Shown here: one piece after another, positions 1 to 64,000 of the stretch | How the letters are laid out: every line of letters begins with the position of its first letter | Numbering within the stretch: position 1 is the first letter of the stretch | Source of the DNA: Hyphochytrium catenoides | Taxonomy: Eukaryota; Protista; Hyphochytriomycota | Reading direction: 5' to 3' | Assembly (NCBI GenBank): GCA_900088475.1 | Contig: FLMG01001166.1 | Span: 1 to 64,000, forward strand | DNA: 64,000 nucleotides | Position numbers and translations under genes: made by a program | The notes under the pieces: generated by a model | Database searches by the model: none | The model's input: the letters and a program-made list of their open reading frames with translations, nothing else | Told to the model about the DNA's origin: nothing

Positions 1-9
1 TCTCTCTCT

Positions 10-45
<36 letters not shown>

Positions 46-170
46 CTTCTCTCTTTCTCTCTCTCTCGCTCTCTCTCTCGCTCTCTCTCTCGCTCTCTCT
101 CGCTCTCTTTTCTTCCCCTCTCTCTCCCGCTCTTTCTCTCTCTCCCTCTCCCTCTTCGATGCTCATCCTC
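1..170. repeat. (CT)n-rich microsatellite / polypyrimidine tract
   Basis: Imperfect TC dinucleotide run with CGCT interruptions at the window start; probably intronic on the + strand. Confidence 0.9.
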
Positions 171-770
171 TCTTTCTTCTGTCCCCTTCTCTTCCCAAAT
201 GCTGTCATTCAACCTTGAACAGCGGTTCTTAGGTTCCTCCCTGTTGACGTCGTTGCCTATCCTGCTACGTCTCTCGTCCTCCCTCTGCATGGTGAGGCCT
301 AATGCGGGACTCCCATCGCTCCGTGTCGCGTTGCGCTGACAACGCGTCCCCTCTGTCCTGTTTCTTAGGTGAATAGCTGTGGGTTGGGCTTGTCACGTCC
401 CTGTCCAGAGCTCTTCCTTTCAGCCAGAAGACGTCTCTTGTCTCTTTACCCTTTCTCTCTCTCTCTCTCTCCTTCACGCAACTTTCTATGCAGTCCTCTC
501 TGTGTGCTTTTGGCTTCCAGAGAAGCTAGGCAAGTTCAGAGATCAAAAGCGGAGTTTCCTCTTCTGCCTTACTGCCATCATCGAAAGGAAGCGGAAGAGA
601 TAGGCTTCACTCTGACTGGCGGGGCCAGTTGCTCTGTTCCTCGACTGAGTGGGCCTGTCTCCTGGCATGACTAAGTACCTCCCTGTAAGATGAACTTCCT
701 CAGGATCGCTGTGCTTTGAGACTGTTGGCAGCAACGCTGTGAACTCTTGAACAGAAGGGCAGAGAAGGCG

Positions 771-3700
771 ATGGAGAATGGTGGTGGCTACCAATCCTCC
801 TATGAGTTCCTTAAGGAGACGTCCTTGTCGCCCACCGTTAGAAAGGAGAGGCTCTACCCTCCTCCCAGGCCACAGCCTCTCTCAAGCTCTACCGCGCGTC
901 TGCAGTGGCTCAAAGAAGCGGTGGTCCAGGTCTCTCTGGAGGAACTGCAGGAGATAGTACTGAGCTTTGCACTGCAGGTGAGACAGCGGAGCAAAACCAT
1001 ATTCCCTTTCACGTTTACGTCTTCTCTTCTTCTTCTGATAGACACCAAGGGAGACCTGCATGATCTCCCGTCGCCTGCAATGCTTCTAGATCCGTGTTCT
1101 GCGAGTTATGTGGAATAGAGAGAGTAAGAGAGAGAGAGAAGAAGGGAGAGAGATGAAGAAGAAGAGACCCATTGAGCAGTTCACTCACTTGAGAGTTTGC
1201 CTTTCTTCTTATCAACATGATGTGGGCCTTCACTGACGTTACCTTTGCTTTGTTCAGAGTCAAGCCTTTCAGGAATATCTCTCTTTCCGTTTGAGACACA
1301 ATGTCGCGGCTAGTGACTCTCAACAGGCTTTAGAGGAAGGGCAAACCGGAGAAAAAGGAAGAAGTCAACAAGCGCTGCGTTATGCAAACATCTTTTCCAA
1401 TGATCTCATCCTCCGAAGCCCTTTGCAGACAAGCTCCACTTTATCTGCCTCCTCTTCCTCCCTCTCCTCGTTAGACCTCCCTCCGAGAGGTCCGCCTTCT
1501 CTTTCAAAATCTGATTCGGCATTCTCTGTCGGACTTTCTCTTTATTCATCCTCTTCCACTCTTTCATTGGGCTCACCATTATCTCCATTTGAGTTCGACC
1601 AGCCCGCGAGCTCTCCGGCTCTCTTGCGCTCAACCTCACTGCGCCCTCCGTCTTTCAACGAGATCTTCCAGCTCTCCCTTGATAAAATTAGTGACAGCAG
1701 CATCTGGGAAGACCTTAAGGAGTTCGAAACTCTCTCATCTCTTGCCAGAGATTTCTGCTACGCTGCGGTACACTATGGGAAGATTATCATTGCAGAGAGA
1801 AACGTAAGTGTAGAGAGAAAGACCATTCGGCCTTGCACTGAGGAGCTAGGAGGGCTGGCCGGGGGAGAGAAGTACATCAAAAGCGGAATTCTTTTTAAAT
1901 TTGCATCTGCACACAATATTTATGAGGATGACGAGTGTGCGGCTAAGGCGGCTGGGCATGAGTTGAAGGGAGCGATCGGCATCTTCAACACCCAGGAGGT
2001 AAGACTGAGGGCTTGATGGCTTTGTCATTGTTAGTCTGATGTGCCTCATATCTCTCTTCTTTGGTACCTTATTTCTCTCAAGCTCCGCTGAAGTCACGGC
2101 TGTCGCTTTTCTATAACATTTGACGGCTGGGTCGCGCTGTCTTTATAGATAGTCTCCCGTTTCTTTCACTTGTCTGACCTACTCTTCCGATACATGTCTA
2201 CTCTCTTCCATATGCCCTGTGTGCCTCCTTGTCTCTTTGTCTCAGACGTCATAGAGAGAAAAATCGTCTCTTGGACCTTAAGTTCCCCTTCGTCTGTTAT
2301 AAGGATCTCCTTCAAGCTCTTCTATCTCCCTCTCTCACATTGTGCATTCTAGCTAACTCCCTAACTTTCACCCCTATTCCCCCTTGCTTACCCCTCCTTG
2401 CTCTCGCCTATTATTGTCCGCTTTGGTCCACTCGCCTCTCCCATCCGTGGTGTGGCCAGTCTGGCCAAGCCAAGCTGCATTTTCCTCTTCTAATTCTTAT
2501 AGACTACCTAGGCTACCGCCTGGTAGCTATGTCAGTGGTTCCCATCGACAGTATAAACAAGCAAAGTCTCCTCTATGGGAGTCCAGATGCGGGTAAGACA
2601 GTGGTGGCCGATGAGAAAGTACACATGACCATGAAGCACGTTGCTTCTCTCTTAAACCTCAAGCTGCATGTCGCCGGCTCTTCCACGAAGAACTCGCAGT
2701 CTCTATATACCCCGTGTGACATAGAGGTGCATCAGGGAACCGATGGAAGGTTGTACTGCCTTGACTTCGCTCGTCTTTTTCCTCCAGAGCCGCCAAACTC
2801 CGAGGCGAAGATACGGTCTGGACATTTGGTCCGTCTGCTGCGGCCAGAACTAGTCAGAAGGAACTCTGTTCCCCTCTCTTCTGACGCCTTCTCCAACTTC
2901 TCCCTGGTTGATCCTGATGCGAGAGAGCATGAGACAGAGGTCCGCGCTTGCCATTCCGACCTTCTGGGCAGAATAGTGCCATTGTTTGCCGGAAAGCTCA
3001 TTGTTCTCTTTCTGGAGGAGTTGCCCTCCTTCACATTCAGCCAGCTCATCTCTTTGCTCCATGAGGTAAACAACACCTTCTAGACCTTGCGTATTCCAGT
3101 CTCTTGCCTGTGTCCGTGCTTGCCCCGGTTCTCTCCCCCCGCTCTGCAGTTAAATCTGTGCGCTTTCGTAGTTGCTGCTTTGGATTGTATGGCTGACTAC
3201 TTGATGTGCTAATTGCAATAGGAGGGTATCAACATCCGACACTTGGGGCGTGTCAGACACCATCTTGCCCTACTTCTTGAAAAGAGCGATACCTTGGAGG
3301 AAGCTGTCTGCTCTCTTCAGCGGGACATGTTCCACGAAGTCGTAGCGAAGTCTATGGGCAGACTACTTAGACAACAATATGCTCTTCTCAAGAGAGAATC
3401 AGGCATAGGTGACGATAATGAGGTAGACGAGAGGAGAGTGAAGCCTCTCGTTGTGAGGCTACTGAATCTGGCACTGGGCAGCCATCAAGCCTCGCTTCTA
3501 TTTCGACAAAAAATACTGGATGATGTCTTCTCTCGTCTCGGCTCCGGTCTGACAGGAAGAGAGAGAGAAATACTCAGCTCTCTCCTTCAGCAAGGACAGA
3601 GCTATGAGCTCTTCAAGTACCTTCAAGCCTCCAGTGAGATGCTTCTATCGCCTATATGCGATCTAAGGATGAAGACCTACCACGAAACCTTCTTTTCCTC

Positions 3701-6251
3701 TCCTTGTCCCTTCACTGAGGAGGATTTCAGGGATATTACGGGCATTATAGACCATCTCTCTCTCTCTATAGACGAGGATGAGAAGGTAGAAGAGAAAGAG
3801 AAGGTTGACAGGGGCCCCTCTCCTGACGATGTTGACCTACGGAAGCTCGCGCTTAAATATTTCGTCCAACGCTGCACTGGGAGCTCGGACAAGAGCTTCG
3901 AAGACTCCTTCAATGTTAGGCTCTTGCTACCGGTAAGAATATCTTCCTTATGACTACCTTACTGAACCGCCTATCTCTCTTTCCTGTTGCAAGAGGTTTC
4001 CCCTCCTTTGTTGACGTTACTTCCCAGTTCGATCCTCTACCTCTCGCCTTCAAAGGTGCTTGCCTACGGCCTGGCCGTTGGGTCCATTGTTACCTTTCCT
4101 TGCCATTTCCTTGCTACTGTCTTGATCTTCTGCGCTGGTTCGCACTTTGTCTTTGGCTGGTTTATAACACGTCTTTTATACAATCAGACTGGAGGCGAGT
4201 ACCAATATATCATGAAAGCAGTTCGCTGGCTAGATGGGAACATCCATAGACTGAAGGAGGACCTCTGCTTCCTGGTAACAGGGCTTAGGGAGCTCTTACT
4301 AATCGAAGTCTGTGCTCGTTCCATGAAAGGCAATCTCAGACGGCGTTGGAGAGAACAAGTCCAGGAGTTAGAAAGACCTGCGTCTGAACCGTACAGAGCC
4401 ATAGCTCTGGATGCTTTGAACGGCTTCTTCGGTAATAACACGGGGGCGAAGCAGTATAGAGGTGTGACGCTGGTCCTTGACGTCGAGAGCAAGTTCCCGG
4501 AGTGCTTCTCAGTCTCGGAGATGAAGACGGCAGAAGGAGGTACGGAGGGTAATGGCAAGTCTACTTCTAGGTTTTCTCATCCTGAAAGCAGCAGCAGAGG
4601 ACAAGAGAGGACCAATGGACAACATAACGAGAGAGATGGCGGTCGTCCCGGCACCTTCCCTCTCCGCTCCTACATCTCTCTGGGGAAGCTCTTTCGAAGG
4701 GTTCAAAAGCTTTGCGGTCTACAGCTTAGTACTGACTGCGAGGAGGCCATCAGTGCTGACTGTTTCCTTAGAGAAGAACCGTTTGAGGACACGGACATTG
4801 TAAATGTGTCAGAGATTGTGAAGCAAATTCCTCTTCTAGAGTACGCGCAGGGCACAGCTCTTTTCATCAGCGCATTACGAAGAGAGGGCAAAGAGAGGCT
4901 GCAACTGGCAAAGAAAGCCCAGAGGAACTTCCAGAGGGCACTGGCTGTGAATAGTTTGGACTATAAGACGCTCTGCAACTGGGGATACCTCGCAGCGGCT
5001 GTTGAGAAAGACGCTCTGTTGGCAGCCAAGCTTTATAGGAAAGCGCTAGCCATCAAACCTGACCACTCTCGCTCTCTTTACTACTATGGGATCCTCTTCC
5101 ATCGCTCACAGAAGAGGGAAGAAGTCCGTCTCGCGCGATCGTGCATGAAAAAAGCTTCAGAATCTTCTCCCACCAACGCCTCTCTTTTGAAAGACTACGC
5201 TAACATGCTATGGATTCAGTTTGGAGATCTCCATGGAGCAGAAGAGATGTACCAAAAGGCCATAGAAGCTAGTCCTCACCACGCAAAGGCTCTCTTAGGC
5301 TATGGCAACTTCCTTCACAACGCAAGGGCTGGAAGTCCGGACAAGCATGTGGCGGGCTGGTTCTATCTCAAGGCTTATCAGGCAGATTCAAGCTATCTAA
5401 GGGCCGTTAACCAACTGATAGTCTATCTGAGGCAGACCAAAAGCAGTAATCATTCAGCACTCTATTTCGACGTTGCAAGAGTTGCCGCCTCACTTGTCTC
5501 CCAGGCGGCAAGAGAGAATTATCCACAGAGGCTTGGGAGGAATGACAGAGACTTCAAAGGCGTCTGCCGGGCAACCTCTCTCTCTATAGCCAAGGCAGCA
5601 CGTCACGCACAGGCTAGCAAGCAGTTCTCTTTAGCCTCCGAGCTCTTTGAAGCAGTCTCCCTTCAAACCTTCGACCAAAACGAAGCCTTGTTGATCTATA
5701 CCATCCATCTCACAAAGTTTGAGAGGAACTATGAGCGTGCAGAAGCTGTTTATCGGAAGTGCCTGGAGCAGCAAAGACAAGGTAGAGAGAAGAAGGAAAG
5801 CAGCAAAAGCACACTCCCTCGGGACTATGCAGGGTATATTGCTCAGCATTTCAAGGGCAACCTCCATGTGATGGTTGACGTTTTGGACTACCTCGTGACA
5901 AGTAAGAGAGGAAGGCAGGAGCCAGAAGGAGGACGAGACAGCTTTGTGTCTCAAGCAGTGCCGCTGGGGATCAAGATTGTTGGCCTAATTAGACAATGGA
6001 ATAGAGCCAAGCCCCATATGCCAAAGGACGGAGAAGAAGGGGATCCGATGGATGGGGCCGAGAGAGAGAGAGACGGAGAGCCTTCACATAAAGTCTCCAA
6101 ACGTCTTGCCAATGGGTTAGGAAGAGCCTGCGAGCTTCTTAGGTTGTTAACGGAGGACATGGAGACTGTAGCGTATCGAAAGGGACTGGCCGATGAGTTC
6201 TCTCGTGAGGTGGACCTTTGTCGGAAGAAGCTTGATGAAGTGGAGCTATAA
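771..6251 (+). CDS. Clu-domain (clustered-mitochondria family) protein with C-terminal TPR repeats, spliced; 5' end uncertain
   Basis: In-phase exons 1258-1998, 2460-3065, 3222-3932 and 4188-6251 (TAA). Clu motifs: GGLAGGEKY..GILFKFA, AAKAAGHELKG, FPLLILIDYLGYRLVAMS, LYTPCDIEVHQGTDGRLYCLDFARLFPPE, LLRPELV, LSSDAFS, LHEEGINIRHLGRVR. TPR-like repeats follow (LYRKALAIKPDH, AEEMYQKAIEASPHH). Possible starts are ATG 771 or 1153; the upstream exons carry lesions. Confidence 0.8.
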
Positions 6252-6747
6252 GCAGAGATAGAGGAAGCATCAAGGGAAAGAGGAGGTGCAAGGTAGCCCA
6301 CAACTGTGACGTGCTTAAACCCAAATTAGGAGACACTTTTGCTCTTATCTCTCACGCCACGCCCAGAGTATAGGACAATGGGTGAAGAGAGGACTCAGTT
6401 TTGAGCTGTTGACTGGTAGTCGACAGCTAATCTATGTTATTATGTAATATACAGTCTCGGAAGGCTATGATTGCTCTAAATCGTTTGTGGCTTTCAGATG
6501 GACAAGAGAAAGAATTGCCTTGTCGCTTAGTGAACCAAGCGTCAATCATCTCAGAGAGCAAGGCGCCAGCCCCTCTATCTGTGAAGGTGAGCAGAGCGAC
6601 ATCTATGTCTCTTTACCTTCATGGCCAGCAGACGCTCCCCCTGTGGGTGCCTCGCCAGCTCTTGAGATATGGTAGATTGGTAATATGCGCCGCTGTGTAG
6701 AAGGCAAGTGCTTAGACGTACACTGAGGATAGTCCACGCACGGGTCT

Positions 6748-9470
6748 CTAGACATGCGCTATTCTGGCTGTGGAGCTTGTAAGAACACCAAGAGGGCGAG
6801 GAGGAACGAGTGCCTTCAACTCCACCCGGGAAGAGGACATCGCAGCCGTGGTTGAAGAGCCCGTGCCAGGAGTGAGAGAAGAAAGTGCAGAAGAGAACGA
6901 AGACACAGGCGTCGAGGATGTTGCTTTGCCAGTGGGCGAAGGCTTCGTAATGGGGTGGAACGGAGCTATTCTTCTCCAAAACCAAGCGTTCTCTTGATCG
7001 GTAGGGACAACCTTTTCCTTGATAGGAGGTGAAATTGTGCCGTTCTCCAATGGAGCAGAGCGAAGCCCTATTGCGAACGAAAAATTTTTGCCTGCAGAAA
7101 GAGGAGCAGAGTGAAGACGGAATAGGCATCAGCAACGTTGAGCAAGACGTGAAACGGGAGGAGGAAGCATCGCCGTAAGATTATAAAGGGCAAAGCTTAT
7201 GCCAAGCGTGTCGGACTGCTTTCTTCCATGGTCTTCACTCTTCCTCGAGCTCTCGATAGCCCTTGTTTGTATGTTACGCGCAAGCGAATCTTACCTCCCC
7301 AGCCTTCTCTTACTCCTCTTCTGGAAGCTGTCTCATAGAAGTTTGCGACGGTGGGAGCCGTTGGCGTCGTTGCGTCTCCTGCAACAACCTCGGTGCCTAT
7401 GTTTTCCAACTTTTTTGGACAGAGAGAAGGTCGTTGGCATAAATAAGGATCAAGCAAAAGAAAGTCAATAGAGACAGAGAGAGGTTGTGGAAGTTGCAGA
7501 GAGATTGCAGGGAAATGTTAGCGTCTCTTCTTTCCTGATCACCTGGTATCTTCTTCTTCTCTTACCTGCTTCAGAGCTGAGCAAGAAGAGTTAGACTAGC
7601 TTTAGGCAGAGAAGGGGGCAACGAACAGGCTTACCTGATCTCTGTTTCTTCCTAGGGCGGCCTGAGGGAGAACCCTAGAGATCACGGAGGAGCCGGAAGG
7701 AAGACAATCGTTTTAGCCAAAGTGCGGAGGGAGGAGAAATAGATAAAGATCCTTAATGGTCCGCGGATAGCAGAAGGATGGCGTAAGGAGAAAGGGAAAC
7801 AAAGAGGTAATCAAGGAAAGAGGTAATTAGGAGAAAGTGACGCAACAGAATAGCATGAGAGAAGAGCGACTGACCCAGAACAGAATAATCTGATATGTAC
7901 TTTGGAGAGAAGAAAGAGAGAGAGAGAGCGAGAGAGAGAGGAGCCAGAGATGTGGGTGTGCGGGAGATACACATACACACACACAGAGAAGGCAGTAATG
8001 AGCGCAGGGTTCTCTAAATTGGATTGGAGTCCAGGAGTGAATAAGCAATAAGTGTTATCGCCTTCACCTCACCATGGAGGCCTTTGCGGGAGGACTGCTA
8101 CCAGCGGACTTCCCATTCTGAAGTGCCTGAGAGGAGTGAAGGGGTAAAGTCAGTCTACTTTTGAGCATTGTTAGATAATTCTGAAGGATATGCTACGCCC
8201 AAGCGCCCAATGGAATGCCGAATGGATGCGCTAATGCGACGTCCTCTTTAGTATGGCGACCCTCATCCCCGAAGACCCGGTCACTGTCCTCAGCCCTTTC
8301 ACCACTTTTCTGGACTGAATATATCAAAGTTTCTTTGTTTGTCTTGTCTTGCACCGACTCTTTTCCTCTCCGCCGCCTGCGTTTGACATTACCTTCTTTG
8401 CCTTGTGTGGCGTCCAAGAGTCACCTGCCTTTCCCCCTGATATCAAAGGCGCCATTGCCTGGCGACTAGAGATTAGAAGCAAATGTAGCTATGGCCGACG
8501 AGGAGCAAGTAAAGAAAGCGGTACCGAAAGATAATAAAGAAAAGAAAGCAATTCGTGAAGGGGAACGAGTGGGTTGTGTGCAGAAATAGGATAACCCAAA
8601 TAGCCCCTGTAACATCCTGCTAGCAGAGGAGGAATAGGACGCATAAAAAGCCTGACAAGAGTGTTTCGTATAGATGGACCTCGTAAGCACAGCAAGAACT
8701 CCCTGCGTACCTCTTTATTGTGTGGAGAGCGCGGTGGCCGGCCTTGCTTTGCCTTAGCCCGAAACTGTTCTACGTCCAGTGCCTCGTTCAGCCATTCACT
8801 CATCAAGGCGTCAATCCTCCGCACCTGAGAAACAAGAAGACATTACGATCAAAGACAGCGAAGATTGATGCGGATGTCCTATGATTCTAGTAGAAGATTG
8901 TGATAGCACATACATAGAGCGCACGCGGAGAGGGCGGAAAGTGAGGTAGAGAGAGACATGCCGCTAGGTCTAAAGGCGGCGAGAGAAGGTATGAGATGGA
9001 AAGGTACGCAGAAAGAAGTCACAGAGGACACTCAGTGATGTGCCGTGGGAACTGAACGTTAAGAGAGTGGGAGCCAAGAAGGGGATGTACAGGTGCTGAC
9101 GGCATTCCCTCTGGCTAGGAGTACACGAACCCAAAGAGCAAATGGAAGGCAAGAGGCAAAGGCGATAGCTGAGAAACGAGCATAAGGTGGGCAATAGACA
9201 AGCCAGAAGTGCCACTACTCACTGAGAGCCACTGAAGGAGCTCAGTAGCAAGTGGTGGCGGAGCTGATGGTTGAAAGTGGCCGCGGCAGCACACACACAG
9301 AGAAAAGAGAGTTCTACCTGGATTCCGCTGAGGTTGGGTTTGATATTGACCCAGAGAGAATAGGCGGATTTGCTAATGCCGAAGGCGTTGCAGATCGTCG
9401 CTTGATGAATGTCACACTGCTCCATGCGGGCCTTCACTCTCTCCACGAGCTCAACGTTTCGAGCTGCCAT
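6748..9470 (-). CDS. Putative DNA-binding protein: N-terminal Cro/C1-like HTH, AT-hook-like GRPRK, low-complexity tail; spliced
   Basis: Exon 1 9470-9318 encodes MAARNVELVERVKARMEQCDIHQATICNAFGISKSAYSLWVN (HTH pattern). Exon 2 8824-8711 (VRRIDALMSEWL). Small in-phase exons near 8455-8390, 8125-8075, 7675-7635 (GSPSGRPRKKQRS) and 7395-7295 lead to a last exon ending at TAG 6748. Internal exons are tentative. Confidence 0.55.
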
Positions 9471-10019
9471 CCTTCCTTAACTTGGGGCCAGATTGGTTGT
9501 TTCTGTCTCTATCTATTTCTCTTTCTTTATCTATGCGCCTCTCTGCCTTGGCTCTTCCTTTTTCTTCTCGCTCCTAACCTCTCGCAGCTCTCGCTGTCCC
9601 CGCGTTCTCTCAGTCAGACCATCTGGCCGTAGGTACGTATGAAGCCTCTTAGAATTTCCCTCTCCTCCAGGCTGCTGCTGGTGCCAGCAACGATACTGAG
9701 ACACGATAATGGGCCTCGTTGTCAGGTAGCTCGCGCCCACTTGCCTCGTGAGCTCTCTCTCAAAGACCAAGCCCTGCCTACTGCCAGTGGAACCCCTTCC
9801 GTCCCTAGCGGTGGAACAGATTCCTGCCCATAGCTGAGAGCACAGAGAACGTCTGCAGACTTCACGGACAATGGTCTGCCTCCTAATAAAAAGCTTGTGA
9901 CCTCCGCGGCATGAGCGGGACGAGGAGAAGATAAGATGATGCAGCTGCTTTGCTTCGTGGAAGAATGAGAATGAGAGCGGGGAAGTCGATGAGATAGAAA
10001 CATTTGCCCAGAAGACGAG

Positions 10020-10210
10020 ACAGAGACGTGAACGAAAGAGAGAGCAGAGGAGCGAGAGAGAAAGAAAGAAAGAGCGAGAGAAGAGAAAGAGAGTGAGAAA
10101 GAGAAAGAGAGCGTGATAGAAAAAAGAGAGAAAGAGAGAGAGACACACACAGGAGCAATATAAGGAGCGGAAGCAAAGACAGAGAGACAGCAGAAAGCGC
10201 AGTAGAGAGA
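10020..10210. repeat. (AG)n-rich purine tract
   Basis: Imperfect GA repeats; CT-rich on the - strand, consistent with a 5'UTR intron of the minus-strand HTH gene. Confidence 0.75.
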
Positions 10211-10799
10211 TGTGAGGGACGTACATGTACACGAGGTGTTCGTTTCTCGTCATTTCTGGCCGTTAGCGTCCATACAATTGGCTTGGGCTATGAGGGAAGA
10301 AAGAGGAGGGAGGAAGAGAAACGGATCTGTGGAAATCCCTCTCGCTTTCTTGTCTGGTTCTTTGTGGCTCGAGTTCGCGCCTTTCGCCCTAGTGTTTCCG
10401 CTTCTTCTGCCCTTTGAGTGCTCTCGGTCTCAAGCTCTCAATGTGCTCTCACGCTCACGTCCATCATATTGATTGACATTGGCCCCATATCTCCTATCTA
10501 ACACCTTCAGGCAGGAACTGCTTCCAAGCAACTTGCAAGGTTAACGCCGATAACTTTCTCAAAAGATCAGCGACCATCCGAGCTATAGCTACATCTCACC
10601 GCGACCTACTGCCGCGTCAGGGAGCTCTTGAGCACTCTCGTAGTTAGTGCTCAGGTTGCCCGACACAGGCACGTTGGCTTTAGCAATTGTGCTGCTCCTA
10701 CACTGCATCAATATCACCTCATGCAGCTGCATAAGGTGGATCCTGGTTCCTGAGTCTTTCAGTTAGGAGAGTCGGCTGAGACTAGCTCTACCAGCTTTT

Positions 10800-12581
10800 A
10801 TGTTTTTAAGGAGTAACCTTATTGTCAGGTACTGTCTGTGTGGGGTGTGAGGTCCTTCATCTTTAGGCACCAGTTCTTCTTCCCTTCTTGTTTTCTTCCC
10901 ACACAAGTCGCTAAACCTCCTTTCCAACGCCTTCTTTTTTTGTTAGAGTGCATGTACAGCAGGATAAAGTTTACACGGTACGATGTAAGGGGGAGAAGAC
11001 GATTGCCTGGCTCCTGTCTGAAGTCCGGCGGTCTTATGAGACGGATGGGCTGGGTAAAGGAGAATGGGTTGTGAGCCTGTTCAACATTACTAGGAATCAA
11101 GGTACTGCCCGGGTCCTGTCAGCGCTCCTCTTGCACTTAATTTCATCATTTTGCCCCTTCTCTCACATCGGTGTCACCTTCACCGCTTACCTGCTACTTC
11201 CTTCACGTTCTGGCTTGTCATTTCATTTCAAGGTGATGCTAAAGGGCCTTAGGCATATCATCCCAGGTTCTCCTCTGTTAAGATATAAGTGGGCTTGCCT
11301 CCTTATAGTGTTCTTACGGCATCTCCCAATGTTTTCTCACGAAGCAAACCTTGTTGCCAGCCAGTCCCGCTTGCAGTCTCCGTCACGGGGGATCGCGACA
11401 CAGCGGGCGAGGCTGGGGATAAGGGAAATGACTGAGGATGACTCACAGCGCTCTTGTTTTAAGTTCTACCTTTAGGATCGCCAATACGGAAGAGCATTGC
11501 AGCAAGCGACAGAGTGGAAGCGTACATCGTGAAGCCACCAGATACGGAAGAGGAAAGAGAGAATAGGATGCTTGAACTTGAGAGCAGACGTGCGGAAAGG
11601 CAAAATGATAATTCTACAGCGCCAGGATCCTTGCAAGGGCGATCGGAAGAGGAGAATACGTTTTACTCTCTTCTCCAAGCTTTCTCCAAGCTAGGGGAAA
11701 AACTACCGCCAACAAAGGCCTCACAGGAAGCTGCAGCGAGCAAATACGTTAACTTGCTTCGATCCTACTTCGAGTTTGATCGAGACGGTGGAATTGGCAG
11801 CCAGGCGTCTTCTTCCCGTTCTTTCCGCAGCCGAGACGGAAGTGAGGTGGTAGAAGAGGTGGCAGCAAAGGGGACATTCAGTGATGATGAGTCTGATGGG
11901 TGCACATCACCAGGCTACAGGCGGAAGTTAAATGGGTCCGCCCACCCTACGGCGAGAGCTACCAAGTCCTTAACGTTTCTTGAGGTAAGAACATGGTGGA
12001 TGCTGCTTTTGATGTCGTTTAGTGAGAGTTGGTGCCTACGGCGCGGTCTGTAGAAGGCCGAACACAAGGGAGACGCGCAAGTCCTTCTGGTTGTGACACA
12101 GAGAGGCGGTAGAGACAGAGGGAACATCCGCCAGCTTTCTGTCATTTTCCATTTTTGAGCATCTTGCGCCTGACATATCTCTTGAAAGCCTTCAATAGGA
12201 TTGGTGCTCGAGCCCGAGTTCATGGATACTTTCACGGTAGTCAAAAGATGCAAGCCGAACTCGGAGGCAGGCCGCTACCCGGAGCTGAGAGGACTAGTTG
12301 TTATTTCTGTCAATGGTACGTCGTCCTGTCTGCTTAGCAACACTCCTTACTGTACATAAGTTGCTGCTTTTACTGCCTGCCGTTGCCATCATCTTCAAAT
12401 TAATAACCCTTTGCGCGGCTTTCTCGTTGTCATCAACCTTGTTGCCAATGTCTTTAACACGTGCTTCATCTATCCAGGTCAGGCGGTTGATGGGTTAGGC
12501 TTTGAGGAAACGATGAACCTCCTAAGACAAGCTCCTCGGCCCTTAGAGATCAGCTTTGGCCAGCTGCTGTATCCTGCATAG
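10800..12581 (+). CDS. Par3/HAL-N-terminal-like (ubiquitin/PB1-fold) domain plus C-terminal PDZ domain; spliced
   Basis: Exons 10800-10828, 10947-11101, 11476-11984, 12189-12315 and 12478-12581 (TAG). N-terminus MFLRSNLIVRVHVQQDKVYTVRCKGEKTIAWLLSEVRRSY. C-terminus TFLEPSIGLVLEP..TVVKRCKPNSEAG..GLVVISVNGQAVDGLGFEETMNLLRQAPRPLEISF is a typical PDZ. A microexon between 11101 and 11476 is possible. Confidence 0.7.
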
Positions 12582-12924
12582 GGCCACGCAATCGGCTATT
12601 AGACCCCAGTTTGGTTATAAGAGCCCAGTACAGCCTAAGACCAAGCAGAGGTAGACCAGAGGTAAAGCAGACTGCTGTCTGCCCGTGTTAGCCCTCCGAG
12701 CCCGCTAGGCTTGCAAGGCAGCGGATAATAAGTGGGTATTCGTGTATGTGAGCTAAAGACAAAGCAGAGGCTCGGGTTACGTCTCAGAAGAGTCTATGTG
12801 TCAAGTCAGCTGTGAGCCAAATTTGCTCGTAAAGAAGCTGCGCAACGCTGCTGAAGTAAGAGACGAGCAGAGATGCTGAGGGTTCAGATATGGCCTTGGA
12901 GCAACTCACACGTCGTCCCTAGCC

Positions 12925-15087
12925 GAGTACTCCTATCATTATCTAGTTAGATGAGGGTTTTTGGAGTTTGGAGGACAAGTTGTGGAGGAGGACTTTGTCT
13001 CTCATGCCTAATGTAATAAGAGCGAACAATGAAACGGAACAGAAATAACCTGTCAGCCAAAGCTCAGGTTGGCATTTCGAACGCATGCGGCTTACCACAT
13101 TCAAATAGGCCGATAAGATGTCTTGGTATGTCTCTAGGTTCTCGGAGAAGTCTCTTGTAGATCTTGAGATTCTTCAAATAGATAAGCAGGGTCATGAGCA
13201 GCTCCTCCTCGTCTTCAACTTGTACCGCCTGCTTAACGGTGGACTGGTTAAATCATTTATCTCCTCCTCTCATACTTGGCTGACTTACACCAGCACGATG
13301 ATTGCGGCCCGCACTCCTTGCCAATTCTTCTATTGACACAAAGAATAGCACCACAAGAAAGCTGACAATTAGAAAAGTTAGCGTTGTCGCCATGAGGAAA
13401 TGCCGGACCTGCCATGGTACGTAGGGACATCTGCTCCAGAGTTAGGCCTCCTGGTGTAAGTGCCCTTAAAAGAGAGGTCCTGAACCTCTGTACGACTTCA
13501 GATGTTTCTGGCATTACTTGACCGCTAAGAAAATTCAACACTTGGCTTGACTGGGGAGAGACAATAAGGCTGTGGGTGAAAGAGGACAAAGAGCATTACG
13601 TTCGTCGCGGAATGGCACTGCCGTAGTGAGTCTTATAGGGAGGTTAAATTAGATAGTTGCCTTCAACCTAACCGAAGGTTACCCCTATGTGTGGCAACCC
13701 CCGACAGGAATCTTACCATTTAAATCTCACGATGACGGACGACTGAGTGGACTTCTCAAGCTGCTGCTGCAGCATAGAGGCTTCACTTAGCTCCAAGCAC
13801 AGTATCTGGTGCCGCCTACGCCCCAACAGGAGAGTAAAGTTGTACATTCATCAGCGCACATCCCACTTTCAGTATCAAACGATGGGTAACTTCTTATAGC
13901 TGCATCTGATTCGGAATCACCTCCAACAACCTGGGCCTAGGAGGTTGGAGATGTGCATGGTCTTCCCAGTAGTGGGCGTTTTCGCAGTGACAAGAATGTG
14001 TACTGAATAACTCGTTTTCGATGGGGGTGCGAGCGAGCCTAGCTCTTGGTCTTGGGGCGAAAAACCAGGAGATGTCAAGAATCCCTTAAAGAGTATGACC
14101 GTTACTTCTGACCTACGCTAACCTGACTCAATTGCTGCAGTCTCCCAACCTTCATTGCTGTCGTAGTAGCAGCTGTTATTCCAGCAGGCTAGCCTCGTCA
14201 TCAGGGTTCACTCACCTTTTTTGCCGCAAACCATCGTAACAGTAGCGTCCGTTCTCAATGCACTGGTTTCTCGCGGTGCTTTCTCCGATATTTGGGACTC
14301 TGCTGAGATTAGAGTGTGTTCAGGGTGGTTAAGGGTAGTAGATGAGGATTCGTAGCTCAGGTGAGCGGCAGGATACTGTGCATACGTGGGCTTCAGACTT
14401 TCTTTGAGGCTGTGCTCATTGATGGCTATTGGCAGAATTAAGCTATCGGTTTGTCTTTGCCTTTTGTTGCCGGATCGTTTCCGACTCTCAGAAATGACTG
14501 ACCGGGCTTCCAGAGCTGAAGAAGAGGACACAGGAAGCCCCATTCAGCAATAGAATCCCTCGTCGAACGATAGAAGTACTCTAATAAGTGACTCACGAAT
14601 AAGCGCGAGACCCGTATAAACAAGTACTTCCTCCCCTGGAGTCGCCACGCTTTGCAGCAGCAGTTCTACCAAAACATCTTCCATGTGGTGACTTGCTGTG
14701 GTCGCGTGCTCATCATCATTGCTCAAGGTAATCTTCATGACAAAATAGAGAGACTGCAGAGCCTTGGCTCGAAAGAGCTATTATCAAATGGCAAAAGCAG
14801 GGGCTTGATGTTTACGTCAGTCATAAACAGACGAATTTTGGTCAACACCTTTCAGTAGCGGGATTCTCTGCAGAATCTGCGGCAGCCTCTACTGATTGTC
14901 TCCTGTGCGAAACTTCTCTTGTGGCAGGTGATAAATCAAGCTGCATGATATGACTTTGCAGGTCCAAGTTCTCCTCCTTCTCAATAAAATTATTGTCATT
15001 CATTAATAAAACAGATTTCGCGGAGGATGCTTTATAAGGTTCTGACTCTATGAAACTCCGCTGCGTCCTCATTCGCGGCTCATGCAC
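12925..15087 (-). pseudogene. Decayed intron-containing gene of unknown function
   Basis: Coding-like blocks bounded by GT/AG sites (e.g. AVQVEDEEELLMTLLIYLKNLKIYKRLLREP near 13230-13100). ORFs 14738-14544 and 14543-14208 are in the same frame, separated by a single TGA. I could not reconcile the exon phases. Confidence 0.35.
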
Positions 15088-15090
15088 ACT

Positions 15091-15150
15091 GCTTCCGAAA
15101 TCGATTTTCGAAGCTTCTCTGCTTCCGAAATAGATTTTCGAAGCTTCTCA
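15091..15150. repeat. 30-bp tandem duplication with a palindromic core
   Basis: GCTTCCGAAATCGATTTTCGAAGCTTCTCT followed by GCTTCCGAAATAGATTTTCGAAGCTTCTCA. Confidence 0.9.
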
Positions 15151-16376
15151 GACGTAGAAATGAGTTTTCATGTCTCTTCGTAAACGATAAACTGGTGATG
15201 CTTTTCTGTAAGGCCTCATAAGAGTCTGATGAGCTTTTGAAGTTCTTTTATTTATACGCCTACCAAAACATGAGGAACACCAATATTTAGCACTGGAAAC
15301 TCAGATTCTTATTTTTCGAGAAATAAGGAAATAATTTCATATATTAGCCTTATAAGAATCCCGTTTTAACTATGCCTCACATTATGCACTACAGAAAGCT
15401 TGAGAGCTTCTAACAGGAAACAGAAGTATAAAATTTCTGTCTTTTTGTCGTCGTTTGGGTCGGACAGCGTCAAAACTGGCAGTGGAGGTGGAGGAGGGAG
15501 GAGGGAGGGGAAAGGTAAAAGAAAGGGACAGGGAGTAAAGTAACAACAGCCTTTCCGTCCTCTTACTAACAGTCAGACTCGCTCTTGGTAGCCCTGCCTT
15601 ACAGGGTCAGACTCCCTCAACGCTTTTGCGCCGAAACTCCCCTAATCTCAAGAGAGCTGCCTGCACAACTGGAGGCTACACACTCACCTTTCAAAAGTTT
15701 GGTTGGTCTCTGTATTGGGGACAGGACTAGGAAGGGGAGGACAGGTTGAGGGAAAGACAGAGGTAGGTATGGACAACTGTGGAATAGGGGTGGAGAGACG
15801 AGACTACCTCCATAGAAAGAGAGACCAAATGATCGAGACAGAACAGATACAACTATATATCCAAGCAACGGCTATCAGACGTACTAGATACGACAATTCA
15901 CAAGGTGAGGTATGATGAAAGGAAATTCTGTCTTTTATTCCATCCAAAGCCTCATCCTCTCAACCTTTTCCTCTCCCCATCATCCTCTCTTATTAGCGAG
16001 GCTCAGAGCTCAGGACGAACGCCAGCATCAGATCAAGGACAGCGCCACATCATTGCTCGGTTGCCGCCATTATTACCGCTGAGCCAAAGTCCGTCTCCCT
16101 CTTCTTCAATAGCCGCAGGCAAGTCCAAAGCTCCAAATCGCATCAGCAGAGGCTCCAAGACAAAGTTATCTCTTCAAGTTTATGTTGATGAGCCTCATGC
16201 TCTTGTTGTAAGTGTTCTCATTGTGAGGAGAAGACCTGCACCTTTGAGGAAGTAAGACGATGTTCGCACCTTGAGACGTTTGCGGAAAAGCGGGCGAAAA
16301 GCGGGAACAGCAAGCGATCGTCGAGTGCCAACGCGCGAAAGATCAGCGCACACTGAGGAGAGTGTAGACGCCTAGA

Positions 16377-17675
16377 ATGCCTGATGCTCTCCGTCATTCC
16401 TGCAAAGATGAAGAGGCAGTCAGCAGGCCAAAGCTTCTCTCGAGCCATATTGGGATAGGCTCTGTGCATCAGATTCTTCCCAAAAAAGGAAAAGAAGAAT
16501 GCTCCGACTCCGCTAAGGGCAGCAAGTCGACCAGAGTCGTCTGTGCTGCCAAGGTGGAGCGCAAATCTACACTCTGGCCAAATGTATGGAGAAAGCGGGT
16601 GCTGACAATGGATAATGGTATCCCAGCCGTTTTGACTGTTGCAAAGGAAAGTGGCGTTGTAGAGCTATCACTACTTCTTACGGCCCCATCGGTCGTGGCT
16701 CGCGCCAATGACACGGTGCTCAGCATCGCCATCGGCGGCCACAAGTTGAAAGTGCGGTACGAAAGTCCATCGCTGGCTGATCACTGGGAGTTCCTCTTGA
16801 AGTCATCGGTGTCTTCCTCTACATGGGTAGCGAGCTTTTTCAAGAGTTGTGAGCATGGAGATGTGATAAGTAATAACAACTCGCTCGTGCGTCTGGCGCG
16901 CAATCGGAGGACGGGAACCGCAATGGTAATCAAAACGACAGACTTGTACCTGCCTCAGTCCACGGACTTCTCGCTCTCCGAAGCAATGGTGATCAACCGA
17001 CTTCTGGGAGCGCCACAGAACGCTAACGTGCTAAATTATAATGCTGTCTTCCAGCTCAACGAGAGAGTTTATATTGTTTCGCAGTTCTGTCAGGGAGGTA
17101 GTCTGTTCTCCTTCGTTCAACGCAATGGGCAACTCAGCGAGGCTTCTAGCGCTGTCCTAATCAAGCAGGTCATTATGGGCCTCAACCATCTACACTCCTT
17201 AGGAGTAGTGCATCTAGATGTGAAGCCTGAAAATATTCTTCTGGACCGGTCACGGGGTGGAGTGCACGTCCGGTTGTCTGACTTAGGCAGCGCAAAGTTC
17301 TATGGTTGTGACCGCTATGAAAAAGATATTCAGAGGATGAGCGGGACTCCAGGATATATGGCGCCGGAGGTATGCGATGGAAAGGACGGCTGGTTAGCAC
17401 CTTCGGCTGACATCTTTAGTGCTGGCGTGGTCCTATACAATATGTTGACCGGAGAACAACCATTCCAGGTCCATTCTCCAAGCAACATTTCTCGTAGCTT
17501 CGTGGTAAGTAACAATAGACTAGCGCACGTCAGCCCATGTTGTGCTAGCTTAGTAGCCGAAATGTTAGAAGTAGATCCTAGGAAGAGAATCAGAGGCGAG
17601 CAGGTTCTGGAGCATCCGTGGATACAGCGTTATACAGACTTAGAAGATGGGTGGAAGTCTCTTGTGATAGATTAG
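16377..17675 (+). CDS. PH-like domain + CAMK-group Ser/Thr kinase, intronless
   Basis: 432-aa ORF. PH-like segment VERKSTLWPNVWRKRVLTM..ADHWEFLLK. Kinase motifs VIK, HLDVKPENILL, DLG, GTPGYMAPE, DIFSAGVVLY, VLEHPWI. Confidence 0.9.
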   Translation: MPDALRHSCKDEEAVSRPKLLSSHIGIGSVHQILPKKGKEECSDSAKGSKSTRVVCAAKVERKSTLWPNVWRKRVLTMDNGIPAVLTVAKESGVVELSLLLTAPSVVARANDTVLSIAIGGHKLKVRYESPSLADHWEFLLKSSVSSSTWVASFFKSCEHGDVISNNNSLVRLARNRRTGTAMVIKTTDLYLPQSTDFSLSEAMVINRLLGAPQNANVLNYNAVFQLNERVYIVSQFCQGGSLFSFVQRNGQLSEASSAVLIKQVIMGLNHLHSLGVVHLDVKPENILLDRSRGGVHVRLSDLGSAKFYGCDRYEKDIQRMSGTPGYMAPEVCDGKDGWLAPSADIFSAGVVLYNMLTGEQPFQVHSPSNISRSFVVSNNRLAHVSPCCASLVAEMLEVDPRKRIRGEQVLEHPWIQRYTDLEDGWKSLVID

Positions 17676-18015
17676 CGGGAATGGAATGAGGTTCAGACGT
17701 AGGGAGCTTCTTCATTGTTGCAGTCAGGAAGAGGTAAAGGTTAGATATTTATTACTCATCCGCCAGTGTTATTATAAACATAATAAGTTATTCACTAAGT
17801 TACTACTCTTGTCGGCATGCTTCTTATAGTCCCAACAGATCATGGGTTGCGGTCTCAGACGGTGTTATCCTTCTCAACCCAGTCGGATGCCGTCCTCTGT
17901 TCTCCCCGCACTGAGCCATTTGTGCCAATCTTATCATTTGAGTGACTCATTGCAATATCTCGGTAGTTCACACTATTGGAAAGATATTGGGGCATCAAGA
18001 AGTCTTTTCAAGCCG

Positions 18016-19656
18016 TCACTTTCTCAACGCTGCAAGCCGAGCTTGAAGGTCATCTTCAATGGAAGCTGGCACAGCCTGCTTCCTTTCCGGTGCCGCAGCT
18101 AGTCATACGTTCGAAATTCGGCAAATAGAAAGTTGAGCCCCGAAGAGCATTAGCCAGTACTCTCTGTTGCCTATGTGACAAAAGCAAACTGACCTGCAGG
18201 GGCACGAATAGGTTGTACTCTACCGGCCGCATCTAGCTGATCGGCGAGCTGCAAGCCATTCTCCGCAGCGACCATCTAAGGAGAAGAGGAGAAGTACGTC
18301 AAAGAATTGGCAGATGCTGAGCTAGAGGGCCATCACGAGGTAGTATAGAATAAGCCCTGGAGTCTAGAATACACGACGCACCTCCATTAAGCTCTCAACG
18401 TCCTCAACTGGTGCTCCAGCAGCAGTAGTGGTGGTCATTGCTTGGGACATGTAGGCAGACTTCACATCCATGTCCTCAAACTGCCTTTCGAAGGTGTCCA
18501 TCGTCTTTGTAATCTTGAGGTCATCCAAGGTTAGTAAATGGAATTCTAGAGAGTGGTGTGACAGAGACTTCATGGAAGTCGATAGAGTGCTGTTGACATA
18601 AGACTTCACAGAAGAAGAGGACTTGGACGCTTCAAGGTGGAGATGAAGAGAAGCATAGTGCTGGAGCTCAGGCTTCGTTCAAAGACCCGCTAACTGGACA
18701 CAATAGCAAGAAGGCTGAGTACTACCTTGTCAACGTCCATTGTGGAGAGGACTGAGCTCATGCCTGTTACTATGCCCGCCATATCCTTAGTTAACTATAT
18801 CAAGTGCCTGCATTAGCTTGGAGGCCTCACCTCCTACACAGTAAAAACGCAACGAGAAACTTACCGAGCCCATTCGCATTGCGGTCTCTACCCTTGCGGC
18901 TACCTGGGTCAAGAGTAGAATGGTAAGGCGGCTGTATTGGCAGAATGCGACGAACGCCGAAGATGACATGGCACATACAGAGAACAGAGAACAGAGAATA
19001 GGTAAAAAGAGGTCCACAGGATGCAAGATGAGGGGCGAAGCTGCCAGAGGACCATCACTTCCGAGAAGAGGAGGCTGATGGCAGATATTGTAAAAGATCT
19101 ACGGCCACCACGATTGTAAAAGACATACGGCCACCACGACACTCCATTTGACAGAACGAAGGAATAACAGCTTTAGGACAGAGAGTACAGACGAAGGTAT
19201 GGGTGCACAATGACAGAACAATTTTCCTACGGCATCAAGCCTTGAAGAGAGCTGGAGATAACTCAGAGCTTGTGTCTTCTCCCTGATGGCATTCTGAGAG
19301 AGAGAGGTTAGAATATGATTGCCTCCTCCACTGTTCGCTAGCTGTATGTACCTGCGCATAGATCTTCGCTCCCTCGGTATTTCCCTGTTGAAGAGCCTGC
19401 AATGTCCATGTCAAACAACGGATTATGGAATACACTAGACCTTTTGGGGTTTTAGCCGACCTTCTTCACCTTCTCCTTCTGCAGTTGTTCATTCTTCTCA
19501 CACTTTTTCGCATTCCTAGCCAGACTTTTTGACGTGAACTTAAGATTGAAGAGCTGGTCTGCGGAGCGAATGATTAGCTAGTGACTAGCGCGAACGTCTT
19601 CCGAATAGAGTGAGGCAGTAAAAGTGACCTTCTAAAGCAGGCTTCTTCTTGAACAT
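18016..19656 (-). CDS. CHMP1: ESCRT-III subunit CHMP1/Did2/Vps46 (Snf7 family), 9 exons
   Basis: Spliced product MFKKKPALEDQLFNLKFTSKSLARNAKKCEK..ALQQGNTEGAKIYAQNAIREKTQALSYLQLSSRLDAVAARVETAMRM..MDTFERQFEDMDV..EDDLQARLAALRK* with a MIM1-like C-terminus; all exons in phase. Confidence 0.95.
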
Positions 19657-20239
19657 GGTAAACATCACCGAGCGCTTGCCGCGCCAAAGCTTAGAGAGCT
19701 CTTTGGCCCCGCAACCTCAGGACTCCTGGTCTTGTAAGGATCGCAATGGCGTCTGCACAGGGACCTTTGAGCTCTTAAGGTTTCTCCAAACTGCACACAT
19801 GCTAGTTAGCGCGCATGCTGGCGGCAGTACAGAGGCGCAATAACAGACGAAAGACTCATGTTGGACACAAGCATCCAGTAGAGACAGAGTGCTGAAGAGG
19901 CATCCTGACGGGACTAAATAAGCCCTATAGAGCTGAATTAGAGCGCATTCCACGAGACAGAACTGGAGAGATACGTAGGTCCCCTTCCTGCTCCCATTGT
20001 AATTGGTTCATTGTGGATTCTGACGCTTTAGTTACTATATTATAAGTAAAGAACATGCTTTTTTGAAAGCCTTTCCGATTATTTTTGGAGAAGAAAGAGA
20101 TTTTCTGCTGCAGATGCGAGGCTAGAGATCCGATGACACTCGTTCCACTCTATCCGATTCTCTAGCAGGTTCTCCAGCAACCCAGTCCTGCTGCGGAGCT
20201 GAATTGTGCTTCAGACGGACGTCTCGAGGATCTCTAGAT

Positions 20240-22666
20240 ATGTCGACTGAGCAGCAACTGAGGCTCGAGATAGAGCAGCTGAAGCAGAAGCTCCGAAAGT
20301 ATGAAAGTCAAGGTACCGGGCATCCTCTTGCTTCCATGAGATGGCAGCCTAGTAGGTCATCTTATTGCTTTACTCTCTTTATATAGAGACGGAACCCAAG
20401 GTTTCAGGGCGCCAGACCATCGACGTGATGTCAGCTGAGGTAAAGGATGACAATCCATATAGCCGCCTGATGGCCCTTAAGAGAATGGGAATCGTTGACA
20501 ACTATGAGCGCATTCGCGACTTCACCGTGATACTCGTTGGAGTGGGCGGCATTGGCGCGGTGGCTGCCGAGATGCTCACCAGGTATTATGTTATGATGAC
20601 GTAATCTGATCGTCACATGAAGACTTCTTTGATAGACTGAGGGTCGATGCGTGTTCTCTCTCGCATTCTTCTTCGGGTGGCCTCGGGACCTTCCCAACCT
20701 CAGTCCGTCCTTACTTAAAGCTATTCTTCCTCTTTCATATCCTGCCTTCTAATGCATCATCTTTCTTTTCTTAGGTGTGGCATAGGAAAGCTTATTCTCT
20801 ACGACTTGGACCGCGTGGAGCTGGCCAACATGAATCGGCTGTTCTTCCGTCCGGATCAGGCTGGCATGGCAAAGACTGATGCAGCTATACAGACCCTTAG
20901 AGGTATCGTTCTCTTTAGTTGATTCTTCTTCCCACCCCGTCGTCTTCCTTTCAGCAAAGAGTCATAATACCCTTCCTTTCTGCTTACGCTTGGCCACGTC
21001 CGCTGCTTTCTGCTAGCTTTATTGCGGAGAAGTTGCAGTCTTCTTCAATGAAAAGCATACCTTACACCGTAGTTCTCTTTCGGCACCTTATGGCATCACC
21101 CACTCTCCTGCCTGACTCCCCGTACATGCTAGAGATCAACCCGGACGTGGTCTTTGAGGGTTATGATTATGATATTACCACCACAAGAAATTTTGACTTC
21201 CTCCTTGACAGGATAAAGCACGGAGGGATGAAAGGCCAACAGGTGCTTTGCAGCTTATAATAACGTGCTCTGCTTTTCGGTTTACCTCCTTATTGCGCTT
21301 CACTATTCCGTCCGGCGCTTTACCCAATAATTCCTTCTGACGAGGAGGTCTGTGGGAAAAGCTAGTTTGGCCAGCACAAGTGGGGGCATTATCCGAAGTG
21401 GATGTTGAACTCTGTGTCGCTCCTTCATAGGTTGACTTGGTGCTGAGCTGTGTAGATAACTATGCCGCGAGGACTTCCATCAATCAGGCGTGCAATGAGC
21501 TGGACCAGGTAACTGCAACTAAGCGCCTTTTCCACGCGATAAGCGGCTGCATATATGTCCAGTGTTCATCCAACCCCACCATTTCTTTTTGCCTAACACC
21601 TCATCCGTCTAGCCGCTCACGTTTCTATGTACTTATTCCTCTCTGACCGGATCTTTTCTCAGGTATGGATGGAATCTGGTGTATCAGAGGATGCTGTTTC
21701 TGGACACATACAAACTCTGCTTCCCGGAAGAACTGCCTGCTTTGAGTGCATCCCTCCCCTGGTTGTTGCGTCAGGGATAGATGAGAAGACTCTGAAGAGA
21801 GAGGGCGTTTGCGCTGCCTCTCTTCCTACCACCATGGGCCTGATCGCCGCCTTATTGGTTCAGAACGTGCTGAAGTACTTGTTGGAGTTTGGGCAGGTTT
21901 GTAAGAGAAGACTCAGGGTTGAGTGCACAGGGTGACGCCATGTAGAAGAACGATATACCGGAGCCTATGTATGGCCACCATGACCTTGTACCTATGGCGT
22001 TTGTAGGGCTTCCATCCGACGTACACCGTTACCTTTGTGGGGTCCCTTACGTATCAACTGCATGTGTAGGTCTCCTACTATGTCGGTTACGCTGCGATGA
22101 AGGACTTCTTTCCCTCAAGTGTGTATAGGCCAAACCCTACGTGCCAGAATACATTTTGCGTTAGAAGGCAGGAAGAGTACCGGTAAGGAGCTGGGCTATC
22201 TCCAGTAGTTGCTATGTTGGAATCTTCATTGGAAGACGAGAATCTCTTACAATGTTTCTTTATTCTATCTGCTATAGGGGCAAGTGGGAGCCCATGGTCT
22301 GGGGAGCTCTAGGACATGATGGCAAGGAAGGGGTGGCCGCGCAGCATGAGGATAATGAATGGGGAATCGAGGTGACAGACTCATCAAATGCAGGCTCAGG
22401 AGGAACTTCGAATGACACTGGTAAGCTTTATTGCGCTAGATCGACTCTGTACGTCTATTTCTCCGAGGTCCATCGTGACTCCTCATGTCTTGCGGGTCTC
22501 TTTCTTGGACGGGTGAAGTAACGTTTGCTCTGTAGTGGTAGGCATTTCCTTTGCCTACGACCCGGTATCCCAGCAGCAACACCAAAGCGAGTCAACAGAG
22601 GAAACAATAGTCGACCAGTCAGAATCTAGCCTTGAGGAGCTGATGGCTCAGCTGAAGTCGTTATGA
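20240..22666 (+). CDS. UBA5: UFM1-activating E1 enzyme, 9 exons
   Basis: Motifs [92 protein letters not shown] (catalytic Cys), EDNEWGIEV and C-terminal [11 protein letters not shown]. Confidence 0.96.
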
Positions 22667-23149
22667 GAATATAAAGAAGTTGTCTTCGACGCCATTAAGC
22701 ATCGGTTACATGTCTGTCACCTCTCCATCTATCCAGAAATTCTTCTGGATTCACCGATGACAGGGACGCCCACAATAACAGGAGCTAGCCAAAGCAGCTC
22801 CTTCTCGACAGTCCCCTAGGCAGAGGGAAGAGCCTAGACAAAGGATGTAGCAGAGAAATGGACGCCTTCAAACGCAAGGTCTTTCAAAGTCACACTTTTA
22901 TCGTCATTAACGTTAAGGTCTATAGTACAAAGAGATTGTAGGTGACATGCGTTAGCCCCGCACGCCGGGGATCTTGTCAGAAACAGAGAGAGACAAGGGT
23001 GAGCGCACACTGAAAGAGCCTCGGTGTGGTACTAAGTAGAAAGGTTTGCCATACCACATCGTCGCGAGAAAGGGAAAAATAGCGCCACAACGGACGGGAC
23101 ACGAAACCGGGAGGAGCAATCTATCCGCCTACTTGCTGCTCTCTTGCGC

Positions 23150-25564
23150 TCAGGCTGCTGACGGATACCTCCTAAAGCTCTCCATGGTTACCTTTACAGA
23201 GGCTGGATCGGAATAAGGCATCATCCGCCCGTCATCGCGTGGTAGCTGCCACATCCTCAGCGTCTCCCTGGCCACTTTCCTAACTGCGGAGTGCCAATGC
23301 GACTGAGCAACACAACGCAGTGCCTCTGATAGGCTTCCTTCTTCCGTTCTTTCTCCTTCACATCGCTCTAACATCTGCAGTGGACCTTCAACCTTCTTCA
23401 AAGCCTTCAGAGCGCCTAGTGCCACGTTCACATGAGGTGAGCGAATAGCGTTTCTCAGCCTGAGGATGAGCAGCGTCCTTATCGGTTCATGATGCGCTGA
23501 AGTGAGGCCCTTTACAAGCCCAGGAGAGACACTGAGTATCGCAGAGAGGACGTTGAGAGCTCGCACCTCCCTAGAAGAATCATTCTTCGACCAAGAGCGA
23601 AGGATGCTCCGCATTATCTTTAGTCCACAGCTTGTATAGCGCCGAGCAATTTCGACCGTCGTTGTTGTTAGGACCGCGAACTCTTTGGCTTCATCGTCAT
23701 GCATTGTGTTCAATAGCTTGACGATCGCTGGCACTAGCACGGTGCATATCCTAGTTTCTGACTCTAGGTTGAGAAAAACATCCAGACAAATCTTTAGCAG
23801 CATCTCCACGTCACCCACAAGGAAGACTGCGTCCGTCTTGACGTCTCTAAGGCCCTGTTCTCCCTTATCTGGGAGTCCCATCCCACCAGAAACGGCAGAA
23901 TAAGGCTCTACCTCTGTGCTGCGCTGAAGCAGAGCTTGGACAATGGCCTGGAAGACGATATGTGGGACTGACGGAGCGTCAGAGCGGAGAGAAAAAGACT
24001 TCAGGAGCTGATAGAGATAGACTTTCTGCACGTGAACGTCTGTGTGTTGGATGTCATGCACCAACCGAAGAATGAGGCTCGGTGTGATGGCTGAAGGATC
24101 GCAATTCTGTGCTGACTGCAAGCCAAGCTCTAGCATCACTAAGCTATTTCCCGCAGACGAGGCTGACTTCAGCTGCAGAAGCTTGTTCGTGCTGGGAAGA
24201 CTTGGAGTGAGAGGAGAGAATCCCCGCGGTGAGGTCTTCAATCCTCCGTCTGTAGAAGCTGCCATCGTCTCAAAGCTCTCATTCAGCGCCATTAGAAGCA
24301 CCTCCAGGGCGACAGCTTCAGCATCCGCGAGACAAACAATGTCTGACGACGTGTGCCTCTTTAGCATCCCAGAGCGTTGAGACGGAGAGAACTGGAAATC
24401 CTCAAAGCTACTAAGAAGGTCTCCAACTATTTTCTGGCTTCCAAAAGCCCAGAGCAAGACCCGAAGGCTATTCCCTCTTTCTTCAAGCCAAGAGAGGGAT
24501 CGCAAAAAGGCGCAGACAGCCTTTAGCAGATAATACTCTGGGATCCTTCTCCTCCACTTCTTCTTCTGCAGTGCCGCCAAGTTCTCCTGGACCTGGAAGG
24601 TCACTAAGGCCGCTGCATAGGCAAGTCTGACCTTACTACTGGCGCTGACAACTCGCCGAGTGGAGAGGGGGCGAAGAGAACTTGGCTGCTTTTGCGAGCC
24701 ACAGAAAAAGAGAGAGAGAGAGGGCTGCGAGCGAGCTGGAGGCGATAAGTCAGAAGAGAGAGACATGCAGTTGAGGGCTTTCAAGTTAAGTGTGCGCCCT
24801 GTCTCATCTATCGCCTCTCCCACTGCCTTCGGAAGAACCTCCTCCAGGCTATCGGCAAACCATTTAGAGAAGGAAGAGACATCAGCAGGAGAGAGAGGGA
24901 TTCGAAGACTTCCTACAGGTGGAGGAGATACGACGAGCCTGCTATTGGCTTGGTAGTCTCCGGCCCAGAGCCACTGAGGACAAGTGGACATGACAGGGGC
25001 ACAATAGTGCAGAATGTGGAAGAGTAGATCTTTGCTTCGGAGAGAATGCAAAGATGTTCCCGGTCTCTGGAAACAAAGAAGAAGAGTCCTCACTTGCTGC
25101 TGGAATTCCAAAGGAAACGAGAGGTGTGTCTCAGGACTCCACTGTTTCGGTTCTAACGCCACTCGCGCCGTCATCTCAAACTCTCCAGGTTTGACGGGCA
25201 ACACGGTGGCAACATATTCTCTATACTCTATCATGCGCCGTCTGAGACGATGCGGCGCTCTCTCTCCATATATCTTTCTCTCTGTCTGGCTCGCGGGACT
25301 GGCATTGAGGACAGAGTCTTTGTCTGTCCTGTCATATACCTCCCAACAGCTCTCTTCGGCGTACATTGGGATAGAGTGCCAGTCTCCAACTGGAGAGACA
25401 GCATCTGGAATGTTGCTCCAGAGCTCCGCCCTAACCTCCACATTGGAAACATCTCCATGGATTCGAACTCGGACTTTTGCGGTAAAAGGCTGAAGAAAGT
25501 GGCAGTGTGAGGTAGACTTTAGTGCCGGCGTGACGCTGGTAACCGCAGCATCTATGCTGCACAT
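23150..25564 (-). CDS. Intronless fusion: N-terminal beta-sandwich-like domain with a WSPETH-type insert + divergent PP2A B56(B')-like C-terminal region
   Basis: ORF of about 804 aa from ATG 25564. C-terminal blocks RSILRSWSKNDSSREVRALNVL, LRNAIRSPHVNVALGAL and AQSHWHSAVRKVARETL parallel the B56 blocks LLKYWPKT.S.KEVMFL, LAKCVSSPHFQVAERAL and SKTHWNKTI. Confidence 0.65.
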   Translation of the reverse strand: MCSIDAAVTSVTPALKSTSHCHFLQPFTAKVRVRIHGDVSNVEVRAELWSNIPDAVSPVGDWHSIPMYAEESCWEVYDRTDKDSVLNASPASQTERKIYGERAPHRLRRRMIEYREYVATVLPVKPGEFEMTARVALEPKQWSPETHLSFPLEFQQQVRTLLLCFQRPGTSLHSLRSKDLLFHILHYCAPVMSTCPQWLWAGDYQANSRLVVSPPPVGSLRIPLSPADVSSFSKWFADSLEEVLPKAVGEAIDETGRTLNLKALNCMSLSSDLSPPARSQPSLSLFFCGSQKQPSSLRPLSTRRVVSASSKVRLAYAAALVTFQVQENLAALQKKKWRRRIPEYYLLKAVCAFLRSLSWLEERGNSLRVLLWAFGSQKIVGDLLSSFEDFQFSPSQRSGMLKRHTSSDIVCLADAEAVALEVLLMALNESFETMAASTDGGLKTSPRGFSPLTPSLPSTNKLLQLKSASSAGNSLVMLELGLQSAQNCDPSAITPSLILRLVHDIQHTDVHVQKVYLYQLLKSFSLRSDAPSVPHIVFQAIVQALLQRSTEVEPYSAVSGGMGLPDKGEQGLRDVKTDAVFLVGDVEMLLKICLDVFLNLESETRICTVLVPAIVKLLNTMHDDEAKEFAVLTTTTVEIARRYTSCGLKIMRSILRSWSKNDSSREVRALNVLSAILSVSPGLVKGLTSAHHEPIRTLLILRLRNAIRSPHVNVALGALKALKKVEGPLQMLERCEGERTEEGSLSEALRCVAQSHWHSAVRKVARETLRMWQLPRDDGRMMPYSDPASVKVTMESFRRYPSAA

Positions 25565-28500
25565 CTTGCCACGAGTGGTGAGCAAGCTTGATCCTGACAG
25601 AGCTCAAAAGATCCCCTTCCTCGTGCTTCGCTTGTTTCTCTGATTCACTTCTACTACCCCAGGAGGCTGATGATAAACGCAAGGCGCGGCCACGACAGGT
25701 CTAGAGAAGATCGATGGACCGGATGCGGTGAATCGTAAAATAAGCACTTGCCCGGTGGTTGAAAGCCGGCATTCTCCCTGTCACACCGGAGGCAGGAGTA
25801 AGAAAGGGAGAAAGAAAGAGAGACCACGAAATGTGCGAGAAGTTCGAAAGGCCTTCTGAAAAAAAGTGCGGTTCTGCTGTCCAACTCAGGACACAACCGA
25901 TAACCAGTCTTCTTCTTTGCCTTGCAGACGCGCGCAATACCGAGAAAATCTACCCTGGTGAGCTAGCCACAGCCAGTAGTGTGCAGCTTAACAGCGCGCG
26001 GGGCCCGAGGAGAGGGCTTGAGAGTGTTTGGAATGAGGGCGGAGTGTGAGCCAAGCATGTAAGAGGAGCAAGAGAGAGAGAGAGAGAGAGAGAGCAGCTG
26101 ATGATTACTGTGTGAAGAGGAAGAGAGAGAAGCGCCAGTCAGGTTCGACGTGGACAGCGGAATGATCTGACTCTTCCTCCTTCCTCCTTGCTGCTTCTTT
26201 CTGCCCCCGCCTCCTAGAAGTGAAGGAATGACTGGCTTACCGCCTTCACATGGCTCGCACACCAGCGCCACTGCAGAGAAATGGGGCACAACGGGAGAGA
26301 GGGAGACGAGGGAAGGCGAAGAAAAGCGATCAGTTCAGAAGGAAGTTCCCCTCTGTAGATTCTGTCTGTCGGTCCGCGGCCGTGGGCGCCGAAAGCCAAG
26401 AAGAATCAGGCGCAGACGGATCGTAACGCGGGGGGCGCCCTCTGTCTTGTCGCGCTCTTCTCTCTTTTCCCTCTGTCTCTCTCAGGATCCCATCTTTATC
26501 CTGTCGTTCCTATTCTATACAGTTTCTACTCCCTCTCTCCTTCTCCCTCTTTTTCACTGTTGGCATCTCTCTATCTCCTTCCCTGCCTGGTATTCACATT
26601 GCCCCAGTAGCAGAAGCGACAAAACGTCATGACATTCCGCACTTTGCGCAGCTGCGATGATCCAAAAAACCCTGATCCTATGGCGCTTAAAGCTACTATT
26701 ATATGGCAATGCTCATCAATTGTTCCTAATCGTCCACCGCTCTCGGTGACAAGATGGTTTCTGTCTGTGTTATCAGCAGTCTTCCCCATTGATGTGGAAG
26801 GGTACAAAGTAAGTCCTGACAGATGACATGACCTCCTTCCTATGGCCAACCTTGTAAGGCGTAGATTTACAGTGTTTTTGGCAGGTCAAACCCTGGTAAA
26901 ATATTGTGCCAGCGTAGAGCCAGAGTGAAGAATGCCACCCATACCTGACATCTGGATGACGTACGTGAATATAATCGTGTCAAACAGGAGTGAAGTATGG
27001 GAAGGGACACAAAGAAGGACACCTTCTCCTTCCTTCCCTCTCATCGTTCAGCTTCCACCATCATCCTACCCTGGTCACAGAGATGAGGAAGAGCAAGGGT
27101 AATAAAAGAAAGGGGTAGAGGCTTCCCAGCTCCATCACTGGTTCTTTTTGCGGGCGCTTTGGTCTTCATAACATGACCGCCTCTTCTTCCACTCAGCTCT
27201 TCATTCGTTAGTAAAGCTCGATGCTTAGTCCGCCTTCTTTGGCACATCATCCCTCGTCATCGTTTACGAACGCTTCGCGCTACAGGTACAAGCTTTTGGT
27301 CAAGGGCTGTGTTTTGTATGGTGTCCTACGTGACAGAGTCCTTACACACACAGCCAAATGCTTAAATTTATTAGGGGACACACCTACAAGGTCCTCGAAG
27401 GGAGTTTATTGTAGACCGGCCGTCCTTTTCTTCCAATATTGACGTATATTCTGTTGTAGTGATAAAATCCTTTCTATTCTACCTAATCCCTGAAACGGGT
27501 CTTGATTCTTTCACCTCAAGGTAGTTCTAGCGGCGTAGACCCTTGCCAGACTCTCCCACGATTTTCGCAAGCGGCCACGGATGATAAACCTCGAATTTAT
27601 ACTCCTAGAATGCGAGACATGGCGACAATTATGGCTCGTTTATTTCTTTCAATTTCAAAGATGCGGAAAGTATGTTACATATAATGAAGAACGAGGTTAC
27701 CGAAACCTTTTGCAACATTCCGTTTCTTTCCCGAGACCCAGATTCTGAGGAACTGCTGCCTTGTTAGAACAGAAATCCACCGCTCCTCTCCTCTTCCCCT
27801 GGTCTATTACGACGATGGACATCGTCAATGTACTAGCGGTGTTAGGACTACCCTTTATGAAACTAAGGGAAGAGGGAGAGTTTTTCGGAATGCGACAATC
27901 TAAGAGCAGTGAAGGCCAAGGTTGCTTCATATAGCCCTCTCAGAGCTCAAGAGCATTAGAACTACCGCTTAAAATTACATTCACTCCGCTGTCTTGCGAC
28001 CAAATAAACTGTCAAAGGTTCTTTTGCGATGAAATAGGGTTTGGGGGACCTGAAGTAGCAGAAAGGTGCCACGCCGACCTTTGCGATTCTGCACGTAAAG
28101 TTCAAGATCCTTCTCATCTGTCTTTCTGGTAGATCTACAGTCTTCAGGGGCTAGAACTACCTTTGTTGGTCTTCTACACTCAGAAAAGCCAAGCTTCAAC
28201 TTGCAGACCGGACAAACGTAGAGCTTGGAGATGCGCTGCGGCGCAGATGGAGGAGAAAGGCGATTCTTTTAGCGAATCATTGAAGAGGAGGTCACCGTCA
28301 ACACTATCCACTCATTCATATACTTGATAGCTCCGCATAGTTCTACCACCACTTCGTTTTCATTTGGCCTGATAGCTTCCTTGAACAGAAAGTTCTGAAC
28401 ATCTGTTCTTCGCTCGGTCAGCGTTTATTGGCGTGAGCGGTAATAGGGAGATGGAGGGAAGCGCGTATGCACAGGCGATAATGTCAGGAACGCTCGCAGA

Positions 28501-29276
28501 TACCATCACTACTATGAAATCTACAAGCTCAACAGCGGCTCTGGGGTCAATAAAGGGCTAATATTCTCAATGCTCAATCTTTCTAGTTCCAAAATGAAAG
28601 CTGTGCTGAGAGTACCATTTGGGAGAGAAATGAGGCTGGTGTTGTGAAGCCCTATTATTATCTTGGGAATATATTTGGTAGGTAGGCCACCTTGCCAAAG
28701 TAGAAGGAACCGCTAAGTAAAAGAACCCAGAAACTTTACCTCAATGCAGCTGCAGGAGGCTTATTTAAAGGCCCGTGTAGGGCTTATGAAGATCCTGGCC
28801 CTGGCCCTCAACCCTACTTAGAAGTTTTTAGCTATTTCTAATTCCTTATTACGGGTCTCCATTTTCCTTTTGTCCAGATCTCGATATGCAGCTGTCCGTT
28901 CTCTTGTGGTCAAACATCTCTTGCACGTGGACCACTCAACGGTGTGGAGGTGCAGAACACAAAGGCCCATTTTTATGAGTTTATCACTGGCCGAAGAAAC
29001 ACTACATCGCCGGTATTGGAGATGCGCTTTGCTTCTGGGCGGTGGGCTTCCATGTAGCAATGAATCAATAGATCTCAGAGAATGTCAAGTCATATCCTCA
29101 GCAAACAGCTAGATGAACACATGCAATCGGCTTTCTATGAGAATCTTGCACTTAAAATGTACGTAGAAGAAGCGCTGATCCATCCCCAATTTCCTGCTTT
29201 GGACACCGTTCCTTAGACTTTGGGGTCACGCCAGACAATACCCTAGACTTGCCTCAATCAGCTATGGCGGGAAGAA

Positions 29277-31172
29277 CTACTGTGACAGTTTGGCTTTCAT
29301 AGCGGCTGCTGCCTTCAGTCGCACAGCGTTAACCCGAATAAAGCCCTGAGCATCAACGGGGTTATAATCAAACACCTCTCCGCCGTGCTCGATGTCCATA
29401 GATGCCAGGTCAGCATCATAAAGAGCAAATGGAGACGAGCGGCCGAGCACCGTCACGTTGCCCTTGTACAGCTTCAAGCGAACAAGTCCACTCACGGATT
29501 CCTGGGAGAGGTCAATTGCGCCGCGGACAAACTCCATCTCAGGAGCAAACCAGAAGCCATTGTAGCAATACTCCGAGAATTTAGCTGAGAGCATATCCCG
29601 GACCTGCGTCCAAGCAGTGCAACTCTTAAGTCCCAGCACAACAAACTTGGAGTAAAATGGACACACTTCAAACAGCTATGGGGAGTTTGGTACTCCTCTT
29701 ACCTTCATTACTTCTCTGTCCATACATAAGCCCTCGAGGTCCAAATGCGCCTCCCGTAGGATGGTTCCTCCAGGGGTCTCATAGACCCCTCGCGACTTGA
29801 TGCCCACAAATCTTTTGCATAGACGTTCAGTGTCTCGGGCTAACTGCATGTAAAGTTTCTGACTTACCTATTCTCTACAATATCTATCCGTCCTATGCCA
29901 TTTCTTCCTGCGACCTCATTGAGGTACAGGAATAGATCGAGGGCATCCGTCTTTTCCGTCCCGTCAGTCTCATTGACCACTTTAACAGGAACACCCTTCT
30001 CGAAGCTTATGGAGATTACTTCCTCCTACCATAGAGGAAAAGATGAGTATTGTATGCCTTTCTCAAGCCACTAGTCCAGTGATCTAACCTTATCAGGGGC
30101 GTCCGATGGATCAACTGTCATCTTGAACATTTCCTTGATAGGGGGTGTCATGGGGTCCTCCAGCATTCCTGCATGCCGCAAGTCAGGTCGATAAATGAGA
30201 ACACTTTGCATCATCTCCTGCGGAAGATTCATAGCCCTAGGCTATCAGAAAAAAAGGCGCGCATGGAGCGGCCCCGATAGAATAGCCGAAGAGGACAGAG
30301 ATAGCAGCAGAATATAGCACACCTGATTCATAGCTTGTGTGATAAAGATTTTCATCCACACTGTATGGAGCTTTAGGAGTAGCATCGACTGGAATGCCCT
30401 GCTCACTGCAGTACGCGAGAAGATCCTTACGGCCTTTGAATTTCTGTATAAGAGCAAGGCAAACGGAGAGATGCATGGATTAGTCTAGTCGACTCTGGTA
30501 TGCAAAATGGTTGCACCTACCTCAAAGAACGCCGGGTCACGCCAAGGGGCAATGGTCTTTAGTGTAGGATCAAGCGCTTGTGCACAAAGCTCAAAGCGGA
30601 CCTGTCAGACCGTTACTGTCACCGACCAATCATAGCTTAAGAGAGATATTAACAACAGTCCCTTACCTGGTCATTGCCCTTTCCTGTAGCCCCATGAGCA
30701 AGGTATTTTGCACCTTCTTTCTGGGCGATCTCCACCTGCTTTCTGGCAATGATTGGCCGGGCAAGGGAGGTACCAAGAAGGTATCGACCTTCATAGACTG
30801 CATTGGCCTTTACAGCTGGCCAAATAGCGTCGCAGACAAACTCCTCTCTGAGGTCTTCAATGTAGACCTTAGAAGCACCAAGAAGCTTGGCCTTCAAAGG
30901 TGAGAAACATGTCACAGGTAAACGGATATTATGTCAGCCTAAAGCGGGCATATAGTGGCCTTTGCGTTAACGTAGTAACCTCTTCGATTTACCTTGTTCT
31001 CTACTGCAGTAAAGTCTTCCTCAAACTGCCCTACATTGGCGCAATAGCAGATGACTTCATAGCCCTTGTTCTCTAGCCACTTCAAGATGACAGAAGTGTC
31101 CAGGCCTCCGGAGTAGGCAAGGACAACCTTCTCCTTCTTCATCTTCTTTGGGCTGCGTGGGCTTCCTGGCAT
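29277..31172 (-). CDS. ASS1: Argininosuccinate synthase, 8 exons
   Basis: Motifs [101 protein letters not shown]; all exons in phase. Confidence 0.97.
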
Positions 31173-32859
31173 CTTTCTGAGTTCTCTTATCGCAGTGGAC
31201 GAGGAACGAAGCTTGTCTTGGAAAAGAGAAAGTGGATCTGCTGTGGCGAAGAAAGAAGGCCAATGATGAGCTGCGAAGACCAGGCAGGGGGATGGTCATA
31301 CCATCATCATGTCTCTCTCTGTCTCTCCACAATTCGCTATTTCTGATCGTTTCTCTTCCTGCTCTGGCTCGTAGGCCAGCTAACTTAAGGGTGGAAAAAA
31401 CCGTATCCAAACTGTATCTCTCTCATGCTCTGTCTCCCTCGCTTTGAGCTCTTTGTATCATTACAAATGTCTGTTGGCTGGAAGATACAGATAATATCCT
31501 GATCATTGAAGCTCATGTCCGCGCACGGGTATCCTGCAACACTGGAGAGGCTATTTATGTGATAAAGCTAGAAATGCTGGAAATAGTGCTCTCTCACCCC
31601 GTGAGGGAAATACTAGTGAGTGTAATAATGACGTGATCGTCAAGCAGTAATGGATCTTTTGCTGATAATAGTAGCTCTTCTTCAGCTTTCTTCGTCATAT
31701 ATGAAAGGCATGTCGTCCCAAGCGAACTGCGGGTAGGGAGATACCAATTGGGGGATAAAGAGTGCACGTGAGATGTCAAGAATCCATTGGCACCCTGTAG
31801 CAGCAGTGAGACAGAGTCAAAAGAGATAAAAGACAAAGACAACCTCCTCCTTTCTGAAAAGGCATACAGACAAGGTGATTCTAGGTGATAAGAACACTGA
31901 TGAGATTCCTAGGTTTTCTTATGAAAACTGTCCTTGTGATGAGCTCATAACTCAAGCCGCTGTCAGCCAGTTCTTCAGTTCTTCTCTTGTTGTTGGAGAC
32001 AATATTGGTTTCCTGATTCTGGGACGGACAAGGTTGATGAGGTGGCACAGGAAGAAGCGAACATACAGTGCAGTTCTGCAGGGACGAGGACTGGAAGGAG
32101 AACTTTCTTCTGGTTGATAAACACAGAGTGTCGCCTTCTCTACTATACCAGTGAAGGTATTCCTGATGTTTGGATAGCAGCAGTCATGTTGTTGGTGCAG
32201 CAGGGAGCTTTGCTTGAGAAAGCTGGGGCTCTAGATCTACTGGCAATAGAATTGTATGAAGCACAGCCACCACCTTGTTCGCCATAATGCAGAAAGAGTA
32301 ACATGTTTTAGAGTTAGCTGCTAGTAGGAAAGAAAACGGATTGTCGTTGCTCTGGCCGTAGAGGATGTTTTGCTGATAATGTACAGAGCGCTATCGCTCA
32401 CCATGGTTCGTGCCCTGTTGGGACTTTCATAGTCGCCTAGTAGATAATAATTCATCGGTTCTGCATTCTCTTGAATGGTGTTTGAGCTTCTAGGAGAGTG
32501 ATGCATGCTAGGCCTAATAGTCGCGCTTCGGCTCGTTCTTCTTGGGCCTCGTGTGTGTGCTCTGCATCAGCGTGTTACCATGACTTTTCTTCGACTTGAA
32601 TGGCCTTCCCGGATGGAATTCTCCTACCTTATCGCAGCGGATCATAGACTTCTCTACTAATCCTTCCAGCTTTGTCCTTGTAAACTCTAACGACCATCCT
32701 AAGATCCTCACAAACGGGTTTAGAGGATTCGTCGGAGAAACAGAGCACCAAAGTGCTGCAATTATTCAGGGCACTGTCTTGGCATTTAGCTAAAACATCT
32801 CCTGGTGAGACCTACAACAAACACCAGATAGATAAACGGATGGATATAGTGCCAAAAGC

Positions 32860-33387
32860 TAGTCAGCTGACTCATTCTTGGCAGCGTACTACTCGACGAT
32901 GTTCTTCGATATCCAAATTAATATCAAAAACTTTACCTTCAATTGCAGTGGGGACGCCTCAACGTGATCCCCCACAATAAGATCCTTACAGGTCTTTGTC
33001 ACAAGGCAGAGAGGTGAGAGCGTTAAGGAGAGGACTAAGGACTATGGAGGAGCGCTCATCAAGGAATTGTCCCTTCTAGTAAGGAGGTCAAAGAAAGAGC
33101 AATCTGGTGGCTTGATGAGGATATCATTTTCTTCATTCTTCCATGCAATGTCAGCCACGAACTGCAGGCGGAGAGAAAAATGGAAACCTCAATAAGCTTT
33201 CTTATAGGAATAACCCTGATTAAAATTTGTCACATACATATACATATATCTTCATTGCCTGGATCTCGGATTGTAAACGGTAGGTCAGAGTGAGTTCCAT
33301 ATCTTCCAACAACAGCCCCGGATTCGGGGAGACTCTAACCGAATCGATGGAAAGCCTACTTCCGCCATCACCACTAGGTGACGCCAT
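32860..33387 (-). pseudogene. Possible decayed ASF1-like-fold gene
   Basis: First exon RLSIDSVRVSPNPGLLLEDMELTLTYRLQSEI..IYVY joined to FVADIAWK resembles the start of ASF1-like proteins. The downstream exon hits stops or frameshifts. Confidence 0.25.
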
Positions 33388-34304
33388 GACCCACGTGCCG
33401 TCGTAACGAAGAATCCCCAAGTCGAGTTAACGAGAGGGCGAATGAAAATCTTCAATGAAGGACCACCACCGGCAGAAGACACCACCTTGGAGTTATGCGC
33501 GCGCCAGGTGTATCAAGCCCAAGCACTGAAGAAAGCAATTAATTAACTGCTTGGAAAAGTAAAGGGTCGATTCACCATCGAGAACTGCGCTGGGTACCAA
33601 CCTCTACAAGAAGAGGAAGAAGCTCAGCGTTAGGTTAATGGCGCCCACCGCTACGGAGGTCCTCCCACCACTTCTCATTGGATAGCCACCTTCTCATCAT
33701 CAAAACCCTAATGGATGATAGGTCGACAATTCCAAATGTAGAACTTCCATATTCCTAATGTTGCGATAACGTCCATTACTACTGCCCATCGAAGCCTCAG
33801 TCCTAGGGTTAGATTGGTTGAGATAATAGTGCGGGAACCGTTCGCATCTGTCACAAACAGACAAACAATGCCCTTGTTCTTTATTCTTTGGACTTGAACA
33901 AGTGTACAGTCAGCGTTTCTGTGTCTCGATTCTCGGTGGTTTCTAGGAATGAATTCCGAAAGGCTCATCATACAATTCGAAGAGAATTAGAACGCTTGGG
34001 GCTGAGTTGAAGAGCATTTCCGTTGGTCACTGGCTCGATGAGCTGGAGAGGCAGCCGCACTTCATATTTTACCGCCAGAACTGAAAGAAAGAAGATTATT
34101 GTGAAGACGCCGGCGCGACTGGGAAGACCATCGCTGGCAGTTAGTAGGACTACATGTTCAGGAAACGGAGATCAAGGTGCTAACACTCTTGATAGTGCGT
34201 GGTTCACCCTCCGAACTTCTAATCTAAATTCTGTGTTATCAGACAACCAGAATTGGTAGAGCTTGTGGCAAACGAGTCTATCACTGACACGTCCCACTGA
34301 TAAG

Positions 34305-35810
34305 ATGGGCATTACCTCTCCTGGACTGGCTGCCGCGGGTTTGCGGTGGGCTGACGTCCTTTCAAGCCTCTTTGAAAAGGAGAGATGTGGAACCGTTTTT
34401 CAGTTTGGCTTTGACTTGGAGCACCTGGAAACCCTGAGCAATGAAGCAGACTCAGTGGTCTGTATTGATAGCTTCACAGACTCAGCCCCGGAGCTAGATG
34501 ACCGAAAGAACATCACCTACATCTCTTCCAACCCACTCACATTCTTACCGAAAGTACACAGCGGCTGCAGTGCTTGGGTTAGCCAAGATATGAGATGGTT
34601 GTCAGATGAAGACATTGTTAGCCTTATCAAGAACCTTGAGTTGACCTTTCAGGGAGCGCCCATTCTCATACTCACAGACTATGACTGTACAGCGGCGGCT
34701 GACACGATGTGGTTCCCCTCATATGTGAGGAGTTTGAACCGCTTACGTACTCTGTTTGGAAGTGGCACTATGATTCCAGAGATCGTATTTCAGGATACAC
34801 GAGCCGCAAAAATATTGTTCAATCTACAGAAACAAGAAGTATCCCTTTCTATTCACGGCTCGGAGTCAAGCTCGCGCTGCTCCCAGAGATGTGCAGCGGT
34901 ACCGAAGGAGGAGCAAGTCCAAGAGATTCCGCTTCTCGCGACACCAGAGGATAGCTCTGACGCAGCGGAGACTCTAGCAGTAGCTATACACTTTGGTATC
35001 GAAATAGTGAAAGAGCTAATCGAAGAAGATGCAGATTTACCTTTACGGAAGACATTCTCTTTTCTGGATCTCGGCGGCGGAGCCTACGGTACGGGTGCGG
35101 CATTGACTGCAGAAGTGGCATATTGTTTGGTCGCTGAAGTGAACAAGGAGCTCTTGAGCCAGTTAAGGGACTCTTTCCACTCTTTGAGTATGTCCCATGT
35201 CTTCCTCATCAATGGGAGCTTTGATCTCTGGCTTAGCCAGGCGCGTGCAGAGCTACCCAATGCTTTTTGGAACACCCGCAGAATTGCCGGTTTGCTGATG
35301 AATAGTTTGCAGCGAATTCCAGCGCGACAACGGCGAGAGTTTCTTCAGCATGTGGTGGACTTTGTAGGGGAGGGAGGTGTTCTTATATTGACGACCTTCA
35401 AGCAAACTGCGTCTTCGTTGGTGCCGTTAAGGTTGTCCTTTCTCCCAGATTCCAGCCGGCTTGAATGGTTCAGAGAGGATGACCTGCTGGACCTTATTGG
35501 CTCTCTGTCACATGTGCTAGACGTTGAGGTCAAAGTTACGAGGGTCATGGTGGGTGTTGTCTGCCATATTGGAGGCAACAACCAACAAAATCAACCTAAA
35601 CCACACGTGGTTCCCGCTGCGTCTACCGGTGTATACTCTCCTTCCTTCGGCGTCGGAAATTCGGAGGCTACCAGTGCCCAAGAAGAGAAGACAGAAGAGG
35701 TTGCGGAAGAGGAAGAAGAAGAAGATCCTTATGCCTTCTACTCTTCGATGCATGACCCTAGATCTGTTCACTACCGGCAGACCTGTATCAGCAGTAGCCC
35801 GATACCCTAG
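34305..35810 (+). CDS. Divergent tandem class I SAM-methyltransferase-like protein
   Basis: ORF of about 501 aa. Second half: FLDLGGGAYGTG, LVAEVNKELL, RREFLQHVVDFVGEGGVLIL. First half: VVCIDSF, WLSDEDIVSLIKNL, ILILTDY, YVRSLNRLRTLF (degenerate MTase fold). Acidic tail; the 3' end may be spliced. Confidence 0.6.
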   Translation: MGITSPGLAAAGLRWADVLSSLFEKERCGTVFQFGFDLEHLETLSNEADSVVCIDSFTDSAPELDDRKNITYISSNPLTFLPKVHSGCSAWVSQDMRWLSDEDIVSLIKNLELTFQGAPILILTDYDCTAAADTMWFPSYVRSLNRLRTLFGSGTMIPEIVFQDTRAAKILFNLQKQEVSLSIHGSESSSRCSQRCAAVPKEEQVQEIPLLATPEDSSDAAETLAVAIHFGIEIVKELIEEDADLPLRKTFSFLDLGGGAYGTGAALTAEVAYCLVAEVNKELLSQLRDSFHSLSMSHVFLINGSFDLWLSQARAELPNAFWNTRRIAGLLMNSLQRIPARQRREFLQHVVDFVGEGGVLILTTFKQTASSLVPLRLSFLPDSSRLEWFREDDLLDLIGSLSHVLDVEVKVTRVMVGVVCHIGGNNQQNQPKPHVVPAASTGVYSPSFGVGNSEATSAQEEKTEEVAEEEEEEDPYAFYSSMHDPRSVHYRQTCISSSPIP

Positions 35811-36869
35811 ATTTTCCTCCTCTACTCCTGGTTTGTATCTCATCGCTCTCAAAATAACACTTTCTCCGCTTGTTACAATAGTGGGACGCCGGTTCTCTCA
35901 TTTATACCGCCAGTCCATGTACTCTTTTGCATGCCCTCATTTTTATTAGCTTCTGTTGCCACAGTACGGTCATAAATAAATATATCAATGGACGACATCC
36001 TCAGCTTCAATGGCTCCAGATACTTTACCGCTCCTTCCTCCATGCCGCTTGCTGATTATTGTCTCTACCATGTGACGGCATTGAAGGACAGATAGTGTAG
36101 AAGTTCGATGGTCCGTGACAAGAAAGCGCTTAGGTTTTCAAGTGGGAGAGAGAACATGGCCTTACGTTCGTTCTGGTGATAAGAGTACCACCTCATCATA
36201 ACTGCAGCCAAGTAATGTCTTTATAAAGCCGTCCGATGTTATATCGTCTGGGTCCATTGTCTCTTTCCGTTCTCATGGCCGGCCTCAAGTGCCTTCAATC
36301 ATCATCATTGATCCCTTCATGGAGCAAGGGAAAGCATTGGGGCATTGGTCTCAGTGGAGCATCATAATATCAGAATCTATACAGTACGAAGGGAACTTCA
36401 ACAGCCCAACCCTCCACCTCGAAGTCTACTATTGGGAATATCCTTGGGGGAAATTCGAACTCTACGCAGTTCTCACAGTCTTGCCCGATGAGAATCAGCG
36501 TGAAGCATGCACACAACATAAAGAATCAACATGAAGCATGCACACAACATGAAGAAAGAGACCAAAGCGGAAAACTGTCGAGAGACCCAGTCTCATCATG
36601 ATTGACGGCAGAGGAAGGCAAGGCTGGGCATGACCATCATGTCATGACAAAGGCACTCAGCAGCAAAGGCACTGCGCTAGAGGACTATCATACTTATGGG
36701 CCGCAGGCATAAGAGGAAGGGAAAAAGAGACAAAGATGCAACATGTGAGGGCTTACAGCAGGTGATCGCTAGCCGCGTCATCAATGAAGTCACAGGCGGT
36801 TTCCCTTCGACTGCAGCACATCCCATATCTGTCCCAATGAATGCTCTCGTCTGTCGGAGTTGAGGGACA

Positions 36870-39800
36870 ATGGCGTCTTCATCGAGGTTCTACGGCCTTT
36901 CTCACAGCGGGTGGTGCGGTTCTGACCCGAGGGATGAGAATGTCCCTGCTCAAGTACTGGAGGGTGGCACCGCCTCCTTGATGGATGAGCCTTGGGACAT
37001 TGAAGACTACTGGATGAAGGAAGATGATCTGTCTCCATTGCACAATCGAGAGGTAGGTAGCAACGTCTGGACGCTGGCTTACATTCTTTTCCGCTTATAG
37101 TTATGTTCGCCCAGAACATGCTGCTGCTTCCCTCCGAGCTCTGTCTGAGATCTACCGGAGTCTCTGAGGTTCTTAAGGACATTTTGTTCTGGTCCTTATC
37201 TATCAAGAACTCTTTCCTCTCCTCTTCTATTAACTCTTGGCTGTCTCCTACGATCAAGAAGACATCATTCGACAGTAGGGAGTCATCACAAGCCCAGGCC
37301 ATATTAGGCAATGGAGAGGTGATACAACCAATGTCCTTTAAGTCGAACCCCTCTCTATGTTAGGCGCCGTCATTCCTTATTTATTTAATACTGCTCCCAA
37401 TGCTTTTCGCGTTTCCCCTGGTTTCCTCGTCAAGCTACAATCTTTGGCCTGTTGTGCACGATTCTGCGTCGAACTGTGCCTCTCACTCCGGGATTCAGAC
37501 TCTTACCTAGCCGCTACTGCTTACGTTCGCTAAGATGCCGTTGAACTCAGGTACAGAGTCTCCCCGCGTCGTGTCTACCATCAAGTACGTATCGGAGCTT
37601 GCGCTCCTAAGCCCTTGCCCGAGATCATCCTCTCTCTCAGCTCTGCCGCAATGCGACGCCCTTCTCATTATCTCTTACTCTCCATCTTTCCCGCTTTGTT
37701 TTTCCGCTTCGCTACCCGTCTTCACTCTCTGGACGGGTCTAAGTCGGTACACTTGGTGGTGACATAGTCGTTGTCGCATCACCCCCGCCGCCTTCTTATT
37801 CTAATGGCTGTTATGAGTCAGGAGAATACGCCAGGATAAAGGAATGTCTATATAAAGCCCTAGAGTGCCTTCGAGAAGCTGGCAGTCAACTGCAGAAGGA
37901 CGACGAAAGAGATGATCTCTTATTCCCTTCACACTGGGAGGAAGATCTAGACCGTCTTTTGCAAGATTTAAGAGAGCAACTTTGCCATATAGAGAATGGA
38001 CTTTCGTCCACGCCAAAGAGGAAAGGCCACCTAGGAGAGAAAAGACACGAGGAACCATTGCAGCACGCCGTACAACGATCAGTAGTTAGCGAGCAAAAGA
38101 AAGCTAGGAACCGTGAGGAGACAGGCGCTCCTCTGCTTCCTTTTCCTTGGGACGATGAGGAGGAGAAGCCCCCAGCGCTTGGGCGAATCCAGACCTTAAG
38201 GCGCTTTGAGGTAGAGCATATGTGTCGTCTTCTCGCTCCGTCAGCTAATTTTAGAGTATATTCCCTCGATTGGACACTTCATTCCCTTTTCTTCTTGTCT
38301 GGCTCCTCGGTCCATTCCCGCTGATTGTGATTGCGCAGTTTGCTCTCCTTTCAGAAAAATGCTGTGCATATGTTCCACTCGTCAGTGTATCCGATCGGTT
38401 TGCAACCGCTTCTGAATTTGCTTCCAGGTGGTGGAGGACGAAGTTGACGACTGGAGTTGGGGAGGACTGTGGTATCTTCTAGGCCGCGAGGAGAAGAACT
38501 CGTCACCCGAGCCAATGGCAGAAACTTCTCTCCGCAGACTACCTGGGGACAATATCGCACTAGCCAACATTTGGATATTCCTCTCAGGCCTGGATTTTGC
38601 AAAAGCTGCCTGTGTTTGTCGAGAGTGGTGCACCCTCGTGGTAATGCTTAATTACTCTCGAACGACGGTTCCCACGTCTGCTTATCACGCTGAGGCTGCG
38701 CTTCTTCCCTCTGCTACCGACCTTTCGATTTACAGTCAGCCTTGCCCTACTCTGCGAACATCTCCCTAGCTGTCTGAGCTCCCATTCTCTCCGCTTCCCC
38801 TTGTCTCGCTAACCCAAGTGACTTCCCTTAAGCGGACGTTGTTGTCAGGTAGCACCACTCTGCTGAACTACTGTTCTTCCTTTTAGGTCAGGTCCGAAAT
38901 TGGCAATCAGCTTTGGCGTAAAGCGACTCAGCTGCAATGGGACGAAGAGGGTCGAGGCAATGAAGAGCGGGGACCTATAAACTGGAAGGACCGTTACGCC
39001 CTTTTGCACAGGCAACTGAACCCTTTAGCAACTGTCCATCTTGCTCTCTACACTCTTCACTAATAAATTGCACCCCTCATCCCCTCCTTTGGTCACATGG
39101 CTGCAGGAGGACCATGGCCTGGCGGTCACTCTCAAAGGAGACGTCTCATATTCCCCTGCCTTCCTATATCTTCGGTAGTCAGGTAACTAGATTTCCTTCA
39201 CCATACGCGAAGACTCCTGTAGTTCGACCTATCAGTTCGACCTATCACCTGCTTGTCGTCGTCTGTTGCTCAGCATTGAGACATCACTTATCCACAACCT
39301 TGACCTATCTTGACGCCTCTTTCTCGAATCTTTCATGTGGTTATGCCGCATTGCGTTCTATCATGGTTTGCCCTTTAACTGACGTCTCTCTCGGCCCGGC
39401 CAACCTACCTCGCTAATCGAAGTTGACGTCACTCGCTGTGCGGCGCTCTCGATTGTACCTGGGAAGTGGAAACGGCGAGGTACGCTCCTTTGAATTTGGG
39501 TCCTCTGCGGCCAGCCTCTCTCAGGGCCGAGAGCTCTCACTTCATACTAGAAGTGTTCAGGTGAGCCAATAACAGGTCTACGTTGACACCCCTCAGCGTA
39601 GGTGTTTCCTTTTTTTGAATCACCTTATCTTATGACTCTTGAGTTCGACTTTGCTTCTCTGCTCCACTCCTGACCCGAATCTCATCGCTAGATCACGCTA
39701 TTTCCTGTCTCCTTTCACGAAGGTGCATGTGACACTTATCTTTACGCCCTCTGTCTTTGTGGTTAGAGCATTAGCGCACACATTGGCTGCAGGTTTGTAG

Positions 39801-41559
39801 CTACCGGGTCTGCAGATGGTCTAATAGGACTATGGGACACCCAAGATAATGGTATAGCTATAAACCACTCTCAGCTACAGATCTCCTTTGTTTACTTTTA
39901 AGGTGACGCTATAGGTGACGTAATTTTTAACTCTGCCATGCCGTCAAGCTCTTGAGCTCCTTAATGTCCTCCTGTTTATCTATCCTGCCCTTCCGCTCTG
40001 CCACTATCGGCTCACCTATCGTCGCCCTATACTGGTATCCTTCAGCTGTTGCCAATGTTGCTAACTTGGTTTTGGGTCGTAGATGCATTGTTTGCCGTTC
40101 TTAGGGGTCATCAGAGCTGTGTGCGAAGGTAAGCGAAAGGGGTAGTTGGCTGCGCTGAGGTTTGTGCCGTTCTCCTTGACAAGACAGTGCTGCGGGCCCT
40201 ACTTTGCTTCTCAAACACTGCTTGGCCGGGAACCCTTCTCCTTAACTTTTCTGCTCCTACATTGAGATGCTTTTGTGCTGCTGTGATCGCTGGTATTACT
40301 CGCAGTGTCTATCAATATCCTGAGCAGCACTTGAATGACTACTCCCTGGGACTCGTCTCTGGGGGCTTGGATGGGACAATCCGAGCTTGGGACCTCAGGA
40401 CTCAGCAGGTGGCAACCTCTTGTCGCTCTTCACCATCTCTCTTTGTGAGTCCATCGCTAGGCAAAGCTCTCATTATTTTGCTCTCGCCTCGCCCTCCATC
40501 TCGCTCCTCTTTGTAGAATATATGCATACCGAGTGCAGGCAGAAGGATGGTAATATCAGTGACTGCCCACCGCTCACGGCCCGTCGTAGCTGCCGCTTAC
40601 GAGGTACGTCAATTTTAGCGTTTGAGAATGGCTGGGAGCACCAGGAAAGCAGAGCTTTCAAAGGTTCCGACCACATCAGAATGCTGGAAAGGTAGCTAGG
40701 GAGCAATGCAAAGGGACGTGCATCAGGGCAGAGATGAATTATAAAATGTGGGAAGAAGAGTCAGCTAAAAAGAGGAGGTGCTGAGAACTCAATCTGTGCC
40801 GCTTCAGGACGGCTCTATCTGTTGGTTTGACGTTCGGAGACACTGCTCTCCTCTTGTAACTTTGAAAGACCATCGGTCTCCGGTTCTTTCCATGGCCTGG
40901 GTCAACGACAACACTGTAAGGAGCTATATGCTATCTCTTTATCAGCCTAGTTCTTGTCTCTCCAAAATAGCTGCGTGTTTCCCTCTCTTGGTCTTGACTA
41001 ACTCATGGCATGAAGTCGTCTTTGCTGGCTCGGCAGCGTCATCTGTTTAGTTGGCTAGGATGCTCTCCTCGTTATCCCTTCTTCGAATCCAGTTACTCCT
41101 CTTTCTGGCTCTTACGCCGCGCTTGGAGCTCACGGTCTTCTTTGGTTCTCTTTTCTGAAGTTTGTCTCAGGAGGCAGTGACTCCCTTGTCAAAATTTGGA
41201 CATCTGTTCTAAGTCCAAGTAAGAAGGAAGTGAGAGACCTCACTCATTCCCATCTGGTTGATAGCCCTAAGGCAACAACCACAGAAGCGGGAGGGCGCAA
41301 TAGGCGGACATATCCTGTCCTGCAGCTTTCGCCAGTTCAATCCGTCCCTTCTATTATCCATTCCTTACACGCGTGCGGATGCATCCAGGCCATAGACGTT
41401 CTGTCGTGTCAGCCTTTGTATACTCTGGCGTCTCCACCTAGTACTCCGTTCTCCATCTCGCCCAGCCCTCAATCCTCACCTCTTCGTCTGTTTTCCTCGT
41501 CTGCCGAAGCGATAGTCGCTGCCTCAGCCAAGGAGGTGCAGATATGGCATTACTGTTAA
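36870..41559 (+). CDS. F-box/WD40-repeat protein, about 13 exons (5' exons tentative)
   Basis: F-box LPGDNIALANIWIFLSGLDFAKAACVCREW. WD repeats VATGSADGLIGLWD, LRGHQSCVR, VSGGLDGTIRAWD, LKDHRSPVLSMAW, FVSGGSDSLVKIW. Ends at TAA 41559. The model needs one GC-AG intron (39012-39106). Confidence 0.8.
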
Positions 41560-42682
41560 TGAGCCGTAAGTATTGCTGACAGCCTCTAGTAACATATTTC
41601 TCCTTGGATGACAAAGACATCAAGCATGGGGCACTCTTTCTCTCCTATAGATAATGTTTTTTCTCTTGTTACCCTTGCTTCAAGGTCTTCTGGCTCGTTC
41701 TTTACCATTCTTCCAGTTATCTCTCTAGTCTTTTATTGTGGATCGGTTCCCTCACTGGCCCTGAGTAATAGCTGCAGGCTAACGTAGCACTCTCCACTGA
41801 CTGTCTCACGGATCCATGTCAGTGTATGTCCCTGACAACGACGCAAGAGACAATGGTTTCTACCGAGAGCAAAGACGAAGCTTCCGTGCACATGAGAGGG
41901 CCTTCAACTTCAAAGGGCATAAGATGGAGAGGGACCGACGCGATAAGATGGACATCAAACTTTCCCCCACAGCAGTTGTCAGTCAGACACACCCTAGCAG
42001 TTATCCCAGCCGATGCGCCACACTAAGTGTGGCTGATTGGGGCCTGTAAAAGAAATTGTTGACAGTGATCATAGACTCTTGACATTGTGGTATCCGTGTG
42101 CATATACTAGGGATTGTGGCTCCCTAACCATCAGCTCAGCGGACCCTACCTTCCGACCACGAAGGTGAGCAATGCAGAATCCACCTATAACTTATTGCCT
42201 ACCTCTGCCACGTCTCCCACATCTCTAAGCATCTAATGTAAGGTAAGGCAACGGAGACGGCGGCGGGACCAGGGACCAGGACCGGGAAGCAGCTCTCTTC
42301 TCCAGGTGTCTCACATCTGCACCGACGCGACGGCACTCACTGCTACAGCGCTCAGCTTCCAGATTCAGACACAAGCCGTCATCATGTCGTCAGAAAAGAG
42401 CCAGTAACCACCACAGAATCAGTAACAGTTTGTTTCAAATTAGCTTCGGCTCATAGTTTTCGTTCACGCTAGTTTCGGGGGCCATGCTTGGTGGGATGAC
42501 TAGTGATGAAGATCAGAACCCAAGATCCACTCGCGCCTGTTCTGCTGCAGCTTTTCCTTGGCCTTCTCTGATCTGAGAGTGCTCGTGCTGGGTTGAGGAT
42601 CAGTCTCCCTTCTGTCTTGTGCCCCTGTCTTGTGGGCTAACGCGCTAGGGCCTTGCTTTGCTGGCCCAGAAAAGCATGAGAG

Positions 42683-45523
42683 ATGGAGAACAAGGAGCGG
42701 ATAAAGGAGAGGTTGGGCGCCATGGAAGAGTTCGTTCGTTGGGCCCAGCAGGAACTAAGCCTGGATGGGCCTCCAGAGCCAGAAGCTGAAAAGGGGGAAG
42801 CTGAAGGTAAGATAGGGCGTGAGAGCAATGAGACTGGCACTCATCAAGTGCAGTCCAAGCGAATGAGAATGTCCACCCAAGAGCCATCACAAGTGATGCC
42901 GGACAGAAGGCAAGCGAGAAACACGGGAGAAGAAGCTAGCCAGTGTATACCACTACCTCTCCGTTTATCTCACAGCCTCCATCTCTGTGTCATGAATCAT
43001 GGACACCCTCTTCCCCACCACGACTGGGAGAGCGCGGAGAGTGACCAGCTCTCCCTCGTAGCAGGCAGAAAACTTTCCTCAGCCACAGTGCTTGCCAAAA
43101 TCAGGGGCGATTGCCTTCTGACGTGGAGATCGTCAGAAACTTTCTATAGATTCTTGCAGTCCGGATCATGGCGGAAACGGACACTGTATGGACTTACCTC
43201 TCTTTCTCATTTTGCACTTCTTGCCTATTGAACTATACAGTTGGCTGTCTACCGGTCTTATACCTCCAAGCGCTCTGCTCTAGCTCACTTCTTTCCTAGG
43301 CTACAAAGGTCTCGTTCTTTTCTTCCGACTAAGGCAACTTCGGTCATCTGCTACTACTTGTCTCTCTTCTTTCTCTTACTCGTCCACATATTAAACAGTC
43401 AAGGAAAAGGATTGGGAAATGAAGGATCGAAGGCAGCAGACTGGCCAGCCGAATGCCTTGCCGCTGGAGCCGTGTTTTCTGAGATCAAACGAGGCAAAGA
43501 GTCAAAGTGGGCCGCTTACCTTGCATCGCTTCCTTCCGCTGCAAGCCTCAGGACAGGTTTGCTGCTTTTCCACTGCAACTTTCTCCTATCTATGAAGTCC
43601 TAAAAGATACTCTCGACCTGACTTTTTTGCTTGAGAGACCAGATGTCTCAGTCACTCTAAGAAGCTTCGTCGCAGGAGGTTAAATTAAGTGTGTTCATCT
43701 GGTTGCTCTCTGTTAACTCCATCTCACTCGGTCCCGCTATTTCTATCTCGTTCCCACCCTTTTTAGGCCTAAGGCTTTGGCTATTCCTCTCACTGCACAC
43801 CGTTCGTCCCCTGTAGTGCCTGTTCTTTGGTGTCCAACGGAGGTTCGAAAGCTGGCATGGACCTCTGTCTACATTAGGCTCAGACTCCTTAGAGTAGAAG
43901 AGTTCTTAGATAAAATCATAGTTCCTCTGGCTCATTATTCGCTTTCAAAAAACGCGGAGCAGATTGACAATAAGCAGATTAGAGAAGACTTTCTACGAGC
44001 AGTAGCACTGGTCCTCTCCCGAGGGTATGATCGCGGATGTTCTCTCATTCCTTGTTAACCTCCGCTTCACCTACGATCCCAATATTGCATAGTCTGTCTA
44101 ACACTTCTATGACGTCGTCTACAACACCGACTGCGTCCCAGGTTTGAGTTAGAGGACGAAGAGATTGCAATGGTCCCAATAGCCGACCTTTTGGATCATT
44201 CCGATCAACAAGCGAACGTCCAGATCTCCTTTGATAGCCCAGAGGCGGAGGAGAAGTCAGCCGTTGAGGGGCCCGATGAAGAGTCATCAGTATGTAGAAA
44301 AGATTTTCCCCTAAGTCTCATTCCCTTCATTATGTCACTCAGGTGCAAGACTCTTTCCCTCTGCCTCTTGCCACTCCTTTTTGCAGGATCTCTATCTATC
44401 TACATGCCAAGATGTAAGCCAAGGAGACCCACTTAGGAGCACCTACGGTTTACTAGGGAACTCCTGTCTCCTATTCAAATACGGCTTTATGAGACAAAAG
44501 GCGAGCCTCTACTCTACAGTCATCATACCCTCCTTTCTTCTGCTGATAGCCCTCGCGATCCAACGTCCGAAAGAGGACGATATTGGCGAAGCCGAGAAGA
44601 GTGAAGAGATGGCCAGACGGTTGGAGTTCCTCCGTGACCATGGGGTCTTTCGTTGTCAGGAAGCTGTGTGGCGGAAGACCAAAGAGTTTACCATAAGAAA
44701 GATGTCAAACCAGATCAAGAGCCACTTTATGGAGATCGTACCCTCTCTGTTCGACTGCTATGAAAGCTGGGAGGATCTCTTTGACGAGAGTTTTACCCTA
44801 TCGTTTGAGCCTTCCAAACAGACTCAGCCCAGCACGCTCAATGCTAATTTGCCTGGATCAGTGAGTGCAAGTGAAGCTCTACGAGAAACGTTAGCAGTTT
44901 TGTCGATGACTGCAAGCCAGCTAGCCGCCTACGAGTCAGAAAGCGGTTGCGGAACCTCTTTCGAAGATGCATTCCCCAAAAGGAACGCCGGTATGTCTGA
45001 TCCTAGTGAGGCCCACTCCTTGCCTGTGGAGGATCACTTAATCAGGTTCAATCGAGGTATTAATACCCTCATGCGCCAGGTGAGACGTTCACTCCAGCCT
45101 AAAGCTGTTTTATGCTTGCGTCTGATAGCAAGCTTGCGTTCTTGTATGTGTCATACGCTGCACATTTGGTTCCTAACACCTTGTATCTGCTACGACTTGT
45201 AAGACGTCATGTAGTGATCGGACCGCTTTCACTGCGTGCCCTCTTTAGGATGTTTCCTAGCCTGTCAAGCTCAAGTATCTTCTGCACCCGTCTGTGTACC
45301 CTTCTGCTTGTTTCTGTAGGTCATTGGACTTCGCCTTCAGATGCTTGAGCACGAAGACCAACTGGCCCCGTGCGGTCCAGAATGCAAGTGTCATAGGGAA
45401 AAGGCCGTGATACACATGGCGCAAAGGATGTGGAGCGAAGAGAGGCAGATGCTCCAACACTATCAGGCAGAGGACATTATTGACCAACCTCTCATGACGG
45501 TGAACGATGGAAGTGTAGCGTGA
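42683..45523 (+). CDS. SET-domain protein-lysine methyltransferase (SETD6/Rubisco-LSMT-like), 6 exons
   Basis: Motifs SKWAAYLASLP, VPVLW, AVALVLSRGF, MVPIADLLDHS, STYGLLGNSCLLFKYGF; in-phase splice junctions; TGA at 45523. Confidence 0.85.
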
Positions 45524-46268
45524 ATGCTCAACGCCGCAACCCCATCTCGCTCCAACGTTTTAGCATCCATCTCTCTACGCTTCCCCTCGGACGGATCAGA
45601 GCCTCCTTTTGCCTCTTCTTCCTATCGTCTCCTCTCTCACCGAAACTGGCTATAGACTCCATTTCTGGCTTTGTTCTTACAGACTCCATTACTTATAAAG
45701 GCAGCTCTCTGTATTATCAAGCCAAAGGGGTTGCCTTATGCTGCTTGGGCCCTTTAACTCATCCGTTTGCCCAGGCTAGACCTACAACCACCTTTGTAGA
45801 GGTACTTTGTGATGCTATGAAGTAATAGCGTGAGAGGGAGGTGCCAAAGTCTGTCTCTCCCTAGCCTCCCAGCCACCCCAATAAGCGATAGTAACTATCC
45901 TAGCAAGACACCAAATTGCCATTGAGCTCCTTTAGGCCATACATTTTATACTGTAGAAGTTCCACCTATGGTGGATCATGGTCTTCCTACACATCACTTG
46001 TCATCAGACAGGAAAGTGTCCCTTTGATTGGCTCAGTCGATTCCAAGTATGAGCCCAGCCTCTATTGGCTTACTGTACATTCGTCGAGAGAATGGTAGGC
46101 GCGTGAAGGAAAACTGAGAGAGTGATGACTGAGAGAATGGTGGTGAACACTGTGATGCAGATGACACAAGAAAAGTCGAGTTTGTTGCAGAAATGTTTGA
46201 AGATATTTTTTAAATTGTGATTGTTTGATTGGTTGTGTGTTTGATCTCATTTATGAGTTCATAGAGTC

Positions 46269-46638
46269 AAAGGGTTGTGCCACTATTTTGCCCAACCTTG
46301 AAGCAAGAGCAATTGGCGTCTGTTCCCACGCCACCCATCAACAACCCGTATTGAGTTCTGCTAGCCCTATAGTTCAGGGGCAGCATACTTCAAGGGCACC
46401 TTCTCACTCCCAGCCGTCAAGGAGTTATGTCTAATAAAATGGTGAAAGCTGTTTTCTCCTCTTTCAAAAGAGCTGCTACTATTATGTCGCCCATGAAGGG
46501 CATTAGCACAGGATAGTGTGCTTTTCAACTCTTGATAGCTGGAATGGTCAGGCACACTGGATTCCCATACACGTAGAGCATTATGTTAGTGGTGGGCATA
46601 ATTGTAGCAGGGCAAAATAGTGGCACAAGCAACCCTTT
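46269..46638. mobile_element. MITE-like non-autonomous element with terminal inverted repeats
   Basis: AAAGGGTTGTGCCACTATTTTGCCC (46269-46293) is the reverse complement of GGGCAAAATAGTGGCACAAGCAACCCTTT (46610-46638) apart from a 4-nt insertion. There is a second, imperfect internal inverted pair at 46408-46426 / 46527-46544. No clear TSD. Confidence 0.65.
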
Positions 46639-47701
46639 AGCCTGATGGTTCGCCGTTCTCCACAATTCTCCCCTGTTCTTCGACATTTTCTCCCCCTTTC
46701 ATCCTTGTTCTTTGTCCATTCTGCCCCAGCGAATGAAACTCCTCATCATCGGAGGAGAGGGTGGTTGTACCAAGTGGGGTACTTGTCCTTTGAGACCAGC
46801 AATAACGCTGTCACTTTATCAGAGGCAGGACATTCTAAGGTAGTAGAACTACTGTAAGTAGATCATTCAGAGCATGCTTTCGTTGCTAGTTTGTTCTTTG
46901 AATAATGCCCCTCACATCTCGCTATTGCGAAGCAGGGCCGAACAGTGATGGTTCCGCAACATGCCCGGCTACGCGTCCAAGTTCATCTTTCGGTACATTT
47001 CGATGGAAAGATTTCGCATCAAACCACAAAAGCCCAATTAGTAGCTGCCATTTGAACCACCGGGCTGAAAGATTTCCAATGGTAGCTTCCTTCATGGTTT
47101 CAGAGGTTGACGTGTGTACAACCCACTTGCACTGTCTGACCCTGTAGTTTTATGAAGGCTGCGGGGAGAGGAGATCATCTGCTGCTGGTACGCGTAGTAC
47201 TAGGTCAGGAGGACAGCGTCAAGCAGCATGTCGGCGTTCTAAATGTTACGGAGTACTACTTTTGGAAGTACCCTGAGGTCTGGGTGTCGCATTGCTAGAT
47301 AATAAGATCCTGCTGGTGTTAAGATTCCGGAGTCCATCAGAGTAAGGGAAGGCTGCAGGCTCTCTGAAACCGCAACCTTGGCATACTTGTCTGGATGTTT
47401 GCAAGCAAATGTGAAGTAGTCGTATTTTAATAGAACTACAGGTGTCCTTTAACCTTTCTAAAGCCCATGCTTTCCATCATATCATCATAACACACCGAGA
47501 GCAGTAATTGCAGAAATCAAACATCATTGATCACAATATTCGACCTTGTTCTCCAGCGTTCACGGGAAAGCGAGGAAGCATTTCGAACTTTATCGACCTT
47601 GGGTCAAAGTCAGAAGCAGCTCATGGATCTTCATCAGCAGCAGTATCTCCTCACTGTCATATTTACAGAACAACAAGCAAGACCAGGAGCTAAGGGTCAA
47701 T

Positions 47702-48763
47702 ATGTCCGTTTCTACAACTGCCATCCCGGCGACTCACTGGGAGTATCGCCGCACGGGCGTCAATAATGGTGTGGAAGGTGGTCTTGTACTTCGAAAGGAT
47801 GCCCCTGTGCCTAAGCCCAGATACGGACAAGTACTCGTGCGCATTCACGCGGTCAGCCTCAACTACCGGGACGTGGCTAACTTGAAGGGGGGATATCCTG
47901 CAGATAGCTCGCCAACCGGCATCCCTGTCAGCGATGGTGCCGGTGAGGTCGTAGCCCTCGGCGAATGCGTCACGGAATGGAAGTTGGGGTCGCGCGTCGC
48001 ACTTATTTGCCAACCCCATCAGGGCGGCACTTGGCGCTGGTTCCGGCAAGGAAGGTCCGTCGGCTTCACGACTGATGGCGTCCTGGCGCAATACGTCGTG
48101 GTAGATCAAATGGGTCTCGTTGATATTGGCGCTCTCTCGTATGAGGAGGCGGCAACCTTACCGTGTGCGGGTGCTACGGCATGGGAGGCGCTGTACGGTG
48201 GAGGTTCGCCGCTGAAGGCTGGTCGCGTGGTGCTAGTGCAGGGTACAGGAGGCGTGTCGATAATTGCAGCGCAATTGGCACTTGCAGCGGGGGCGCGGGT
48301 CATTGGTACGTCGTCTTCCAACGAGAAGCTGGCGCGTTTGGAGAAAATGGGCGTGGCGAAGCAGGACCTTATCAACTACAAGGAAACTCCTGAGTGGAGC
48401 AAGCGCGCATTGGAGCTGACGGGTGGTCGCGGCGTTGACTACGTCATCGAGGTGGGCGGAGCGAGCACTATTGGTCAAAGCATCGCCTCCATCCGCGTCG
48501 GCGGTGAGATTTGCTTGATTGGCTTCTTGGGTGGTCTCGAGGGTGCAGGTTTCAACCCGTTACATGTGCTCTCGCGCTCTGCTACCATGCGCGGCGTCAT
48601 AATTGGCAGTCGCGAGATGTTCCGTGAAATGTTGGAGTCAATCCACCATAACAAGATTCGACCCGTGGTCGACAAGGTGTTCCCCTTTGACAAGGCTATA
48701 GAGGCGTTCAAGTACCTCGAATCGGGCGCTCACTTTGGTAAAGTCGTCATCAAAGTGGCGTAG
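47702..48763 (+). CDS. NAD(P)-dependent medium-chain dehydrogenase/reductase (zinc-type ADH-like, MDR7-type), intronless
   Basis: 353 aa from ATG 47702. Motifs VLVRIHAVSLNYRD, PVSDGAGEVVALG, EAATLPCAGATAW, VLVQGTGGVS, GVDYVIEVGG, IRPVVDKVFPF, HFGKVVIKV. Confidence 0.93.
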   Translation: MSVSTTAIPATHWEYRRTGVNNGVEGGLVLRKDAPVPKPRYGQVLVRIHAVSLNYRDVANLKGGYPADSSPTGIPVSDGAGEVVALGECVTEWKLGSRVALICQPHQGGTWRWFRQGRSVGFTTDGVLAQYVVVDQMGLVDIGALSYEEAATLPCAGATAWEALYGGGSPLKAGRVVLVQGTGGVSIIAAQLALAAGARVIGTSSSNEKLARLEKMGVAKQDLINYKETPEWSKRALELTGGRGVDYVIEVGGASTIGQSIASIRVGGEICLIGFLGGLEGAGFNPLHVLSRSATMRGVIIGSREMFREMLESIHHNKIRPVVDKVFPFDKAIEAFKYLESGAHFGKVVIKVA

Positions 48764-49117
48764 AACTAAGTACGTTCTGAGACAGTAATCCTAGCCCCCC
48801 CTTCTCTTGGTGCATAATCCCAATTTTAAACAAAAACGTTTGACTCTCTTCGCATCGTCCAAATGCTTCTTATAGTTTTACTCTGCAAGTTTCTGCATCG
48901 TTCCAAAATGAAGTTCGTGTGGAACGAGTTCCTTTATGAGAGCTCTCAATAATAAGAGCTGAGAGCTATTTATAATAAGGGCTGATCTCTCTCTCTCTCT
49001 TCATTTTTCATCCTCATGCGAATCCAACACTTGCGCTCTTCTTATCCTATTATCTCTTTCTTCCTAATAATCTCTCAGTTTTCCTCCACGCGCCTACCAT
49101 TCCCTCGACGCTATCCT

Positions 49118-49160
49118 AGCCAATCAGATGCTCCCTACCTGGGCCGGCGGGCCAATCAGA
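49118..49160 (+). promoter_or_regulatory. Tandem CCAAT (NF-Y-type) boxes
   Basis: AGCCAATCAGA and GGCCAATCAGA, with CCAAT at 49120 and 49152, about 500 bp upstream of the AidB-like ATG. Confidence 0.4.
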
Positions 49161-49660
49161 GGACTCTAAAAGTAATCTCTGCTTTTCCCATATTAGGGGA
49201 ATCCGGACTTCCCACAAACAGACACTTGACAAGAATAGAGAAACCCCACATCTATCAGCAGTTGAAGTGCGCTTGAAGTTACTTTCACCAATACTAATCA
49301 AGGCTTTGGCTGGCCAGGGTGCCACGCACTATTTTCACGTCCAAAATGTGCGCTATGTGATCTGATGCGGCGGTTGGCTTTTGCTCTAAAGTTACTTGAC
49401 GGGGAACTGACGGGACAGGGCGAGCTCAGCTCTTGAGCTCTGGGAGCAAGAGGTTGAGCTTCACGGAGATGGATTATAAACGATTGAGAAGAGAATTAAT
49501 CCTTGAACATGAGAGGAGATTGAGTTTCCAAAGCCGCAGATTTGAAGCAGCTGTCAAAAAGAGCTTCCTTTGTCTTGCCAGCAGACACGAAGGTCAAGGG
49601 TGAAAGGTGGGCCGGACAACCGCTCCTCAACTGGGGCAAGTGAGGCTTGCTGCAGTAAGG

Positions 49661-52600
49661 ATGCACAGCAGAAGACTCTTCCGTAGCGCGCAGGTTGTGA
49701 AGGCCTCTAGATCTGCAGGCCAAATTAGAACAAGACGCACACAGTGTGCGCCGCCTCTGAACATAGATGTCCCTCACACTCATGAGGTCTTCAATCAAGT
49801 CCCTCCTCTGTTTGGAGTTAATCACTTTGATAGTGACAAGGTATGGCTGCAAGGGCCAGGAATAAAGGGGCAGAGGCTTTGTACTCTTGACTATACATTC
49901 AGCCCAGTCCCCACTCACCCTTCTTTTCCTCAGTGCAAAGGTACCTGTTGCTGGCAGCTCAAGTCGTTTGATCCTACTCCCCTTTCATCTTTGTTGTCGC
50001 AGGCATTGCAAGAGGCCGTCCGAAACTTTGGCGGCCAGTGGGCTGAGAGTCATCTTCAGGACTTCGGGGCGTTGACAGGGACAGAGATGCTCTTCAACTT
50101 GGCACAACAAGCGAACAAGAACCGTCCACAATTGAAGACTCATGACAGGCTAGGGCACCGAATTGATGCTGTTGACTATCATCCGGCCTATCACGAGGTA
50201 TCGCTATGAGTTCTCAAGTCTGCACAGATCTCTCTCTACATCTGTCTGTTCTAGGTCCGGCTATATAGAGGACTTACTGTTGTTTCCTTGGCATGGATAT
50301 TTGCCTCAGATGTTACTGTCACTGCTAAGCCTTGAACGCTCCTGTGCGTTATACGCCTTGAACGTCCCTCTCTGTTAAGCTTCACCAATGCATATTCTTG
50401 TTAACCTTTTTCGCTGTAGTCAGCGACCATTTGATAGCTCCCGGTTCCTACTGACCCTAGAACCTGGCTTCTCTGAACTCCTTTCACTTGCCCTTTCTGT
50501 CTCTGCTCTCTTTCTAGCTTATGAAGACGGGCATCGAGTGGCAGCTCCCATCGTTTAGCTGGCGACATAAGGACACTCTTGGGGCCCAGGTGGCGCGGTC
50601 GGCTCTTCACTTTCTGTGGTGTCAGTTGGAGCAAGGCGTTTCTTGCCCTCTGACCATGACGTTTGCTGCAGTGCCAGCTTTGCAGCATCAGCCAGAGATA
50701 GCTAAAGCCTGGATTCCAAAGCTCTTGTCCGAGCAATATGACCACAGAGATTTGCCGATGGAGCAGAAGTCCGGCTGCACAGTTGGGATGTCAATGACGG
50801 TACGAAGCTACTCTCTCTCCAGTGAACCTGGTGATTCTTCTCTTTATGGGTGGTTTCCCATGCTACCCAATTTTCTTTGGACCTCGTGGCAGAGGCTTGA
50901 GAATTGAGGTTCTTTAGATGTAGACGCGTGGTCCAATCTGTAAGCTTGATGTTTTGATGTCAGCCGGAGGCAAGTAATCACTGCTCGGGCATGCTATTCT
51001 GGGTTAGAGCCCTTTAGAATCCTTGTTACATTCCGCTGTGCATCGGTTTTATCCCCTCTGGGTTGCAGTTGGACACCTCGGCTGCTCACATCCTTCCACT
51101 AACTTGTTGTGTGGATGACCCATCTATAGGAGAAGCAAGGGGGTTCTGATGTCCGAGCCAACACAACTAGCGCTAGGCCATACAATACAGAGCACCGAGG
51201 TCCAGGACAAGGCTATCTGTTGAGAGGGCACAAGTGGTTCACCTCAGCACCTATGTCGGATGGCTTCTTGACCCTAGCCCACACGGGCGAAGGAGGCAGC
51301 GTTTCATGCTTTTTGGTTCCTCGCTTTTTACCCGATGGTACGGCCGAAAACTTATCGTTTAGAAGAGAGCCTCTTTTACCATAGTGTACGTCTCTATAGA
51401 AAAGAGCCTCCTCCTCGGCACCGTCTTTGACTGTCATGGCCCTCCCCATGGCCTTTCCGTCTTAACCTCGCTTTCGCGTCTTATGAGTGCTGATTAGTAC
51501 CAATGTGCTCTAGGTACCCGGAACCGAGGGCTTAACTTTCAAAGACTCAAAGATAAGCTAGGAGATCATTCCAACGCTTCCAGTGAGGTAGAGTATAATA
51601 ATGCTTGGGGCGTCATGATAGGGAAGGAAGGTCGAGGTGTGAATACCATCATAGAAATGGTCTCGCATACTCGGCTAGACTGCGCCGTAGGTAAGGTATG
51701 CGGGAAGTGTTCCGTGTTATTTTCCCTGCCACCCCGCATCCTTCTACAAGTTGTCCACCGCCATCCACATGTCGTCCTTCACTATTCATTTATTTGCAGT
51801 CTACCAGGCTATAATTTCTCCTCGGCTCCTCCTCCCTGGCTATGTCCTGCGTTTTCTAATTTAAGGACCACATTCATTCTGTCCCTATCTACTGGTTATT
51901 CATAACCGCTTGCACTAATCGCCGATTTACCGCAATAGGGAGCGCGGGAATAATGCGTCAAGCTGTTGCGCAAGCCTCTCATCACGCCTCTCATCGCTCC
52001 GCTTTCGGTGCGAAGCTTCGAGAACATCCTCTCATGGCCAACGTCCTGGTTGACTTAGGGGTGGAGGTCGAGGCAGCCACGCTTCTGGCCATGAGAGTTG
52101 CCAAGAGCTTTGATGGTGAGTTACGTGTCAATGGTCCACTTAGGCCTATTCTGGTTGGTACAGTTGTTGGCTGATAGTAATCTTGTCGACACTCCGTCAT
52201 TCCTCTCGTTTCTCAGCTCTGCCATACAATTTCCTACCCCATCTGAACCATTTTCAGCGTCCCCTCGACGGTTAGGCGAACTTTGTGCACAGTGCAAATA
52301 GTGACCTAACCGCTATCTGCCCGCACGCTCGGCCCCCGTCTTTACGCTTTTAGATTCCATCCGAAGTCCTGAAGAAGCGCCTTTATGCCGCATTATCACT
52401 GCCATCGCAAAGTATTGGATCTGTAAGTTAACGCCATCAGTTGTTTACGAGGCCATGGAATGCCATGGAGGAAACGGATACGTGGAAGACTCCATTCTAC
52501 CTCGTCTTTACCGCCAAGCCCCGCTAAACTCTATTTGGGAAGGCTCTGGCAACGTCATTTGCTTAGATGTTCTAAGAACAATGAAGAAGTACCCAGGTAC

Positions 52601-53048
52601 GTCTAGCATCACCCTTCTCTGCTAGCTTTGTACCTATCTGACACTTGGCACGAGAGCTCGACGAAGCGGTGTTAAAAGTATTTGCTTTCCCTTCGTACTC
52701 CAATCTAGCTAACCATGGGACAAATCAGACGTAGGGGAGGCCTTGCTGAGGGAGATCAGCCACGCTAGGGGAACGGAACCGACGTTTGACTCGTATCTGG
52801 GAAACTTGCAGAGACTGTTGCAGGAATCTATAAAGGAGCCAGAGAGAAACGCCAGAAGAGTGGTTGATGCCCTCGCCCTTGCCCTCGAAGCCTCTCTCCT
52901 CTTGCGCTATGGCCATCCAGAGGTAGCACAGGCCTTCATTCGCTCCCGCCTTGGTGATAGCACCGGCTACCATTACGGCACGCTGCCCTCAGGAGTTAAT
53001 CTAAAGGCTCTGATAGAGAGACAAACTCCTCAAGGCCAACAGACGTGA
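49661..53048 (+). CDS. aidB: AidB-family acyl-CoA dehydrogenase with a likely mitochondrial presequence, 8 exons
   Basis: Motifs THEVFNQVPPL, DYHPAYHELM, CPLTMTFA, GMSMTEKQGGSDVRANTT, GHKWFTSAPMSD, RLKDKLGDHSNASSEVEY, EAMECHGGNGYVE, APLNSIWEGSGNVICLDVLR. The N-terminus is Arg/Ser-rich and lacks acidic residues. Confidence 0.92.
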
Positions 53049-53410
53049 AGGGAGGTGATCGCCCTCCTTTTTTGTAGAAGGCAATCTCTCTGCCTGTTTA
53101 TTTTCGCTCGGCTGCTGTGGAAATTCTTTGCTGCTTCGGGAAGGCAATCCCTATGACATATCTACCCATAATTACGGTTTGCCACCTTTGGCGCTTGAGT
53201 TCCCGGCAAGTCCGTCTTACGCGAGCATTAAATAGCGCTGGCCCTTTACTCCTAATTCCAGCGGGACACTTGAGTGGCAATGTGCGCTCAAGCTTTGGCC
53301 CACAAGTTCAAACCCTTAAGGACTCATGCAGACCTGTGACGGTCCCTAACCTATAAATAAATAAATGACTTTGCAATTGAGTCGTGGGAATAACCTAATG
53401 GTCCATAGCT

Positions 53411-55462
53411 TCAATTGGAGTTCTTATGACACCGATTGGCATAGTGGCCCTGCATAAACGAGAGAATGAGCTTTATCGTCTTCGGTTATAAGAAGGAAAA
53501 AATAGCCCTCAACGGCGAAAGCCAACACGGCATCTTGTAGGCAAAGCAGACAGAGCCCACACAGTGCTTACCGGCTCACCACAACGATAGCACACCACGG
53601 GACGTTGCGGATTGCTACCGTTCCACTTATCCCCACCATACGAGCCTCCGCCCCTGCCACTTCCTTGCGGCTCATAGTGCGACCTTTGGTAACAAGAGGT
53701 AGACTAATGGCCCGTGATCAATGTCAAACACAAAGCAGAAAGAGAAGACCAGTGGGGAGTTCAGGAATCGAAAGTATTATCAGTAAGTGGTCCGTTCTGC
53801 CATAACGCTCAACTATTCCTTACCCTGTGTCCTACACCGCCGCACAAGTGGCACACCACGCTGCTGGTTACCTTCTCCTGCTGATGGAAAGGTCATGAAG
53901 TGAGTTACTTTCGCTTTATTCTTACCGAAGAACCGAATGCTTGAAAGATCCTGTCTATCACGGCCATCAGCTCTGTAAAAGAAATGCGGACTTACCCCCG
54001 TCATCTCAAAGCGTGGGTGCACTAGCTCACAATCTTGGCCGTAAGGACAGAAGCCCTCAATGTAGCTCTGCCAAGGTGGAAAGCGTTAATTAGCCCAAGA
54101 CGAGGGGAAGAGAGATAGGCAGTTAAGAGTAGCAAGTAACAACAGCGACAGGAGGGGAGCTTCTCGCAAGAGAGGACGACTACTTCACTACTATGACCAA
54201 CGCCCTTCAGGCGCAGAGCGAAACTAAAAACGAATGGTAGATAGTAGAACTCCGTTCACAGAGCCACAACTCTCGGTGCACGAAAAGGCCCAGACGCACA
54301 ACTGAAAAAGGAAGTTCAACCAGGAATGGCTCGGTGCCACAATTTTGTCCTCCTAGTGGAAGGCGAAAGGATTGCGGGCCAATAGCGTCTCTCTGCTCAG
54401 TCTTCTCACGTATAGGGAGACTCATGAAAGCTCACCGGACATGCTTCTCTCTTAATGTGCTGCAGTCTACATCGGGGCCCATGCTTGCAAAATCCTCTTT
54501 TATACCAAGGGCACTCTTGGGCCTTCTGCTCCGGCTCTATGTGTCGGTAGAGGCAGTCCACGTTACTGCACTCGCCATATTTGGAAAAGAAGTAGCATTC
54601 GGGCATCTTTTCGAGGTCATACTCGTGCAGGTACTCACAAGACTCCCTAGAAGAAAGAGCCCAAAATGTCCGTGATGAGTAGATGCATTGAGCAGCAGTT
54701 ACAATGGGGTTTCAGTAAGAGAAGGGCCAAGCCGGGCAATAAGGAAAGGGTCTCAGCTAGAGAAGGACACATACGGGCAAGGAGGAGAGAGAGAGAGAGC
54801 AAGAGGGAAGGACAGCAAGAAAGGACAACAGAGACACATATTGAGAACTTCGACACTGCTACGAACACTAAAATTGAGGAGATGATGATGGCCAAGTCAG
54901 ATGGAAAAAGATTGAGAGAGATGAGGCCGAGATAAAGGGCGTGTGAGACGTAAGGACGTGAGGAGGACTCTAATCTCGTCAATGGATAAATCAAATAGAG
55001 CAAAGGGAAAAGCAAGAAGCGTACGTCTAGCTGCACATGCTTACCCTTTCTTGCATAGAGCTCGAAGAAAGTGCTTGCAGACAACCGACTTCTCTCCTCC
55101 CTTCGTGTGGCGATAAGGGCACTTTTCGCCTTTCGAACAATGGCCCTTCTGATAGAATCGACAGACCTAGAAAGTGGCAAACGAGGTGTGAGGACCGAAA
55201 GACTTGCCGTCGAAGGGCCAGTCCACTTACATTGCTACCGCGGATCCCATTGTTCCACTGCAATTTGCCAAGTGCAGCGACGAACAGAGAGAGGGGATCA
55301 GAAAATGTTTGTCGAGGAGCGCCAAGTGGAAGCAGAGGATGGTGTCAATATCTGCCAAAGCACAAGATGATAAGACGTTCAAGCGCTTCTCACATTGTCC
55401 GAAGGACCCAGGTCTTGCTCAATGTCAAACTGCAGCTCGAAGTCATCCTCGATATCCTCCAT
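53411..55462 (-). CDS. CPSF4: Cleavage and polyadenylation specificity factor 30 kDa subunit (CPSF30/Yth1), 8 exons
   Basis: Five CCCH fingers (e.g. [55 protein letters not shown]) followed by two CCHC knuckles ([28 protein letters not shown]). Confidence 0.95.
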
Positions 55463-57194
55463 CTTGAGGCAGAGAGCCTTCTCTAGCGTCTCTGCCCCTT
55501 GCGCACACCGACAATCTGCGACTTCAGCACATGCTGACTTATCCGCTGTTTGCTCTCCCTACGAGAATATGGGACGTCTAACCCTGGGATTCACGCTAAC
55601 ACCTCCTAGTAACTTAGGCAGACCTCTGTACCCATTCTCCCTCCATAGAACTCTACTCTGGCATATATTGCATCCACGTTGGCCTTCTGAGAATCTGTAC
55701 TGGATAGCTTCCCAGGATCGCCGCAAGCCTCACGTATCAAATGCACCTTCTATTGCACCTCTCCGCACTGGTTTCTGAGTAACACTACCCGGAGAATCAA
55801 AGAAGAGATTCGCATGAGACAGGTAGTCTGACAGAGGTCACGCATCCGACGGAGACACTGTGTGCAATAATGGTAAGAAGCCGATAGCGGAAGGCGAAGC
55901 GGTAACAATGGCAGAGCTTGACTTGGAAACTGTGTGTGTGCCAGTTATCCCAATTTCCGATCAGGATGCTAGTTTCGTAAGACGTGTGACCATTTTCATT
56001 TTAGCTTCGGTATTGAACGAGGCCCTCTCCTTCTTTTCTATTCCTTTTATCAAGAAGAGGTCATAATATTCGGGTTGCCCTTAATATTGGGAACTCCCAA
56101 ACAAGACCTGCATCAGAACTCAGAAGTGGCAGCTCCACGAAGGAGACAAGGAGCATGATCAAAAGAGACGCCGTTCGGGGCGAGCGGCAGGAGACAGTCT
56201 CCGGGTCTCCAAGCAGCTACAAGCAGTTGAGGCCGAACAGCCTCCTCTTATTAGCTGGTTAAGTTGAGCACAGCTAACGTTAACGCAGCCATAAGCTGGA
56301 GACCAAATCCTCTGTCCTACAATGCTGGACTCCGTCCCAGGAGACGCGTTCTGGGCAGAGTCAAGTAGAAAGTATAGCGCCCATTCCGACGTTTGCGGGC
56401 GGCGATTCTAGATGGATAGAGGACAGCAGAGAGATTAGTTGCCAACGTTGCTCAATAATCGACGAAGGAGATGTGGGTGAGGGCATTCTCTAGCCTGCCC
56501 AAGAAGACAAGTGTCCATCATTCAGGGCAAATAGATTTGCTAATTTAGCTGCTGATTGTATGTGATGCATATCACAGGGCGAGGCACGCCTCGCTAGCTC
56601 CTAATGGACAATCCCGCCGCCAAGGAATTGAGGCTTATTAGCCCTACTATTAGCTTCCTGTCAGCGAAGGTGCGAGCGTAAAGCTAAGACTGTTGTCGCC
56701 TGCTAGTTGCTCAAAGCTGTCGATAGGGGACTTTCAGAAGCAGGTGAAGGAAGGTAGTCCTTTATAATCCTACTTGTTGTGAAGAAGAGCCTCAAGTAGT
56801 GCCGCTGTGATAACAACGAGTGATGACTGACGAAGCTCCACGGTGAGAAGCCGTCACTACTAAGCCAAGTACTTAGTAGACCAACTCTGTCTCTGGAGGA
56901 AGCCGTGGAGAGATTGAGATTGAAAGAATCATGGAACTAATGCTGAATGCCGAGATACCGATTGCTGAGACTATACGTTGTCGACAAGAGGTTTGGAGCT
57001 CGCGAGGACTGTCCATGCACTCATTCCTCTAAAGAACCAAGCAGCTTCTGTTTCAACATGTAGATGGGAGTAGAACAGAATAAGAAGAGGCGCACAGTTT
57101 AACGGCTCATCTGCCGCCGCTTATCGCGGATCATGCTTAGCGCAAAAGTTAATGTATCATAAAGAGTGAGAGCTACCCTGCAGCGGCTCAATTT

Positions 57195-59435
57195 TCAGGA
57201 GGTCGTTGCCGGAGATATTCTCGCCGTGCTTGCCGCAGTCTTTCTAACCGACAAATCTGATGCCGATCGTTGGAAGCTGGTGGCGGGAAGAGTAGTCCGT
57301 ACAAAGCGATCGTAAGGTTGAAGGCACATTCTAAGTACTTCCTCCTCTGGCTTCTCAAAGATAGAAGTGAGAAGCGCTTCGCTCGCTTGATCCAGCTCTC
57401 CGTCATTCTGGCTCTTCAGTTCAGACTTAAAGCTCTTGAGGATTACCTCTCGCAGTTTTGACTCAATATTGATCTCAAAGGGTGCACCTGGTACAAAGCA
57501 GTTAGCTTTCTCAGACGGCAGCTGTTCTCAAAGCATCGTTTGTACGCCTTGATGGTTGGCTGACAAAAGAAGCTAGCTTTGAAAACAGGATGAAGCCGTG
57601 AGGATTGCTCACCTTCTACGATGTAGTCGCTAAGAATTGTCATTGCCTGTTTGAACTTCCTTCGCGAATTCTTCTCTGATCGGAAAGCTTGAACAGCGGT
57701 GTAGAAGAGAATATTTTCAACCTGAAGAAGCAAGCACGAGGGTCAGCAAACGACGGAAAAGTTGTGGTGGAGGCTCCATCGGGAACAGGTGCCGTGAAGA
57801 GCAAGCAGCAAACAAGAAGACCCCTTGCTTTTCTTGGTCAGCAACAAGAAGGCGCGGCCGGAAACGGAAAGACAGTCTTCGGTAGTGACGCTTCTAGCGA
57901 AAGGTTCGTACATCTAATCGTCGCCAATGATGAAAGGACCTAAGGGCGAAGGAAATAGAGAAGAGGAAAGCTACATAATAGAGACCCGAAGCGTGAAGAC
58001 TCACACAGAACTCTCCGATAAGATACTGCTTGAACTGTGCCACGACGTATTGCGACTGGAAAATGTTGCGAAGCTCCGCAGTGTTACTCACTCCCTAATA
58101 ACAGAGAGTACGGGATCGAGAGCGAGGGAAGGGAGGAGATCGATAAGCATCATGGAAGTGCTATCATTGGCATCCTAGACTCTTTGAACGGGTTACCTGA
58201 AAAGTTCCCGCCATCTTCTTTCCCTGACCGGACGAGGGTCCTCCACCGCCGGTGGAAGAAGCTTGTTGCTTCACCAATCGTTCGTCTGCAACTTCATCTT
58301 CATCGCCCTTAAAGCTAATCATGATTGGCACTAAACACCCATACCAAAGATATGACAGTGCAGCGCATGCATACGCAACTTGCCCCATTCCAAAAGCACT
58401 TTGGCGTACACTACCGTTTAGTCCTCCTGCGACAGTAGCCATCGCGTTCAATGGCGTCCCCACTGCAAACCAGTATAGAATCTTCTTCCAATTGCGCTTG
58501 AGATTAAAGGCATCTTTGATGTTTCTCATCAGATAAGCGAAGATGAGGTTTAGAAGGATGATGGTCCACCAGAAGAATGACATAATGATTGCCTTCAGAG
58601 TAGAAGGTTGCCAAGTCAGTGACGAATGTGAAAAGGTAAACGTGCTAGTAGGACGTGAAGGCTGGCTCATGCATTGCTCACCTCAGCGTTTGTTCTCTCG
58701 AGACACGGATAAACAGCGACGACGCTGGTGGTTCCATATCACAAACTACTTCCATCTCCTTCTTCGTCAGGCGACAGAGGAGATGAGGATGACTCCACCT
58801 CTTTGAACACAATGTGGTTCACTGGCTCTGAGATCACCTCTCGGTGGCTGACGAGCTGCAGGATTGGCTGACTGGATAGAATCACACCGATGCCCACCAA
58901 AATCAGCTTGAGCACCTTGTCACTCACCAGGCTGGAGTGCATCGTAAAGATATCACGGGAGCCCTGGGACATGCTTCGCTGCACATTGAACATGTACCAG
59001 TTGCGAAAGAACTGAAGCATTGTTGCCGTAAAGAATGGGTAGACATCTATTGAAGAGACCAGCAGCAGAGGAGAATGCGGGACACGTCAGACGTCACGCA
59101 ATGATAGTTGTTCAGAGGAAACAGGCACTAGGCGACACATTACCGAAGAAGGATATGATATAATGGAGGCCGCAAGACGGTGGGGTCTCTGATATCATCG
59201 TGTGGATGAGGTTTATAATGTAAAGTGATGCTCCTATCTGTGTCGTGAGTGTTAGGAAGACTGGAGTCGAGTTTATCGGGAACTTGGTCCTTCTTCTCCA
59301 AAGCAAGAAGGAAAGGCATGGTATGGCTAAGGAGCTGATGACCAGGATAACGACAGAGACCGTCTGCCATAGCGTCCCGGCGACACTAATGAAGTTATTG
59401 CGAGAGGAAGAGCTTTCTTCCTCCAGCGAGTCCAT
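57195..59435 (-). CDS. 7TM-RGS protein (seven TM helices + RGS GAP domain), with one in-frame TGA at 58741-58739
   Basis: Exons 59435-59144, 59046-58682, 58592-58197, 58094-58005, 57721-57613 and 57487-57195. Seven hydrophobic segments and the loop RNIKDAFNLKR. RGS domain FKQYLIGEFCVENILFY..DYIVEGAPFEINI..IFEKPEEEVLRM..YDRF. Confidence 0.85.
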
Positions 59436-60798
59436 GTCCTGTCTTTGGAAGCGGCACCGTCCCCAGAGCCTTCTTCGTGACCTTGTCCGCGCTCAAGACG
59501 TTCTCTGCCCGTAAGCACACCCTAATATCTTCAGATTCGTCTTCTCTCTTGTGCAGGACAACAGCTTATTATGCCAAGAGTTAGAAGAAGCTTACACTGT
59601 GAAAGAAGGAAGGTAGCGGGCAGCGAAGCGGGTGCGGTGGCAGCTTTGCAATTGGCAGTGAACCAGTCAAGATCAATTACACCTCGCTTCTTCTTCAGCT
59701 CACACTAGTTCGGTCCTCTATTGCTTTGCGACGCAGGGGCTCATGACGGCATTACTAATACTTGTCTAACGATTGCACTGCTACCTCTTCATGTACAGGG
59801 TATCTGTTTATTATTACCTTTGAAAGAGGACATATGTTGGTTTGTCGTTCTGCAGCAGTCCCTAGTCAACAAGTAGAAAGGACATGGTGGATGCAAGGGA
59901 AGGGCATCTGTGCATGCGTCGTCCCAGTGCTTATGAGCTGTTGCACCAATGTCTTCTATCTCAGAAGGCCGAACGGGTGGGCCAAAAATGAAGAACGAGG
60001 AGGCTGCTAAACGAAGACGTCTGCCGGTAAGAGAGCACTCGGTCTTGGACTTAACTTCCCAGGACCGGCAGGGTTGAGAACTCAGCGGCAGTCACACCAG
60101 CAGGGAGGTATGTTGAGGTTTAAAGGGAGCAGGCGACAAACCTCTTCTCTTTAGAAAGGTTGTTCATGTCAACGAAGCTGCTTGAGCACACTGAGAACTA
60201 CTTATCAACTCTTCGAATAGATCCTAGATCCCAAAGACAACCAGTTCCTTCCTCTCTCCTTCTATCTTCTTCTTCCTCTGTTCGCACAGCGAAGCATCGT
60301 CCGGTCGTTACTGCCTGGCTGGAGGGTGCAAAGCCCCTACATGCTTTCCCATGTGCTCATTCTGATGCGTGATGTCGTGACCCTTGCAACACTTCCGCCA
60401 TCGTCATCGTAGAGGTGCCTGAGTATCATGAGGAGGAGGAAGAGGGAGGAGAGACAGCAGGCGGGTTGCTGTGATGCTTGTCAGTAAAATAAATGCTGGG
60501 CTTTGACTCGCGGGCTGTTCCTCTAAGGTTATATTCCTAGGATAGGATAGCTTTATATATAGGGCGGAACCACTAAATGAATTCGTCCAAAAATAGACAG
60601 AGTCTGCGTTTTCAAGGTATTAGCTATGGCATCTGTAGTTCTCGAGGTGGTCCAGGGTGGGTCATGGGACCTCCCTAAAGGAGGGACCTCCCTATGAAAC
60701 TCCCCACATAGTACAACTCGTTTTACAAGGGGGAACCAACCTTTGTCGTTGCTGTTCCTGTTCGTAGTGGATGGGCGTGCACGTATGTACGTGTAGTT

Positions 60799-60900
60799 TG
60801 TGTGTATGGTACTTGTAGGGTTAGGGTTAGGGGTTACGCTTCTGAAAGAGATGGCGCTACTATTACGCGGGCAGTCCGGGGACTGTGTGTATGGTACTTG
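60799..60900. repeat. Interstitial telomere-like (TTAGGG) x~3 between two 17-bp direct repeats
   Basis: TAGGGTTAGGGTTAGGGGTTA at 60816-60836 directly follows TGTGTGTATGGTACTTG (60799-60815), which recurs at 60884-60900. Confidence 0.7.
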
Positions 60901-62033
60901 ATGGTAAGTTCAAACCTACTACAAGTATGGATGCTCCTGCTGCAGTTGTACGGTTGTCTTTATGTTGTCTGTCCTGCTGTTGGTTCCAATCACCATCATC
61001 TACTTAGGAAGTTATTAGCGCTGCTCTGGAGGACATGATGACTGAACATTAGGCCATCGTTGACTTGGACCCACGATGGGATGGAGGAGGGAACATGGGG
61101 GGGAAGGAACAATGGAGGAGGAGGAGGATAAGATGGAAGGAAGAAGGCTAACGCCGATGATGGGTTGCCGCCCTCCACGTGTGGGAGATGTGGAGGCTCT
61201 GGCAGTTGCCGCACTGGACTTTATAAAACTTGCTCGTCCCGTCGACAAGAGGAGAAAGAGAGAGCAGCAAGGAGACGCCAGAGGAGATGGTTGAATGGGA
61301 GAACAACTGCAATACTTCTCTCATGAACTCATGATGCTGCCACCACGCCCTATAATATTAAGTAAATCGTCGTACATACTTAGGAAGGGTAAGAAAGGAG
61401 GCACAGGTGCTGCCATCAATCTTCTTCCGTTGGCTAGACTCTTAGATCTCGGCCGAGACGAGGGGAGAGCATTGGGAAAGAGATCCAAACAGACAAACGA
61501 TAGAAGAAGAGAGTAGCAAGCGGTACCCAGTAGCCTGCCAGCGCCAGTCCGTCTCTCAATATTGTTACCTAAAGGGTGGCTAGCTGTCATAATCGATCTA
61601 TGAGGTTCTGTCTTTCTTTTCTATTATGCAACCCTTGCTCGGCCGTCAATCCTTCTTTCCCTCCTTTCCTCCCCCTCCTGTAGGAGGGCCGTTATCGCCG
61701 TGAACATAATAAAGTTCATCACCTTTGAACGAGACTTGGAACGCAGGAGGAGCTGCTTCGTCAATAGTCTGTTATATTGGCAAGTTACTCTGCTTTGACT
61801 TAGTAATCCTCAAAGCACGTATCATTATTTCAGTCGTACTGTTGCCCTAGGTTGTTGATGAATGAATGTGGAGGTTTTAGTCATCACGCTGGCTCGTCGG
61901 AAAGAAGCAGTTAGTTCTTGCACTATCTCTGTCCTCTAACCTAGGATTTTACCATATCCCAATCTCCCTAGTACCCCATTGTGAACTTTTAGGCCCTCAG
62001 ATTAACTGAGGTCATCAGCTCAGGTGGTGGCTA

Positions 62034-64000
62034 ATGAAGCGAAGCAAGATGAAGCTTCAGATGTGGCTTATGATGCTCTTCTGCTATTACCTGTCTGGAT
62101 ATGACCGTGATATGAGGATGGTGCAAGCTCAGGTTGCCGTGGGAGGTATCTGTAGCTGCATTGGGCGTCAATCACTGAGGGGCCACCTCATAATCTATGG
62201 TGATCCTGACACGTCAACCTACTGGAAAGCAGTCCAGACTGGTTTCCTAGAAGCATCCAAGCGACTCTGCATCCGTGCAGACATTCGGACGGTCCCTGCA
62301 ACGGAGTTTTTCACTAAGTATCAATACTCTGCACGTGATGCACTAAATAGTCGACTGCAAGCATTCCTAAGTGAAGCAAGCCAGTATCCTCCCACTACCG
62401 ACTTCATCGTCACGTCCGCCGTGAATGAATGGCACAGAAGGAGCCGTAGCTGCGCTCCGGAGTGCTGGCTACAAGGTCTTTACTATTGGAAGCTACACCC
62501 CTCAGGGACATCTGCATGTGGGGCAGGATGACTATGACGCTGGCTTCCGCGCGGGAACACGTTGCGGCCAGGACCAGGCGCTGGATAATCTTTGCATCAT
62601 CCATCAAGGGGCCAATCCGGTCTTTGTGGAACGATGTCGAGGCTTTCAAGATGGAGTCAAGAAAGCATGCACAAAGTGCAAAGCCCGGGTTGTGATGGTT
62701 AACAATGATAATATGGAAGAAGCTATCATCACTATCCGCGAAGCTGCGACAGTGAACACGACAGGCTTCTTCGTCCTCTCTGACACAATGTCTCAACCAT
62801 TGAAACGAGCTGTCCAGGGTCTGCCGACACCAAAGACTCCCTTCATCTTGGGGTCCTGTGACCTTTTGGAGAACAATCGCAAACTTCTCCGAGAGAAGCA
62901 ACTAAGCTTTGTCGCCGACCAGCAGCCATATCTCAAGGTTACATAGCAACCATGACTGCAGTGCAATTCATGTGGACTGGGAACAAGCCCGTAAATCGAT
63001 ATATCAATACGGGCTCCTATCTTGTCAATGCGATTGTCAGGACGAAGAGATGCTAAAGCAAAGCGAAGTCCGCCTCCGCATCGTTCTCAGCGGGCGAGAT
63101 ACGAGTCAATTCTGGCAAGTAGTCAAGAGTGGCTTTCGTGAGGCTGCTGCAGATACTGGCCTTGAGTACAAAGACTGCAATAACCAAACGGTCGTCTGTA
63201 ATGCCACCGACGGACTGCAATACCGCGCACCTGCGGGAACTTTTGACGTTGGAATGGCGAACAGTTTCCTGGATGATCTGGTCGTGGAGAAAGCCAATGG
63301 TATCGTCCTCACTGTTGCTAATAGTGAAGCAATGGCAGACTCAATCTTAAACGCGGACAAGGCTGGGTAAAGATGTTGACCTTCAATTCGTGGCAGACGG
63401 CACGGGCAGACATTGGCGTGAATTTTGCCACTCATATTGGTCAGGACGAATGTGTGGCGGGTTTCATGATGGGAGAGCGCCTAAGAACATTGGGCTTTAG
63501 ATCCATCCTTTTTCTCAACTCACAAGTAGGCAATATTGGAACGGACCTTCGGTTGGGAGGGTTGAACGCAGCTTTCAATGGCAGTGGCATCAGCGTCCAT
63601 ATAGCCAAAGTAGCATCTGACAACATCCCAGCGTCGTACAAAGCAATGGACGATGTCTTTGCTCTCGGTACTTCTCCCCCAATTGACTGCATGATTGCCA
63701 TTGGTTCCTTTACCGCACACGCCGTGAAGTACGTAACCACCAATAGTACATCTGGTTCGGTTGCCTCGCAGTCCAAGGTCGTTAACTTCGATGTGAACGA
63801 GCAAATATTGGCGATGATACAAGCGGGCAACGTTGCGTTCTCCATCAACCAGCAACAGTATCTCCAGGGGTATTTGCCAATCGTTCTCATGCACCTCCTT
63901 CTGGTCTCTGGGCAGCAGTTGAGGGAGCCACTTATCCTCACGGGCCCCAGCATCGTTGATTTGAGCAACATTAACAATCACTGCATGGGCTACCTCTGTC
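62034..64000 (+). pseudogene. Secreted tandem type-I periplasmic sugar-binding-protein (Peripla_BP_4-like) domain gene; 4 frameshifts; runs off the window
   Basis: Signal-peptide-like start. Repeat 1: TYWKAVQTGFLEAS..HVGQDDYDAGFRAG..ERCRGF..FVADQQPYLQGY..INTG. Repeat 2: FWQVVKSGFREAA..HIGQDECVAGFMMG..FSINQQQYLQGYLP..ILTGPSIV. Frame breaks at about 62427 (GAAT duplication), 62933, 63030 and 63367. Confidence 0.8.

Follow-up and report, generated by a model that had tools for sequence, protein, structure and literature searches.

An intact 7TM-RGS gene head-to-head with a probable receptor pseudogene in Hyphochytrium catenoides, and an intact counterpart of the pair

Results

The minus-strand 7TM-RGS gene

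The window, a stretch of 64,000 nucleotides from H. catenoides (contig FLMG01001166.1, positions 1 to 64,000; here C603), ends in two divergently oriented genes. The minus-strand gene (57195..59435) runs from an ATG at 59435 to a stop codon at 57195-57197, and three-frame reading resolved it into six exons at 59435-59144, 59046-~58799, ~58592-58197, 58094-58005, 57721-57613, and 57487-57198, with GT-AG borders at all five introns. The product is 475-521 amino acids long, varying with the exon 2/3 junction, and the joined model stays open for every plausible choice of that junction. No lesion or frame break was found in the 1.5 kb of coding sequence when exons and junctions were read.

Scanned for Kyte-Doolittle hydropathy, the joined model displayed seven hydrophobic segments (residues 26-44, 59-77, 88-106, 145-163, 183-201, 218-236, and 256-274) N-terminal to the RGS domain, with almost no ectodomain, i.e., ~22 residues ahead of the first helix. 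The gene thus agreed with the original prediction of a spliced 7TM-RGS starting at 59435. From the fifth helix through the whole RGS domain it was collinear, with no breaks, with the paralogue on C3277 (E 6e-59). The RGS domain (57198..58094, minus strand) was delimited by Pfam and paralogue alignment; it spans exons 4-6 and contains two introns. In a Pfam scan made exon by exon, only exon 5 matched the RGS family (PF00615; E 0.0016) at 19.3 bits, below the cut-off of 23.9 bits, compared to 39 to 49 bits in the paralogues (46.3 on C3277 and 39 for the 7TM-RGS partner on C2397). Because this exon-by-exon signal is weak, the domain call rests on the collinear alignment to the paralogues. The domain also contains the motifs ENILF and EINI, which correspond to the E87/N88 and N128 contact residues of RGS4. 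Judged from its sequence, the minus-strand gene belongs to the 7TM-RGS family and is intact.

Architecture of the plus-strand receptor gene

The divergent gene starts at 62034 on the plus strand, 2,598 bp (59436..62033) separating the two start codons. Its 5' part (62034..64000) is frameshifted and encodes two Peripla_BP_4 domains behind the predicted signal-peptide-like N-terminus. The first domain (62151..62943) is broken by frameshifts, its larger piece scoring 32.9 bits, and aligns in two frames to residues 107-402 of the intact open reading frame on C2397, whose own first domain reached 60.7 bits. The second (63053..63957), with one frameshift near 63364, aligns to residues 410-700 of the same protein; its C-terminal piece matched PF13407 at 56.4 bits and its N-terminal piece at 25.1 bits (cut-off 35.1). 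Among solved structures, the C2397 ectodomain is closest to CUT2 monosaccharide-binding proteins, 4ru1 being the nearest of them (E 8.8e-21).

The gene had been described as intronless and its product as secreted, with a recommendation to read past position 64000 for a transmembrane helix. An open reading frame map beyond the window edge extended it to ~66.76 kb on the contig, and Pfam and hydropathy scans of this 3' part revealed an LNR module (Pfam Notch match, E 2.4e-4), a Cys-rich stalk, and at least eight hydrophobic membrane segments, so that the helix search succeeded and the secreted label had to be dropped. Nor was the label of intronless confirmed: the membrane part is spread over several blocks that differ in frame and follow the order of the C2397 paralogue. 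The window receptor is collinear with intact paralogues on C2397, C90, and C1473, and the membrane module carries eight to nine hydrophobic segments across the window gene and its paralogues. Pfam gave no 7tm_3 (PF00003) match in the membrane pieces of the window receptor or in the single-exon C90 paralogue, and phmmer found no PDB sequence matching the membrane module of C90. Neighbours in a protein atlas are Ephrin_rec_like/TRP-C-terminal multi-pass proteins, which is taken as a lead only. As the plus-strand gene carries its own multi-pass C-terminus, its family, which combines two CUT2-type sugar-binding domains, one LNR module, and a Cys-rich stalk with a membrane domain of its own, is by predicted architecture a self-contained multi-pass solute receptor and not a secreted binder.

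Frameshifts in the window receptor

At least five frameshifts separate the window receptor (plus strand) from its intact paralogues. The first (62424..62431) is a tandem GAAT GAAT in continuous homology that leaves no room for an intron. The second and third fall within 62925..63047 (~62930 and 63027-63047), where the conserved QQPYL-QGY motif and the next lobe are read in three frames and the paralogues stay in a single frame. The fourth (63360..63370, at ~63364) lies at a short G run inside the second Peripla_BP_4 domain, and the fifth (64549-64556) is a frame change relative to the paralogues. All five sit inside continuous homology, and the receptor paralogues have kept open frames of 839, 908, 891, and 848 amino acids. 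The window receptor copy is thus probably a pseudogene. Both partners had been considered lesioned, in keeping with joint loss of one module; this held for the receptor, whereas the apparent breaks in the 7TM-RGS gene were its five GT-AG introns, and with the receptor alone broken the idea of joint loss was discarded.

Receptor-RGS adjacencies across the genome

The head-to-head arrangement recurs on C2397: the receptor starts at 46109 and reads along the minus strand, a 7TM-RGS gene starts at 47511 on the plus strand, and 1.4 kb separates them. Both genes are intact: the receptor holds both sugar-binding domains and the LNR within one 839-amino-acid open frame, and the 7TM-RGS gene has an open GT-AG model. 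Given this intact pair, the adjacency in the window is not a one-off. Homology between the two loci ends at the limits of the two genes, the flanks being unrelated, and the proteins have diverged to ~33-45% identity. An intron position between EFC/EFA and VEN is common to both paired RGS genes. One ectodomain clade (94/96) unites both paired receptors with a third member, the C1473 copy; the paired RGS genes belong to separate, well-supported clades (98/94). The window intergenic region contained no tRNA and no tandem repeat, and comparison with the C2397 intergenic region found no common motif, only CT/GA low-complexity runs being shared.

The receptor family comprises six loci (C603, C2397, C90, C1473, C778, and C1723), two of which (C603 and C2397) have a 7TM-RGS neighbour. 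C778 and C1723 are clearly unpaired. No RGS neighbour was found at C90 or C1473 either, where only 3.5 and 2.4 kb of contig, respectively, precede the gene. None of the six Peripla_BP_4 loci shares a contig with a 7tm_3 match, and at five of them LNR and/or membrane blocks lie 3' of the binding domains, no membrane block having been detected downstream of the C1473 copy. The genome also encodes at least 71 RGS matches, a 7TM-RGS family of at least 17 loci (15 of the 17 listed are without a receptor partner), ~18 genuine 7tm_3 loci elsewhere, and G-alpha (PF00503) on C3226 (364.7 bits), C2421, and C4706.

Four receptor-RGS adjacencies were observed (C603, C2397, C1638, and C788) against ~0.3 expected by chance, calculated from 24 receptor loci, 72 RGS loci, and 5 kb on each side in a 61 Mb genome. 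On C1638 and C788, RGS genes adjoin further receptor genes of PBP or class-C type or are fused with them. The C1638 locus appears to be one gene in which a PBP-type ectodomain is combined with a class-C 7TM and an RGS domain, its parts joined by a consensus GTAAGT...CAG intron; its PBP and 7TM families differ from those of the pair. The weaker form of the original prediction, that the adjacency exceeds chance, gained support from the C1638 and C788 cases and from the intact C2397 pair with its non-paralogous flanks; the specific split-receptor model attached to it did not. Searches beyond the source genome turned up no receptor orthologue, the receptor family being lineage-restricted on this evidence. 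A word-based search with a 7TM-RGS paralogue as query found no detectable sequence relatives.

Discussion

Origin and fate of the gene pair

We moderately favour the reading that the window holds two separate receptor genes descended from a single duplication of an old two-gene block, with the RGS gene intact and the receptor copy dead. The duplication would have covered only these two genes, perhaps kept together by a shared promoter region, and given rise to the window pair and the intact C2397 pair. In the window the receptor would then have decayed and the 7TM-RGS outlived its neighbour, suggesting that the RGS gene does not depend on the receptor. The division of the paired RGS genes between two supported clades counts against a single co-duplication, which must on that account be placed close to the root of the RGS family; there may instead have been two independent juxtapositions, and in that case the arrangement itself would seem to be under selection.

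The original prediction also proposed a split receptor made of a secreted tandem sugar-binding protein and the 7TM-RGS, on which the binder would dock much as bacterial binding proteins do on chemoreceptors. The divergent adjacency of the two genes and the existence of binding-protein-plus-transducer systems in bacteria speak for it, but the proposal is now very improbable: the LNR, stalk, and membrane segments follow the binding domains in the window gene and likewise in its paralogues, giving the receptor a full multi-pass C-terminus of its own, an outcome that the original prediction had listed among those refuting it, and around the six Peripla_BP_4 loci it is these blocks (at five loci) and not 7tm_3 genes that accompany the binding domains. 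A different alternative is that the window receptor is alive, its five frame changes being draft-assembly errors, which would make the window pair a second intact one. The assembly is fragmented (4,759 contigs), stretches 90% identical occur on different contigs and suggest unresolved haplotypes, two of the frameshifts coincide with short runs of C or G, and the segments between frameshifts still align well to the paralogues. Against this, five shifts occur in ~2.5 kb, compared to none in the ~10 kb that the open frames of the paralogues add up to and none in the RGS gene, with its 1.5 kb of coding sequence, only 2.6 kb away, one shift is a 4-base tandem duplication typical of real slippage mutation, and the assembly contains no second copy of the window stretch. 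We consider assembly error to be an improbable explanation of all five.

The pair could also be a two-gene sensing cassette with a shared bidirectional promoter acting in one pathway, where a ligand on the receptor ectodomain modulates the ectodomain-less 7TM-RGS and thereby G-alpha, the window copy being a decaying duplicate. Such a cassette would fit the intact recurrence of the pair on C2397 despite the divergence of its proteins and its unrelated flanks, the placement of both paired receptors in one clade, the enrichment of RGS genes beside receptor genes, and the absence of an ectodomain on the 7TM-RGS itself; the apparent C1638 chain of PBP, class-C 7TM, and RGS adds a Rosetta-stone hint. 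However, no such partner is seen at four of the six receptor loci or at 15 of the 17 listed 7TM-RGS loci, the window RGS gene is intact beside a dead neighbour, the receptor has a large membrane domain of its own, the two intergenic regions have no motif in common, and the C1638 fusion is built from different PBP and 7TM families. The cassette is accordingly regarded as unlikely, and its extension, a conserved bidirectional cassette coupling sugar sensing to the switching off of G-alpha as the unfused counterpart of the apparent C1638 gene, as doubtful speculation. Under the favoured duplication of a two-gene block, functional coupling of the two genes is no more than a possibility.

The evidence for a receptor-RGS link is positional in kind, and the window pair is half dead. 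The immediate value of the locus lies in its corrected annotation, the intact C2397 pair and the C1638 gene being better experimental targets. If recurrent, a link of 7TM-RGS genes lacking an ectodomain to receptors whose ligand-binding domains are defined would provide a concrete and testable route of signal input, which is unsettled even for AtRGS1; the C1638 gene, with a binding domain, 7TM, and RGS seemingly in one chain, would offer a likewise testable route.

Comparison with known systems

In bacteria, sugar-binding proteins dock on the chemoreceptors Trg and Tar, and LuxP-LuxQ is a further such case. A separate type-I binding protein there passes ligand occupancy to a membrane transducer, whereas the window receptor has no free binder, its binding domains lying covalently within the membrane protein. 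Class C GPCRs likewise carry a type-I PBP fold outside the membrane on a multi-pass receptor, and other protists have proteins in which 7tm_3 is joined directly to Peripla_BP_4 domains, whether these are single or tandem and whether or not an LNR is present (P0002, P0005, P0078, P0115, and P0068). The window receptor and its paralogues differ in having no 7tm_3 match and eight to nine segments instead of seven.

The CRMPs of apicomplexans and ciliates have a nine-pass membrane core proposed to be GPCR-like (PMC9670195). Compared by architecture, these receptors and the window family both place a large modular Cys-rich ectodomain on a multi-pass core. We know of no CRMP with bacterial sugar-binding domains or beside RGS genes.

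Many protist lineages have proteins of 7TM-RGS architecture (PMC3971589), and the plant 7TM-RGS works as a GAP receptor (PMC3718340). AtRGS1 and the protist proteins of Trichomonas, Naegleria, and many bikonts share with the window gene the same seven helices, a C-terminal RGS domain, and a very short N-terminus (PMC3718340, PMC3971589, PMC9283941). The likeness to AtRGS1 is one of architecture, there being at least 17 loci here and one in plants, and nothing in the window 7TM-RGS data points to glucose as ligand. The source genome likewise encodes G-alpha, and the role expected from AtRGS1 and its protist counterparts is that of a GAP-type receptor; the window protein would most likely be a membrane-bound GAP holding G-alpha off until a signal relieves it.

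Gene Structures in the Window and Its Continuation

The window covers bases 1-64000 of contig C603 (128 kb), which belongs to a draft genome assembly of 61 Mb in 4,759 contigs. Stop-to-stop reading of its minus strand from 59.5 to 57.1 kb identified six coding blocks of a 7TM-RGS gene, each closing at a GT with the next opening after an AG upon three-frame inspection. The junction peptides agreed with the continuous reading in intron-poor paralogues, including ISFF/DVYPFF (paralogue ISLGDYFPFF), EFC/VENILF (paralogue EFCVENILF), and VEG/APFEINI (paralogue EGSPYEINI). Since the blocks were consistent with splicing and every plausible exon 2/3 junction left an open frame of 475-521 residues, the gene is free of lesions between its ATG (59435) and its stop (57195-57197), and its apparent breaks are introns. 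A hydropathy scan of the model revealed seven hydrophobic segments before residue 275, and the rest, from membrane segment 5 (TM5) to the end of the RGS domain, aligned pairwise to a 7TM-RGS paralogue on contig C3277 (E 6e-59) with a Pfam RGS domain of 46.3 bits. The joined protein was used only for these two analyses and database searches were run exon by exon, where only exon 5 matched Pfam RGS (19.3 bits, under the cut-off) because two introns split the domain. The 7TM-RGS family comprised at least 17 loci among at least 71 RGS matches in the genome, which also encodes G-alpha genes.

The divergent gene on the plus strand begins at 62034 with a hydrophobic N-terminus followed by two Peripla_BP_4 domains. 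A frame open at 63328 crosses the window edge and extends to 64554, with an LNR module (Pfam Notch, E 2.4e-4) as well as a Cys-rich stretch. Beyond it, coding blocks up to ~66.54 kb contain at least eight hydrophobic segments, and the final open frame ends near 66.76 kb. Together, these downstream parts make the gene product a complete multi-pass receptor. The original prediction is thus partly confirmed: it had correctly described a spliced 7TM-RGS gene facing a gene with two sugar-binding domains, but its proposal of a split receptor, in which a secreted binder serves the membrane 7TM-RGS, is not supported, given the membrane segments that the plus-strand gene itself carries. The receptor family was represented by six loci in the genome (C603, C2397, C90, C1473, C778, and C1723), and a sequence search identified CUT2 monosaccharide-binding proteins as the closest solved structures to the ectodomain of the C2397 paralogue. 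The membrane module matched no Pfam family and lacked a 7tm_3 match, by which its assignment as a class C 7TM was rejected, and a PDB sequence search with the C90 membrane module gave no match.

Frameshifts in the Window Receptor Copy

Alignment to the intact paralogues, with open frames of 839, 891, 908, and 848 amino acids, revealed five plus-strand frame changes within continuous homology in the window receptor copy, at ~62424-62431 (a GAAT GAAT tandem), ~62930, 63027-63047, ~63364, and 64549-64556, none of which leaves room for an intron. A local assembly error could produce such changes and is the minority alternative; we read the copy as a probable pseudogene because neither the adjoining RGS gene nor ~10 kb of coding sequence in the paralogues showed comparable shifts. 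Joint loss of both genes, as had been proposed from lesions in each, does not hold since only the receptor copy is frameshifted. Downstream of it and past the window, C603:69625-71500 (L002:7625-9500) contains a multi-exon gene with a long Glu/Lys/Leu-rich coiled-coil-like product.

A Second Head-to-Head Pair

An apparently intact paralogous pair was identified on contig C2397 (C2397:40900-49100; L003, L004). Its receptor gene (minus strand, start 46109) encodes both sugar-binding domains and the LNR within one 839-amino-acid open frame followed by membrane blocks collinear with the window gene, and its 7TM-RGS gene (plus strand, start 47511) has an open three-exon model with GT-AG introns, the two lying head-to-head with start codons 1.4 kb apart. 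For experiments, the C2397 pair is preferable to the one in the window. A tblastx comparison of 42 kb around the window pair with 35 kb around the C2397 pair confined homology to the two genes, suggesting that the pair itself was the duplicated unit or that rearrangement spared only the pair. Identity between the pairs was ~33% for the ectodomain and ~45% for membrane segments 5-7. The ectodomain tree separated the paired receptors and C1473 from C90, C778, and C1723 (support 94/96), and the RGS tree separated the two paired RGS genes at a split with 98/94 support, such that any single co-duplication would have to lie early in the RGS expansion; alternatively, two independent juxtapositions may have produced the pairs.

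Among the remaining receptor loci, C778 and C1723 had no RGS gene in at least 7 kb of upstream sequence, and the contigs of C90 and C1473 provide 3.5 and 2.4 kb of sequence, respectively, before the start of the receptor gene. The ends of these two contigs are 90% identical to stretches of 750-800 bases on other contigs (C1473:11067-11866 with C4044:733-1460 and C90:12112-12911 with C3874:782-1616). Such matches point to haplotypes left unresolved or to recent duplications where the assembly breaks, and bear on the trust to be placed in single-copy calls of this assembly. Neither C3874 nor C4044 appeared in the RGS match lists.

RGS Genes Adjacent to Other Receptors

Cross-referencing the RGS matches with the 7tm_3 and Peripla_BP_4 matches identified two further adjacencies. 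At C1638:25334-29365 (L116:2334-6365), one 1,131-amino-acid open frame encodes a PBP_like_2 ectodomain together with a 7tm_3 domain. An in-frame RGS domain (49 bits) follows across 168 bases delimited by consensus GTAAGT...CAG, and the gene probably encodes a single-chain binding-domain/7TM/RGS protein. The second case, at C788:5086-8199 (L117:3086-6199), is a tail-to-tail arrangement in which ~360 bases separate a plus-strand class C GPCR gene (7tm_3, 94.7 bits) from an RGS gene on the minus strand (40.2 bits). Four adjacencies within 5 kb (C603, C2397, C1638, and C788) were seen vs. ~0.3 expected by chance according to our own arithmetic from ~24 receptor loci, 72 RGS loci, and 61 Mb (Poisson P ~3e-4, or ~3e-3 with the two paralogous pairs counted once). 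The excess supports, genuinely but indirectly, a connection of RGS proteins with solute receptors in this organism.

The adjacency of receptor and RGS genes is non-random, for which duplication of a two-gene block is an adequate explanation. That receptor and 7TM-RGS protein form a functional cassette is in our judgment unlikely, as the receptor would require no partner for reaching the membrane, the majority of members in both families are unpaired, and the RGS gene is intact in the window beside a decayed neighbor. In addition, comparison of the window and C2397 intergenic regions revealed no shared promoter motif, their common content being CT/GA low-complexity runs only. The best material for following up the cassette idea is the intact pair on C2397, together with the C1638 gene.

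Relatives Outside the Genome

Protein and metagenome searches identified no true relatives of the receptor family outside this genome. HMMER, run in full with the C90 paralogue as query, returned no member of the family; the best matches have other architectures (7tm_3, histidine kinase, or protein kinase) or are LNR-only proteins. The 80 loci returned by the metagenome scan were likewise LNR-only, lacking both the sugar-binding domains and the membrane module. With the intact C2397 ectodomain as query, a word-based protein search returned only one bacterial tandem binding protein, P0001 (690 amino acids, two tandem Peripla_BP_4 domains; L028:10001-12073 on an ENA metagenome contig), encoded in an ABC-transporter operon whose neighbors carry TPP-enzyme, AP_endonuc_2, and GFO_IDH domains and which we read as inositol-catabolism-like. 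With 29% identity to the C2397 ectodomain, this protein may serve as a model of where the eukaryotic tandem module came from and what class of ligand it binds.

For the RGS side, a word-based search with the C3277 paralogue gave no relatives of the 7TM-RGS family, a PDB sequence search with the C2397 RGS exon gave no match, and the sole metagenome match was a weak one to the exon of membrane segments 5-7 on locus L105 (E 0.002). 7TM-RGS proteins occur in many protist lineages, and RGS families are often expanded (PMC3971589). Elsewhere, relatives of the C1638 gene (P0152) combine PBP_like_2 and 7tm_3, and no RGS domain is recorded for them. Eukaryote-like proteins (P0002, P0005, P0016, P0068, P0078, P0115, and P0141) contain single or tandem Peripla_BP_4 domains, sometimes with LNR, joined to 7tm_3, a histidine kinase, or a cyclase-like region plus protein kinase, and these varied fusions in other protists show the Peripla_BP_4 binding module to be a widely reused sensor head.
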